This document shows positions 1-64,000 of a stretch of DNA of 64,000 bases, one piece after another. The stretch's first letter is position 1, and the number at the start of each line of letters is the position of its first letter. A program made the position numbers and the translations under genes. The stretch lies in assembly GCA_965215605.1 (NCBI GenBank), contig OZ244070.1:3296001-3360000 (forward strand), in the 5' to 3' direction. The notes under the pieces were generated by a model. It was not told the DNA's origin. It did no database searches and saw only the letters and a list, made by a program, of their open reading frames with translations. Origin of the DNA: an uncultured Candidatus Binatia bacterium (GTDB lineage Bacteria > Desulfobacterota > Binatia > UBA9968 > JAJDTQ01).

Positions 1-2256
1 CATGTCGATGTGGTCGATGCCGAGGGATGACAGCGCATCCATGACCGCGTTGGCGATGGCCGGAGGGGCACCGTTGGTGCCGGCTTCGCCGACGCCCTTG
101 ACGCCCAGGGGATTGAAGGGGTTGGGGGTCTCGGTTTCGCCCAGCACCACGGGCGGCATGGTGCTGGCGCGGGGCACGGCGTAGTCCATGAGGGTTCCGG
201 TGCGGGGCTGGCCTTCCTCGTCGAAGACCATGTGCTCGCACAAGGCCTCGCCCAGGCCCTGGGCCAGGCCGCCGTGGACCTGGGCTTCGACGACCATGGG
301 ATTCAGGATGACGCCGATGTCGTCCACCAAGACGAGCTTCTCGATGGTCAGCTCGCCGGTGTCCGAATCGATGCGCACCAGCGCCACGTGGGCGCCGAAG
401 CCCCAGGCTTCGCGGTTGGGATCGAAGAAGGCGGTCTCGTTCAGGCCGGGGTCCATCCCGGCGGGAGTTCCCTTGGCGTAGGCCGCCCCGGCCACTTGGC
501 GCCAGGTCACGCTCCGTTCCGGCACGCCGGCCACGGCGAAGCCGCCCTCGGTCTGGACGACATCGTCCGGCGACGCTTCCATGAGGTTGCCGGCGATGGC
601 CTTGGCCTTGGTGACCACGCGGTCGGCGGCCGTGGCCAGGGCGCCGCCGCCCATGACCGCGCTCCGGCTGCCGAAGGTGCCGGTGCCCTGCTGGATGGCG
701 GTGGTGTCGCCGTGGCGCACCACTACGCTTTCCATGGGCACTTTCAATTTCTCGGCGGCCACCTGGGCCCACACCGTTTCGTGCCCCTGTCCGTGGGAGC
801 TGGAGCCCGTCAAGACCGTGATCTCGCCGGTGCGCTCCACCCGCACGGCGCCGCTCTCGAAGCCGGCGCCGCCGCTGGGCTCGGTAAAGGTGGAGATGCC
901 CACCCCCACCAGTTCGCCTCGCGCCCGCGCCTCGTCGCGGTCGCGAATCATCTGGTTGTAGTCGGACAGCCGCAGCGCTTCGGAGAGGGACTTCTCGTAG
1001 TCGCCGGAGTCGTACTCCACGCCCACGCCGGTGCGGTAGGGGAACTGGTCGGGCTGGATGTAGTTCTTGCGGCGAAGCTCCAGTGGGTCCATGCCGAGGT
1101 CCCGGGCGGCCTTGTCCGCCAGCCGCTCGATGTTGAGCACGGACTCCGGCCGGCCGGCGCCGCGGTAGGGGCCGGTGGGCACGGTGTTGGTGAAGGCCGA
1201 GACGATCTCCACCCGCACGTCCTGGATCCGGTAGCAGCCCGGGGCCATGACCAACATGCGCTGGGGCGGTCCGGCGGTGGCGGAGTGCAGGTAGGCGCCG
1301 AGGTTCGCCACCACCCGCACCTTGAGGCCGAGCATCCTGCCGTCCTTGCTGAGCGCCAACTCCGAGGTCATGGCCTGGTCGCGTCCCTGGCAGGTGGTGA
1401 GGAAGTCCTCGCTGCGGGTGGCCATCCACTTCACCGGCCGGCCCAGCTTCCGGGCCAGGTGGCACACCAGGATGTCCTCGCGGTAGACGCAGCCCTTGCT
1501 GCCGAAGCCTCCGCCCACGTCCGGAGCGATGACCCGGATGCGGTTCTCGGGGAATCCCAGCGAGTTGGCGATCTCCATCCGCGACCGGTGCGGCCCCTGG
1601 GTGGAGAGCCATACCGTCAGCTCGTTCCGGATCGGGTCGGCGTGGGCCAGCACCCCCCGTGCCTCCATGGACATGGCCACCAGCCTGGGGCTCTTCATGT
1701 GCAGCCGGGCGACGTGGTCCGCCTCGGCGAACACCTTGTCGACGTCGCCGTTCTCCCGCTTCATGGTGTAGCAGTGGTTGGTGCCCAGCTCCTCGTGGGC
1801 CAGCGGCGAACCGTCCTCCAGCGCGGCCTCGGCGTCGGTGACCACGGGCAGGGGGTCGTAGGTCACGCCGATGGCGGCGGCGGCGTCTTCGGCCAGGGCG
1901 CGGCTCTCGGCCACCACGGCCGCTATCGGTGCGCCCACCGCGTGGACGGCCCCGCGCGCCAGCACCGGATGCTCCGGCATATTCATGTCCGGCGTCAGCA
2001 TGGGCGCGCGCAGCGCCAGGTCGCCGGTGTCGTCGCCGGTGAGCACACACACCACTCCGGGCATGGCCGCGGCCTCGGCGGTGTCGATGGACAGGATCCG
2101 GGCGTGAGGGTGCGTGCTCCGGTGAACCGCCACGTGCAGGATGCCGGACAGCTTGACGTCGTCCACGTAGCATCCCTGGCCGGTGAGCAGGGGGGGGTCC
2201 TCCACCCGGCGGATGGATGCGCCGATCAGGTTCGTGCTCTCTTGTTCTGTGCTCAT
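1..2256 (-). CDS. Xanthine dehydrogenase family molybdopterin-binding large subunit (form II CoxL/CutL-like), 3' end truncated by window edge
   Basis: Not in the ORF track because no stop falls in the window. Read manually: ATG at 2256 with a GAGGA RBS, giving MSTEQESTNLIGASIRRVEDPPLLTGQGCYVDD..., then active-site loop TNTVPTGPYRGAGRPE and C-terminal NPLGVKGVGEAG...IANAVMDAL. Lies downstream of the S and M subunits. Confidence 0.9.
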   Translation of the reverse strand, partial: MSTEQESTNLIGASIRRVEDPPLLTGQGCYVDDVKLSGILHVAVHRSTHPHARILSIDTAEAAAMPGVVCVLTGDDTGDLALRAPMLTPDMNMPEHPVLARGAVHAVGAPIAAVVAESRALAEDAAAAIGVTYDPLPVVTDAEAALEDGSPLAHEELGTNHCYTMKRENGDVDKVFAEADHVARLHMKSPRLVAMSMEARGVLAHADPIRNELTVWLSTQGPHRSRMEIANSLGFPENRIRVIAPDVGGGFGSKGCVYREDILVCHLARKLGRPVKWMATRSEDFLTTCQGRDQAMTSELALSKDGRMLGLKVRVVANLGAYLHSATAGPPQRMLVMAPGCYRIQDVRVEIVSAFTNTVPTGPYRGAGRPESVLNIERLADKAARDLGMDPLELRRKNYIQPDQFPYRTGVGVEYDSGDYEKSLSEALRLSDYNQMIRDRDEARARGELVGVGISTFTEPSGGAGFESGAVRVERTGEITVLTGSSSHGQGHETVWAQVAAEKLKVPMESVVVRHGDTTAIQQGTGTFGSRSAVMGGGALATAADRVVTKAKAIAGNLMEASPDDVVQTEGGFAVAGVPERSVTWRQVAGAAYAKGTPAGMDPGLNETAFFDPNREAWGFGAHVALVRIDSDTGELTIEKLVLVDDIGVILNPMVVEAQVHGGLAQGLGEALCEHMVFDEEGQPRTGTLMDYAVPRASTMPPVVLGETETPNPFNPLGVKGVGEAGTNGAPPAIANAVMDALSSLGIDHIDM

Positions 2257-2316
2257 GGATCGTCCTCGACGAGTTGGACGCGCGTTGCGTCGAGCCCGAA
2301 GTCGTACGCGGAGGAA

Positions 2317-3180
2317 CTATGCCCGCGCCGCCGCGGTCTCGATGGCGCGCCGGGCGTAGACCACCGCCATGTGGCGCTTGTAGTCTTCGTCCGCGTAGGA
2401 ATCCGCGTGCGGATCGATGCCTTCCGCGGCCCGCGCGGCCGCCTCAGCCATCACCTCCGGCGTCAGCTCCTGCCCCGCAAGGGCCGCTTCCACGGCCGTC
2501 GCCCGGTGGGGCGTTCCGGCGACGCCGCCCAGCACCACCCGCGCGCCCGTGCAGGCGCCGGCGTCGTCCATCGACAGCGCCGCCGCCGCGCTCACCACCA
2601 CGTAGCCGGAGGCCGGGTGCGGCAGCTTGGCGTAGCTCGTCCGGGCAGGGGAGGACGGCAAGGGGATCCGTATGGCGGTCAGGATCTCGTGGGGCTCCAG
2701 GGCGGTGGTGAAGAAGTCCACGAAGAAGTCGTCCGCCGCCACGATTCGTTCGCTCTCGGATGAAGCGAGGACGAAAGAGGCGTCGAGGGCGGTCAGCGTC
2801 ACCGGCAGGTCTGCCGCCGGATCGGCATGGGCGACGCTGCCGCCCATGGTGCCGCGATTCCTGACCTGAAGGTCGCCGATGACCGAGGCGGTATCGGCCA
2901 GCCCGGGCAGCGACCGGCGCACTCTGTCCGATGTGCTCACCTCGGTATGGGTGGTGAGGGCGCCGATGACCAGCGTGCCGCCGTCCTCCCGGATGCCGCT
3001 CAGGCCGGCAATGTTCCGAAGGTCCACCAGGACCTCGGGCTGGGTCAGCCGGAGCTTCATGGCCGGGAGGAGACTGTGTCCCCCGGCCAACACCTTGGCG
3101 TCCTCGCCATGTTCCCGCAAGAGCCCGAACGCATCCTCGAGGGACCGGGGCGCGTGGTATCCGAAGCTAGCTGGATGCAT
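2317..3180 (-). CDS. FAD-binding medium subunit of Mo-hydroxylase (CoxM/CutM-like)
   Basis: Motifs [38 protein letters not shown]; start overlaps the stop of the small subunit. Confidence 0.93.
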
Positions 3181-3661
3181 GCTGCCCCCTCATCTGATCG
3201 GCGGCCCAACGGATGGCCTTCACGATGTTGATGTATCCGGTGCAGCGGCACAGGTTTCCTTCCAGGGCGTGCTTGATGGCGTCGTCGTCGGGCTCGGGGT
3301 TGGTCTCCAGCAGGTGGGCGGCGGTCATCACCATGCCGGGCGTGCAGTAGCCGCACTGAAGCCCGTGCTGCTCCTGAAAGGCCTCCTGCACGGGGTGCAA
3401 TGCCGGTCCGTCCGCCATCCCCTCGATGGTGGTGATCTCGGCGCCGTCGGCCTGGGCCGCCAGCATCGTGCAGGACTTCACCGCCAGTCCGTTCACGTGC
3501 ACCGTGCACGCGCCGCACTGGCTGGTGTCGCAGCCCACGTGGGTGCCGGTGAGTCCCAGGTTCTCGCGCAGGAAGTGGACCAGTAGAAGCCGTGGCTCCA
3601 CCTCGGCCGCCCGCTCTTTGCCGTTGACAGTGACGTTGATGGGTAGTGCGGGGTGTTCCAT
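3167..3661 (-). CDS. (2Fe-2S)-binding small subunit of Mo-hydroxylase (CoxS/CutS-like)
   Basis: [12 protein letters not shown]...KSC and QCGYCTPG...GNLCRCTGY iron-sulfur motifs. Confidence 0.95.
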
Positions 3662-3714
3662 GGTTTCTCGCTTTGCCCCCTCCTGCCTTCGTCAAGGGTA
3701 CTGGTGACGCAGTG

Positions 3715-5016
<1,302 letters not shown>

Positions 5017-5103
5017 AAAGGATTTTCTTTGCGTGGGAGGTCGGTCCCGGGGGGGAACCGTTCACGGGTGCCGGTACACGGCTTCAGTCTGGTTTTGGGG
5101 ACC

Positions 5104-5140
5104 TGGCGGTCACCGTCCCTTTGCGGGAAGGAGACCGCCA
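5104..5140 (-). promoter_or_regulatory. Stem-loop in the intergenic leader of the DEAD-box helicase
   Basis: Minus strand TGGCGGTC...TCCC-GCAAA-GGGA...GACCGCCA: a perfect 8-bp outer stem plus an inner stem. Confidence 0.45.
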
Positions 5141-5170
5141 CGCCGGATTGTTAGCGCTGAATGGACTGTG

Positions 5171-5515
5171 TTACCAGCGGTTCGGCCTGCCCCCACCACC
5201 CGGCCGCCTGTTGCCGCCGCCACCACCGCCGCCGCCACCACCGCCACCGCCGAAGCCGGACCGTCTCTCTTGCGGGCGGGCCTCGTTAACCGTCAGCGTG
5301 CGGCCCTGAAGCTCCTTGCCGTTGAGGGCGTCGATGGCTTTCTGTCCGTCATCGCTCGAGCTCATCTCCACGAAACCGAAGCCGCGGGACTGGGCGGTAA
5401 ACTTGTCCGCGATGACTCTTGCGGACTCCACGGTCCCGTGCTCGGCGAATATCTCCTCGAGTTGGCTGTCGGTGACGGAATAGGGCAGACCGCCCACGTA
5501 CAATTTCTGGGTCAT
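5171..5515 (-). CDS. RRM-domain RNA-binding protein with glycine-rich tail (Rbp family)
   Basis: Start re-called at MTQKLYVGGL (GGAGG RBS); RNP2 LYVGGL, RNP1 RGFGFVEM, LTVNEARP, poly-Gly tail. Confidence 0.95.
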   Translation of the reverse strand: MTQKLYVGGLPYSVTDSQLEEIFAEHGTVESARVIADKFTAQSRGFGFVEMSSSDDGQKAIDALNGKELQGRTLTVNEARPQERRSGFGGGGGGGGGGGGGNRRPGGGGRPNRW

Positions 5516-5683
5516 GTTCTTCCTCCAATGGCTGAAACAAAAGAAAACCAGTCCGTTCGACCCTGGGAATCGGATCGCCGCGTTGGGCAAGAACATGCGT
5601 CTTTCACGGCACGCGATGAGTTTTTGCTTGGGACGAGGGTTTCGTCGGGCAGATTAGGCTGGACCACAGTTCGAATAGATGGG

Positions 5684-5712
5684 AGCTTAGCTGTATCCGG
5701 CGTCCGTGTCAA
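5684..5712 (-). promoter_or_regulatory. sigma70-type promoter for the RRM/DEAD-box genes
   Basis: TTGACA-17 nt-TAAGCT on the minus strand; implies a 5' UTR of about 160 nt. Confidence 0.7.
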
Positions 5713-5818
5713 CGGGACGGGCGCCTCGGTCGCAACGGCTCGTCGCGTCGCTACCGGTGATGACGCCGATAGTGAACCGGGGGCGAGCTCGGTAGACGGC
5801 TAAACGGCCGGCGCGGGA

Positions 5819-6010
5819 CTAGAGATCCTCGATAGGGGGTTGCGGACCAGGAACGATGTCGGCGATGTCGGGATCGACGTCGTCTTCGCGGTCGGGCCGG
5901 TCTTGCCGGGCTTCCCGGCGTTCGGCGCGCCGCCTGGCCTTCTCCTCCTTCTTCTCCTGTTTTGCGCGTTCCCGCTGCCGTTTGGCAAACGTGGTTCGTG
6001 GTTGGGCCAT
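5819..6010 (-). CDS. Small basic/acidic hypothetical protein (63 aa), likely leaderless
   Basis: MAQPRTTFAKRQRERAKQEKKEEKARRR...DPDIADIVPGPQP; charged helical N-terminus; a promoter sits immediately upstream. Confidence 0.75.
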   Translation of the reverse strand: MAQPRTTFAKRQRERAKQEKKEEKARRRAERREARQDRPDREDDVDPDIADIVPGPQPPIEDL

Positions 6011-6016
6011 TGCGCG

Positions 6017-6045
6017 ATTCTACCGCTTCTTGACGCGAACGCCAA
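6017..6045 (-). promoter_or_regulatory. sigma70-type promoter giving a leaderless transcript
   Basis: TTGGCG-17 nt-TAGAAT-6 nt-ATG(6010); no Shine-Dalgarno. Confidence 0.65.
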
Positions 6046-6089
6046 ACGCTTGACGCCGCCGCCCGGCAGTCCTCCTTCGCGCGCCGCGC

Positions 6090-6114
6090 GGACGGGCTGG
6101 AGAGCCCTCCCTAC
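6090..6114 (-). repeat. GTAG-type REP element
   Basis: Minus strand GTAG-GGAGGGCT-CTCC-AGCCCGTCC, an imperfect palindrome behind a GTAG tetranucleotide. Confidence 0.55.
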
Positions 6115-6211
6115 GACATCGCCAGCCCGTCGATGAACCCCGCGCCGGGGATCTTGCCGAGGTCCTCGGGCGAGATACGGATCTTGGATGAACGGCTGCC
6201 GGAACCATCCA

Positions 6212-8491
6212 TCAGTCGCCGGACTCCATCAGCCGGTACACCCGCTCGGGATTCATGGGCAGGTCATGGACCACGATGCCTGCGGCTTGCCTCAACGCGG
6301 CGGCGATGGCCGGCGCCACCGGCGCCAGGCCGCCCTCGGCCATGCCCTTGCTGCCGAAGGGGCCGGGGCCGTCCTGGTTCTCGATCAGCACGGACTCGAG
6401 CACCGCCGGCAGGTTTTTGAACCGTGGCAGGGCGTAGTCGATGGCGCTGGGGTTGAGCAGCAGCGCGCCGTCGAACACCTGCTCCTCGGTGAGGGTGTTG
6501 CCCATGCCGAACATGATCGAGCCCTGCTCCTGGCCCTCGCACCGGAGCGGGTGCATGGCCTGCCCGATATCGGCCGAGGAGACGTAGGTCAGGCAGCGCG
6601 CCCTGCCGGTTTCCGAATCCACCGCCATCACCGCGATGCCGGCGTTGATCTCCCAGGTGCGGATGTCGATGCGGTCGCGAGTGAGGGCCTTGTCCATGCC
6701 CCGGCCCACCAGCGTGCCGGTGGTGCGTTCCGCCAGTTCCTCCAGGTTCATCACCGGCTCGCCGTTGGCCGAGAATACCCCGTCGTCCAGAAAAAGGTCC
6801 TGAACGACCCGGTCGGTCAGCGCCGCGGCCTGTTGCAGCATAAGCTCCCGCAGTTCCTCCGACGCCCGCTTCACCGCGTTGCCCATGAGCACGGTGATGC
6901 GGCTGCCGTAGACGCCGGAGGCGCCGGGCGTGGTGCTGGTGTCGTAGGGGGCGATGGCGATCCGGTCGATGCCCACCCCGAGCGCCTCGGCCGCGGTCTG
7001 GGCCAGCACCGTCTTGGCCCCGCCGCCGATCTCCGGGGCGTTGGCGTGCACCGTGAAGGTGGCGTCGTCCTCGAACACGATCCGGGCGTTGTACTGGGTG
7101 GTGGAGAGATCCTTGATGGCGCAGGCCACCCCGGTGCCGATCTTCTCGCCGGGACGCGCCAGCGATTCGGGGGCACGGGTTTGGCGGGTCTTCTCGAAGA
7201 GATCCAGGCAGGCCGTCAGCGCCGCGTGGGGATTGCCGTCCAGCGGCGGCCCGCCGAGCACGTATTTCTCTCCGGCCCGCAGCAGGTTCTTGAGGCGGAA
7301 CTCGATGGGGTCGTAGCCGAGCTCGGCGCAGATGTGGTCGGTGTGGGCCTCGCAGGCCCAACCGAGCTGCACGCTGCCGATGCCGCGGAAAGCGCCGGCG
7401 GGCACCTTGTTGGTGTAGACCGAGTAGCAGTCGGCCCGGGCGTGGGCCACCCGGTAGGGTCCCACGGAGCGAAAGGCCGCCTTGCGCGTCACCTGGATGC
7501 CGAAGTCGGCGTAGGCGCCCGTGTCCAGGTAGATTTTCGCTTCCCGGCACAGCAGCGTGCCGTCCTCGCGCAGCCCGGTGCGGATGTCGATCTCGGCGGG
7601 ATGGCGCCGGGCGGTGAATGCGGTCTCCTCCATGGACATGCGGAGCTGCACCGGCTCCCCGCAGGCGGCCGACGCCAGGATCGCCAGGTGCTCGACGCCG
7701 ATATGGCCCTTGGCGCCAAATCCGCCGCCGACGTAAGGGACCTTCACCGTCACCTGATCCTGCTCGAGCCCGAACATGCGCGCCAGCTCGTCCCGCACCG
7801 GGAAGGGAGCCTGGGATGAGGTGTGGACGGTGACGGACTCGTCGTCCACCGTGGCCACGGCGCAGTGGGGTTCCATGGGATAGTGGAACAGCGACGGGAA
7901 GGAGAAATGGTCCTCGATGACGTGGGTCGCCTCGCGGAAGGCCTGCTCCGGGTCGCCGTGGACGAAGTGGGTGCCGCCGCAGTTGTTGCGGCCGTAGTCG
8001 TGGTCGAAGTCGCTTTCGCCCTCGCGGTCGTAGGCGGAGCCGGCGTCGTGCACCAGCGTGCCGCCCTCCATCGCCGACATCATCTCCGACACCTGGGGCA
8101 GCGGCGTGTACCGCACCTCCACCCGCGCCGCCGCCTCCACCGCCGCGGTCTCGCTGCCGGCCACCACGATGGCCACGGGCTCGCCCTGGAACCGCACCTT
8201 GTCGTGGGCCAGCACCGGCCGGTCCTTCACCGCCTGGCCGTACGGCTTGAGGGTGCGGAGGCACCCCAGCCGAGTGAAGTCGAGGCTGTCGTGCGTCAGG
8301 ATGACGCGAACGCCGGGGACCGCGCGCGCGTCTTCGAGGTCGAACCCGTCGATCCGCGCGTGCGCGTGGGGACTGCAGATGACCCTGGCGAATTTCATCC
8401 CCGGGATGGTGAGATCCGCCGTGTACACGGCGGCGCCGGTCACCTTTTCGTCCGCGTCGAGACTGCGTACCGATTGGCCCACGTATTTCAT
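6212..8491 (-). CDS. Stand-alone xanthine dehydrogenase family molybdopterin-binding subunit
   Basis: KVTGAAVYTADL, SPHAHARI, HYPMEPH, VGGGFGAK, AFRGIG, GSKGMAEGG; 759 aa; GGAG RBS. Confidence 0.92.
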   Translation of the reverse strand: MKYVGQSVRSLDADEKVTGAAVYTADLTIPGMKFARVICSPHAHARIDGFDLEDARAVPGVRVILTHDSLDFTRLGCLRTLKPYGQAVKDRPVLAHDKVRFQGEPVAIVVAGSETAAVEAAARVEVRYTPLPQVSEMMSAMEGGTLVHDAGSAYDREGESDFDHDYGRNNCGGTHFVHGDPEQAFREATHVIEDHFSFPSLFHYPMEPHCAVATVDDESVTVHTSSQAPFPVRDELARMFGLEQDQVTVKVPYVGGGFGAKGHIGVEHLAILASAACGEPVQLRMSMEETAFTARRHPAEIDIRTGLREDGTLLCREAKIYLDTGAYADFGIQVTRKAAFRSVGPYRVAHARADCYSVYTNKVPAGAFRGIGSVQLGWACEAHTDHICAELGYDPIEFRLKNLLRAGEKYVLGGPPLDGNPHAALTACLDLFEKTRQTRAPESLARPGEKIGTGVACAIKDLSTTQYNARIVFEDDATFTVHANAPEIGGGAKTVLAQTAAEALGVGIDRIAIAPYDTSTTPGASGVYGSRITVLMGNAVKRASEELRELMLQQAAALTDRVVQDLFLDDGVFSANGEPVMNLEELAERTTGTLVGRGMDKALTRDRIDIRTWEINAGIAVMAVDSETGRARCLTYVSSADIGQAMHPLRCEGQEQGSIMFGMGNTLTEEQVFDGALLLNPSAIDYALPRFKNLPAVLESVLIENQDGPGPFGSKGMAEGGLAPVAPAIAAALRQAAGIVVHDLPMNPERVYRLMESGD

Positions 8492-8738
8492 CGAGAGTGC
8501 TCCAGGATTGAGATGTGTCCTGCTTCTATAACCGACGCGCGATCATTTCGGAACCGCCCCGTGCGGCCGGGTGGAGAACCGGACCGCACGGTCCGAAAGC
8601 CGTTTTCGGGGCGTGGCGAAACGGTCCATACATTGATAGACTGTGGGAGATCGGCGGAACAAGCCGCCCACCCGCCTCAGTGCCGCGTTCGGAGAGATAC
8701 GCCTGGCCGCCCAAGCCGGCGGACCGCGTGACGTCTCC

Positions 8739-8767
8739 TTGACAAAAACGTGATAGCTGCTGAAACT
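8739..8767 (+). promoter_or_regulatory. Possible sigma70 promoter for gltBD
   Basis: TTGACA-17 nt-GAAACT, about 80 nt upstream of the gltB ATG; the -10 is imperfect. Confidence 0.4.
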
Positions 8768-8846
8768 CGGACCATTTTGTGGTATTCCGGCTTGTTCCGA
8801 ATATCGGGGAGACGGGCGCGGGCCGTCTCGCAGAGGGCTGTTCGCT

Positions 8847-13402
<4,556 letters not shown>

Positions 13403-13406
<4 letters not shown>

Positions 13407-13427
13407 GGGCGGGTGTCAAACCCGCCC
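13403..13427 (+). repeat. GTAG-type REP element overlapping the gltB stop codon
   Basis: GTAG-G-GGGCGGGT-GTCAA-ACCCGCCC in form (GTAGGGGCGGGTGTCAAACCCGCCC); perfect 8-bp stem; the TAG of GTAG is the gltB stop. Confidence 0.7.
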
Positions 13428-13472
13428 GTGTGCGGGCGGTACCCCGTTCGCAACAGCACCTCGATGCAAAGG

Positions 13473-13499
13473 GTAGGGGACGTTCAGTGGGACGTCCTC
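13473..13499 (+). repeat. Second GTAG-type REP element (different palindrome)
   Basis: GTAG-GGGACGTTC-AGTG-GGACGTCCTC, ending just before the gltD start. Confidence 0.6.
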
Positions 13500-13507
13500 G
13501 GGTTGTT

Positions 13508-15004
<1,497 letters not shown>

Positions 15005-15007
15005 CGT

Positions 15008-15037
15008 CGGACCGAACCCAGGTCCGTCCGTTTTCTT
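15008..15037 (+). terminator. Putative intrinsic terminator after gltD
   Basis: CGGACC-GAACCCA-GGTCCG stem followed by TCCGTTTTCTT. Confidence 0.4.
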
Positions 15038-15094
15038 CACGCAGACCCTCGCCTTCGGGGGAAACGATGCCTGAATGGGACGTTTGTTCTAACG

Positions 15095-15160
15095 GCTTTG
15101 TTTTATTGTGGAATTTTGAATACAAAAATGTTGACAAATTGAAGTTTGCATTGTAAATGC
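15095..15160 (+). promoter_or_regulatory. AT-rich promoter region of the giant surface-protein gene
   Basis: Sharp AT-rich island with a perfect TTGACA at 15131-15136; the -10 candidate (TGTAAAT/TAAATG) is imperfect. Confidence 0.5.
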
Positions 15161-15208
15161 GACGGTTTCCCCTGAGGTCGGGATGTTGATAACGGGGCAA
15201 AAGGATTT

Positions 15209-18200
15209 GTGGGGGGGGGGGGGAGCAGTAGAGTTTTTTCCGGCACGGTCTTTTCGGTGGTTGGTGTCAATTTCATGGGGCCGCTCGTGGCCCGGTGGTT
15301 GGGTGGCGCCGCAGCCAAGCTGGGTGAAGGGCCGCTGTTTATCGGAAACCTCACGTCAGCCGCGACTTCCGCCGTCGTCTTCCTGTTCGCTCTCTGGCTT
15401 CCTGCGGTTCTCCCATCTGCCGCCACCGCCCAGAACCCGACCCCGGCCTATTCCCTCAACATCAACGTGACCTCGATTTCCGCCGATGGCGGGGGGATCA
15501 CGTTGCAGCCGCAATACTCGGCCTTCATCGGCTCCGAGCGTTCCACACTCGTCGGCGCCGATAGCATCTACCGGGGGTACTTCGGCCAGGGTGGGCTGCC
15601 CACGCAGAAGTTCTTCGACGCCATTGTCCTTGTCGGCGCGCCGGCGGGGATGCGGGTGACGGCCGCCACCATCGACAACCCCTTTCAGAACGTGCACGGG
15701 GTCGGCCCGGGCAACGGCCATCGCACGGTGCACATCACCGTTTCCGGGGCGGATGCGCCCCTGACCGGCAACGTTGCCGCCGCACTGACCGTCAAGCGGG
15801 AGCTGCTGACCTATCTCGACCCCGACGACGGCCAGATGTACAGCGAGCACCTCAGCAGCGTGCAGAGCGAATGGATCGACATCTCCGCGCCGCTGACCAT
15901 CACCCCCGGCAACGTAACGCACCCGCTCGATTTCGACGGCATCCCGGTGCGGCTCAGCGAAGACGGCGCCGCCGGCGTGTACCGCACGGCGCTGAACAAC
16001 GATCCGGGCAACGGCAACACGGTGACGGTCAGCGTGACGTCAAGCGATCCCGGCGCCGCCACCGTTTCACCGGCCACCCTCACCTTCACCGGCGGCAACA
16101 TGGGCTCCTGGCAGACGCCGCGGCGCGTCACCGTCACGCCGGTGGCGGACGCCGACGGCAGCGACGAGTCCCTGTTCGTCTATCACGCCATCAGCGGGCT
16201 CGGCAGCACGACCCAGGGCGGCGCCGTGGGCGTGACCGTCACCGACGATGACGGCGCCGGCGTGGTGGTGAGCCAGCAGTACCATACGTTCTACCGCAAC
16301 CAGAGCCGGAACACACGCAGCGAATACACCCTGCGCCTCGGCACTCCGCCGAGCGCGCCGGTCACGGTCGCGCTCTCGAGCAGCAACAGCAGCCGGGTGA
16401 GCATCGCCACAGGTTCCAGCGTAACGATCAATCCGAACGACTGGAACCAGCCGCAGACCGTCTCGCTTGCCCTCGGCAGCACCTTCGGTTTTGCCAACAA
16501 CCCGGTGACCATCACCCATGCGGTCACCTCCGCGGACTCCGACTACAACGGCGTTGACGTACCCTCGGTGCTGGTGCAATACCGCAACGTCGGCGCCAAC
16601 GCCGATCCCATCGAATTCAGCAACCCGCGTTTTTCCATCGCAGAATCGGGCAGCGGACAGTACACGCTGAAACTGCGCCGCGATCCGGGCAGCGGACGCA
16701 CAGTCACCGTCAACACCTCGGTCGCCACCGCCGGCAACTTCGCCCAGGAAGTTCCCGGAGCCATGGTCTCGCCACAAAGCTTCACCTTCACTGGCGGCAG
16801 CAGCGGCACCTGGTCCACGGCGCAGACCGTCACCGTGACGCCGATACCGGACGGCAACAGCGACAACGAGACCGTCACCGTCAGCCACTCCATCACCGGC
16901 TGGCCCGGCAATACCCGGGGCGGCGACGTCACCGTCATCGTCACCGACAACCTGGCGGGTGGCGGCCTCGTTTTCGACCCGCCCCTGGTCAAGGTGGAAC
17001 GAGGCGTTCCCGCCCGCTACGGCGTGCGGCTGAAGACCAAGCCGGTGGCAAGGCGCTGGGTTGTTGACCCCCTCGGGAGCTACTACGAGGAGCGCTACAC
17101 CGAAGTCGACGTCAGGATCTCCTCCCAGAATCTCAACGTCGTCAGGCCGCATCCAGTCGGGCAGTTTCCCGGCCTCGAGTTCAATACCAATAACTGGAAC
17201 GTGCCGCAGTGGGTGAGCATCGAGCACGGCGGCACCGACGACACAACCACCCTGTTCCACACCACCAGCGTGAACTACGACGAGCCGATCAACGGAGAAT
17301 ACGTGACGCTGGTGGACGAGTCGTATCGCAATCTCTCCATCGGGCTGACCGCCCAGGCGCAGCCGACGACGACGGTGAGCACCCAACCCCGGGCCACGCT
17401 GTCGGTCTCCCCGACGACCGTTGCCGAAGGCGGCAGTCTCCGGGTGCGGGTCAGCCTTGAGGGCGGTACCGCGCCAACCAGCGCGAAGATCATCCCGCTG
17501 ATCTACACCAACGGCAGCGCGGCGGACGCCGACTACACGGCGGTGGGCACGGCGCGCATTCTCGCCAATCAGCGCAGCGCCACCGTCACCGTGGCGGTCG
17601 CCGACGACAGCCTCTTCGAGGACGACGAGACCTTCACCATCGCCCTCGGCGAGATGCCTTTCGGCATCCGCCCGCCGGGGTCCGCGCAGACGTCCTCCGT
17701 GGACATCACCATTTCGGCCAACGACAAGCCGGAAATCGGCATCGCCGCCGACGCCGCCGAAATCAACGAAGGCAACACCGCCGGCTTCACCATCACCGCC
17801 ACCAACCCGTCCCAGTCGGACATCGACGTCGGGCTGACGGTGAGCCGCACCGGCACCTACGTGGCGGTCGGCGACACCGGGGGCAAGAGCATCACTCTGC
17901 CCGCCGGCCAGACCACGCTCGATTACGACATCACCACCGACGAACTTGCCAGCGACGATCCCGGCGGCTCAGTGCGCATTGCCCTTGGGGCGTCATCGAA
18001 CTACAGCGTCGATTCGGCCGCCGCATCGGGGCAGGTGGCCATCCGCGACACCGACGCCACCACCGTGGCCCTTGCCTCGGGGGCGGGGAACATCGCCGAA
18101 GCCACGGGCGAAACGCCCATCACCGTGACCCTCGGGCGCGGACTCGTGGCCGGCGAAGCCCTGAGCCTGCCGCTCACCGTCGGCGGCACCGCGGTGCGAG

Positions 18201-21200
18201 ATACCGACTACACCATCGCCGAACCCGCCACCCTGCCCGCCGGCGTGACCTACGACGCCGGCAACGCCACCCCCACGATCACCTTCACCGGTCCGAACAG
18301 CGGCGAGAGCGCCAGCAGCGCCACCCTGACGCTGACCGCGGTGCAGGATGCCTTCGACGAGGGCGCGGGCGAAACCGTCAGCTTCACCCTGCCGGCGCTC
18401 GATGCCAACTCGGGCACCGGCCTCGACGGCGGCGTGTCGGGCTCGGGCAGCGCCACCGTCACCATCGACGACGACGACGCCGAACCGGAAGTCAGCATTC
18501 AGGGGCCGTCGTCCGCACTCACCGAGGGGGATTCGGCGACCTTCACCATCAGCGTCGACGGTAGCGCCGCGCAGGACCTGACCATCGGCGTCTCGGTGAG
18601 CCAGACCGGCGCCTTCGTCAACGCGAGTGCCATCGGCAACAAGACCCTCAGCGTCGCCTCGGGGACGAGTTCCGCAACCCACACCGTCGCCACAGTTGCG
18701 GACTCGAACGACGAGCCCAGTGGCTCGCTGACCGTCACGCTCACCGACGGCACCGGCTATCAAATCGCCAGTGGCGCCGGTTCCGCCAGTGTGGCGTTGA
18801 CTGACGACGACGCCACCGGCGTGACGCTGGCCGGCTCCGGCAGCGCGATCTCCGAAGCCGGCGGCTCGAAAACCGTCTCCGTGGGCATCGATCGCGGGCT
18901 GGTGAACGGCGAGACGCTGCGCCTGCCGCTCACCCTGGGCGGCACCGCCACCCTCGGTACCGACTACAGCCTGAGTGCGCCGAGCCCGATACCGACCGGC
19001 GTCACCTACGCGAACCTCGGCAGCACCGACCCGGTCAACAGTCCGCCGACCATCGTCTTCACCGGTCCGACGAGCGGCGCCACCGCGGCCTCGACAACGC
19101 TCATCCTGCGCGCCACCCCGGACAATCGCGATGAGGGCACCTTGGAATCGGTGACCATTGCACTGCCCAACCTGAACGCCAACTCCGGCACCGGCCTCGA
19201 CGCCGGCGCTTCGGGCAGCGGCTCGGTCAGCTTCAACATCAACGACGATGACGACCAACCGATAATCAGACTTGCCCGCCAGAGCGGCAGCGGCGCCATC
19301 ACGGAAGGCGAGCAGGTTGCGTTCTCGATCACGGCGAACCGCCCGTCGGACAGCGACCTGACGATTGCGCTCAACGTCACCGACAGCGGGGATTTCCTCG
19401 CGGCGGCCGATGAAGGTTCGAAGGAGCTCGTGCTCGAAGCCGGTGAAACCAGCCTCACCTACACCCTGGCGACGGCCACCGATGTCACCGACGAGCGCTC
19501 CGGCTCGGTTGGCCTGGCCTTGGCCGCAGGCACCGGCTACACCCGGCACGGTTCGCAGAGTGCTGTCACCGTCACGGTGAACGACGACGATGCGACCCTG
19601 GTGACCCTGACCGTCCCGGCCGGCAACATCTCGGAGACGGGCGGAACCAAGACCCTCACCCTGACCCTGCCCCGCGCCCTGGAGGGCAACGAGTCCCTGC
19701 CGGTGCCCCTCGGCTTCGCCGGCAATGCGGCCTTCGGCACCGACTACACGCTGGCGGAACCCAACTCCAGACCAGCAGGCGTCAGCTATTCGAATCTCGC
19801 GAGCAGCAACCCGGCCAGCAGCCCGCCGACGGTCACCTTCAGCGGCCAGTCGGGCGGCGGCGCCACGTCGGCCACCGTCATCCTGCGGGCGACCAGCGAT
19901 GCCCTGGTGGAGACCAACGAGTCGCTGTCCGTGGGCCTCGGCACCCTCGACGCCAGCACCGGCAGCAACCTGCACGGCGGCGCCCGGGGCACGGGCAGCG
20001 GCAGCTTTGCCATCACCGACGGCACCGGCGCGCCCGAGATCCGGGTCACCGCGGGCGCCGTCGCCGTGGAAGGCATGGCGGCGAAGTTCACCGTGCGCAG
20101 CTCCGCCACCTCCACCCGCAGCCTGCGCGTGAACCTGTCGGCGGCCCAGAGCGGCAACTTTGTCGCCGGCGCCGAACTCGGCGCGGGCAAATCCGTCGTC
20201 ATTCCCGCAGGCGAGACCTCGGCGATGTATTCGGTGCCCACCTTGAGCGACGGCGTTGACGAAGCCAACGGCGCGGTCACGCTCACCGTGGCCAGCGGCA
20301 CGGGCTATTCGGTTTCTTCGAGCGCGGGCAGCGCCTCCGTCACCGTCACCGACGACGATTCCACCACCGTCACCCTCGCCTCCTCGGACACCACCGCCAC
20401 CGAGGGCAGCACCACCGAGACTGGCGCTTTCACCGTGACCCTCGGCCGGGCCCTCGTCAGCGGCGAGTCATTGCAGGTGCCCCTGACAGCCCGCGGCGAG
20501 ACCGAATACACGCTGGCACTGGCGGAGGCCACGGGAATCGCTCTCAGCAACAATCGCGACCTGACCTTCACCGGCGGCGCAGGCGCGGAGCGCACCGCCA
20601 CCGTGACCTACCGCGCTGACGTCGATTCCGACGACCGTAACGAGGAGGTGAGATTCTCCATTCCCGGCTCAACCAGCGGTTCGCCGCGCATGACCGCAAC
20701 CGGCCTTGGCGGCGGCGTGGTGGGTTCCGGCAGTGCGCTCGTCGTCGTCACCGACACGGGGGAGAGCGGCCGGGGCAGGGTGAACGTTCAACCGGCCAGC
20801 CTGACCATCGCCGAGGGCGGCAGCAGGACCTACCGCATGGTGCTGACCACCGACCCGGGTTCCGGCGCGGAGGTGGTCATCACCCCGGCGTCGAACAACA
20901 CCGATGTGACCTTCTCGCCGGCCAGCCTCAGCTTCACCGGCGGCGCCGCCGGCAACTGGAGCACCTGGCAGCGCGTCACCGTGGCGGCCGCCGAGGATGC
21001 CGACACCGCCGTCGACAGCGTGACCCTCAGCCACACGATCAGCGGCTACGCCGGGGTGACCTCGGTGCCGAACGTCTCCGTGAGCGTGACCGAGGCCGGT
21101 GCCGGTTTCCTGGTCTCACCGGCGCGGGTCGATGTCGTGGCGGGCCAGTCGGTGGACTATACGATCCGGCTTACCAGCCAGCCGGCCGGCAACGTGGTGC

Positions 21201-24200
21201 TGGACCTGACGAGCAGTGATACCACCATCGCCACCGTGCCGAGTTCGGTCAGCATCCCGCCGGCGAGCTGGCAAAGTGGCGTGGCGGTCACCGTCACCGG
21301 TGTGGCCGCGGGCGCGGCGAGCATCAGCCACGCCCATGCCACCACCACCGACAGCGGCTACGCCACCGCGACGCTGCCCGGTGACCTGGCCGTCAACGTC
21401 TTTGCCGCGGCGCCACCGGTGATCACGGTGGAAAGCAACGCCAACGCCAATGGCGTCACCGAAGGCGCAGATGCCAGCTTCACGATCAATGCGAGCCCGG
21501 CCCCCGCGAGCGACCTTGTGGTGTCGTTCACGGTAGAGCAGAACGGCGATTTCGCCACACGCGAACTTCCGACCTCCGTCACGATCTCCACGACGGACAC
21601 TGGTAGCGCCCTCGTCCTCATTCCGACCGCGCAGGACACCACCGACGAGCCGGACGGCAGCTTCGTCCTGACGCTGCAACCGGGCGCCGACTACAGCCTT
21701 GGCGGCGCCAGCAGCGTCACGGTTCCTGTCACAGACAACGACCTCACCACGGTCGAGTTGAGTACCGGAAGCACACGTATCGCGGAAACCGGAGGCGGCC
21801 AGACGTTCATCGTGCAACTGGATCGCTCACTGGTGGCGGGAGAATCGGTGTCGGCGCCGCTCAGCCTGGGTGGAACGGCGAGCCTCGGGACGGACTATCG
21901 GCTGCACCCGCTCGCGGGTTCATCCGGCATCCGGTACGAAGGGCTCGCCACCGCGTCGCCCACTGTGGTGTTCACCGGCGGGCCGAACAGCTCCGTCCTC
22001 GCGACGGTCACTGTCCGTGCCGTGTCGGACCTGGTGGATGACGACGACGAAACGGTGATCGTCACCCTCGGCACGCCCACCAGCACCGGGCTCGGGGGCG
22101 GGGCATCGAGCGCTGGCGCCACGCCGGCAACCTTCCGGATCATCGATGACGACGGGGACACCCAACCCACCGTCAGCATCGCTGCCGGTTCCGGCGTCAC
22201 CGAAGGCACGCCCGCGAGCTTTACCGTCAGCGTCAGCCCCGCGCTCGCTGCCGACGCCAGCAACCTCACCGTCAACCTGAACGTGGGGCAGATGGGCGAC
22301 TACGTCGCCTCCGGCGATCGCGGCATGAAACAGGTCACCATCAACGCCGGCAGCGGCTCGGCGACCTATCGCGTGCCCACCGACGCGGACAGCCAGGACG
22401 AAGCCGCCGGCTCGGTGACGGTCAACGTCGATCCAGGCAGCGGCTACCAGGTCTCGGGTTCAAGCGCCAGCGCGTCGGTCGCGGTGGCCGACAACGACCA
22501 CACAGCCGTTACGCTGTCCGCCACCGCGGGCAACATCTCCGAAGCCTCCGGGGCCAAGGAAATCAAGTTGACGCTCGGGCGCGTGCTCGTCAGTGGCGAG
22601 ACTCTGACCCAGCGGCTCAGCTTCGGCGGCACCGCTACGTTTGGCGCCGATTACACGCTCGCCGCGCCCTCCCCGCTGCCCAGCGGCGTCAGTTTCAGCA
22701 ATCTGGGCAGCAGCAATCTGAGCGCGAGTCCGCCGACCGTCGTATTCACCGGCGGCACGGGGGCGTCCAGGGTGGCGACCCTGACGCTCACCGCCACCCA
22801 GGACACCACCGTGGAAGCCTCTGGCGAGACCATTACGGTCGGTCGCGGCACGGCCGCCCAGACCGGGCTCGGCGGCGTTGTTGGCAGCGGCTCGGTGGCG
22901 AGTTTCCGGATCGTCGACGACGACAGCGCCGCCGCGGTGCCGGAATTGAGCATCACCGCCGGCGATGGCGTCACCGAGGGCGCCAGCGCCGCCTTCACCA
23001 TCAATTCGACCCAGGCCGCGCCATCGAGCGGCCTGCGGGTGACCTACACCCTGTCTCAGCAGGGCGAGTTCGTCGCCTCCACCGCCGTCGGTTCGGGCAA
23101 GACCGTTACCATCCCCGCCGGTCAGAGTTCGGTGATCCACCGTATCGCCACCACGGCCGATAGCATCGACGAGGCCAAGGGTTCGCTAACGGTTTCACTC
23201 GCGTCCGGCACGGGCTACACGGTATCCGCGAGCGCCGGCGTCGCCTCCCTGGAGGTCGAAGACAACGATCCCACGGGTGTCACCCTGTCGGCATCAAGCA
23301 GCGCCATACCCGAGACCGGTGGCGTCAAGCGCGTCACCCTGACCCTCGACCGTGCGCTGGTCAGCGGCGAGGTGCTGGCGGTGCCGATCAACGTTAGCGG
23401 CGGGGTCGCCGCGGGCGACTACAGCCTGGGCCAACCGGCATCGCCACCGGCCGGCGTCACCTACGCGCTCTCTGGCAACGCGCCGCGCATCACCTTTAAC
23501 GGCAGCAACGGTGCGCCGCGCAGGGCGACCTTTACCCTGTCCGCCACATCCGACCTTGTCGACGAGGGCGAGGCGGAGTCGGTCACCCTCGGCCTCGGCA
23601 GTCCCACCCCCAGCGGCACGGGGCTCGCCGGTGGCGCCAGCGGCTCCGGCAGCGCGACCTTCGACATCACCGACGACGACGGCACCCCGGTCATTCGCAT
23701 CGAGGGCGGCAACCGGGTCGCCGAAGGCAGCAATGCGGTGTTCATGCTCAAGGCCAGTCCGGCGCCGCAACAGGCTCTTACCATCAACCTGAACGTGGCC
23801 GACGACAGTGTCGCGGACTTCGTCGCCTCCGGTAACCAGGGCAGCCAGCCGGTGCAAATCCCGGCGCACACGACGACGAAGACCTACGAAGTGGCGACGG
23901 TGAACGACAGCAACGACGAGCCCCGCGGCGAGGTGACCGTCACCGTAGCGAACGGCACCGGCTACACCCCCGCGCAGACCGCCGCCAGCGATACGGTGCA
24001 GGTGAGCGACAACGACCGCACCACGGTGACGCTGTCGCTGCCCGACAGCACCGCCACCGAGAGCAGCGCCAGCGATACGGCGACCGTCCGACTCGCGCTG
24101 CCACGCGCCCTGGTCTCCGGCGAATCGGTCAGCGCTGCGCTCAGCTTCCGCGGCGGACGCATCGGCCGCGAGTTCAGCCTCAGCCCCCCGAGCCCGCTCC

Positions 24201-27200
24201 CGAGCGGCGTTGCCTATGACCTGGCCGCCAGCCCGCCCACTGTCACCTTCAACGGCGGCGCCGGGGCGTCGAGCGCGGCCACCGTCTTGGTGTCGGCACT
24301 GGCAGACACGGACGAAACCGACGGCAGCGTGAACGTGCGGCTTGGCACCATCGCGCCCACGGGCCTCGACGGCGGTGCCGGCGGCACGGGCAGCGGCTCT
24401 ATCCAGCTCACTGATGCAGGCGCCCAACCGGCAGTGGACGTGGACATGGACAGCCTGTCGGTGAATGAGGGCGCCACCGTCAGCTACCGCGTGAAGCTGC
24501 ATACCAACCCGGGCGGCACGGTCACGGTGACGCCGCAGTCCGGCGATTCCACCCGCCTTACCGTACCGGGCGCGCTGAGTTTCAACAGCGGCAACTGGAG
24601 CAACTGGCGGACCGTGACCCTGACCAGTCTGGCCGACGCTGACCTCACCGACGACGACGTCACCGTCACCCACACCGTGAGCGGCTACGGTTCCGTCACC
24701 ACGGCGCCGAGTGTCACGGTGTCCATCATCGACGGCGGCGCCGGCGTGACCGTGAACCCGACCGCGCTCAGCGTCAACGAAGGCGCCAACGGCAGCTACA
24801 GCGTCCGGCTGAACAGCCGCCCCTCGGCATCGGTCACCATCACGCCAACCTCGGGCGATACGGTGACGGCCACGGTGGGCAACGCCGTGACCTTCGCCCC
24901 GGCCGAATGGAGCTCGGCCAAGAGCATTCAGGTCTCCGGCGTCAACGGCGGCCAGGCGCGCATCAGCCACAGCGTCTCCAGCACCGATACCGCCTACGCC
25001 GCCGTCACCCCTTCGCCAGTGGACGTGACCGTGACGGGCACCGCGCGGGTGCGGGTGTCGGCGCTGACGGTCATCGCCGTCGAGCATGGCGCGGCGGGCA
25101 CCTACGATGTGTGGTTGAACACCGACCCGGGCGCAGCGGTCACGGTCACCCCGCAAACGACGAGCAGCGCCATCGCGCTGTCCGCCGCGCTGAGTTTCAA
25201 CAGCAGCAATTTCCGCGTTCCCCAGCGCGTCACAGTCACCGCGAACACGGACACCAACACCAACTCCGAAAGCGCCACCATCACCCACGCGGTGAGTGGC
25301 TATTCCGGCGTCAATCAGGGCCCCGTGGTGGCCGTCACCGTCCAGGACGCCGGCAGCCGCATTCTGGTCTCGCCCACCAGCCTGACCGTCAAGGAAGGCA
25401 CCAGCACCAGCTACACACTCACCTCCACGACCGAACCCACCTCGAATGTGACCGTCACGCCGACGGGCCTCGGCGGTCGCGTAACCGTGAGCCCCAGCCC
25501 CGTGACCTTCGGGCCCGGGCGCGGCCTCACGCAACAGGTGACCGTGCAGGGCGTGGCGGCCGGCAGCGTGACGCTGAACCACCGGATCGCCGCATCGAAT
25601 CCGAACTCGAGCTTCTGGCGCGTGACCGTCCCGCCGGTGTCGGTGCGGGTGACCCCGGCCGATGCCGTCATCGTCTCGCCGATCAATCTTGCGGCGAGTG
25701 AAGGCGGCACGGCCACCTATTACGTGGAACTCGCCAGCGATCCGGGCGGCGCGGTCACGGTGACGCCGGCCTCGAGCGACACCGGCGCCGCGACGGTGTC
25801 CGGCGCGCTCAGCTTCAACTCCAGCAACTGGAGCGCACCGCAATCGGTGACGGTGAGCGCGGTGCAGGACGGCGACGGGGACCACGAAAACGTCACTATC
25901 TCCCACCAGGTCAGTGGCTACACCGGCGTCTCCAGCGCGCCCAGCGTCACCCTGTTCGTCGGCGATGACGAGTTTCGCCCAACGGCGAGCGTGCAGGCGG
26001 GCACCGGCGGGAACCGGACTGAAGGCCAGGCCGTGACCTTCGATTTCAGCGCGCCCGACATCACCTCCGACGTGACGCTCCACTACAGCCTCAGCGCCAC
26101 CGGCGGCTATGTGGCCAGCGGCGACCTCGGCGCGAAGACCCTGACCGTCCCCGCCGGCGGGGCCACGCCCGGCGCCGCAAGGATCAGCGTGGCCACCCTT
26201 GCGGACAGCATTGACGAGCCTGCCGGTACGGTCACCGTCACCCTGACCAACCATACCGACTACACGGTGAGCGCCACGGCGGGCAGCGCAACCCGCACCG
26301 TGGACGACAATGACCGCGGCAGCGCGACCCTCGCCGCCCCCGCCGGCAACATCGCCGAGGACGGCGGTAGCAAGACGCTCACCCTGACGCTGAACCGGGC
26401 GTTGGCGGCGGGGGAGAGCGTGGCGCTCAAGCTGGCCTTCAGCGGCAAGGCGAGCCTCGGCACCGACTTCACCTTGGCCGCGCCGAGCCCCTTGCCGTCC
26501 GGCGTGAGCTATGCGCTGGAAGGCGCCACCCCCACGGTGACCTTCACCGGCTCGAGCGCGGCGTCGGCCACCGTGATTCTCAATGCCGAGGACGACAGCC
26601 GGCACGAAGGTACCGGCGAATCGGTTTCCGTCTCTCTTTCCGAAATCCAGAGCGCGGACATCTCCGGGCTCGGCGGCGGCATGAGCGTCAGCGGTTCCCG
26701 GGCGTTCACCATTCTCGACGACGACAAGCTGGGTCTGCCCCAAGCCTCCATCACGCCGAGCTCGAACAATACCGTCGCCGAGGGCGGCTTCGCGGACTTC
26801 ACTATCACGTTGAACAGGGCGCCGGCAAAGAGAATCTTTGTGCAGGTGACCTTGAGCGACGCGCCGGACTCGGACTTCCTGTCTGCCACCCTCGAAGTCC
26901 CCTATGACCTCACGTTCCCCGCGGGCAGGACCACGGCAACGCTGCCTATTCTCACCAACGGCGACAGCGTCGATGAGCCGAGCGGGGCGATTCGGGCCCG
27001 GGTGACCGGCGGTGGCGAAAGCGCCGGCTACGACCCGGGTACGCCGAACGTCGCCGAAGTCACCATCATCGACAACGACCGCAGCTCGGTGACCCTCGAG
27101 ACCCCCGATGCAAGCGCCATGGAAGGCGACAGCAGCGACACCGCGAGCCTCTCCCTGACGCTCAATCGCGGACTGGCATCTGGCGAGATCCTCAAGGTTC

Positions 27201-30200
27201 CGCTGCGCTTCGCAGGCGGCGTCCCCGGCACCGACTTCACGCTGGCCTGCCCGAGCCCGTTGCCCACCGGCGTGGCCTGTGCCGATCTCGGCAACGCCAA
27301 CGCCGCGGTGACCTTCACCGGTCCCGCCGCCGGGGTGACCGCCACCAGCGTCACCCTGACCCTGACGGTGAGCGACGATCAGGACGCCAACCACGAACGG
27401 GTGACGGTGAGCATCCCTGCCTCCACCAACGGTAATCCGGGCCTGACCGCCACCGGCCTCGGCGGCGGCGTGCGCGGCGCCCGCACCGGCAACGGCCAGA
27501 TCGCGCTGATCGACGACGACACCCCGCCGCCGCCCAACGTGAGCCTGTCGGTGAACAACAGCGGCGCGGTGACCGAGGGCGGCACGCTGACGGTGACGGC
27601 GGAAGTCTCGGAAGCGCCGTCCGGCCAGTCGATCAGAATCCCCGTGCAGCGCCTCGCAGCCTCCTCCACCGCCGAAGCCGGCGACTACAGGCTGGCAGGC
27701 AACATCACCATCGCCAGCGGCGCCACCACCGGCAGCGCCACCCTGACGGCGCGCAACGACGGCGACGACGAACTCACCGAGACCTTGCGCATCGAACTCG
27801 GCTCGCCCCCCGAGGGCTATATCAACAGCGCCGACAGCGGCATCGACATCAGCATCACCGACGACACCGCCACCGATGTGGTGCTGACGACGCCGGACAC
27901 CAGCGCGGCGGAAGCCGACGCCAACGACACCGCCGAGATTCGCATCACGCTCGGGCGCGGGCTCGAAGGTAGCGAAAGCCTGATCGTGCCGCTGCAATTC
28001 TCGGGCGGCACATTAGCCACCGACTTCAACCTCGCCCTGTCGGGCACCCCCGCCGGCGTGACCTTCGACAGCGCCACCGGCGAACTGACCTTTGCCGGAC
28101 CGACCACGAGCGCCACCGTGGCCAGCGTGCTGCTGACCGCGGCGGTGGACGACAACGCCGGCGACGACATCGTCACGGTGTCCATCCCGACCAGTTCGTT
28201 CGCCGGGACGCCGCGCCTGACCGCCACCAACCTCGACGGCGGCGCCGCGGGCCGACGCACCGGCAACGGCCGCATCACGCTCAAGGACGCCGGCCTCAAC
28301 GTGCGCACCGTCGGCTGGGCGGCCACGACCCTGACCACCAACGAGACCGCCGCCGCCGGAACGGTGAACGTCGCGCTGTCTTCCGCGGATACCTCGGCCC
28401 TGACCTTCCGCGTCTGCCTCAGCGACGGCACGGCTACGCTCGGCAGCGATTACCAGGGCGTCATCACCGCCGCCGACCGCTGCACCGGCTCGGGCGGCAA
28501 CGCCGACTTCACCATTGCCGCCAGCGACACCACCGAGCCGGTGTCGTTCAAGTCCGTCGTCGATACCGTGGACGAGCCCGACGAGACCTACAGCGCCACC
28601 ATCACCCTGCCGACACCGGTGGCGGGGCTCGGCATCAGCCCGGCCACCATCGACGTCACCATCCGCGACGACGATCCCACGGTCGTCAGCCTCGCCCGCA
28701 CCGGCAGCGGCGCCATCAACGAAGGCGGCAAGGTCGAGTTCACCGTGAGCCTGGGCCGTGCGCTCGTGACCGGCGAAACCATCGACGTGCCCCTGCCCAT
28801 CGGCGGCACCGGCGTCAACACCGGCGACTGGAGCCTGGCGAAGAAGGCCGGCGCCAACACCGGCATCAGCCTGCTCGACACCAATACCGCCACCCCGACG
28901 GTGCGCTTTTCCGGCGCCGGCGCCCAAACCGCGACCCTGGAACTCGCCTCCATCTCCGACGGCACCGGCGAGGGCAGCGGCGAGACCTACGCCATCGCCC
29001 TCGGCAGCAACACGCAGTTCGACAACGACGCCGACACCAACGTCGGCGGCGGCGCCGACCCCCACGGCACGAACAACCGCTTCACGGTGCTGGTGAACGA
29101 CCCGCGCAGCATCGGCTGGTCCGCCACCGCGCTCAGCATCAACGAGACCGATGCCGGGCAGACCACCGGCAGCGTCAACGCCAGCCTCTCCACCGGCAAC
29201 GGCCCCGTCACCTTCCGCGTCTGCCTCGCCGACGGCAGCGCCAGCCGCGGCGCTTCCGCCGACTACCGCGGCTTCGGCACGAGCAGCAACGCCGCCTGTA
29301 CCGGCAGCGGCGGCTCGAACGCGGATCTCGAGATCGCGTCCGGTCAGTCGAGCAAGGCGGTGACCTTCACCGTCAACGGCGACACCACCGACGAGCCCGA
29401 TGAGACCTTCACCGCCACCCTGTCGCTGCCGAGCGCCGTCACCGGCCTCAGCCTCGATACCTCGAAGACCACGGTGACCGCCACCATCGTCGACAACGAC
29501 CCCACCGTGGTCAGCCTCGCCCGGGTCGGCAGCGGCGCCATCTACGAGGCGGGCAAGGCCGAATTCACCGTCACCCTTGGGCGGGCGCTGGTCGCCGGCG
29601 AAATCATCGACGTGCCGCTCAGCACCAGCGGCACCAACATCACCACCGGAGACTGGAGCCTCGCCAAGAAAGCCGGCGCGACCAACACCGGCGTGTCGCT
29701 CAGCAACGTGACGGGGCAAAATCCGAATGTGCGCTTCACGGACGCCGGCGCCCGGGTGGCGACCCTCGAACTCACCGCCACCGTGGACGGCACCACCGAG
29801 AGCGGCGGCGAGACCCTGACTCTCGCCCTCGGCCCCGACGGCAGCGGCGCCAATGGCTTCGACCGTTCGACCCTCGCCACCAACGTCGGCGGCGGCGCCG
29901 ACCCGCACGGCAGCAACAACAGCTTCAACCTCACCATCAACGATGGCCGCACCATCGGCTGGCAGACCACCGCCGTCACGGTGAACGAGAGTTCGAACGC
30001 CGTGAACCTGACCGCCGAGCTGTCCGAAGGCACCGGCCCGGTTAGCTTCCGCGTCTGCCTCGCGGGCGAGAGCGCCACCTTCGGCGACGATTTCACCGGC
30101 GTCGTCCGCAATACCGCCCGCTGCACCGGCAGCGGCAGCAACAACGCCGACCCGAGCATCGGCTCCGGCGCGTCGAGCAAGCAGCTGAGCCCCGGCATCG

Positions 30201-33200
30201 ACCAGAGCGTGCTCGACGAGCCCCGGGAAACCTTCACCGCTACGTTGTCGCTGCCGAGTGCGATCGCGGGCCTCAGCGTAGATTCGGCGAAGTCAACCGC
30301 CACCGTCACCATCGTCGACAAGGACCCGACCCTGGTGACGCTGTCGGCGCCGACGGGCAGCATCTCTGAAAACGGCGGCACCAAGACCGTCACCGTCGCA
30401 CTCGGCCGGGCCCTCGTCAGCCCCGAAGTGCTGACGGTGCCGCTCAACTTCGGCGGCGTCGCCAACCGCAACAGCGAATACACGGTCGCCTGCGCCAGCG
30501 CCCAGGGCGTGCAGTGCAACAACCTCAACAGCGGCAATGCGAGCGTCACCTTCACCGGCGGCGCCAACGCCTCGGCCACCGCGACCCTGACCATCACCGG
30601 CATCGAAGACAACGTCGAGGAAGGCAGCGAATCGGTGACCGTGAGCCTCGGTACCCTCGACGCCAATTCCGGCACCAATCTCGACGGCGGCGCCTCCGGC
30701 AGCGGGTTGAGCAGCGGCTCGGTGGACTTCAACCTGAGCGAAATACCCACGATCGCCTTCGAGCGGGACAACTACGAAGTGACCGAGGGCAGCACCTTGG
30801 ATGTCGTGCTTGTGCTCTCCCAGGAGCTCGAAGGCTGGGTCATTGGCGTCTTCGATTACGAATACGAGTCCGCCGGCAGAAGGGACACCCAGTTTGACAG
30901 TGAGATATTCAGTTGGTTCGAACCCGGCGAAACGCGGCTGTCGGTATCGGTTCCCACCTCGCAGGACGACCACTACGAACGGGACGAGACCTTCCGTCTG
31001 GAGGTTCGGTACGCCCGGGAATACACGACGCGGGGAGGAAGCAACGTTCGAACCAATATCCACGGGACGAAACTCCACGGTCCTCCGCCGGCCACGACCA
31101 CGATCACCATTCGTGACGACGAGGAAGCGCAGGCCGGCGTCACCGTCCGCCCCGTCAGCCTGCCCGTCACCGAAGGCGGCCAGCCCCAGGACTATCGCCT
31201 GGTGCTCAACCGTGCGCCGGCGGCGAACGTGACGGTGATCGCGACCACCCGGGACGAGCGTGAGGCCCAGGTACACAGCGGCCAGGATGCCCCGGCGCGC
31301 CAGACCACGCTCACCTTTACGCCCGGGAACTGGAACGAGCCACAGCCCGTCACCGTGACCGCGGTGCAGGATTCCGACACCCGCGACGATGTCGTGCGCA
31401 TCGACCACGAGGTGCGGGGAACAGGCGAGTATGCGAACGTGACAGCGGAACCGATGGTGGTCGTGATCACCGACGACGACACCGAGGTGCAGCCGCTGAT
31501 TTCGATCTACCCCGACTCCGGAAGGGCGATCACCGAAGGCAGCACGGCCCGCTTCCGGGTGATCGCCACCCCGGCGCCGAGCGGCAGCATCGACGTAAAC
31601 GTGACCGTCGCCGAAAGCGGCGACTTCGCCGACAGCGGGCAGACCGGCGCCAGAACGGTCACCATTGGCAACGGCGGCAGGACCAGCTTCCTCCACGTCA
31701 CCACCGACAACGACAGCGACGACGAGGCCAACGGCGCCATCACGGCCACCGTCGACCCCGGCAACGGCTACGACCCCGACGCGGTGTTCGACTCCGCCTC
31801 GATTACGGTATTGGACAACGATGACGCGACGCGGCCGGAGGCGAGCTTCGCCGCATCGTCATCGAGCGCCGGCGAAGGCGCGGGCACACGCAACATCCAA
31901 GTCGATTTCGACCCGGTGCTGACGACCGGCATCACGCTGCGCTACGACGTCAGCGGCAACGCCACGGGCGGCGGCAACGACTACAGCATTTCCGGCGCCG
32001 GCAGCCTGCAGGTCTCCGCCGGCGCAAGCAGCGCGAGCATTCCCGTCTCGATCATCGACGACAGCACGGATGAGCCCAACGAAACCGTGCGACTGACCCT
32101 CACCAGCGGCAGTGGCTACCAGCTCGGCGCCCAAACCGTCCACACCCTCACCATCACCGACAACGACGACCCGCCCCCGGCGACGCCGGTGGTGAGCATC
32201 AGCGGCGGTGGCAGGATTACCGAAGGCGGCACCGCCACCTTCAACCTGAGCGCGACCCCGGCGCCGCCGAGCCAGATCACGGTGAACGTCGACGTGGTGG
32301 ACAGCGGCAGTTTTGCCAATAGCGGCCAGTTCGGATCACGCCAGGTCACCATCGGTACCGGCGGCAGCGGCACCCTCACCGTCACCACCGACAACGACAG
32401 CACCGACGAGCCGGACGGCAGCCTCACCGCCAGCATCGCCAGCGGCCAGGGCTATTCCCCGTCGAGCACCAGCGGCTCGGCGTCGATCGCGGTCAACGAT
32501 GACGACCTGCCGCCGCCCACGCCCGCGGTCAGCATCTCCGGCGGCAGCGCCATCACCGAGGGCGGCACGGCCACCTTCACGCTCACCGCCTCGCCCGCGC
32601 CCCAGGGCAGCATCAGCGTCAACGTCAACGTGACCCAGAGCGGCGATTTCGCCCGCGGCGGCCAGACCGGCACCCGGCGCATCACCATCGGCGGCAGCGG
32701 CACGGCCACCTTCAGCGTCACCACCAACAACGACAGCACCGACGAACCCAACGGCAGCATCAGCGCGGCGGTACGAAGCGGCACGGGCTACACCGTGCAC
32801 AGCCAGAGCGGCTCGTATTCGGTAACGGTCAACGACGACGACGAGCCGCTGCCGCAGATCAGCATCAGCCGCGACGCCGCCTCGGTAGGCGAAGGCCAGG
32901 CCGCGAGCTTCACCTTGAACGCCAGCCCCACCCCGACGGCGGATCTGGTGGTGCACCTGAACATCTCCCAGCGCGGGGATTTCGCCGCCGATGGCGCCAC
33001 CGGCGCGAAGACCGTGACCTTCCCCGCCAACACGGCCACGGCGAGCCACACGGTGGCCACCGTCGACGACGACAGCGACGAGCGCGACGGCTCGGTGACG
33101 GCCCGGGTCGTGTCGCGTTCGCACTACCGGGTGGCGTCGGCGAACGAGGCGAGCGTGTCGGTAACCGACGACGACGTGCCGGTGCCTGAGATTCGCGTGA

Positions 33201-35407
33201 CCTCGGAGCAAGCGACGCGTCCGGCTTTCCGGGACGGAACCGACTTCGAGGGCGCCACGCTGAAATTCACCCTGCACGCCGATGTCGCTCCCGAGGCGGA
33301 CCTTGAGGTGACGGTCCAGGTCGACGAGCCGGGCAACGCGTTCGTGAACAGCGCCGACGCCGGCACTCGCCAGGTGACGATCCCGGCGCGCCAGACAAGA
33401 GCGACGCTGAGCGTGCGAACCATCGACGACAGCATCGTGGAGGATCCCTCCAGCGCCACCGTAACCGCCACCGTGCAACCCGGCACCGGCTACACCGTGG
33501 CAGCGCAGCCCAGGAACGAGGCCGAGGCCATCGTGCACGACAACGACGGCCTGCCAACGCTGTCCATCAGCGACGGTTCGGCGGAGGAAGGTGACGAGGT
33601 CTACTTCCAGGTAACGTTGTCGAAACCCGTAGCCCACGAGGTGAGCTTCACCTACAGCACCGAATCGGGGACCCTTGACGGCCGGAATTACGGCAACGCC
33701 AGTCAATCGGAGGATTATCCCTTCACCAGCAATAACGCCACCATCTACCCCGGCAGCGAACGGTTTGAGATCTGGATACCGACCTTCGACGACGCCCACG
33801 ACGAGGGCGATGAGACCTTCACCGTCATCCTGTACTATCCCGAGAACGCGACCATCGAGGACGGCGAGGGGACGGGCACGATCAAGAACTCCGACCCGCT
33901 GCCCGGCGCCTGGCTCGCCCGTTTCGGTCGCACGGTGGCCGAGCAGGCGCTCGACGGCATCACGGCGCGCATGGAGGCATCCCGGACGCCGGGTCTTCAG
34001 GGCAGGGTGGGCGGCCACGTTCTTGGAGGCGGCGGAGGGGCCGGGAGCGGTCAGGAATCGGTGACGGCAGCGCCGGGGACGGGCAGTTACGCTCGCCGAA
34101 CCGGAAACCGGGCTGGATCCGTTCCTGATCCCGGCGCTCTCGGAAACGGACCGGGCCCGCCCGGGCGGTATGACGCAGGGCGGATGATGAGGGGCAGGGA
34201 GTTGCTGGCGGGGAGCGCGTTCACCCTGACCGGTGACCCGGACGCGAAGGACGGTGCGGTGGCGTTCTGGGGCCGGGGCGCGTACACGAGATTCGACGGC
34301 AAGGAGAAGGCACTGAGTCTCGACGGCGAGGTCACCGCGGCCATGCTGGGCGCCGATTACGCGCGCGACCGGTGGCTCCTGGGACTCGCGCTTGTGCAGG
34401 GCTGGGGCGACGGCGGCTACACCGACCCGGGCACGAGTTCGGGCAAGCTCGACTCCACGCTGATCGCGGCCATCCCCTACGGCGCGGTGCAGGCGACGGA
34501 GCGGCTGAAACTATGGGGCTCGGCGGGCTACGGTCAGGGTCAGGTGACGTACGAGCCGGAGGAGAGCTTCACCGAGGCGCGGTTGGGTTCCGCGTTGAAG
34601 GCGGACACGGGCTGGCGGCTGGCCGCGGCGGGGTTGCGCGGCGACCTGCCGGCGCCGTCCTTCGCCAGCGGCTTGGCGTGGGCGGTGGTGTCGGACGGCA
34701 TGTGGGTGCGCACGACCTCGGACAGGACCGGGGAGTTGGTGGCGTCGGAAGCGGACGTGACCCGGTTCCGGTTGGGTTTGAATGGAAACTGGACGATGGC
34801 GCCGGGAACTTCCGGATCAAGCTCTGCCTGGGGCGGGGGCGCGCTTACGCCCAGGCTGGAGGCGGGTGTGCGTCACGATGGCGGCGATGCCGAGACCGGG
34901 TTCGGCATCGAACTGGGCGGCGGCTTCACCTGGATCGTCCCGCGGTACGGCCTCGACATCGACGTGCGGGGCCGGACGCTGCTGTCGCATGAGGCGGACG
35001 GGCGCAAGGACCGGGGGTTCTCCGGCGCCGTCGCCTACGACCCCGACCCGGCCAGCCAACGCGGGTTGTCGTTCACGCTGCGCCACGAACTGGGTGGAGA
35101 GGCTTCCGGCGGACTCGACGCGCTGTTCGACGCGGAGTCCGTCGGAGAGCGCCCCGGCAGTGAGCTCATGCGCCGGTGGACCGCGGAAGCCGGGTGGGGA
35201 TTCCCGGCTTTCTCCGGCCTGTACACCGGCAGTCCGCACGTCGGCTACGGCTTGGCCCCCAACGGCCGCGAATACACCCTCGGCTGGCGCCTGGAGCCCG
35301 CGCCCAACGCCCCGGACCTCTCCCTCGGAATCAAGAGCACCCGGCGCGACAGCGACCACGACCCCACGGAGTACCGCTTCGGACTCGAAGTCCGCGCCCG
35401 ATGGTAA
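15209..35407 (+). CDS. Giant (~6700 aa) repetitive surface protein/adhesin: signal peptide, tandem Calx-beta/Ig-like modules, C-terminal autotransporter-like beta-barrel
   Basis: Signal-like segment ...AVVFLFALWLPAVLPSAATA|Q. Many EG...DEPDETFTVTL/...I.DDD Calx-beta-like signatures. 14 copies of an LxRxL(V)xGE module and about 12 NW/W..PQ.VTV modules. C-terminus AWLARFGRTVA...LDGEV...LGADY...RHDGGDAETGFG...EVRARW ends in an aromatic residue. Start uncertain: GTG 15209, ATG 15275, or ATG 15183 via the G-tract. Confidence 0.9.
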   Translation: MGGGGSSRVFSGTVFSVVGVNFMGPLVARWLGGAAAKLGEGPLFIGNLTSAATSAVVFLFALWLPAVLPSAATAQNPTPAYSLNINVTSISADGGGITLQPQYSAFIGSERSTLVGADSIYRGYFGQGGLPTQKFFDAIVLVGAPAGMRVTAATIDNPFQNVHGVGPGNGHRTVHITVSGADAPLTGNVAAALTVKRELLTYLDPDDGQMYSEHLSSVQSEWIDISAPLTITPGNVTHPLDFDGIPVRLSEDGAAGVYRTALNNDPGNGNTVTVSVTSSDPGAATVSPATLTFTGGNMGSWQTPRRVTVTPVADADGSDESLFVYHAISGLGSTTQGGAVGVTVTDDDGAGVVVSQQYHTFYRNQSRNTRSEYTLRLGTPPSAPVTVALSSSNSSRVSIATGSSVTINPNDWNQPQTVSLALGSTFGFANNPVTITHAVTSADSDYNGVDVPSVLVQYRNVGANADPIEFSNPRFSIAESGSGQYTLKLRRDPGSGRTVTVNTSVATAGNFAQEVPGAMVSPQSFTFTGGSSGTWSTAQTVTVTPIPDGNSDNETVTVSHSITGWPGNTRGGDVTVIVTDNLAGGGLVFDPPLVKVERGVPARYGVRLKTKPVARRWVVDPLGSYYEERYTEVDVRISSQNLNVVRPHPVGQFPGLEFNTNNWNVPQWVSIEHGGTDDTTTLFHTTSVNYDEPINGEYVTLVDESYRNLSIGLTAQAQPTTTVSTQPRATLSVSPTTVAEGGSLRVRVSLEGGTAPTSAKIIPLIYTNGSAADADYTAVGTARILANQRSATVTVAVADDSLFEDDETFTIALGEMPFGIRPPGSAQTSSVDITISANDKPEIGIAADAAEINEGNTAGFTITATNPSQSDIDVGLTVSRTGTYVAVGDTGGKSITLPAGQTTLDYDITTDELASDDPGGSVRIALGASSNYSVDSAAASGQVAIRDTDATTVALASGAGNIAEATGETPITVTLGRGLVAGEALSLPLTVGGTAVRDTDYTIAEPATLPAGVTYDAGNATPTITFTGPNSGESASSATLTLTAVQDAFDEGAGETVSFTLPALDANSGTGLDGGVSGSGSATVTIDDDDAEPEVSIQGPSSALTEGDSATFTISVDGSAAQDLTIGVSVSQTGAFVNASAIGNKTLSVASGTSSATHTVATVADSNDEPSGSLTVTLTDGTGYQIASGAGSASVALTDDDATGVTLAGSGSAISEAGGSKTVSVGIDRGLVNGETLRLPLTLGGTATLGTDYSLSAPSPIPTGVTYANLGSTDPVNSPPTIVFTGPTSGATAASTTLILRATPDNRDEGTLESVTIALPNLNANSGTGLDAGASGSGSVSFNINDDDDQPIIRLARQSGSGAITEGEQVAFSITANRPSDSDLTIALNVTDSGDFLAAADEGSKELVLEAGETSLTYTLATATDVTDERSGSVGLALAAGTGYTRHGSQSAVTVTVNDDDATLVTLTVPAGNISETGGTKTLTLTLPRALEGNESLPVPLGFAGNAAFGTDYTLAEPNSRPAGVSYSNLASSNPASSPPTVTFSGQSGGGATSATVILRATSDALVETNESLSVGLGTLDASTGSNLHGGARGTGSGSFAITDGTGAPEIRVTAGAVAVEGMAAKFTVRSSATSTRSLRVNLSAAQSGNFVAGAELGAGKSVVIPAGETSAMYSVPTLSDGVDEANGAVTLTVASGTGYSVSSSAGSASVTVTDDDSTTVTLASSDTTATEGSTTETGAFTVTLGRALVSGESLQVPLTARGETEYTLALAEATGIALSNNRDLTFTGGAGAERTATVTYRADVDSDDRNEEVRFSIPGSTSGSPRMTATGLGGGVVGSGSALVVVTDTGESGRGRVNVQPASLTIAEGGSRTYRMVLTTDPGSGAEVVITPASNNTDVTFSPASLSFTGGAAGNWSTWQRVTVAAAEDADTAVDSVTLSHTISGYAGVTSVPNVSVSVTEAGAGFLVSPARVDVVAGQSVDYTIRLTSQPAGNVVLDLTSSDTTIATVPSSVSIPPASWQSGVAVTVTGVAAGAASISHAHATTTDSGYATATLPGDLAVNVFAAAPPVITVESNANANGVTEGADASFTINASPAPASDLVVSFTVEQNGDFATRELPTSVTISTTDTGSALVLIPTAQDTTDEPDGSFVLTLQPGADYSLGGASSVTVPVTDNDLTTVELSTGSTRIAETGGGQTFIVQLDRSLVAGESVSAPLSLGGTASLGTDYRLHPLAGSSGIRYEGLATASPTVVFTGGPNSSVLATVTVRAVSDLVDDDDETVIVTLGTPTSTGLGGGASSAGATPATFRIIDDDGDTQPTVSIAAGSGVTEGTPASFTVSVSPALAADASNLTVNLNVGQMGDYVASGDRGMKQVTINAGSGSATYRVPTDADSQDEAAGSVTVNVDPGSGYQVSGSSASASVAVADNDHTAVTLSATAGNISEASGAKEIKLTLGRVLVSGETLTQRLSFGGTATFGADYTLAAPSPLPSGVSFSNLGSSNLSASPPTVVFTGGTGASRVATLTLTATQDTTVEASGETITVGRGTAAQTGLGGVVGSGSVASFRIVDDDSAAAVPELSITAGDGVTEGASAAFTINSTQAAPSSGLRVTYTLSQQGEFVASTAVGSGKTVTIPAGQSSVIHRIATTADSIDEAKGSLTVSLASGTGYTVSASAGVASLEVEDNDPTGVTLSASSSAIPETGGVKRVTLTLDRALVSGEVLAVPINVSGGVAAGDYSLGQPASPPAGVTYALSGNAPRITFNGSNGAPRRATFTLSATSDLVDEGEAESVTLGLGSPTPSGTGLAGGASGSGSATFDITDDDGTPVIRIEGGNRVAEGSNAVFMLKASPAPQQALTINLNVADDSVADFVASGNQGSQPVQIPAHTTTKTYEVATVNDSNDEPRGEVTVTVANGTGYTPAQTAASDTVQVSDNDRTTVTLSLPDSTATESSASDTATVRLALPRALVSGESVSAALSFRGGRIGREFSLSPPSPLPSGVAYDLAASPPTVTFNGGAGASSAATVLVSALADTDETDGSVNVRLGTIAPTGLDGGAGGTGSGSIQLTDAGAQPAVDVDMDSLSVNEGATVSYRVKLHTNPGGTVTVTPQSGDSTRLTVPGALSFNSGNWSNWRTVTLTSLADADLTDDDVTVTHTVSGYGSVTTAPSVTVSIIDGGAGVTVNPTALSVNEGANGSYSVRLNSRPSASVTITPTSGDTVTATVGNAVTFAPAEWSSAKSIQVSGVNGGQARISHSVSSTDTAYAAVTPSPVDVTVTGTARVRVSALTVIAVEHGAAGTYDVWLNTDPGAAVTVTPQTTSSAIALSAALSFNSSNFRVPQRVTVTANTDTNTNSESATITHAVSGYSGVNQGPVVAVTVQDAGSRILVSPTSLTVKEGTSTSYTLTSTTEPTSNVTVTPTGLGGRVTVSPSPVTFGPGRGLTQQVTVQGVAAGSVTLNHRIAASNPNSSFWRVTVPPVSVRVTPADAVIVSPINLAASEGGTATYYVELASDPGGAVTVTPASSDTGAATVSGALSFNSSNWSAPQSVTVSAVQDGDGDHENVTISHQVSGYTGVSSAPSVTLFVGDDEFRPTASVQAGTGGNRTEGQAVTFDFSAPDITSDVTLHYSLSATGGYVASGDLGAKTLTVPAGGATPGAARISVATLADSIDEPAGTVTVTLTNHTDYTVSATAGSATRTVDDNDRGSATLAAPAGNIAEDGGSKTLTLTLNRALAAGESVALKLAFSGKASLGTDFTLAAPSPLPSGVSYALEGATPTVTFTGSSAASATVILNAEDDSRHEGTGESVSVSLSEIQSADISGLGGGMSVSGSRAFTILDDDKLGLPQASITPSSNNTVAEGGFADFTITLNRAPAKRIFVQVTLSDAPDSDFLSATLEVPYDLTFPAGRTTATLPILTNGDSVDEPSGAIRARVTGGGESAGYDPGTPNVAEVTIIDNDRSSVTLETPDASAMEGDSSDTASLSLTLNRGLASGEILKVPLRFAGGVPGTDFTLACPSPLPTGVACADLGNANAAVTFTGPAAGVTATSVTLTLTVSDDQDANHERVTVSIPASTNGNPGLTATGLGGGVRGARTGNGQIALIDDDTPPPPNVSLSVNNSGAVTEGGTLTVTAEVSEAPSGQSIRIPVQRLAASSTAEAGDYRLAGNITIASGATTGSATLTARNDGDDELTETLRIELGSPPEGYINSADSGIDISITDDTATDVVLTTPDTSAAEADANDTAEIRITLGRGLEGSESLIVPLQFSGGTLATDFNLALSGTPAGVTFDSATGELTFAGPTTSATVASVLLTAAVDDNAGDDIVTVSIPTSSFAGTPRLTATNLDGGAAGRRTGNGRITLKDAGLNVRTVGWAATTLTTNETAAAGTVNVALSSADTSALTFRVCLSDGTATLGSDYQGVITAADRCTGSGGNADFTIAASDTTEPVSFKSVVDTVDEPDETYSATITLPTPVAGLGISPATIDVTIRDDDPTVVSLARTGSGAINEGGKVEFTVSLGRALVTGETIDVPLPIGGTGVNTGDWSLAKKAGANTGISLLDTNTATPTVRFSGAGAQTATLELASISDGTGEGSGETYAIALGSNTQFDNDADTNVGGGADPHGTNNRFTVLVNDPRSIGWSATALSINETDAGQTTGSVNASLSTGNGPVTFRVCLADGSASRGASADYRGFGTSSNAACTGSGGSNADLEIASGQSSKAVTFTVNGDTTDEPDETFTATLSLPSAVTGLSLDTSKTTVTATIVDNDPTVVSLARVGSGAIYEAGKAEFTVTLGRALVAGEIIDVPLSTSGTNITTGDWSLAKKAGATNTGVSLSNVTGQNPNVRFTDAGARVATLELTATVDGTTESGGETLTLALGPDGSGANGFDRSTLATNVGGGADPHGSNNSFNLTINDGRTIGWQTTAVTVNESSNAVNLTAELSEGTGPVSFRVCLAGESATFGDDFTGVVRNTARCTGSGSNNADPSIGSGASSKQLSPGIDQSVLDEPRETFTATLSLPSAIAGLSVDSAKSTATVTIVDKDPTLVTLSAPTGSISENGGTKTVTVALGRALVSPEVLTVPLNFGGVANRNSEYTVACASAQGVQCNNLNSGNASVTFTGGANASATATLTITGIEDNVEEGSESVTVSLGTLDANSGTNLDGGASGSGLSSGSVDFNLSEIPTIAFERDNYEVTEGSTLDVVLVLSQELEGWVIGVFDYEYESAGRRDTQFDSEIFSWFEPGETRLSVSVPTSQDDHYERDETFRLEVRYAREYTTRGGSNVRTNIHGTKLHGPPPATTTITIRDDEEAQAGVTVRPVSLPVTEGGQPQDYRLVLNRAPAANVTVIATTRDEREAQVHSGQDAPARQTTLTFTPGNWNEPQPVTVTAVQDSDTRDDVVRIDHEVRGTGEYANVTAEPMVVVITDDDTEVQPLISIYPDSGRAITEGSTARFRVIATPAPSGSIDVNVTVAESGDFADSGQTGARTVTIGNGGRTSFLHVTTDNDSDDEANGAITATVDPGNGYDPDAVFDSASITVLDNDDATRPEASFAASSSSAGEGAGTRNIQVDFDPVLTTGITLRYDVSGNATGGGNDYSISGAGSLQVSAGASSASIPVSIIDDSTDEPNETVRLTLTSGSGYQLGAQTVHTLTITDNDDPPPATPVVSISGGGRITEGGTATFNLSATPAPPSQITVNVDVVDSGSFANSGQFGSRQVTIGTGGSGTLTVTTDNDSTDEPDGSLTASIASGQGYSPSSTSGSASIAVNDDDLPPPTPAVSISGGSAITEGGTATFTLTASPAPQGSISVNVNVTQSGDFARGGQTGTRRITIGGSGTATFSVTTNNDSTDEPNGSISAAVRSGTGYTVHSQSGSYSVTVNDDDEPLPQISISRDAASVGEGQAASFTLNASPTPTADLVVHLNISQRGDFAADGATGAKTVTFPANTATASHTVATVDDDSDERDGSVTARVVSRSHYRVASANEASVSVTDDDVPVPEIRVTSEQATRPAFRDGTDFEGATLKFTLHADVAPEADLEVTVQVDEPGNAFVNSADAGTRQVTIPARQTRATLSVRTIDDSIVEDPSSATVTATVQPGTGYTVAAQPRNEAEAIVHDNDGLPTLSISDGSAEEGDEVYFQVTLSKPVAHEVSFTYSTESGTLDGRNYGNASQSEDYPFTSNNATIYPGSERFEIWIPTFDDAHDEGDETFTVILYYPENATIEDGEGTGTIKNSDPLPGAWLARFGRTVAEQALDGITARMEASRTPGLQGRVGGHVLGGGGGAGSGQESVTAAPGTGSYARRTGNRAGSVPDPGALGNGPGPPGRYDAGRMMRGRELLAGSAFTLTGDPDAKDGAVAFWGRGAYTRFDGKEKALSLDGEVTAAMLGADYARDRWLLGLALVQGWGDGGYTDPGTSSGKLDSTLIAAIPYGAVQATERLKLWGSAGYGQGQVTYEPEESFTEARLGSALKADTGWRLAAAGLRGDLPAPSFASGLAWAVVSDGMWVRTTSDRTGELVASEADVTRFRLGLNGNWTMAPGTSGSSSAWGGGALTPRLEAGVRHDGGDAETGFGIELGGGFTWIVPRYGLDIDVRGRTLLSHEADGRKDRGFSGAVAYDPDPASQRGLSFTLRHELGGEASGGLDALFDAESVGERPGSELMRRWTAEAGWGFPAFSGLYTGSPHVGYGLAPNGREYTLGWRLEPAPNAPDLSLGIKSTRRDSDHDPTEYRFGLEVRARW
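15211..15223 (+). repeat. G13 homopolymer tract at the 5' end of the giant gene (candidate phase-variation SSR)
   Basis: 13 consecutive G, the longest homopolymer seen in the window. It lies between an RBS-preceded ATG (15183) and the giant reading frame. Confidence 0.85.
28304..30330 (+). repeat. Internal tandem triplication (~0.8 kb unit) within the giant gene
   Basis: Units begin RTVGW (28304), RSIGW (29105) and RTIGW (29948); each has FRVCL...CTGSG..NAD. The 25-mer CCAACGTCGGCGGCGGCGCCGACCC is shared near 29037 and 29880. Confidence 0.8.
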
Positions 35408-35481
35408 GGCGCCGGGGCGCGGCGCAAGCTCCTGGTGGGGTTTGGGCAGGTGTTGCCCGCGTGCGACGGACAGGCTCCTGG

Positions 35482-36360
35482 TCACGTCCACGCCAGGACG
35501 AACACGCCGGCGACGATCAGGGCGGCGCCCACGCCGTCCTGGAACCGCACGATCTCGATTCCCTTGAGGGTGAAGTGGGCCAGCGCGAAGGTCACCAGGG
35601 GCTGGATGTTCCAGATGGGTCCCACGATCACCGCGGGGGCGTGGACCACGGCCAGGAACGTCAGGATCGTGCCGATGGCGTGGATCACGCCGGAAGCGGC
35701 GAAGCACAAGGTGGCGGCCAGGGGCACGCCGCGGAAGACGATGCGGAGGCGCAGCACCTTGCCCAGCAGGAAGATCATGGCCAGACCGGTGATCTGGGTA
35801 ATGAGTGCACCGACGATGGGGTCGCCGCCCAGGAGCACGCCCAGGCGCTTGAGTATGGGGCCCAGGCTGTAGAAGGCGAAGGACAGGAAAGCGTTGACGA
35901 ACCCCATCAGCGGGGCCGGCGGAACGGTCCCGGAACTCTTGACGTGGGTGATCAGGAGGATGCCCGCGACGATGGCGGTCACGCCGCCCAAGGTCCCGGG
36001 GGTGGCGCTCTCGCCCAGCAGGGTGACTCCGATAACGGTGGTGAGGAGCGGCGAGGCGTTCTTGATGGACTGAGCGCGGGAGGCGCCGACTTGGTCAATG
36101 GCCCGCAGCAGGAAGACCCGGCCGAAAAACGCTCCCACCGCGCCCAGGACCACGAAGGTGGCCACCGCGGGGAAGGGGACCGGGAACCCGCCGGCGTCGT
36201 AGACGACGATCCAGACCAGTGCCAGGAATGGCACCATCGCCGCCTGCTGGATGGTCACGGCGGCGTCCACGTCCGAGTATACGAGGCCGCGCTTCACCAG
36301 CGGCGGCACCAGCCCCCACACGATGCCCCCGGCGAGGGCGTAGATGATGCCGAGTCCCAC
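35482..36360 (-). CDS. EamA/DMT family transporter
   Basis: 292 aa with about 10 hydrophobic segments in two repeats (SPLLTTVIGVTLLGE; QPLVTFALAHFTLKG). Confidence 0.88.
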   Translation of the reverse strand: MGLGIIYALAGGIVWGLVPPLVKRGLVYSDVDAAVTIQQAAMVPFLALVWIVVYDAGGFPVPFPAVATFVVLGAVGAFFGRVFLLRAIDQVGASRAQSIKNASPLLTTVIGVTLLGESATPGTLGGVTAIVAGILLITHVKSSGTVPPAPLMGFVNAFLSFAFYSLGPILKRLGVLLGGDPIVGALITQITGLAMIFLLGKVLRLRIVFRGVPLAATLCFAASGVIHAIGTILTFLAVVHAPAVIVGPIWNIQPLVTFALAHFTLKGIEIVRFQDGVGAALIVAGVFVLAWT

Positions 36361-36443
36361 GAAACGCAGCCTGGTCCGCCGGCTGCCTCGTGGTCAAACC
36401 GGCCGCCCGGTCCACCCCGCCGGGGCGGCCCGAACTAGATCGG

Positions 36444-36869
36444 TCACTGCGCGGGCACGACCTTGATCTTGATGGTGTGCGCCAGCTTCTTGCCGAAGGA
36501 GCGGTGGAGGCCGTCGGCGAACTGCATTGTCAGGGTGTAGTCCCCGGGCTCGAGCTTGATCTCGGCTTCGGTCTGGCCCTTGCCGTAGTGCAGGTGGATC
36601 TTGTCCGTCGGGATCACCTTGCCGCCGCGCATGGCGCCTTGGTTGATGAGGATGTGATGGTGCCCGGTGCCTTCGACCACGGCGCCGGAAGGTTTGACGG
36701 TGATCCCCTCCACGCCCATGACCACCTTCACCGGGCTCACGACTTCCGCCCCGTCCCTGGGTTCGACGAAGAAGACGCGCGGATCCTGCGCCGCCGCAAA
36801 GCCCGCGAACCCCACGATTACAAGAAACGCCGCCGCCGAAACCAGTGCAGATCCGAGCCTGTTCATCAT
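36444..36869 (-). CDS. Secreted DUF4399-family protein
   Basis: Signal peptide, VFFVEPRDG, GTGHHHILIN, HYGKGQTE, LEPGDYTLTMQFADGLH; AAGGAG RBS. Confidence 0.88.
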   Translation of the reverse strand: MMNRLGSALVSAAAFLVIVGFAGFAAAQDPRVFFVEPRDGAEVVSPVKVVMGVEGITVKPSGAVVEGTGHHHILINQGAMRGGKVIPTDKIHLHYGKGQTEAEIKLEPGDYTLTMQFADGLHRSFGKKLAHTIKIKVVPAQ

Positions 36870-37123
36870 CCGAACTCCTTACCGTTGAAGTGACGTAATA
36901 TTGACACGATGGACGTGAGGCCGACACTACCAACAGCGATCATGCTTTGCAAACCGCCAGGCGAGGCGCTGGCAGATCCTTGCAGACCGGGCCTTGCTGG
37001 AACGGATTCTTCTCGTCAAATTGACATTCCAATCAGGATGACCTAGTGACCTGTCTGGTTAATTCGCACCACGAGAATCGAGCTTGAAGACCCCGGACTT
37101 CCGGGTCGGAGAAAGGCATACGC

Positions 37124-38890
37124 ATGTCGGAAATCAAGAAATCGGAACAGCGCTGGCAGTCGGACGTCATCGTCGACCTCATGAAGCTCTACGATATCCC
37201 CTACGTCGCCCTGAATCCGGGGGCGAGCTACCGGGGACTCCACGACTCCATGGTCAACTACGGCGAGAACGATCCCGAGATGCTCCTGTGCAACCACGAG
37301 AAGATCGCGGTGCAGATCGCCCACGGCTACGCCAAGGCCTCGGGCAAGCCCATGATCGCCATCGTGCACGACGTGGTGGGCCTGCTGCACGCGCCCATGG
37401 GGGTCTACTATGCCTACATCGACCGCTGCCCGGTGTTCATCATCGGCGCCACCGGCCCCATGGACGAGAAGTACCGGCGCCCGTTCATCGACTGGATCCA
37501 CACGGCCTTCGCCCAGGGCGACGCGGTGCGGAACTTCACCAAGTGGGACTATCAGCCCGGCAGCATCCACGGCGTGCCGGACTCCTTCGCCCGGGCTTAC
37601 TCCATCATGATGAGCGAGCCCCAGGGCCCCATCTACATGTGCTACGACTCGGCGCTGCAGGAAACCCCGCTCACCGACGACATAACGGTCCCGCCGGCGT
37701 CCGCGGTCAAGGTGCCGTCGCGCATCGCGCCGGAACAAGCGGTGGTCGCCCAGGCCGCCGAGATGCTGGTGAAGGCCGACAACCCGCTGCTGCTCACCGA
37801 GTACGCCGCGCACATGCCCGTGGGTTTCGAGCCCACGGTGGAGTTGGCCGAAACGGTCGGCGCGTCGGTCTTCGACGTCTGCAAGCGGCTGGGCTTCCCC
37901 AACCGCCATCCCCTCAGCATGAGCTTCAACCCGGACGCCTTCGCGGGCGTGGACCTGGTGATGGCGCTCGACGTGGTGGACTGGACCCGCGGCTCTCACA
38001 AGCTCAACACCCAGACCCGCGAGGTCACGGTGGTGACGGCGCCGGACTGCAAATGGGTGGACGCCGGCTTCGCCGACATCGAGATCAGCAAGTGGGCCAC
38101 CGACTACAACAAGCACAACAACTGGGACCTGCGGGTGATGGGGGATACCTCCATCACCATCCCCGAACTCACCAGGGCGTGCGGCGCTCTCATCGACGGC
38201 GACGCGGCGCTGAAGGAGCGCGTCGCGGAGCGCAAGAAGGCGCTGGCGGACAAGCACGAGCGGCAGTGGCAGAAGTGGCAGCAGCAGGTCGAGAAGGAAA
38301 TGGACCAGCGGCCCATGACCGAGTCCCGGCTGGCGTACGAGGTGTGGCAGGCCATCAAGGACGAGGACTGGGTGCTGACCGCCGGGACCCTGAAGGACTG
38401 GGTGCAGAAGATCTGGGACTTCGACAAGCCCTACCGGCATCCGGGCCGGGAACTGGGCACCGGAACGCAGATCGGCATGTCCATCGGCGTGGCGCTGGCC
38501 CACAAGGGGCAGGGCCGGCTGGTGGTGGACCTGCAGCCCGACGGCGACCTCATGTTCGACCTGGGCGCCTTGTGGATGCCCATCAAGTACGACATCCCCA
38601 TGCTGGTGGTCATGTACAACAACCGCGCCTACTACAACGACTGGGCGCACCAGATCCACATGGCCCACCAGCGCGGCACCGACCCCGACCGGGCCTACAT
38701 CGGCATGGACCTGGAGGCGCCGCCGCCGGACTTCGCCCACATCGCGCGGGGCATGGGCTGGTACGCGGAAGGCCCCATCGAGGACCCCTCGGAGGTGGCG
38801 CCGGCAGTGCGCCGGGCCATCGAGCAGGTCAAGGCCGGCAAGCCGGCCCTGGTGGATCCCATCGTCTGGCGCCGGGACATCAACACTTGA
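37124..38890 (+). CDS. Thiamine diphosphate-dependent enzyme (acetolactate synthase/benzoylformate decarboxylase superfamily), paralog 1
   Basis: NPGASYRGLHDS, catalytic CNHEKIAV.IAHGYA, variant ThDP motif QPDGDLMF...YNNRAY. Confidence 0.9.
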   Translation: MSEIKKSEQRWQSDVIVDLMKLYDIPYVALNPGASYRGLHDSMVNYGENDPEMLLCNHEKIAVQIAHGYAKASGKPMIAIVHDVVGLLHAPMGVYYAYIDRCPVFIIGATGPMDEKYRRPFIDWIHTAFAQGDAVRNFTKWDYQPGSIHGVPDSFARAYSIMMSEPQGPIYMCYDSALQETPLTDDITVPPASAVKVPSRIAPEQAVVAQAAEMLVKADNPLLLTEYAAHMPVGFEPTVELAETVGASVFDVCKRLGFPNRHPLSMSFNPDAFAGVDLVMALDVVDWTRGSHKLNTQTREVTVVTAPDCKWVDAGFADIEISKWATDYNKHNNWDLRVMGDTSITIPELTRACGALIDGDAALKERVAERKKALADKHERQWQKWQQQVEKEMDQRPMTESRLAYEVWQAIKDEDWVLTAGTLKDWVQKIWDFDKPYRHPGRELGTGTQIGMSIGVALAHKGQGRLVVDLQPDGDLMFDLGALWMPIKYDIPMLVVMYNNRAYYNDWAHQIHMAHQRGTDPDRAYIGMDLEAPPPDFAHIARGMGWYAEGPIEDPSEVAPAVRRAIEQVKAGKPALVDPIVWRRDINT

Positions 38891-38909
38891 GCCACGAGAG
38901 GAATCAGGC

Positions 38910-40694
38910 ATGAGCAAGGCGGAGAAGGTCGAGGGAGTCGAGATCAAGAAGTCGGACCGCAAGTGGCAGTCGGACGTCATCGTCGACATGGTCAAGCGCT
39001 ACGGGTTCGAGTACATCGCGCTCAACCCCGGGGCCAGCTACCGGGGCCTTCACGACTCGCTGGTGAACTACGGCGAGAACGACCCGCCGATGATGCTGTG
39101 CAATCACGAGAAGATCGCGGTGCAGATCGCCCACGGCTACGCCCGCGCCAGCGGCAAGCCGATGATCGCCATCGTCCACAACCTGGTGGGGCTGCTGCAC
39201 GCGCCCATGGGCATCTACTACGCCTACCTCGACCGGGCGCCCATCTTCATCATGGGAGCCACCGGCCCCATGGAAGAACCCAAGCGCCGGCCGTTCATCG
39301 ACTGGATCCATTCCGCCAGCGTCCAGGGCGAGGCCATCCGCCACTACGTCAAGTGGGATTCCCAGCCCACCACCATCGACGCCGTGCCCGGCGCCTTCGC
39401 CCGGGCCTATGCGGTGATGATGAGCGGCAAGCAGGGGCCCATCTACATGTGCTACGACGCCGGCCTCCAGGAGGCGGCGCTGGACCACGACGTGGCCATG
39501 CCGCCGGAGGACAACGTGCACGTGCCGGCGCAGGCAATGGCGGATCCCACCGCTTTGGAAAAGGCCGCGGACACCTTGGCCGCCGCCAAACGCCCGGTCA
39601 TCGTGGCGGATTTCGCCGCCCGCCCGCCCCACGGCTGGGACCACGTGGTGGAGCTGGCCGAGACCCTGGGAGCGGCGGTGTGGGACTGCGACTCGCGGCT
39701 CAACTTCCCCAGCGAGCATCCGCTGAACCTGAGCATGGACAGCGAGGGGTGCTACAAGGACGCCGACGTCGTGCTGACCCTGGACATCGCCGATTTCGAG
39801 AAACCCACCCACGTGCGCGACATCGCCACCCGCACGGTGGTGAGCATGGTGCCGGAGGACGCTACCTGGATCGACATCGGCTACACCGACACGGAGATCA
39901 GCAAGTGGGCCATGACCTACGCCAGGCCGTTCTACGCGCACCAGCGCATGACCGCGGACCCCGTGACCGCGGCGCCGGCGTTGACCAAGCTCCTGAAGGA
40001 GCGCATCGCCGCAACGCCGGGCCGGGCCGGACAGATCGCGAAGAGGACCGAAGAGGTGGGCAAGCGTCACGCCGAGATCCGGGCTGAATGGCTCAAACAG
40101 GCGAAGGAAGACCGCTGGGACGCGGTGCCCATGACCGTGCCGCGGCTGGCGCTGGAGGTGTGGGACGCCATCAAGGACGAGGACTGGGTGCTCACCTCCG
40201 GCACGCTGCACGACTGGGCGCGGCGGCTGTGGAACTTCGACAAGCCCTACCGCCACGGCGGCCGCGAGCTGGGCACCGGCACGCAGATCGGCATTTCCCT
40301 GGGCGTGGCCCTGGCCCACAGGGGGAAGGGACGGCTGGTGGTGGACCTGCAGCCCGACGGCGATCTGATGTTCGACGCCGGAAGCCTGTGGATCGCCGCC
40401 AAGTACCAGATCCCCATGCTTATCGTGATGTATAACAACCGCGCCTACTACAACGACTGGAACCACCAGATCGTCATGGCCCGCAACCGCGGCACCGATC
40501 CGTCGCGCGCCCACATCGGCATGGACCTGTGCGGCCCGGACCCCGACTTCGCCACCCTGGCCCGCTCCATGGGCTGGTACGGCGAGGGCCCCATCGAGGA
40601 CGCCGACGACCTCAGGCCCGCCCTGGACCGCGCCATCGAGCAGGTCAAGCAGGGGCAGCCGGCGCTGGTGGACACCATTACCCAGCGGCGCTGA
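38910..40694 (+). CDS. Thiamine diphosphate-dependent enzyme, paralog 2
   Basis: Same motifs as paralog 1 with long identical peptide blocks; 19-nt gap between the genes. Confidence 0.9.
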   Translation: MSKAEKVEGVEIKKSDRKWQSDVIVDMVKRYGFEYIALNPGASYRGLHDSLVNYGENDPPMMLCNHEKIAVQIAHGYARASGKPMIAIVHNLVGLLHAPMGIYYAYLDRAPIFIMGATGPMEEPKRRPFIDWIHSASVQGEAIRHYVKWDSQPTTIDAVPGAFARAYAVMMSGKQGPIYMCYDAGLQEAALDHDVAMPPEDNVHVPAQAMADPTALEKAADTLAAAKRPVIVADFAARPPHGWDHVVELAETLGAAVWDCDSRLNFPSEHPLNLSMDSEGCYKDADVVLTLDIADFEKPTHVRDIATRTVVSMVPEDATWIDIGYTDTEISKWAMTYARPFYAHQRMTADPVTAAPALTKLLKERIAATPGRAGQIAKRTEEVGKRHAEIRAEWLKQAKEDRWDAVPMTVPRLALEVWDAIKDEDWVLTSGTLHDWARRLWNFDKPYRHGGRELGTGTQIGISLGVALAHRGKGRLVVDLQPDGDLMFDAGSLWIAAKYQIPMLIVMYNNRAYYNDWNHQIVMARNRGTDPSRAHIGMDLCGPDPDFATLARSMGWYGEGPIEDADDLRPALDRAIEQVKQGQPALVDTITQRR

Positions 40695-40754
40695 GCGGGT
40701 CGGAGTTTCGCCGTTATCGCCCTCTCCGTGCGGCCTGCACTCCCGGCGCCTGGA

Positions 40755-41132
40755 ATGCCGTACGAATACTACGACATAAGAGGCTACGAGCGGCTCATCG
40801 TCCGCATCACCCTGGGCCTCGACGCCGGCACCGCCACCGACGTGGAACGCTACGGCGCCGCCTCCGTCCTGTGGAGCCTCTACAACCGTCTTCGGGAAGA
40901 CCAGCGGGAGGTGTTCCTGGTCGGGCTGGGCAACGCGCTGGAGAAGAACGCCAGCCGCAAGGCGCTGTCCCAGATGGTGCTGTTCGCCTCCAACCCGGTG
41001 CTGGACGTGGACCACAGCATCGACATCCTGGGGGACTGGTTCGTCAAGAACAAGAAGGCCGACCCGGGCCTGTACGAGGCGCTGGACGCCTACTGGCGGC
41101 GGCGCTTCAGCCGCGGATTCGACGAGGAGTAG
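40755..41132 (+). CDS. Hypothetical protein (125 aa)
   Basis: Start re-called at MPYEYY; host-like codon usage; co-oriented with the ThDP pair; no family recognised. Confidence 0.65.
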   Translation: MPYEYYDIRGYERLIVRITLGLDAGTATDVERYGAASVLWSLYNRLREDQREVFLVGLGNALEKNASRKALSQMVLFASNPVLDVDHSIDILGDWFVKNKKADPGLYEALDAYWRRRFSRGFDEE

Positions 41133-41162
41133 GGCGGCGGGGGTGAGCCCGTTGCCGGACCG

Positions 41163-41984
41163 CTATTCGTCGAAGAACGCCAGGGTGCGGATCTCGATGC
41201 TCTCCCGCGGCGGCGCATCCTCGGAAGTGTGGGGATGCTCGAAGGCGGAATGCGCGCTGAAGCGCGCCCGCCCGTCCGTCTTCGAATCGTAGCACTTGAA
41301 GACGATGGCCTCGTCCGGCTGCATGTCGGGAAAATAGTAGAGCCGGTGATCCGGGCTGTAGGTGAGGTGGTAGGTCTCGCCGAGCCGATCGGGATGAGGC
41401 CGCACGGTTGGGATGAGGTCCTCGGTGGCGATGCTCTGGGCGTCGCACATGGCCAGGGGGTCCCGCAGCACCGGGTCCAGCATGCCGCGCCACACCTGGA
41501 CCACCGCGAAACGCTTCTTGAGCAGCTCGCCGGCCTCGTCGGGCAGCAAGTCGCGCACCCGCTCCGGCCCGGACCATTCGGTGTAGTCGTTGTGCACGTT
41601 CTGGACCGGCCCCTTGGCGCCTTTCTCCTCGTAGCCGGAGCGCAGGGTGTGGTCGAAGACCAGCACCCGGCAGGCGCCGGTGTTTTCCTTGATCAGCGCC
41701 TCCATCTCGGGATAGTAGACCGCCCGGACCTCGTCCTCGTCGAAGAAGTCGGTCATCTTCGTGGGCTGGGGCCGCAGGGCGAAACCGTGGTGCTCGATGG
41801 AGAGCTCCGGGTGTTGGCGTCCGTTCCGGACCAGGGCCTGGTGGGTCTCGTACGTCCGGTCCTTGTGCGGGTAGCCGAGGCTGGGCTTGTCGAACGTGGT
41901 GACGGGCCGGTGGCCCTTGTGGACCATGTAGTTGAAGCTCGCTTTGACGGCGTCGTCGAGAGTTTCCGCTGTGGCTGTGGCCAT
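41163..41984 (-). CDS. CmcJ/NvfI/AsaB-family oxidoreductase
   Basis: Start MATATAET with AAGGAG RBS; motifs VFDHTLR, VHNDYT, QVWR, PLAMCD, HSAF.HP, PRESIEIR. Confidence 0.85.
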   Translation of the reverse strand: MATATAETLDDAVKASFNYMVHKGHRPVTTFDKPSLGYPHKDRTYETHQALVRNGRQHPELSIEHHGFALRPQPTKMTDFFDEDEVRAVYYPEMEALIKENTGACRVLVFDHTLRSGYEEKGAKGPVQNVHNDYTEWSGPERVRDLLPDEAGELLKKRFAVVQVWRGMLDPVLRDPLAMCDAQSIATEDLIPTVRPHPDRLGETYHLTYSPDHRLYYFPDMQPDEAIVFKCYDSKTDGRARFSAHSAFEHPHTSEDAPPRESIEIRTLAFFDE

Positions 41985-42041
41985 GGTGATCTCCTTCGGG
42001 ACCACGGTCCCCTTGTACTCTGAGTGTGAAAAACGTCTTGT

Positions 42042-43004
42042 CTAGCCCGCCAGCGCCCCCTGTTCCGCCCACGTGCGCTGCACCTCGCGGCTGGTGCTGA
42101 TGAGCGCGAAGTGGGTGGCCATGTTCTTGAGCGAGTAGCGCTGCAGGTCGGCGTCGTAGGCCGCCACGCAGTCTTCCAGCACCACGGTGTAGTAGCCCCG
42201 TGCGAAGGCGTCCCGCACCGTGGCCTCGACGCATCCGTTGGTGGCGGCGCCGGTGAACAGCAACGTCTTGATGCCCAGGCGTCCCAGGGTGGCGTCCATC
42301 CTGGGGTTGGTAAAGCCGCTGTGATGCCACTTCTTGATCCGGACGTCCTCCGGAGCGGGCGCGACGAAGTCGCAGACGTCCCATCCCGGGGTTCCCGGCA
42401 CCGTGTACTTGGCGTTGGCCAGCCCCACCCGGGCGCGCCGGGCCAGGATCGGGCCGTTGTCGTGCTCGTTGTCGTTGGAGGTCTGGGTGTAGATCACCGG
42501 CACCCCCGCGGCCCGGGCCGCTTCCACCATCTCTTTCAGGGGCTCGCGCATGGCCTCCACGAAGCTCAGGTCTCCCTTCATGCGCGCGCCGCCGGGGGCG
42601 CAGAAGTCGTTCTGCACGTCGATGACCACCAGGGCCGTGTGCTGCGTCCGCACCGTGTCCCCAAGCTCCGTCCACACCTCTCGCACCTGGGGCTCCCACA
42701 TCTCCTCCTCGGGGTCGAACTCGTAGTCGGCGATCTCCCGGCTTTGAAAGATCGGCCGCCCGACCTCCTGGGCCACCTGCCGGTGCACCGGGTGGTCCAC
42801 GTAGCGCTGGAGGGCCTCCGCGTCCTCGCAGATGGCCACCATGGCGTAGTCGTAGTCGCCGTCGCCGCGCAGGTTCGCTCCCATGGACCAGCTCAGCAGG
42901 TCCGGGATGGACTCCTTCATGGAGTTGTAGCCCTCGAGCATCCTGTCTATCTGTTCGGGAGATGCGTCCGGCTTGAGCTTGACCATGACGACGTGCTTGA
43001 TCAT
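42042..43004 (-). CDS. Dabb (stress-responsive A/B barrel) + isochorismatase-family cysteine hydrolase fusion
   Basis: N-terminus MIKHVVMVKLK...IPDL...G.N...Y.DHPVH...DY (Dabb). C-terminus VIDVQNDF, KKWHHSGF, ATNGCVEATVRDA (D-K-C triad, RutB-like). GGAGG RBS. Confidence 0.88.
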   Translation of the reverse strand: MIKHVVMVKLKPDASPEQIDRMLEGYNSMKESIPDLLSWSMGANLRGDGDYDYAMVAICEDAEALQRYVDHPVHRQVAQEVGRPIFQSREIADYEFDPEEEMWEPQVREVWTELGDTVRTQHTALVVIDVQNDFCAPGGARMKGDLSFVEAMREPLKEMVEAARAAGVPVIYTQTSNDNEHDNGPILARRARVGLANAKYTVPGTPGWDVCDFVAPAPEDVRIKKWHHSGFTNPRMDATLGRLGIKTLLFTGAATNGCVEATVRDAFARGYYTVVLEDCVAAYDADLQRYSLKNMATHFALISTSREVQRTWAEQGALAG

Positions 43005-43063
43005 CGCAAACCTCCAGGAGGGTTCTGGTCCAGGGTTGCCGAGTTCCACGGCGGTCAATTCGG

Positions 43064-43093
43064 AGAATATCCGATGATGCCGGCGCAAGTCAA
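43064..43093 (-). promoter_or_regulatory. sigma70-type promoter for the Dabb-isochorismatase gene
   Basis: TTGACT-18 nt-TATTCT on the minus strand, 60 nt upstream of the ATG. Confidence 0.55.
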
Positions 43094-43136
43094 TTTCCGG
43101 GAGGGTGCGAGTCCATTGATGCAGAAGGGCGTTTCC

Positions 43137-43154
43137 CGGCCGCGACCGCGGCCG
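43137..43154 (-). promoter_or_regulatory. Putative SECIS hairpin for Sec72 (in the 3' UTR)
   Basis: CGGCCGC-GGTC-GCGGCCG, a perfect 7-bp stem with a GGUC loop, starting 9 nt 3' of the second UGA. Confidence 0.7.
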
Positions 43155-43379
43155 CTACACCGCTCAGCTTCCCCCGAAGCCGACGCTGACCCGGCCGTCC
43201 TCCACAATCACCGGAATGTCGCGGCTGCCGTGGTTCAGGTCCATCATGCGCCGGAGGCCTTCCTCGTCCTCCAGCACGTTGACGTAGTCGACGGGAATAT
43301 TACGGTCCGAGTAGTCCCGACGGGCACTCGCGGTGTAGTCTCAAAGGTCGTGTCCGAAGATCGACACCTTGTCAGGCAT
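43155..43379 (-). CDS. UXX-star family glutaredoxin-like selenoprotein with two selenocysteines (74 aa)
   Basis: Manual translation: MPDKVSIFGHDLUDYTASARRDYSDRNIPVDYVNVLEDEEGLRRMMDLNHGSRDIPVIVEDGRVSVGFGGSUAV*. TGA at codon 13 (43341-43343) and codon 72 (43164-43166), TAG stop, GGAGAGGA RBS, Grx-like IPVIV..G...VGFG. Absent from the ORF track. Confidence 0.9.
43308..43330 (-). promoter_or_regulatory. Putative SECIS hairpin for Sec13
   Basis: CGAGT-G-CCC-GTC-GGG-ACT-ACTCG, starting 10 nt 3' of the first UGA. Confidence 0.65.
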
Positions 43380-43546
43380 GTCTTGTCCTCTCCATTGTGA
43401 TTCCAATCCTCAGTGAAAGCTGTACCGTCAAACGCGGGTCATGGCAATGGTCGAAAATACGGATGCGGGGGTTTCTTGCGCCGGAACTTGTGGTATGAAG
43501 CGGGCTGAACTACTGTCCTGTGCCATCGGTCAGGCGAAGGGAACCC

Positions 43547-44332
43547 ATGTTTGAACGTGTCAAGGAGTTCGGCACCATCACCTTCAGTCTCGTGCTGTTC
43601 ACGGTGCTGTGGGAGCTGTCGGTGTGGCTGTTCTCCGTATCCGAGTTCCTGCTGCCCGCGCCGTCGGTGGTGGCCCTGACCATCCACGAAAAGTTCCTTC
43701 CCCTCATGCAGAACTGCCTCGTGACCTTCCGGGAAACCATCTACGGGTTTCTCATGGGGCTCGTGCTGGGGGTGATTTCGGCCGTCATGATCGTCTACTC
43801 CCGGTTGCTTCAGAATCTTCTCTACCCGCTGATCCTCGTGGCCCAGATCGTTCCCAAGGTGGCCATCGCGCCGCTGCTGCTGATCTGGGTGGGTTACGGC
43901 GAGATGTCCAAGGTGCTCATCGCGTTCCTGGTCTCGTGGTTCCCCATCATCGTCACCACGGTCCAGGGCATGCGCATGGTGCAGCCCGAGATGCTGGACC
44001 TCGTCAAGTCGCTCCAGGCCTCGAACTGGCAGATCTTCACCAAGGTCCGGCTGCCGAACGCGTTGCCGCACTTCTTCGGCGGCCTCAAGATCGCCATCAC
44101 GCTGGCGGTCATCGGCGCCATCATCGGCGAGTTCGTGGGTGGCAACACCGGTCTCGGTTACCTGGTCATGGTCGCCAACTACGAGGTCAATACGCCGTTC
44201 ATGTTCGCGGCCCTCGTCGTGCTGTCGGCCCTGGGCCTGGTCCTTTACGGCGTTCTGGTGCTGCTGGAGATCTGGCTGATCCCGTGGAGCATCGGCGAGG
44301 ACGAGCAGGAGATGACGGGCTTCGGCATGTAG
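43547..44332 (+). CDS. ABC transporter permease, NitT/TauT (SsuC-like) family
   Basis: LLPAPS, QIVPKVAIAPL, EAA-like loop, RLPNALPHFFGGLK, IIGEFVG. Confidence 0.93.
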   Translation: MFERVKEFGTITFSLVLFTVLWELSVWLFSVSEFLLPAPSVVALTIHEKFLPLMQNCLVTFRETIYGFLMGLVLGVISAVMIVYSRLLQNLLYPLILVAQIVPKVAIAPLLLIWVGYGEMSKVLIAFLVSWFPIIVTTVQGMRMVQPEMLDLVKSLQASNWQIFTKVRLPNALPHFFGGLKIAITLAVIGAIIGEFVGGNTGLGYLVMVANYEVNTPFMFAALVVLSALGLVLYGVLVLLEIWLIPWSIGEDEQEMTGFGM

Positions 44333-44398
44333 GCCGGCTGCGGGCGGACGGGGGGCATCCAGCCAGATTGCGGCGTATCGAGTTTGGAACCGAAATCG

Positions 44399-45172
44399 AT
44401 GACGGAAACCGGGAAAGCCATCGAGGTCAGGAACCTCACCAAGGTGTATCCTTCCAAGGATGCCCCCGTCGTCGCGTTGGAGGACGCCTCGTTCGAGGTC
44501 TACGAGCAGGAGTTCATATCCCTGGTCGGTCACAGCGGCTGCGGCAAGACCACCATCATGAAGATCATCGCGGGCCTGCTCGACAAGACCCGCGGCGAGG
44601 TGCTGGTGAACGGCGCCCCGGTGACCGGGCCCAAGTCGAGCACCGGCATCGTGTTCCAGACCCCGGTGCTGTTCCAGTGGCGCACGGTCATCGACAATGT
44701 CCTGTTGCCGGTGGAGATACTGGGCCTCTCCAGGGAGGAATACTATCCCAAGGCCCTGGGGTTGCTGGAGCTGACCGGTCTCACGGAGTTCAAGGACAAG
44801 TACCCGCGGGAGCTGTCCGGCGGCATGCAGCAGCGCGCGTCCATCAGCCGGGCGCTGGTGCACGACCCCTCGCTGCTGTTGCTGGACGAGCCCTTCGGCG
44901 CCCTGGACGCCATGACCCGGGGCGAGATGAACATGGAGCTTCAGCGTATCTGGAGCGAAAAGAAAAAGACCAGCCTGCTGATCACCCACAGCATCCCGGA
45001 AGCGGTTTTCCTGGCGGACCGGGTCATGGTGATGACGCCCCGGCCGGGCCGCATCACCGACATCATCGACATCGGACTGCCGCGGCCCCGGACCCCGGAG
45101 ATGCGGCTGTCGGCGGAGTTCACCGAATGTGTGAGGGAGGTGGGGAAGACCATCGGGCTGCAGTATCTGTAA
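44399..45172 (+). CDS. ABC transporter ATP-binding protein, NitT/TauT family
   Basis: GHSGCGKTT, LSGGMQQR, LLLDEPFGALDAMTR, ITHSIPEA. Confidence 0.95.
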   Translation: MTETGKAIEVRNLTKVYPSKDAPVVALEDASFEVYEQEFISLVGHSGCGKTTIMKIIAGLLDKTRGEVLVNGAPVTGPKSSTGIVFQTPVLFQWRTVIDNVLLPVEILGLSREEYYPKALGLLELTGLTEFKDKYPRELSGGMQQRASISRALVHDPSLLLLDEPFGALDAMTRGEMNMELQRIWSEKKKTSLLITHSIPEAVFLADRVMVMTPRPGRITDIIDIGLPRPRTPEMRLSAEFTECVREVGKTIGLQYL

Positions 45173-45212
45173 TGAGGTCGCAATAGAAACTCTAACTCGG
45201 GAGGTACACGAA

Positions 45213-46217
45213 ATGAGACGCATAACCATCGCCCTTGCGATTTTCCTGGTCTGCCTGTTCGTCGCCGGCAGCGCATCGGCCGCGGACAAGGTCAAGTTCG
45301 CGCTGGACTGGATCCCCTACGGCAAGCACGCCATGTTCTACGTGAACATCGACAAGGGGTTCTGGAAGGAAGCGGGCCTCGACGTGCAGATGACCCGGGG
45401 CTTCGGCTCCGGCGACACCGTGAAGCGCATCGCCTCGGGCACCGACGACTTCGGCTTCGCGTCGGTGGGTAACATGATCGCGGCCAGGTCGCGAGGCGCC
45501 GAGCTCAAGATGGTCGGCATGATCCACGACAAGACCCTGGAGACCGTGGCCACGCTGGTGGGGAACAAGATCGCCAAGCCGTCCGACCTCGAGGGGAAGA
45601 AGATCGGCTCGCCCGAGGCCAATGCCTCGCGGGTCATCTTTCCGGCCTTCGCCAACATCAACAAGTTCGACAACAAGAAGGTCACGTGGGTCAACATGAC
45701 GGTGCCGGCCACCACGCCGAGTCTCCTGGCCGGACGCGTGGACGCCATCCTGATCTTCTACACAGAGAAGCCGACGGTGGACGCGGCCTCCAAGAAGGTC
45801 GGCAAAACGCCGCTGTACATGCTCTACGCCGACCACGGCATGGCCACGTACGGCAACGGGCTGCTGGTGTCCGAGAAGACCCTCAAGAACAAGCCGGACC
45901 TGGTGAAACGCTTCCTGGCGGCCACCTACAAGGGCATCGCCTGGTCGGTGGAGAACCCGCAGGAGGCCGTGGACATCTTCATCAAGCACAACCCGGCCAT
46001 CAGCCCGGACCTGGCGCGGAAGCACTTCGACATCGCGGTGGACTCGCTTCTGTCCGCCAATGCCTTGAAGGAAGGCATCGGCCACATGACCCGGGATCGC
46101 ATGGTGTTCACCAACGATCTCATCACCAAGCACATGAAGCTTCCGAAGAAGACGGCGGTGGAGGAGGTCTACACCAACGAGTTCCTGCCGAAGCTCTTCC
46201 CGAAGCGCGCCAAGTAG
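45213..46217 (+). CDS. ABC substrate-binding protein, NMT1/THI5-like
   Basis: Signal peptide ASA|ADKV, LDWIP..H..FY...KGFWKEAGLDV, DLEGKKIG. Confidence 0.9.
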   Translation: MRRITIALAIFLVCLFVAGSASAADKVKFALDWIPYGKHAMFYVNIDKGFWKEAGLDVQMTRGFGSGDTVKRIASGTDDFGFASVGNMIAARSRGAELKMVGMIHDKTLETVATLVGNKIAKPSDLEGKKIGSPEANASRVIFPAFANINKFDNKKVTWVNMTVPATTPSLLAGRVDAILIFYTEKPTVDAASKKVGKTPLYMLYADHGMATYGNGLLVSEKTLKNKPDLVKRFLAATYKGIAWSVENPQEAVDIFIKHNPAISPDLARKHFDIAVDSLLSANALKEGIGHMTRDRMVFTNDLITKHMKLPKKTAVEEVYTNEFLPKLFPKRAK

Positions 46218-46267
46218 TTTCCAGCCAACCCGGCTCTGCGGGCCGGGGGTAGTTGATCGACGGGACG

Positions 46268-46300
46268 GGTGGGACTCCGCCGCGGATGCGGAGTCCCACC
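46268..46300. repeat. Perfect 13-bp intergenic inverted repeat
   Basis: GGTGGGACTCCGC-CGCGGAT-GCGGAGTCCCACC between the SBP and oxidase genes. Confidence 0.65.
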
Positions 46301-46337
46301 GTCGCGTCTTTACGCCGTCCGTGGGAAGGAAATCGAA

Positions 46338-47420
46338 ATGAGTGAGCAATTCGTCAGCAATCAGGAGATTATCGTGGAGGCGCGGCGCAACCTGCCCCAG
46401 CCCGTGTGGGATTACCTGAGCGGCGGCAGCGAGTCGGAGACCACCATGCGCCGCAACCGGCTGGCCCTGGACTCGCTGGCCCTTCGTCCGCGGGTGCTGG
46501 TGGACGTCTCCGAGGTGGATACTTCCACCACCGTGCTCGGCCACAAGCTGCGCATCCCCGTCATGCTGGCCCCCATCGGATCGCTTCAGCAGATCACCCC
46601 GGAGGGCGCCGTGGCCTCGGCCAAGGCCGCCAACGAGTTCGGCACCGTCAACTTCGTCAGCTCCGTCACCCAGCCCACCCTCGAAGAAACGGCGGCGGCC
46701 ACCCCCTCGGACAAGATATTTCAGCTCTACATCCGCGGCGGCCTGGACTGGGTCGAGGAGATCCTGGGACGGGTCAAGCAGTCGGGCTACAAGGCTCTGT
46801 GCCTCACCGTGGACTCCGCCCACTACAGCAACCGGGAGCGGCAGTTGATGAACCGTTGGCTGCCCCCCAGCAAGCGGCGGGAGGCCGCCAACCAGGACCG
46901 GCTGTGGCAGGCCAAGCTTACCTGGGAGACCATGGACGCCATCAAGGAGATCGGCGGGATGCCGTTCCTCCTCAAGGGCGTGGCCACCGCCGAGGACGCA
47001 ACCATCGCCCTGGAACACGGCGTGGACGTCATCTACATCTCCAACCACGGCGGCCGCCAGCTCGACCACGGGCAGGGGACCATGGACATGCTCCCGGAAG
47101 TCGTGGAAGCCGTGGGCGGCAAGGCCGAGATCATCATCGACGGCGGTTTCCTGAGAGGTACCGACGTGCTGAAGGCGGTGGCCTTGGGCGCCAAGGCCGT
47201 GACCATCGGCAAGCTTCAGGGCTGGGCCCTGGGCGCAGGGGGTTACGAGGGCCTCGTGCGCGCCCTGCAGCTCCTGGAAAACGAGATCGTCATCGCCATG
47301 GGCCTGCTCGGCGTCACCCGCATCGACCAGATCACTCCGGCCCACGTGTGCAAGGCTCAGGCTGCCGCCATGCCGCACGAGATGAGCACCTTCGTCAACC
47401 TGCCGGAGCGGCTGCGGTAG
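46338..47420 (+). CDS. FMN-dependent alpha-hydroxy acid oxidase/dehydrogenase (LldD/MdlB/glycolate oxidase family)
   Basis: Start MSEQF; WDYLSGG, LRPRVL.DVS, FQLY, LTVD, LKGV, SNHGGRQLD, GTDVLKAVALGA. Confidence 0.93.
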   Translation: MSEQFVSNQEIIVEARRNLPQPVWDYLSGGSESETTMRRNRLALDSLALRPRVLVDVSEVDTSTTVLGHKLRIPVMLAPIGSLQQITPEGAVASAKAANEFGTVNFVSSVTQPTLEETAAATPSDKIFQLYIRGGLDWVEEILGRVKQSGYKALCLTVDSAHYSNRERQLMNRWLPPSKRREAANQDRLWQAKLTWETMDAIKEIGGMPFLLKGVATAEDATIALEHGVDVIYISNHGGRQLDHGQGTMDMLPEVVEAVGGKAEIIIDGGFLRGTDVLKAVALGAKAVTIGKLQGWALGAGGYEGLVRALQLLENEIVIAMGLLGVTRIDQITPAHVCKAQAAAMPHEMSTFVNLPERLR

Positions 47421-47451
47421 TCGCGGGACTCCGGACCGCCATGGTCATCCC

Positions 47452-47477
47452 GGCCCCGGATCAGGTCGTCCGGGGCC
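47452..47477. terminator. Hairpin between convergent genes
   Basis: GGCCCCGGA-TCAGGTCG-TCCGGGGCC, a 9-bp stem. Confidence 0.5.
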
Positions 47478-47480
47478 CCT

Positions 47481-48905
47481 CTACGCGCGGCGTCCCCTGC
47501 CTCCGCGCAACAGCGAGCACGCTACCGCCGCCAGTGCGATGCCCGTGGTGACCAGGAACGTGTCCTGAAGGGCCAGCACGAAGTGCGCCCGGTCGGCGGC
47601 CGCGGGGAGCGCGTCGGGAACGCCGGAGTGCATGCGGAAGGCCACGGTCATGAGGAAGTTCCCCACGGTGATGCCGAAGACGTTTCCCAAGCCGAACATG
47701 GTGTAGAGGGTTCCGGTGGCCACGCCCCGGTGCTCCAACGGCACGGACGATATCAGCGCCGTGTGGTTGGGCGGGAAGAAGAGGGCGCTGCCCAGTCCAC
47801 CCAGGGCCAGCACCAGCGTCGGCAGCATCCAGTGCGAGCCCGCCTCGAAGAAGACGCCCAGCAGCGATCCTCCGGCGAACAGCACGGCGCCCGCGGTGGC
47901 GGGTATTTTCGGCCCCACCTTGTCGGAGAGGATGCCGGCCACCGGCGACAATCCGGCAGTGAAGATCGGCGCGCTGAGGAACAGGATGCCCATGAACGAG
48001 GGGGACAGCCCCAATACGTCCTGCAGGTAGAACGGCACCAGGTAGACGTGCAGGGTGTTGACGACGGAGACCAGCAGCATCGCCACCGTGCTGAACGCGA
48101 ACATCCGGATCCGGAACAGCGTCAGGTTCAGGATCGGGCTCGCGGCCTGGCTCTCGCGCCACAGGAATCCCGCTGCCAATGCCGCGAACGCCGCAACCGC
48201 GCCGGCGCGCCAGGCGGGAGCAAGGGCTTCCATGACCTGGCGGTCCAGGATGGCCATCAACGCCAGGGTGACGGCCACCAGCAGCCCGGCGCCGAGATAG
48301 TCGATGGCCGGCCGGCCGTTCCCGGAGCGGTCGGTGACGGCGCTCTCCCGGCGCCGACGGAAACCCAGCCCCAAGGCGGTGGCGACGGCTCCCAGGGGGA
48401 CCAGGAAGAAGAAGACGCCGCGCCAGTGGATGTACTGGATGATGAACCCGCCCAGCCCCGGGCCCAGGAGAAAGCCGCCATGGTGCGCCGTGGTCATGTA
48501 CCCCTGCACGCGTCCCCTGGACTCCTCGTTGGAGGCATCCATGGCCAGGGCGCGGCCCTGGGCCTGCATCATGGCGGCGCCGACGCCCTGGAGAACGCGG
48601 TAGACGATGAGCTGCAGGATGTTGCCGGACAGGCCGCACAACAACGAGCTTGCGGTGAAGAGCACGATGCCCCAGATGTAGACGGTCTGGCGTCCGTACA
48701 CGTCCCCCACGCGCCCGAAGACCAGGGACAGCGCAGCGGTGGCCAGTTGGAAGGAGATCAGCGCCCAAGAGATGCCGACCATGTCGGTCTCCAGGCCGGC
48801 GGCCACGGTCGGCAGCGAGATGGCGAAGATGCGGCTGGCGGTGCCGGTCGTGAAGGTGACGAGCAGGGCCGTGGCCAGCAGCAGGGCGTTGCCGCGGGAT
48901 GTCAT
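47481..48905 (-). CDS. MFS transporter, DHA2 (EmrB/QacA-like, 14 TM)
   Basis: Motif A GRVGDVYGRQ, RVLQGVGAA, GPGLGGFI, WRGVFF, PFYLQ.VLGLSP. Confidence 0.92.
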   Translation of the reverse strand: MTSRGNALLLATALLVTFTTGTASRIFAISLPTVAAGLETDMVGISWALISFQLATAALSLVFGRVGDVYGRQTVYIWGIVLFTASSLLCGLSGNILQLIVYRVLQGVGAAMMQAQGRALAMDASNEESRGRVQGYMTTAHHGGFLLGPGLGGFIIQYIHWRGVFFFLVPLGAVATALGLGFRRRRESAVTDRSGNGRPAIDYLGAGLLVAVTLALMAILDRQVMEALAPAWRAGAVAAFAALAAGFLWRESQAASPILNLTLFRIRMFAFSTVAMLLVSVVNTLHVYLVPFYLQDVLGLSPSFMGILFLSAPIFTAGLSPVAGILSDKVGPKIPATAGAVLFAGGSLLGVFFEAGSHWMLPTLVLALGGLGSALFFPPNHTALISSVPLEHRGVATGTLYTMFGLGNVFGITVGNFLMTVAFRMHSGVPDALPAAADRAHFVLALQDTFLVTTGIALAAVACSLLRGGRGRRA

Positions 48906-49038
48906 GTTGAATCGTGGGCGAGTGGTGAAGTAAGAAACAAGACACAGTAGCTAGCAGATCGAGGGATGCGGCGCGAGAAGCGGGGCATGGCCGCCGCGTA
49001 GGACTCCGATGCCGCCGCGCCCCCCCGAGAGAACGGGA

Positions 49039-52017
49039 ATGAGTCGAAAAATTCTGACCGCGGTCCTGACCGTCTCAATCGCCATGGCCGCGTCCGCACT
49101 CTTCGCCCCGGCGGGCTTCGGCCAGACGCCGCCCGGAGCGGCAGACCCGGCGGGGCTCCCGCGGACGGACCCGTCCGTGGAGGGGCCGCCGGCTCGCCAG
49201 GAGACCCGGCCCGCCGAGGATCCTCAACGCGCGCCGGACCCTCGGCCCGCGCGGACACCGCCCGCCGCGGATGAACCCGCCGCTGCCGGCCCGCCCGCGC
49301 CACGCCCCGCGCCGGACACCGCCGTAAGCATCGACTTCGAGGAAGAGGTGCTCAACGACCGCATCGCGATTCTCGAGCGGCGCCTGACCGAGACCCTGTC
49401 ACGGGTCGAAAGCCTGCTCATGACCCTCGAGCTCGATGTGCTGAAGGTGCAGAAGGACACCCTGGCGCGCCGCCGGGAGTTGACGAGCGTGAGCAGGGAG
49501 CTTTCGGAGCAGGAACGCCTCACGGCCCAGGATATCCGCAACAAGGAACGTCTCGTCGACCTGGTGGAGCGCTACGGCGCGGGGGACTGGGTGGCGCGCC
49601 ACATCAAGGTGGAGCTCGAGAAGTTCCGCCACCGGGCGCAACGGAATCCCGGGCTGTCCGCCGATCAGGAGCCGTTGGGCCGGCGCCTTCGCGAGTACCG
49701 GCAGACACTGTTCGAGCTGGGCACGCGGCTGTTCCGGGTGGATGCCGAAGCCGGGGACTACGCCCGGGCGCTCGCCGCGAACGGGCAGCCGTCGCCGGCG
49801 GTGAGATCCCGCCTCGACCGCCTCATCGAGGATCGCAAGGAGGCGCTGCAGGCCCAGGAGCGCGTGCTCTCGGAGTTGGCGGACCGCGCCGCCCGCTTGC
49901 TGGATCTCAAGCGTCGGCGTGAAGATCAGTTGCAGAGCCTGTACACGCTGGTCCTGGACCGGATGCTGTGGCTGCGGAACCGCGAACCCCTGGGGCTGTT
50001 CCCGCCCAACTGGGCGCTCGTCGGCCAGGCGGTGGACGGCGGCGTCGGTCTGCTGGGGCGTGTCTACGGGTGGCTTCTTCGGGAACGGCAAATGGCCGAG
50101 ATCCGGTTCACCGGCTCGTCCTGGCCGTGGGCCGCGGCCGCGCTGGTCTTCGGCCTGATGCCGTGGTTGGCCGCGAGGGCGGGCTGGTTCCTCCGGGAGC
50201 GGCTTGCCCGCCACCGTGCGCGCGGGCTCGAGGTGCCGGCGCATCGGGTGGCGTTGCTGCTGGCCGTCCAGGCCGCGGTATGGCCCGTCTACATCGTCCT
50301 CGCGGTCCTGGCCCTGCCGCAGTTGGGGCTGTCCCAGAACGACTCCCTCGGTCCGGCGCTGGCCGGCGCCTTGCAATTCGCCGCGCTGGTCTTGTGGGCG
50401 GGACTCTTCGGCGATGGGGTCTTCCGTCCGGACGGCCATGGCGAGCGCCGCTGGGGCATGGCTCCGGAAGCCGGTCGATGGCTTCGGGGAGCGGTCCTGG
50501 CGCTATCCGTCGCCGCGTTCGTGCTGCTGATACCGCGTTACGTGCTGCTCAACGCTCCCGGAGAGGACGTGGGGGCGAGCCTGGCGCTGGCGCGTCTCCT
50601 GATGATCGCCTTCGCCCTGGTGGTGCTGGCGCTGGCGGCGGTGGGATGCAGCCGGAGAAGCGCGGTCATGGGGTCGGCCCTCCGCGCCAGCCGTTCGCAG
50701 GACGGCTTCCTGTGGTCGGTGTGGCCCTTGGCGCATCTGGTGGTGGTGGCGGTGCTCGCCGGCATCATCGCCCTGAATTTCGCCGGCTATCAGTACGCGT
50801 CGCAGTTCGTCTGGCAGAGGATCATGGGAACCGGACTCCTGGCCCTCGCGGTGCTGTTGGTGTCCTTCTATGTGAAGGGCGCGGTCCGTGCGGTGTGGCA
50901 AAAGGCGGCGGCGAGGCTGGGCGCTCCGGAAGCGAGGGAGGACGCCGCCGGCCCCGCGCGCGGCGCCCTGTTGCGGGTGCTGGTGGACCTGCCGCTGTGG
51001 CTTCTGGCCGCGGCCGTGTTGCTGGAGATCTGGGGCGTCTCGGTGGCGGAGTTTCTCGGCACCCCCGCGGGCGCCACGGTGCTGGCGAGGGGGGCGTTGA
51101 TCGTGCTGGTGGTGGCGGTCGGCGTGGCCGTGGTGCGGCTCAGCAACGCCACCGTGCAGTCGCTCCTGCGCCCCAGGGTCCTGGACCGGGTGGGCAGCCC
51201 GGAGGCGGGGAGAAAGCTCCAGACCCTTGCGCCGCTGGCGCAAACGGCGGTCAAGCTGATGGTGTTCCTGCTGGGCCTTCTCCTGATCCTGCAACTTGCC
51301 GGCATCGAGGTGGGTCCGCTGCTGGCGGGCATCGGGATATTCGGATTGGCGGTGGGTTTCGCCGCCCAGTCCCTTATCAAGGACATCATCAACGGCCTTT
51401 TCATCCTCACCGAGGGCAGCGTGGGCGCCGGCGACGTGGTGGATGTCGGCGGAGTCACCGGCACGGTGGAGAAGGTTACCCTGCGGTCCGTGCGCATCCG
51501 CGACCTGAGCGGCAACGTGCACTTCGTGCCCAACAGCACCATCGAGCACGTGGAGAACAAGACCAAGGACTACTCCCGCTACCTGATGGACGTGGGAGTG
51601 GGCTATCGCGAGGACACCGACGAGGTGGTGGCGGTGATGAGGGAAGTGGACGAGGCCATGCGCCAGGAGCCGCAGTATCGCCGGGACATGCTGGAGCCCA
51701 TCGAGATCATGGGCGTGGACCGGTTCGAGGATTCCGCGGTGATCGTGCGCGCGCGGCTCAAGACCCGGCCGGTGCAGCAGTGGCGGATCGGCCGCGAGTA
51801 CAACCGGCGTCTCAAGAAGGCGTTCGACGAGCGCAACATCGAGATACCCTTCCCGCACCGCACCGTCTACTGGGGCGAGACCAAGCAGGGGCAGCCGCCG
51901 CTGCAGGTGGAGACCCGGCGCGGTGAGGTTGTTACGGAGGCCGGCGCAACGGACGCGCCCGAGACGGGAAACAAGGAGGAGACCCTTGGCACGAAGCAGC
52001 TCAAGACTGAGCCTTGA
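49039..52017 (+). CDS. Large MscS-family mechanosensitive channel (MscK/YbiO-like)
   Basis: Signal peptide, Pro-rich linker, coiled periplasmic domain and multi-TM region; AGIGIFGLAVGFAAQSLIKD, GTVEKVTLRS, VPNS, IEIPFP. Confidence 0.92.
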   Translation: MSRKILTAVLTVSIAMAASALFAPAGFGQTPPGAADPAGLPRTDPSVEGPPARQETRPAEDPQRAPDPRPARTPPAADEPAAAGPPAPRPAPDTAVSIDFEEEVLNDRIAILERRLTETLSRVESLLMTLELDVLKVQKDTLARRRELTSVSRELSEQERLTAQDIRNKERLVDLVERYGAGDWVARHIKVELEKFRHRAQRNPGLSADQEPLGRRLREYRQTLFELGTRLFRVDAEAGDYARALAANGQPSPAVRSRLDRLIEDRKEALQAQERVLSELADRAARLLDLKRRREDQLQSLYTLVLDRMLWLRNREPLGLFPPNWALVGQAVDGGVGLLGRVYGWLLRERQMAEIRFTGSSWPWAAAALVFGLMPWLAARAGWFLRERLARHRARGLEVPAHRVALLLAVQAAVWPVYIVLAVLALPQLGLSQNDSLGPALAGALQFAALVLWAGLFGDGVFRPDGHGERRWGMAPEAGRWLRGAVLALSVAAFVLLIPRYVLLNAPGEDVGASLALARLLMIAFALVVLALAAVGCSRRSAVMGSALRASRSQDGFLWSVWPLAHLVVVAVLAGIIALNFAGYQYASQFVWQRIMGTGLLALAVLLVSFYVKGAVRAVWQKAAARLGAPEAREDAAGPARGALLRVLVDLPLWLLAAAVLLEIWGVSVAEFLGTPAGATVLARGALIVLVVAVGVAVVRLSNATVQSLLRPRVLDRVGSPEAGRKLQTLAPLAQTAVKLMVFLLGLLLILQLAGIEVGPLLAGIGIFGLAVGFAAQSLIKDIINGLFILTEGSVGAGDVVDVGGVTGTVEKVTLRSVRIRDLSGNVHFVPNSTIEHVENKTKDYSRYLMDVGVGYREDTDEVVAVMREVDEAMRQEPQYRRDMLEPIEIMGVDRFEDSAVIVRARLKTRPVQQWRIGREYNRRLKKAFDERNIEIPFPHRTVYWGETKQGQPPLQVETRRGEVVTEAGATDAPETGNKEETLGTKQLKTEP

Positions 52018-52423
52018 ACAGGCAACGATCATCGTCGACGAAACCCTGGCCCAGGCCCGCAAGCTGGACCTCAGGCCCATGGCCGTCGCCGTGCTCGACG
52101 ACGGCGGTCACTTGAAGGCTTTCAAGCGCGAGGACGGCGCCAGCATCCTGCGTCCCCAGATCGCCATCGGCAAGGCCTGGGGCTCCCTGGGCATGGGCGG
52201 CTCCAGCCGCTCCATCGCCGACCGCCTCAACGAGCGCCCGACGTTCCTCGCGGCCCTCACCGCGCTGGCCGACGGCAAGGTCGTTCCCGCCGCCGGCGGT
52301 CTGTTGATCCGTGACGGCGACGACGTCGTGGGGGCCGTGGGCGTCAGCGGTGGCAGCTCCGACGAGGACGAGGACATCGCCAGGGCGGGGGTGGCCGCGG
52401 CGGGGCTGGACTGCTTCGACTGA
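51986..52423 (+). CDS. GlcG/HbpS family heme-binding protein
   Basis: TTG start with AGGAGG RBS, overlapping the 3' end of the channel gene; AVAVLDDGG, REDGA, IAIGKA, GAVGVSGG...D..IA.AG. Confidence 0.9.
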   Translation: MARSSSRLSLEQATIIVDETLAQARKLDLRPMAVAVLDDGGHLKAFKREDGASILRPQIAIGKAWGSLGMGGSSRSIADRLNERPTFLAALTALADGKVVPAAGGLLIRDGDDVVGAVGVSGGSSDEDEDIARAGVAAAGLDCFD

Positions 52424-52526
52424 CGCGGCACTCTCCACGGGGCCTTCGCCCCGCCGACCCTGGACGCTCGGAGGTCTATTGTCTATATTGAGGGGCTCAC
52501 CACACACAGTTCAGGAGGCACTTTCT

Positions 52527-53723
52527 ATGGCTGACAACGGTAAAGAGAAATGGCAGGAGCCCACGGGCGAGATGCAGAAGGCGGGTTACGGGAAGTTTCT
52601 TCGGCCCAACACCCCTTATGACACCTTCATGGAAGAGCAGGAGATCCCCATTTACCGGGACATCGGCGTGGAGAAGGTCCAGAACCTGCCCAGGAAGATG
52701 TGGAAGCATCTGGGCGGAAACGCCAGCTTCATCCAGCTCCTGGGGACCGAAGGGCTGTGGGGTTCCTACGTGGTGGAGGTTCCCGGCGCCGGGGCCCTCA
52801 ATGCCGAGAAGCACCTGTACGAGGAGCAGTATTTCGTGGTCGAGGGCCGCGGCACCACGGAGGTCTGGGCGGAGGGTAGTGACAAGAAGCACACCTTCGA
52901 GTGGCAGCAGGGTTCGCTGTTCGCCATCCCGATGAACGCCACGCACCGGATCGTCAACGCCACCTCCAGCCCGGCGCTGCTGCTGGCCGGCACCACCGCG
53001 CCCAACATCATGAACCTGTTCAACAACACGGACTTCATCTTCAACTGTCCTTACACCTTCACCGACCGCTACGAGGAGACCGAAGACTACTACAAGCCCA
53101 ACGAAGAGATCGAGCCGGATCCGGTGCGCGGGCTGGCCATGCGCCAGACCAACATCATCCCGGACATCGTCACCTGCGAGCTGCCGCTGGACAACCGCCG
53201 CTCGCCCGGCTACCGCCGCATCGAGCCCCACATGGTGGGCAACAGCTTCTACCTCTGGATCGGCCAGCACGAGACCGGCCGCTACTCCAAGGCCCACGCC
53301 CACGGCTCCGCCGCGGTGCTCATCTGCGTCAAGGGCAAGGGCTACACCTACACCTGGCCCTCCACCCTGGGCCCCACGCCGTGGAAGGACGGCAAGGCGG
53401 AAGGGGTGCGGCGGCAGGACTACGAGCCCGTCGGCATGGTGAGCGCGGCCCCCATGGGCGGCAACTGGTTCCATGCCCACTTCGGCGTGAGCGCGGAGCC
53501 GTTGCGCCTGTCGGCGTGGTTCGGCCCCAACGCCCCCGGACGCGAGCGTGGCCGGCCGGGTGAGAAGGCCATCGACTACGGCGCCATCGAGATCAAGGAC
53601 GGCGGCACCGCCATCGCCTATCGGGACGAGGATCCGTTCCTGCGCAAGGAGTTCGAAGAGACTCTGGCCAAGGAGGGGATGAAGTCCAAGATGCCCGGCG
53701 AGATCTATCAGCCGGAAGCGTAG
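52527..53723 (+). CDS. Bicupin protein (gentisate 1,2-dioxygenase-like fold), function unknown
   Basis: Start MADNGK with AGGAGG RBS; two cupin motifs, EKHLYEE.YFVVEGRG...IP.NATH and KAHAH...KGKGYT...WFHAHF. Confidence 0.85.
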   Translation: MADNGKEKWQEPTGEMQKAGYGKFLRPNTPYDTFMEEQEIPIYRDIGVEKVQNLPRKMWKHLGGNASFIQLLGTEGLWGSYVVEVPGAGALNAEKHLYEEQYFVVEGRGTTEVWAEGSDKKHTFEWQQGSLFAIPMNATHRIVNATSSPALLLAGTTAPNIMNLFNNTDFIFNCPYTFTDRYEETEDYYKPNEEIEPDPVRGLAMRQTNIIPDIVTCELPLDNRRSPGYRRIEPHMVGNSFYLWIGQHETGRYSKAHAHGSAAVLICVKGKGYTYTWPSTLGPTPWKDGKAEGVRRQDYEPVGMVSAAPMGGNWFHAHFGVSAEPLRLSAWFGPNAPGRERGRPGEKAIDYGAIEIKDGGTAIAYRDEDPFLRKEFEETLAKEGMKSKMPGEIYQPEA

Positions 53724-53732
53724 GGACCTCTC

Positions 53733-55229
53733 GTGGCGGACGCAGGATCGCTCGGTTTCACCGGTTCCGGCAGACACATCGTTGATGAAGACGAGATCAA
53801 GCTCACCAGCGTGGGCGTGGACATCGGTTCGTCCACCTCCCACCTGGTGTTCTCGCGACTCGAGCTGAGTCAGGAAGGCACCCGTTACATCGTCAAGAAG
53901 CGGACGGTGCTGAGCGAATCGGAGATTCTGCTCACCCCCTACACCGATGATCTGACCATCGACGTGGAGCGCCTGGGGCACTTCATCAACGAACAGTACG
54001 GGCATGCGCAACTCAAGCGGGAGGACGTCGACACCGGCGCGCTGATCCTGACCGGCGTGGCGGTGCGCCGGCGCAACTCACGGGCCATCGCCGAGTTGTT
54101 CGCCGAAGAGGCGGGCCGGTTCGTATCGGTCACCGCCGGCGACGGGCTGGAGACCACCATGGCGGCCCACGGCTCCGGGGCGGTGGCCCGCTCCGGCCGG
54201 GAAGACGCGGTGGTGCTGAACATCGACGTTGGCGGCGGCACCAGCAAGATCGCGGTGTGCGCGGGCGGCAAGGTGCGCGAGGTCACGGCCATCGACGTGG
54301 GCGCCCGGCTCCTGGCCATGGACGGAGGCAATGCCGTGGTGCGGGTCGAAGAGGCCGGCCGGCGCCACGGCGGCGCGGTGGGCGTCGACCTGGAACTGGG
54401 CCAGCTCATGAACGAGGACACGCTCCAGGCCATCGCTTCGGAGATGGCCGACCGCCTGTTCGAGGTGGTCAACCAGCAGGATCTCACCGAGGAGACTCGC
54501 GATCTGCTGCGGCTGCCGCCGCTTTCGTACCGGGGCAAGATCGACGCGGTGACCTTTTCCGGCGGCGTCTCCGAGTTCATCTACGGTCACGCCGGCAACG
54601 GTTTCGGCGACATGGGAGCGATGCTGGGCCGGGAGATCCGCCAGCGGGTGGAAGGCCTGGGCGTTCCGATTCTGGAGCCCTCGGCGCGCATCCGCGCCAC
54701 CGTCATCGGCGCGTCCCAGTACACCATCCAGGTCAGCGGCAGCACCATCTTCATTTCGCCGCCGGACGCGGTGCCGGTCAGGAACGTTCCGGTGATCAGC
54801 ATCGACTTCCGGTGGGACGACGACATCGACCCCGCCAAGGTCATCGCCGCCATCGACAACGCGCTGCGGCGGTTGGACCTGCAAACGGGCCGCCAGCCGG
54901 TGGCGCTGGCGTTCCACTGGCAGGGGTCGGCCACCTTTGCCCGCCTGCAGGCCTTCTGCGGCGCCGTGGTGGAGGGCCTGAAGCCGGTGCTCGACAAGGG
55001 CCATCCGCTTATCCTGGTGAACGACGGCGACATCGGCGGCATCCTGGGGCTTCACTTCAAGGAGGAGATCAAGCTCGACAAGCCCATCATCTCGGTGGAC
55101 GGCATCGTGCTGCAGGAGTTCGACTACATCGACGTGGGCGCGCTGATCCCTTCCTCGGGGGCGGTGCCCGTGGTCATCAAATCCCTCGTCTTTCCCGGCG
55201 CGGAGCAGAACGCGGCCATCCGGCAGTAG
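53733..55229 (+). CDS. EutA-like (ethanolamine ammonia-lyase reactivase family) ASKHA ATPase
   Basis: [73 protein letters not shown]. Confidence 0.88.
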
Positions 55230-55282
55230 GCCATGGATCGCGGAGCTTGAGCCGGCGCCTCGTTGGGAGTAGAGGACGAGTC

Positions 55283-56656
<1,374 letters not shown>

Positions 56657-56721
56657 CTCCTCGGCCACACCAACGCATCCCCGCCCGTGGCAGGCGCCCG
56701 CCGGATCAATGGAACGGCCGG

Positions 56722-57144
56722 CTACCAGGCGAAGTTCCCGTCGTCGTCGAGCGGCGAGAAGGGATTCCAGGCGACTTCCCACAGATGTCCGTCAGGATCC
56801 TTGAAGTAGCCCGAGTGGCCGCCCCAGAAGACATCCTGCGCCGCCTTGACGATCATTCCGCCGGCGCGTTCCGCTTCGTCGAGCACCGTGGCGACGTCCT
56901 CGCGCGCGCGGACATTGTAGGCCAGGGTCACCGCACCGGTGGCGGCGCCGTCGCCCTGAAGTCCGATGTCCTCGGCGAGTCTGTCGCGGGGATAGAGGGC
57001 AAAACCGACTCCGTTGAGCGTGAAGCAGACGATGGACTCGGCGTTTTCTTCGCTGGCGACATGCCAGCCGAGCGACTCGTAGAATGCCCGGGCGCGCGGC
57101 AGGTCGCCGACGCCCAGGGTGACGATGCTGATGCGTTGGTCCAT
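56722..57144 (-). CDS. VOC/glyoxalase family protein
   Basis: ISIVTLGV.DL.RA..FYE.LGW; WGGHSGYFKDPDGHLWEVAWNP. Confidence 0.93.
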   Translation of the reverse strand: MDQRISIVTLGVGDLPRARAFYESLGWHVASEENAESIVCFTLNGVGFALYPRDRLAEDIGLQGDGAATGAVTLAYNVRAREDVATVLDEAERAGGMIVKAAQDVFWGGHSGYFKDPDGHLWEVAWNPFSPLDDDGNFAW

Positions 57145-57218
57145 GAGGTGTCCTCCTTGGGGCCGGCTTGGCCGGGAAGCCCAGGCGGTTCCTGCGCAAC
57201 GGGCGCCCGGACAGGAAA

Positions 57219-59003
57219 TCAGGCTTCCGGCGCGAACTGCAGCGAGGCCAGCCGGGCGTAGAGGCCGCCGCCGCTCATCAGCTCCTCGTGGGTGCCGGTG
57301 GCGACGATGCAGCCCCGGTCGATGACCACGATGCGGTCGGCCTTGAGCACGGTGGCGAGGCGGTGGGCGATGATGAGGGTGGTGCGGTCGGTCATGAGGC
57401 GTTCGAGGGCCTCGTGCACCAGGTGCTCGCTCTCGGCGTCCAGGGAGCTTGTGGCCTCGTCCAGCAGCATCACCGCGGGGTCCCGGAGAATCGCCCGGGC
57501 GATGGCGATGCGCTGGCGCTGGCCGATGGAAAGACGCAGGCCTTTCTCGCCCAGGAACGTGTCGTAGTGTTCGGGCAGGCTCTGGATGAACTCGTCGGCG
57601 AATGCGGCGCGGGCGGCGTCCACCACCTCCGCGTCGGTGGCGGCGGGTCGCCCGTAGCGGATGTTCTCCCGCGCGTTGGCGGAGAAGATGACCGTTTCTT
57701 GAGGCACCAGACCGATGCGGCCGCGCACGGCCTGGGGGTCCGCCTCCCGCAGGTCGATGCCGTCCAGCCGTATGGAGCCTCTTGCGGGATCGTAGAAGCG
57801 CAGCAGCAGCTTGAATACGGTGCTCTTGCCTGCCCCCGACGGTCCCGCCAGAGCCACGGTTTCTCCTGGTTGGACGGCAAGGGAGAACTCATCCAGGGCG
57901 TGTTCGGCGGGGCGGGAAGGATACTGGAACGTGACCGCATCCAGCACCAGGCTGCCGCGCGGCGGTTCCGGTAAAGGCACGGGAGCCGCCGGCGCGGTGA
58001 CGGCCGGTTTCGCCTCCAGCAACTCCATCAACCGCTCCGTGGCCCCGGCCGCCCGCTGTACCTCACCCCAGACCTGGCTCAGGCTGGCGGCCGAACCCGC
58101 CACGAAGATGGCGTAGAACACGAACTGGACCAGCACGCCGGGAGACATGCGGCCCCCCAGCACCGCCTCCGTTCCCAGCCACAGCACTCCCGTGACGCCG
58201 CCGAACATGAGCGTGATTACCAGGAAAATGAGCAGCGCCCGGTTGCGGACACGCACCAGGGCGGCCCGGTAGGCGGCCTCGGCGGCGGCGTCGAACCGTT
58301 CCGTCTCGGTGCCTTCCTGCGTGAAGGCCTGCACCGTCTCCACGGCGTCGATGTTCTCTCCCGCCAGCGCGCTGGTGTCCGCGATCCGATCCTGGCTGAT
58401 CCGGGAAAGTCGGCGCACCCGGCGTCCCAGCACCAGTATCGGCAGCAACACCAGCGGGATCAGCACCAGCACCGCGCCCATGAGCGACGGACTGGTGACG
58501 ATGAGCATCACGAAGCCGCCTACGAACAGCAGCAGGTTGCGCAGGGCCATGGACGCGCCGGAGCCGATGACTGTCTGGATGAGGGTGGTATCGGTGGTGA
58601 GGCGGGAGAGGATTTCGCCGGTGCGGGTGACCTCGAAAAACGTCGGGTTCATGCCCAGCACGTGGCCGTGGATATGCTTGCGAATGTCCGCTATCACGCG
58701 TTCGCCAATGCGGGCGACGAAGTAGAAACGGCTCGCGGAAGCCACCGCCAGGACGGAGATGACGCCGAGCAGCAACTGGAAGCGCTGGCCGATGAGCGCG
58801 CGGTTGTCCTCGGCGACGCCGCTCTCCAGGAGTTGCCGGGCGGCTACCGGCAGGCTCAGCGTCGCGAGGGCGGCGGCGAGCAGCGCCAGGATGGTGAGGG
58901 CCAGCAACCAGGGGTAAGGCTTCGCGTAGCGGATGAGGTGGCGCAGGGGCCGCAGGTTCCTGCTTCCTGGCCGGGAATCGGGGGGGTTGTGGGGCGCTTG
59001 CAT
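57219..59003 (-). CDS. Fused ABC exporter (MsbA-like permease/ATPase)
   Basis: TM domain with TGEILSRLTTDT; GPSGAGKST, LSIGQRQR, LLDEATSSLD, IAHRL. Confidence 0.93.
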   Translation of the reverse strand: MQAPHNPPDSRPGSRNLRPLRHLIRYAKPYPWLLALTILALLAAALATLSLPVAARQLLESGVAEDNRALIGQRFQLLLGVISVLAVASASRFYFVARIGERVIADIRKHIHGHVLGMNPTFFEVTRTGEILSRLTTDTTLIQTVIGSGASMALRNLLLFVGGFVMLIVTSPSLMGAVLVLIPLVLLPILVLGRRVRRLSRISQDRIADTSALAGENIDAVETVQAFTQEGTETERFDAAAEAAYRAALVRVRNRALLIFLVITLMFGGVTGVLWLGTEAVLGGRMSPGVLVQFVFYAIFVAGSAASLSQVWGEVQRAAGATERLMELLEAKPAVTAPAAPVPLPEPPRGSLVLDAVTFQYPSRPAEHALDEFSLAVQPGETVALAGPSGAGKSTVFKLLLRFYDPARGSIRLDGIDLREADPQAVRGRIGLVPQETVIFSANARENIRYGRPAATDAEVVDAARAAFADEFIQSLPEHYDTFLGEKGLRLSIGQRQRIAIARAILRDPAVMLLDEATSSLDAESEHLVHEALERLMTDRTTLIIAHRLATVLKADRIVVIDRGCIVATGTHEELMSGGGLYARLASLQFAPEA

Positions 59004-59079
59004 CGGCCGCCTGTGTCAATACGAAAACGGGTGCCACCGCTTCACAGTGGCACCCGTTCATGGCGTCGGGTCGGCATTC

Positions 59080-60537
59080 CTATACGTTGACTATCACCAC
59101 GCCCTTGGGCTCCAGGTAGTAGTCCAGCGCCTCGGGTCCGTGCTCGCGTCCCACGCCGCTGGACTTGACGCCGCCGAAGGGCAGCTCGTCGTAGCCGTAG
59201 TGGAGCGAGTTGACCCACACGTTGCCCGCCTCGAGCCTGTCGATGGCCTTGTTGGCGTACTTCATGTTGCTGGTCCAGATGGACGACCCCAGGCCGAACT
59301 CGGAGGCGTTGGCGCGCTCGATGGCCTCGTCGATATCCTTGAAGGTGAACACGGGCAACGCCGGTCCGAAGCATTCCTCGGTGGCGATGCGGGCATCGTC
59401 CGGCACGTCCGTGAGCAGCGTCGGCAGGTAGAAGTGGCCGTTCTTGAACTCGTCGCCTTCCGGCCGGGCGCCGCCCGCCACCACCTTGGCGCCCCGCGCC
59501 CTGGCGTCCTCCACCTGCTCCTCTACCTCGGTGCGCTGGTAGTCGACGTGGAGCGGTCCCATGCGGCTTTCCTTCTTCATGCCGTCGCCCACCGCCTTCT
59601 TCTGGAGGCCCGCCGCCAGCTTGTCGACGAAGTCGTCGGCAACGGATTCGTGCACGAAGAGGCGTTTCACGCCCAGGCACATCTGGCCGCAGTTGAAGTA
59701 CCGTCCGATGTCGGCCATCTTCACCGCCATGTCGACGTTGGCGTCCTCCATGACGATCATGGGGTCGCTGCCGCCGAGTTCCAGCGTCACCCGCTTGATC
59801 TCTCTCCCGGCCACCTCCATGACGTGACGGCCGATGGGCGTGGAGCCGGTGAAGGCGATGCGGCGGATGCGGGGGTTGCTCAGGAGCTCCTCGCCCACGG
59901 AGCCGCCCGGGCCGCTGACGTAGTTCACCGTGCCCGCCGGCAAGCTCTTCTTGCCGCCGGCGTAGGTGGCTTGGCCTATCAACTCCATGCACAGCGCCGT
60001 GGCCAGCGGCGTGGTGGAGGCGGGCTTCACGATGATGGTGTTGCCGGCCGCCAGCGCCGGGCCCACCTTGGTGCCCATGAGAGTCAGCGGGAAGTTCCAC
60101 GGTACGATGGCGCCGCACACGCCAATGGGCTGGCGCACCACCATGCCGTAGGCGTTTTTCTGCGGCAGCGGCACGTGGGACCCGCGCACCTTGGATGCGA
60201 GGCCGGCGTAGAACTCCAGGCCGTGGATCAGGTGGTGGATTTCCAGGCCCGCCTCGAACAGGGTCTTGCCCTGCTCCTGGGTCAACAGCGCCGCGATGTC
60301 CTTGCTGCGCTCCTGGATCAAATCGCAGGCGCTCTCCAGCGCCTTGCCGCGATCCTCCGGGGTGGTGTCGGACCACTCCTTGAAGGCGGTCTCCGCGGCG
60401 TCCACGGCTTGCCGGACATCCTCTTCCGAGCCCTTGGCGGCGTGGTCCACCACCTGGCCGGTGGCGGGGTTGCGTACTTCGTAGGTTTCCTTCTTCACGG
60501 CGTCGACGAGCTCACCGCCGATCAACAGCTTGGACAT
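59080..60537 (-). CDS. NAD(P)-dependent aldehyde dehydrogenase
   Basis: Start re-called at MSKLLIGG (GGAGG RBS); PWNFP, FTGST, LELGG, GQMC, EECFGP, PFGGVK.SG.GRE. Confidence 0.95.
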   Translation of the reverse strand: MSKLLIGGELVDAVKKETYEVRNPATGQVVDHAAKGSEEDVRQAVDAAETAFKEWSDTTPEDRGKALESACDLIQERSKDIAALLTQEQGKTLFEAGLEIHHLIHGLEFYAGLASKVRGSHVPLPQKNAYGMVVRQPIGVCGAIVPWNFPLTLMGTKVGPALAAGNTIIVKPASTTPLATALCMELIGQATYAGGKKSLPAGTVNYVSGPGGSVGEELLSNPRIRRIAFTGSTPIGRHVMEVAGREIKRVTLELGGSDPMIVMEDANVDMAVKMADIGRYFNCGQMCLGVKRLFVHESVADDFVDKLAAGLQKKAVGDGMKKESRMGPLHVDYQRTEVEEQVEDARARGAKVVAGGARPEGDEFKNGHFYLPTLLTDVPDDARIATEECFGPALPVFTFKDIDEAIERANASEFGLGSSIWTSNMKYANKAIDRLEAGNVWVNSLHYGYDELPFGGVKSSGVGREHGPEALDYYLEPKGVVIVNV

Positions 60538-60581
60538 TCGATACCTCCGGATTGTGAACCTGATGGGATGTTTGGCACGAA

Positions 60582-60616
60582 GCCCCGGCCGCGCCGCGCG
60601 ATGCGGCAGCCGGGGC
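60582..60616. repeat. Intergenic inverted repeat
   Basis: GCCCCGGC...GCCGGGGC 8-bp stem with additional internal pairing, between the hydratase and ALDH genes. Confidence 0.45.
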
Positions 60617-60635
60617 CTTGAACCGTCTCTTTCGT

Positions 60636-61424
60636 CTACTGGCCCTTGAACTTGGCCGTCCGCTTTTCCAGGTAGGCGGTCACGCCCTCGTTGCCGTCCT
60701 CGCTGGCGAAGGTCTGGGTAAGCACCTCCCGCTCGAACGCCAGACCCTCCGGCAGTGAGGTTTCGATGCCGGCGTGGATCGCGCGTTTGATCTTGCCCAC
60801 GGCCATGCTGGCCTTGTTGGGGGGCACGAACTGCCTGGCGTAGTCCATCACGTCCTGCAGGAAGGTGTCGCGCTCGTAGATGTAATGCAGCAGCCCCATG
60901 TCCATGGCCTCCTCGAAGGCCACCTGCTTGCCCGTGGCGCACAACTCCAGGGCCTTGGCCCGGCCCACCAGGCGCGGCAGGCGCTGGGTGCCGCCCATGC
61001 CCGGCATGACCCCGAGGTTCACCTCGGCCAGCCCCATCCGGCCGCCGTCCTTCTTGCCGATGCGGATGTCCGCCGCCATGGAGATCTCCAGCCCGCCGCC
61101 GACGGCGTGGCCGTTGACCGCCGCGATCACCAGCTTGGGGGTGTTCTCCATGCGCATCAGCACCTCGTGGCCGTGCAGCGCGAAGTTGGCCTTGTAGGAC
61201 AGGTTCTGGGTCCCGAGCATGTTGATGTCGGCGCCGGCGGAAAAGAACTTCTCTCCCTTTCCGGTGATTACGATCACGTGGGTGCCGTCGTCGAAGCGCG
61301 CCTTCAGCAGCGCGTCATCGAGCTCCCGCAGCATCTCGTGAGTGTAGGAATTGACCGGCGGATGGTTGAGCTCGATAAGCGAGATGCCGCCTTCGGTGGT
61401 CTGGTCAATGGTGCCGTCTGCCAT
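60636..61424 (-). CDS. Enoyl-CoA hydratase/isomerase (crotonase) family protein
   Basis: Start MADGT (AGGAGG RBS); [40 protein letters not shown]; both catalytic Glu present. Confidence 0.94.
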
Positions 61425-61711
61425 AAGTGTGCCTCCTGAAGATACGTTTCTCGATCGGCGGAATCGCGCCTTCCGCAGCCGGCGGTGGCCGCACGGCGAG
61501 GCCGCTTCGCATCCCGAAATATCGGCTTCGAGCGGGGAAAGGACTCTGTAACGGAGGGCTGCTTTGTGCCCGCCGATTCCCATTTGAATTAGCGGGCGAG
61601 GGCCGACAAGTCAACCGTTCAGGTTCCCGGACGACATGGATGGAGCCGTGTCGTGGGCCGGCCCCGCCCGCGCCGTTGGAAAACCCGCTACCCTATGGCA
61701 AGAGTAACACG

Positions 61712-62881
61712 ATGGCCACGCGGAATACCCGAGAGAAGACCCTCCGGAGCGGTTTGAAGGCGCTTCGAAACGACGGGCTGGCGACCGAATCACCGGATGC
61801 GACCATGGTGGAGCCGCTGGTCCGGCGGTTCGAGGCCGAGCCGGCGGTTTCAGCGGCGGTGGCCCATGTCCTGGGGCGTATCCGGGACGCGGCCGCTGTG
61901 GAAGCGCTCAAGGACCTGGAGCGACGGGCGGGGAGCAAGGAGGTCCGGCGGGAGATACGCCGTTCCCTGTTCAAGCTGGCCCAGGGGGGGCTCGTGCCGG
62001 CCGAGCTCGAGGAAACCCGCCCGGCGGAGGCCGGAGCGAACTTCAGCCTGGCGCCGGAGATCGAGGGGTGCCTGTCGTCCGTCACCGGGGCGGGTTCGCG
62101 CATGGTGATCCTGACCCGGCCGCAGCCCGGCGGCGGGCTGATGGTCATGCAGGCCGCCGTCAATGACCGCCGCGGCCTGGAGAGGCTGGGGGGCAACGTC
62201 ATCCGCCGCAAGGAGTTGCGCCAGATGATGGAGGACATGAAGGCCCAGCTCCAGGTCTCCATGACCCCCGTGCCCTGGCAGTACGCCGACTGGCTGGTGC
62301 ACGAGGCTTATCAGAAAGTGACCGATTCGCCAGGGGAGGGGGTGGCCGACTATCCTCGGCTGCGGACTCATCTGACCGCCGCCAAGCCCGTACGGCGCTC
62401 CCACCCGGTCTTCGACCTCGTGGACGCGGCCGGCGTCGAGTCCATGGCTCCGTCCGAGACTTCGGAGAAGCTCCTGGAGGAACCGGAGTTCCGCACCTGG
62501 TTCGTGGAAAAGGACTTGCTGGAGCCTTACCTGGAGCGCCTCGAGGACACCGAGCAGAACCGTATCGTCCTCAACCCGATGCAGAAGGAAGAACGGTACC
62601 GCGGCATCGTCCGGGAGGCCGTCGAGGGAATCGTCCTCGGGGAGGAGACGCGCACGGTGTTCGAGGGACGCCTCGAGGACGCCGCCCTCCACCTGCATGT
62701 TTCCGGTCAGGAAGAGAAGGCACGGGCCGTCCTCGGGGTCGCCTCGGCCATCCGCCGCCGCGACCTCGGAAGCCTCGGCGTCCCGCTGCTGGAAGCCCTG
62801 GTGATGCGGAGCCTGGGCCTGCACAAGGCCCAGGAGAAGCAGGAAGCGGCGGAAGAGTCGTCGCTGATCGTCAAGCCGTAG
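61712..62881 (+). CDS. Hypothetical alpha-helical protein (HEAT-like N-terminal region)
   Basis: Start re-called at MATRNT; 389 aa with host-like codon usage; no family recognised. Confidence 0.75.
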   Translation: MATRNTREKTLRSGLKALRNDGLATESPDATMVEPLVRRFEAEPAVSAAVAHVLGRIRDAAAVEALKDLERRAGSKEVRREIRRSLFKLAQGGLVPAELEETRPAEAGANFSLAPEIEGCLSSVTGAGSRMVILTRPQPGGGLMVMQAAVNDRRGLERLGGNVIRRKELRQMMEDMKAQLQVSMTPVPWQYADWLVHEAYQKVTDSPGEGVADYPRLRTHLTAAKPVRRSHPVFDLVDAAGVESMAPSETSEKLLEEPEFRTWFVEKDLLEPYLERLEDTEQNRIVLNPMQKEERYRGIVREAVEGIVLGEETRTVFEGRLEDAALHLHVSGQEEKARAVLGVASAIRRRDLGSLGVPLLEALVMRSLGLHKAQEKQEAAEESSLIVKP

Positions 62882-62924
62882 CCAGCTTTGAGGATGGCGA
62901 TGCTTGGTTCCCCTACGAAAGAAT

Positions 62925-64000
62925 TCATGGGGAGACGTCGATACCCGCACTGCCTAGCTTGATCACCCGATCAATCACTGCTTCTCTTACGAGGTTGCCC
63001 ACCAGGATTTCAATTTCGTCGCCTTCTTCCGCACCGACTAGAGCGTGGCCGAGAGGCATATCGATGTGTATGACGCCACGATTCGGATCATTGACTTTGT
63101 CGCTAAGGGTGACTTCGAGGGCTGGTCCTGCTCCAGAAAGAAAACGCACGTGAACTGTATCGCCTACGTCAACGTAGCGTGGATCTGATTTTTCGTTGCC
63201 GCCTTGAGGTTCCGAATCCGGTGGTTCGTGAGTCGGATCTGTCATGTCCGGAAACGGAATCTCCTCACCCTCAGCAGTAAAGGGCTTGCCTCGCTCGCTA
63301 GCTATGTACGAGTCGTCATTGTTTTTGAGCCAATCTAGTCGCGCGGTGATCGCCTGCTGCAGTTTTCTCGCTTCCGTTCGCGAGTCATTGAACCAATCAG
63401 TCGACCATATCCTGTATAGATGCCAGCCTAGACCCTCCAAGACTTCCTGACGAAGCCGGTCGCGATCACGGGCCGATTTCGACGAGTGATACGATGCGCC
63501 GTCGCATTCCACACCCATCAAAAAGCCATGTGGCCAATCCGGGTGCTTGACACCTATATCGACGAAATACCCAGCCACGCCGACCTGTGGCACCGGTTCA
63601 AATCCCATAGATCGAAGTTGTTCAATTACGAAGACTTCAAAATCGGAGTCCGGCTTCCTGGAACTCGTGTTGCCGCCTTGCAGAAACCCAGTGGCGGAGT
63701 ACTCGAGCCAGCGCTTCAACATATAGGCCCCAGGGTTACCGCTTTCGTCTGCTCGGATGTCGGCGGCTGTCATTGAAGAGAAGGTGACGATCTGTTGTTT
63801 GGCGCGTGAAAACAGAACATTGAGTCGCCTCTGCCCTCCCAAGCCGTTAATTGGACCAAAGCGTTGCATCACGGGGCCACTTGGTTCTTCGGGCCCATAT
63901 ACGGTGCCAATGAAAATGACATCCCGTTCGTCGCCTTGGACATTTTCCAAGTTCTTGATGAAAAACGACTCCAGGCCATCGTTCCTCTTGGCCCAGTCAT
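62925..64000 (-). CDS. 3' part of a large SF1 (UPF1-like) helicase + Vsr/MTES_1575-like nuclease + GreA/GreB C-terminal domain protein (Hhe/DUF4011-type, defence-like); 5' end outside window
   Basis: Frame is open to the window edge (..FFIKNLENVQGDERDVI..RRLNVLFSRAK). Then SDFE..V...L...G...PQVGVAGY..DI..GVECDGASYH..ARDRDRLRQ.VLEGLGW..RIWSTDW, then V.VGDTV...PLG.AL.G.EEGD. GC is visibly lower than the host genes. Confidence 0.85.
   Translation of the reverse strand, partial: DWAKRNDGLESFFIKNLENVQGDERDVIFIGTVYGPEEPSGPVMQRFGPINGLGGQRRLNVLFSRAKQQIVTFSSMTAADIRADESGNPGAYMLKRWLEYSATGFLQGGNTSSRKPDSDFEVFVIEQLRSMGFEPVPQVGVAGYFVDIGVKHPDWPHGFLMGVECDGASYHSSKSARDRDRLRQEVLEGLGWHLYRIWSTDWFNDSRTEARKLQQAITARLDWLKNNDDSYIASERGKPFTAEGEEIPFPDMTDPTHEPPDSEPQGGNEKSDPRYVDVGDTVHVRFLSGAGPALEVTLSDKVNDPNRGVIHIDMPLGHALVGAEEGDEIEILVGNLVREAVIDRVIKLGSAGIDVSP

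Follow-up and report, generated by a model that had tools for sequence, protein, structure and literature searches.

The apparently intergenic gap at positions 43137..43400 of the window (the whole stretch of 64,000 nucleotides analyzed here) encloses a minus-strand gene which, when TGA is read as selenocysteine (Sec, U), encodes a protein of 74 residues. This protein is very probably a glutaredoxin-fold member of UXX-star family 1, in which two UGA codons are predicted to be decoded as selenocysteine by SelB and tRNA-Sec. The initial annotation had proposed a double selenoprotein at this site, and that reading is supported by the match to the curated family model, by the Sec machinery of the genome and by the conservation of the sequence past the first TGA. 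The gene belongs to an already known family, and this particular instance brings no new biology.

The reading frame, its family and its fold

The coding sequence, 43379..43155, comprises 74 sense codons closed by TAG at 43157..43155, so that with its stop codon the gene occupies 43155..43379 of the minus strand. Its translation, with TGA as U, is MPDKVSIFGHDLUDYTASARRDYSDRNIPVDYVNVLEDEEGLRRMMDLNHGSRDIPVIVEDGRVSVGFGGSUAV. As read from the sequence, the ATG start codon (43379..43377, minus strand) is preceded, 6 nt upstream, by the Shine-Dalgarno-like GGAGAGGA (43386..43393, minus strand). The first predicted Sec codon, a UGA at codon 13 (43341..43343, minus strand), lies within L-U-D-Y-T at the position of the glutaredoxin active-site Cys; the second, a UGA at codon 72 (43164..43166, minus strand), lies within G-G-S-U-A-V-stop, three codons before the stop. 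All of these features had been correctly placed by the initial annotation, which left unsaid that the gene is on the minus strand. The frame is absent from the standard listing of open reading frames in the window, and it is the omission of this two-TGA frame that makes the locus appear intergenic. The case is therefore of some value for annotation: ordinary gene callers leave a two-UGA locus of this kind empty, and a selenoprotein-aware pipeline is needed to recover it.

In a profile search with the translated frame, the protein scored 98 bits (E 2.6e-28) against NF041114.2, the NCBIfam equivalog model named "UXX-star selenoprotein family 1," for which the curated cut-off is 72. The match runs end to end, covering model positions 1-70 of 70 with the C-terminal tail included, which bears out the UXX-star, glutaredoxin-like identity suggested from the sequence at the outset. 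The parent subfamily, NF041212, is likewise matched above its cut-off (78.5 bits against 66), as is the Pfam Glutaredoxin family PF00462 (25.2 bits against 22.9). The UXX-star families were reportedly named by Haft and Tolstoy in mSystems in 2025. In its length of about 74 residues, the U-x-x-T motif near the N-terminus, the Sec three residues from the end and its origin from the same phylum-level group of anaerobes, the protein is a typical member of family 1, from which it differs in nothing of substance except that the residue after the first Sec is Asp, most members having Pro there. It had been suggested that this Asp might tune the redox potential of the active site. However, Asp is found at this position in 18 of 26 same-genus genes and the column is elsewhere occupied by P, H, T, Q, or A, so that the residue represents a genus-level variant only and a special role is not borne out.

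The other members of the broader group, namely, families 2 and 3 (NF041211 and NF047338) and the HUGP/GUXX-star fusion (NF045501), share with the window protein the glutaredoxin-like fold, the C-terminal G-G-x-U-x-x-stop tail and a SECIS located past the stop codon. Nevertheless, the protein falls below the cut-offs of all three models (44.1 against 100, 37.2 against 97, and 50.9 against 325, respectively), and members of these groups mostly contain either CxxC or the tail Sec only, unlike the protein described here. More remote are the classical and NrdH/YruB-type glutaredoxins (PDB 3ic4, 7c10/7c12, and 1h75), with which the window protein shares the beta-alpha-beta-alpha-beta-beta core, the cis-Pro region (I-P-V) and an active site located where helix 1 begins; it differs from them in lacking CxxC and in ending with a Gly-rich Sec tail rather than the last helix, and its score against the YruB model is far below the cut-off (27.7 against 88.55). 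Consistently, an AlphaFold2 model built from an alignment of 25 sequences (mean pLDDT 85.5) consists of a beta-alpha-beta-alpha-beta-beta core with no terminal helix. The least confident part of this model is the GFGGSUAV tail, with a block mean pLDDT of about 71. Among solved structures, the best Foldseek matches are glutaredoxins and NrdH-type redoxins (TMq 0.71-0.77), and the nearest structure by sequence is the glutaredoxin 7c12 (E 8.5e-5).

The family is already curated at NCBI and included in a 2026 review of prokaryotic selenoproteomes (PMC13188914). The available portion of that review catalogues the family as "Distant Grx-like protein 1," credits Zhang and Gladyshev (2008), additionally cites Haft and Gwadz (2023) and Haft and Tolstoy (2025), and suggests that Sec in the UXX-star family may bind metals or unidentified substrates. 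Grx-like selenoproteins are indeed among those reported by Zhang and Gladyshev (PMC2398784), but "distant Grx" as a term is absent from the available portion of that paper; hence, the tie of the family to the 2008 study rests on the citation in the review, as far as the accessible text of both sources goes. A full-text literature search for "UXX-star" returned this review as its sole match, and the main text of the BSepDB paper (PMC13326102) mentions neither UXX nor glutaredoxin.

The selenocysteine machinery that the proposed decoding presupposes is encoded in the same genome. Profile searches identified selA (580.2 bits against a cut-off of 267.9), selB (380.1 against 242.25), and selD (374 against 125), which are clustered at C1:1984272-1988572 (L001, L009, and L010). 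ARAGORN predicted two tRNA-SeC genes, of which the one at C1:259405 is upheld by Rfam RF01852 (73.1 bits against 47), completing the set. At the other locus (C1:2086515-2086611, L097; 97 nt, anticodon tca), the Rfam tRNA-Sec score is below the gathering score, and the gene may have been called falsely or may encode a tRNA of unusual type. The selD gene itself contains one in-frame TGA, indicating that selenophosphate synthetase is probably a selenoprotein too. No match to dsrA was found in the genome, which is 97% complete, so the organism probably does not carry out dissimilatory sulfate reduction, even though this phylum-level group commonly carries the family.

The UGA codons, their conservation, and the two hairpins

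The family is widespread among relatives of the source organism. In a six-frame search, NF041114 was matched above its cut-off in 52 of 61 genomes from the same genus and order, nearly all matches containing one or two in-frame TGAs, whereas the broader NF041212 model yielded 85 matches above its cut-off from 401 sampled genomes of the phylum. We read 80 loci together with the window: 75 match the family pattern and 6 are tail-less glutaredoxins or misfits. In an alignment of 25 sequences, 22 columns are invariant and column identity averages 76%; the conserved columns lie mostly past the first TGA. Conservation downstream of this codon, which the double selenoprotein reading implies, is thus strong.

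The two predicted Sec positions display distinct substitution patterns. The first, at the active site, is occupied by TGA in 47 of the 75 family genes and by a Cys codon in the other 28. By contrast, the tail position is TGA in 73 of the 75 and Cys in none; the other two genes carry Ser and Thr, respectively. Combining both sites, U-x-x-T with the tail Sec occurs in 47 genes, C-x-x-T with the tail Sec in 15, and C-x-x-C with the tail Sec in 11. The two exceptions are distant UXX-star-like genes, one ending in ...APDGG-S-E-F-stop (L066; G098:C7:334647-334856) and the other in ...APHGG-T-A-F-stop (L072; G203:C8:89193-89399). The U/C correspondence that the initial annotation anticipated at both positions therefore holds at the first one but not at the tail, where the classic Sec/Cys test fails because no Cys homolog was found. 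The tail is nonetheless constrained in a different manner. In all 73 genes with a tail TGA, this codon is followed by one variable codon, a codon for Val, Ile, or Phe (GTN/ATN/TTY), and a stop. It is this invariant TGA-NNN-GTN/ATN/TTY-stop layout, along with the conserved 3′ hairpin described below, rather than U/C correspondence, that supports the predicted Sec at the tail. For biochemical work, the pattern provides a simple guide, in that Cys often takes the place of the active-site Sec but never that of the tail Sec.

Both hairpins reported in the initial annotation are present, but they fared differently. Hairpin 2 (43137..43154, minus strand) has a perfect stem of 7 bp, CGGCCGC/GCGGCCG, closed by a GGUC loop at 43147..43144, and it starts 9 nt past the second UGA, at the first base after the stop codon. 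In the window alone, it is not unusual for GC-rich DNA (z −0.81 relative to dinucleotide shuffles; 40 of 200 shuffles were at least as stable). Its conservation is more telling. All 31 close relatives possess the hairpin, in 21 distinct sequences, with loops GGUC (13), GGC (11), GUU (2), and others, and compensatory pair types are found at stem positions 2, 3, 5, and 7. RNAalifold run on MAFFT alignments of the two hairpin regions returned almost no consensus (3 and 2 pairs), because loop length and pairing register vary between genera, and we therefore searched for hairpins in each sequence separately and included controls. With the search restricted to stems of five or more perfect pairs, to loops 14-21 nt from the UGA and to loops with a G within their first two bases, we recovered hairpin 2 at the true site in 71 of the 73 tail-Sec genes. 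The same search in windows shifted by +60, +100, +140, −400, and −460 nt returned 0/73, 2/73, 1/73, 3/72, and 0/70, respectively, and 89 of 1460 shuffled sequences gave a hit. The tail-Sec genes contain 51 distinct hairpin 2 sequences, with a UGA-to-loop distance of 15-21 nt (16 nt in 32 cases).

Judging from this comparative signal, we firmly take hairpin 2 to be a putative SECIS lying wholly within the 3′ UTR, where it would serve the second UGA. An untranslated SECIS placed right after the stop codon functions in Escherichia coli and has been used for the production of recombinant thioredoxin reductase. That the second SECIS is located entirely past the stop codon and shows clear covariation is a further point of guidance for biochemistry. 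An Rfam scan of positions 42900..43600 with E-values up to 10 returned no family, and hence neither hairpin is matched by a curated SECIS model.

The candidate SECIS 1 within the coding sequence (43308..43330, minus strand) is formed by an outer stem of 5 bp, CGAGU/ACUCG, and an inner CCC/GGG stem, with two bulges and a GUC loop at 43321..43319. It begins 10 nt past the first UGA, a geometry that suits a bacterial SECIS, and, with numbering started at the U of UGA, the G and U of its loop occupy positions 23-24, which we take to correspond to the essential loop G and U of the E. coli fdhF element. However, statistical analysis of this hairpin gave results no better than chance. Compared with dinucleotide shuffles, its z is +1.44, with 189 of 200 shuffles folding at least as well, and synonymous recoding revealed no signal in the window (z −1.13). 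Across relatives, 20 distinct TGA forms average a z of −0.25 under synonymous recoding and 10 Cys forms one of −0.74; the similarity of these values indicates that Cys forms retain the hairpin no worse than Sec forms. By the admittedly crude criterion of a perfect stem, only 17 of the 47 TGA forms possess the hairpin, as do 8 of the 28 Cys forms, and RNAalifold found only 2 invariant pairs at this site, the register differing by genus. The Arg codon that provides the "GU" of the loop is CGT in 36 of 46 TGA forms vs 5 of 14 Cys forms, a contrast whose significance (Fisher 0.007) is overstated by the relatedness of the sequences and which, inside the genus only, is 13/18 vs 3/8 (p 0.19). This bias is a weak hint in favor of SECIS 1, which is a plausible candidate that would presumably serve the first UGA.

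Might only the first UGA encode Sec, with the second TGA acting as the stop of a 71-residue protein ending in GGS and the hairpin behind it being a transcript-end or stability element? The complete lack of Cys at the tail position and the unremarkable stability of hairpin 2 for a GC-rich window are compatible with this possibility, but we consider it highly improbable. If the tail TGA were a stop codon, the following six bases and the next stop would be expected to drift, whereas their layout is fixed in 73 of 73 genes. Moreover, the distance between the UGA and the hairpin and the G in the first two loop bases are held in 71 of the 73; there is no T-run 3′ of hairpin 2, and a terminator scan detected 0 terminator-like sites; and the curated NCBI model spans the tail up to its position 70 of 70. 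Even less credible, to the point of being negligible, is that the locus represents a pseudogene in decay or an open frame that arose by chance between genes. The frame is, to be sure, missing from the standard listing of open reading frames. In addition, metatranscriptome contigs from relatives (90-99% alike) cover the neighboring genes for the Dabb/isochorismatase fusion protein and an ABC permease and leave the selenoprotein gene uncovered, which is no proof of absence. The sequencing run that contains the entire stretch may itself have been the source of this DNA. Set against this are the E-value to a curated family, the 52 of 61 related genomes that share its layout, the residues conserved throughout the protein at 76% mean column identity and the ribosome-binding site ahead of the ATG.

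Genomic neighborhood

The selenoprotein gene is surrounded by a probable catabolic island spanning positions 37124-47420. On its 3′ side, on the same strand and separated by a gap of 150 nt, lies a gene for a Dabb/isochorismatase fusion protein (43004..42042, minus strand), which is followed by a gene for a CmcJ/NvfI-family oxidoreductase (42005..41163; 295 bits against 80). The fusion gene is a single frame of 320 codons, the Dabb portion being a stress-responsive alpha/beta barrel domain; the product is similar to RutB and to biuret amidohydrolase but scores under both cut-offs. Upstream and divergently oriented is an SsuABC/TauABC-like ABC transporter consisting of a permease (43547..), an ATPase (44384..), and a binding protein (45213..), beyond which is an FMN-dependent alpha-hydroxy-acid dehydrogenase. 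Two tandem TPP enzymes are encoded at 37124-40694.

The gene order is retained inside the genus, and these associations are restricted to it. Among 11 same-genus loci, the Dabb-isochorismatase gene is present in 8, at 91-97% identity, and the ABC permease and the CmcJ-like gene are each present in 9, whereas none of the three was found in the 19 loci from other genera. In the latter, the neighbors encode NAD-synthetase/CN-hydrolase, metallophosphoesterase, or APH-kinase/nucleotidyltransferase proteins. The possibility of a dedicated partner gene was considered and rejected, given that neighbors are kept only within the genus; since none is conserved beyond it, the genomic context points to no partner. 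A sigma-70-like promoter match (43064..43093, minus strand), with TTGACT and either GATATT or TATTCT at a spacer of 16-18 nt, is located between the selenoprotein and Dabb-isochorismatase genes, suggesting that the two are separate transcription units. The selenoprotein gene is probably transcribed on its own and probably serves a general redox role instead of belonging to the adjoining catabolic cluster.

Possible chemistry of the tail selenocysteine

Sec13 would be the nucleophilic active-site residue, set in a U-x-x-T motif without the resolving Cys that C-x-x-C provides. Where the glutaredoxin fold usually has its last helix, there would be a Gly-rich arm, GFGG-S-U-A-V, bearing Sec72. According to an alignment with the CPYC glutaredoxin of the same genome (...IGGFDD...) and with 7c12, this arm begins at the end of strand 4, a region which in glutaredoxins adjoins the active site and the glutathione groove. 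In the simplest model, Sec13 would attack the substrate and Sec72 would resolve the resulting adduct, yielding a diselenide, so that the protein would alternate between a diselenide state and one with two selenols; where relatives have Cys13, a selenenylsulfide would be the oxidized form. The mammalian thioredoxin reductase offers a parallel, in that its flexible C-terminal Gly-Cys-Sec-Gly arm presumably carries electrons away from a redox center that is buried. By analogy with this GCUG tail, the arm of the window protein might hand electrons to or from the substrate, or, alternatively, the tail might act as an outward-facing relay, as in thioredoxin reductase.

The analogy appears to extend to the Sec near the chain end and to the SECIS outside of the coding sequence, but it concerns mechanism only: thioredoxin reductase is a flavoprotein of unrelated fold, the eukaryotic SECIS is located far downstream in the 3′ UTR, and in the window protein the tail Sec would have its partner within its own small domain, at an active site of the glutaredoxin type. 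A redox relay formed by Sec13 and by Sec72 of the Gly-rich tail, as suggested by the U-x-x-T motif without a resolving Cys, the substitution of the tail for the last helix and the comparison with thioredoxin reductase, seems to us to fall just short of an even chance.

A somewhat different emphasis follows from the substitution patterns. At the N-terminal site, Sec and Cys alternate freely, as do x-x-T and x-x-C, whereas the tail Sec is retained in 73 of 75 genes and is never Cys, suggesting that the tail Sec, and not the glutaredoxin-type active site, might be the indispensable center of the family. We regard this view as tentative and rather unlikely; the point about the tail Sec may already have been made by Haft and Tolstoy (2025). 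If it were true, the tail would perform chemistry beyond the reach of sulfur, for example, by attacking selenium, metalloid, or peroxide substrates, or else it would represent a built-in "seleno-glutathione" filling the glutathione groove, and the glutaredoxin core would merely recycle it. Slightly less probable still, and unlikely in our estimation, is that both Sec residues bind a metal or metalloid, such as Hg, As, or Cu, or carry selenium or sulfur, instead of making up a catalytic redox couple, in which case the protein would be a chaperone or carrier. That Sec at the tail never gives way to Cys would fit chemistry requiring selenium itself, and 11 of the 75 genes combine the tail Sec with a full CxxC site. 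Such a role would, however, sit poorly with a fold and motif characteristic of thiol-disulfide oxidoreductases and with neighborhoods that vary by genus and include no metal-resistance or transport gene as a conserved neighbor.

Apart from the UXX-star gene, two other small proteins of the glutaredoxin fold are encoded in the genome. One is an ordinary CPYC glutaredoxin at C1:3735687 (L013), the same that was used above in the alignment of the arm. The other is a glutaredoxin-like gene of 77 codons at C1:3538650-3538841 (L014:1489-1719), which contains a TGA in a G-U-P-P-C active site and is YruB/NrdH-like, with a score of 76 bits that is under the cut-off. Thus, with the UXX-star, GUPPC, and CPYC genes, a single genome carries three small glutaredoxin-fold genes of differing type.
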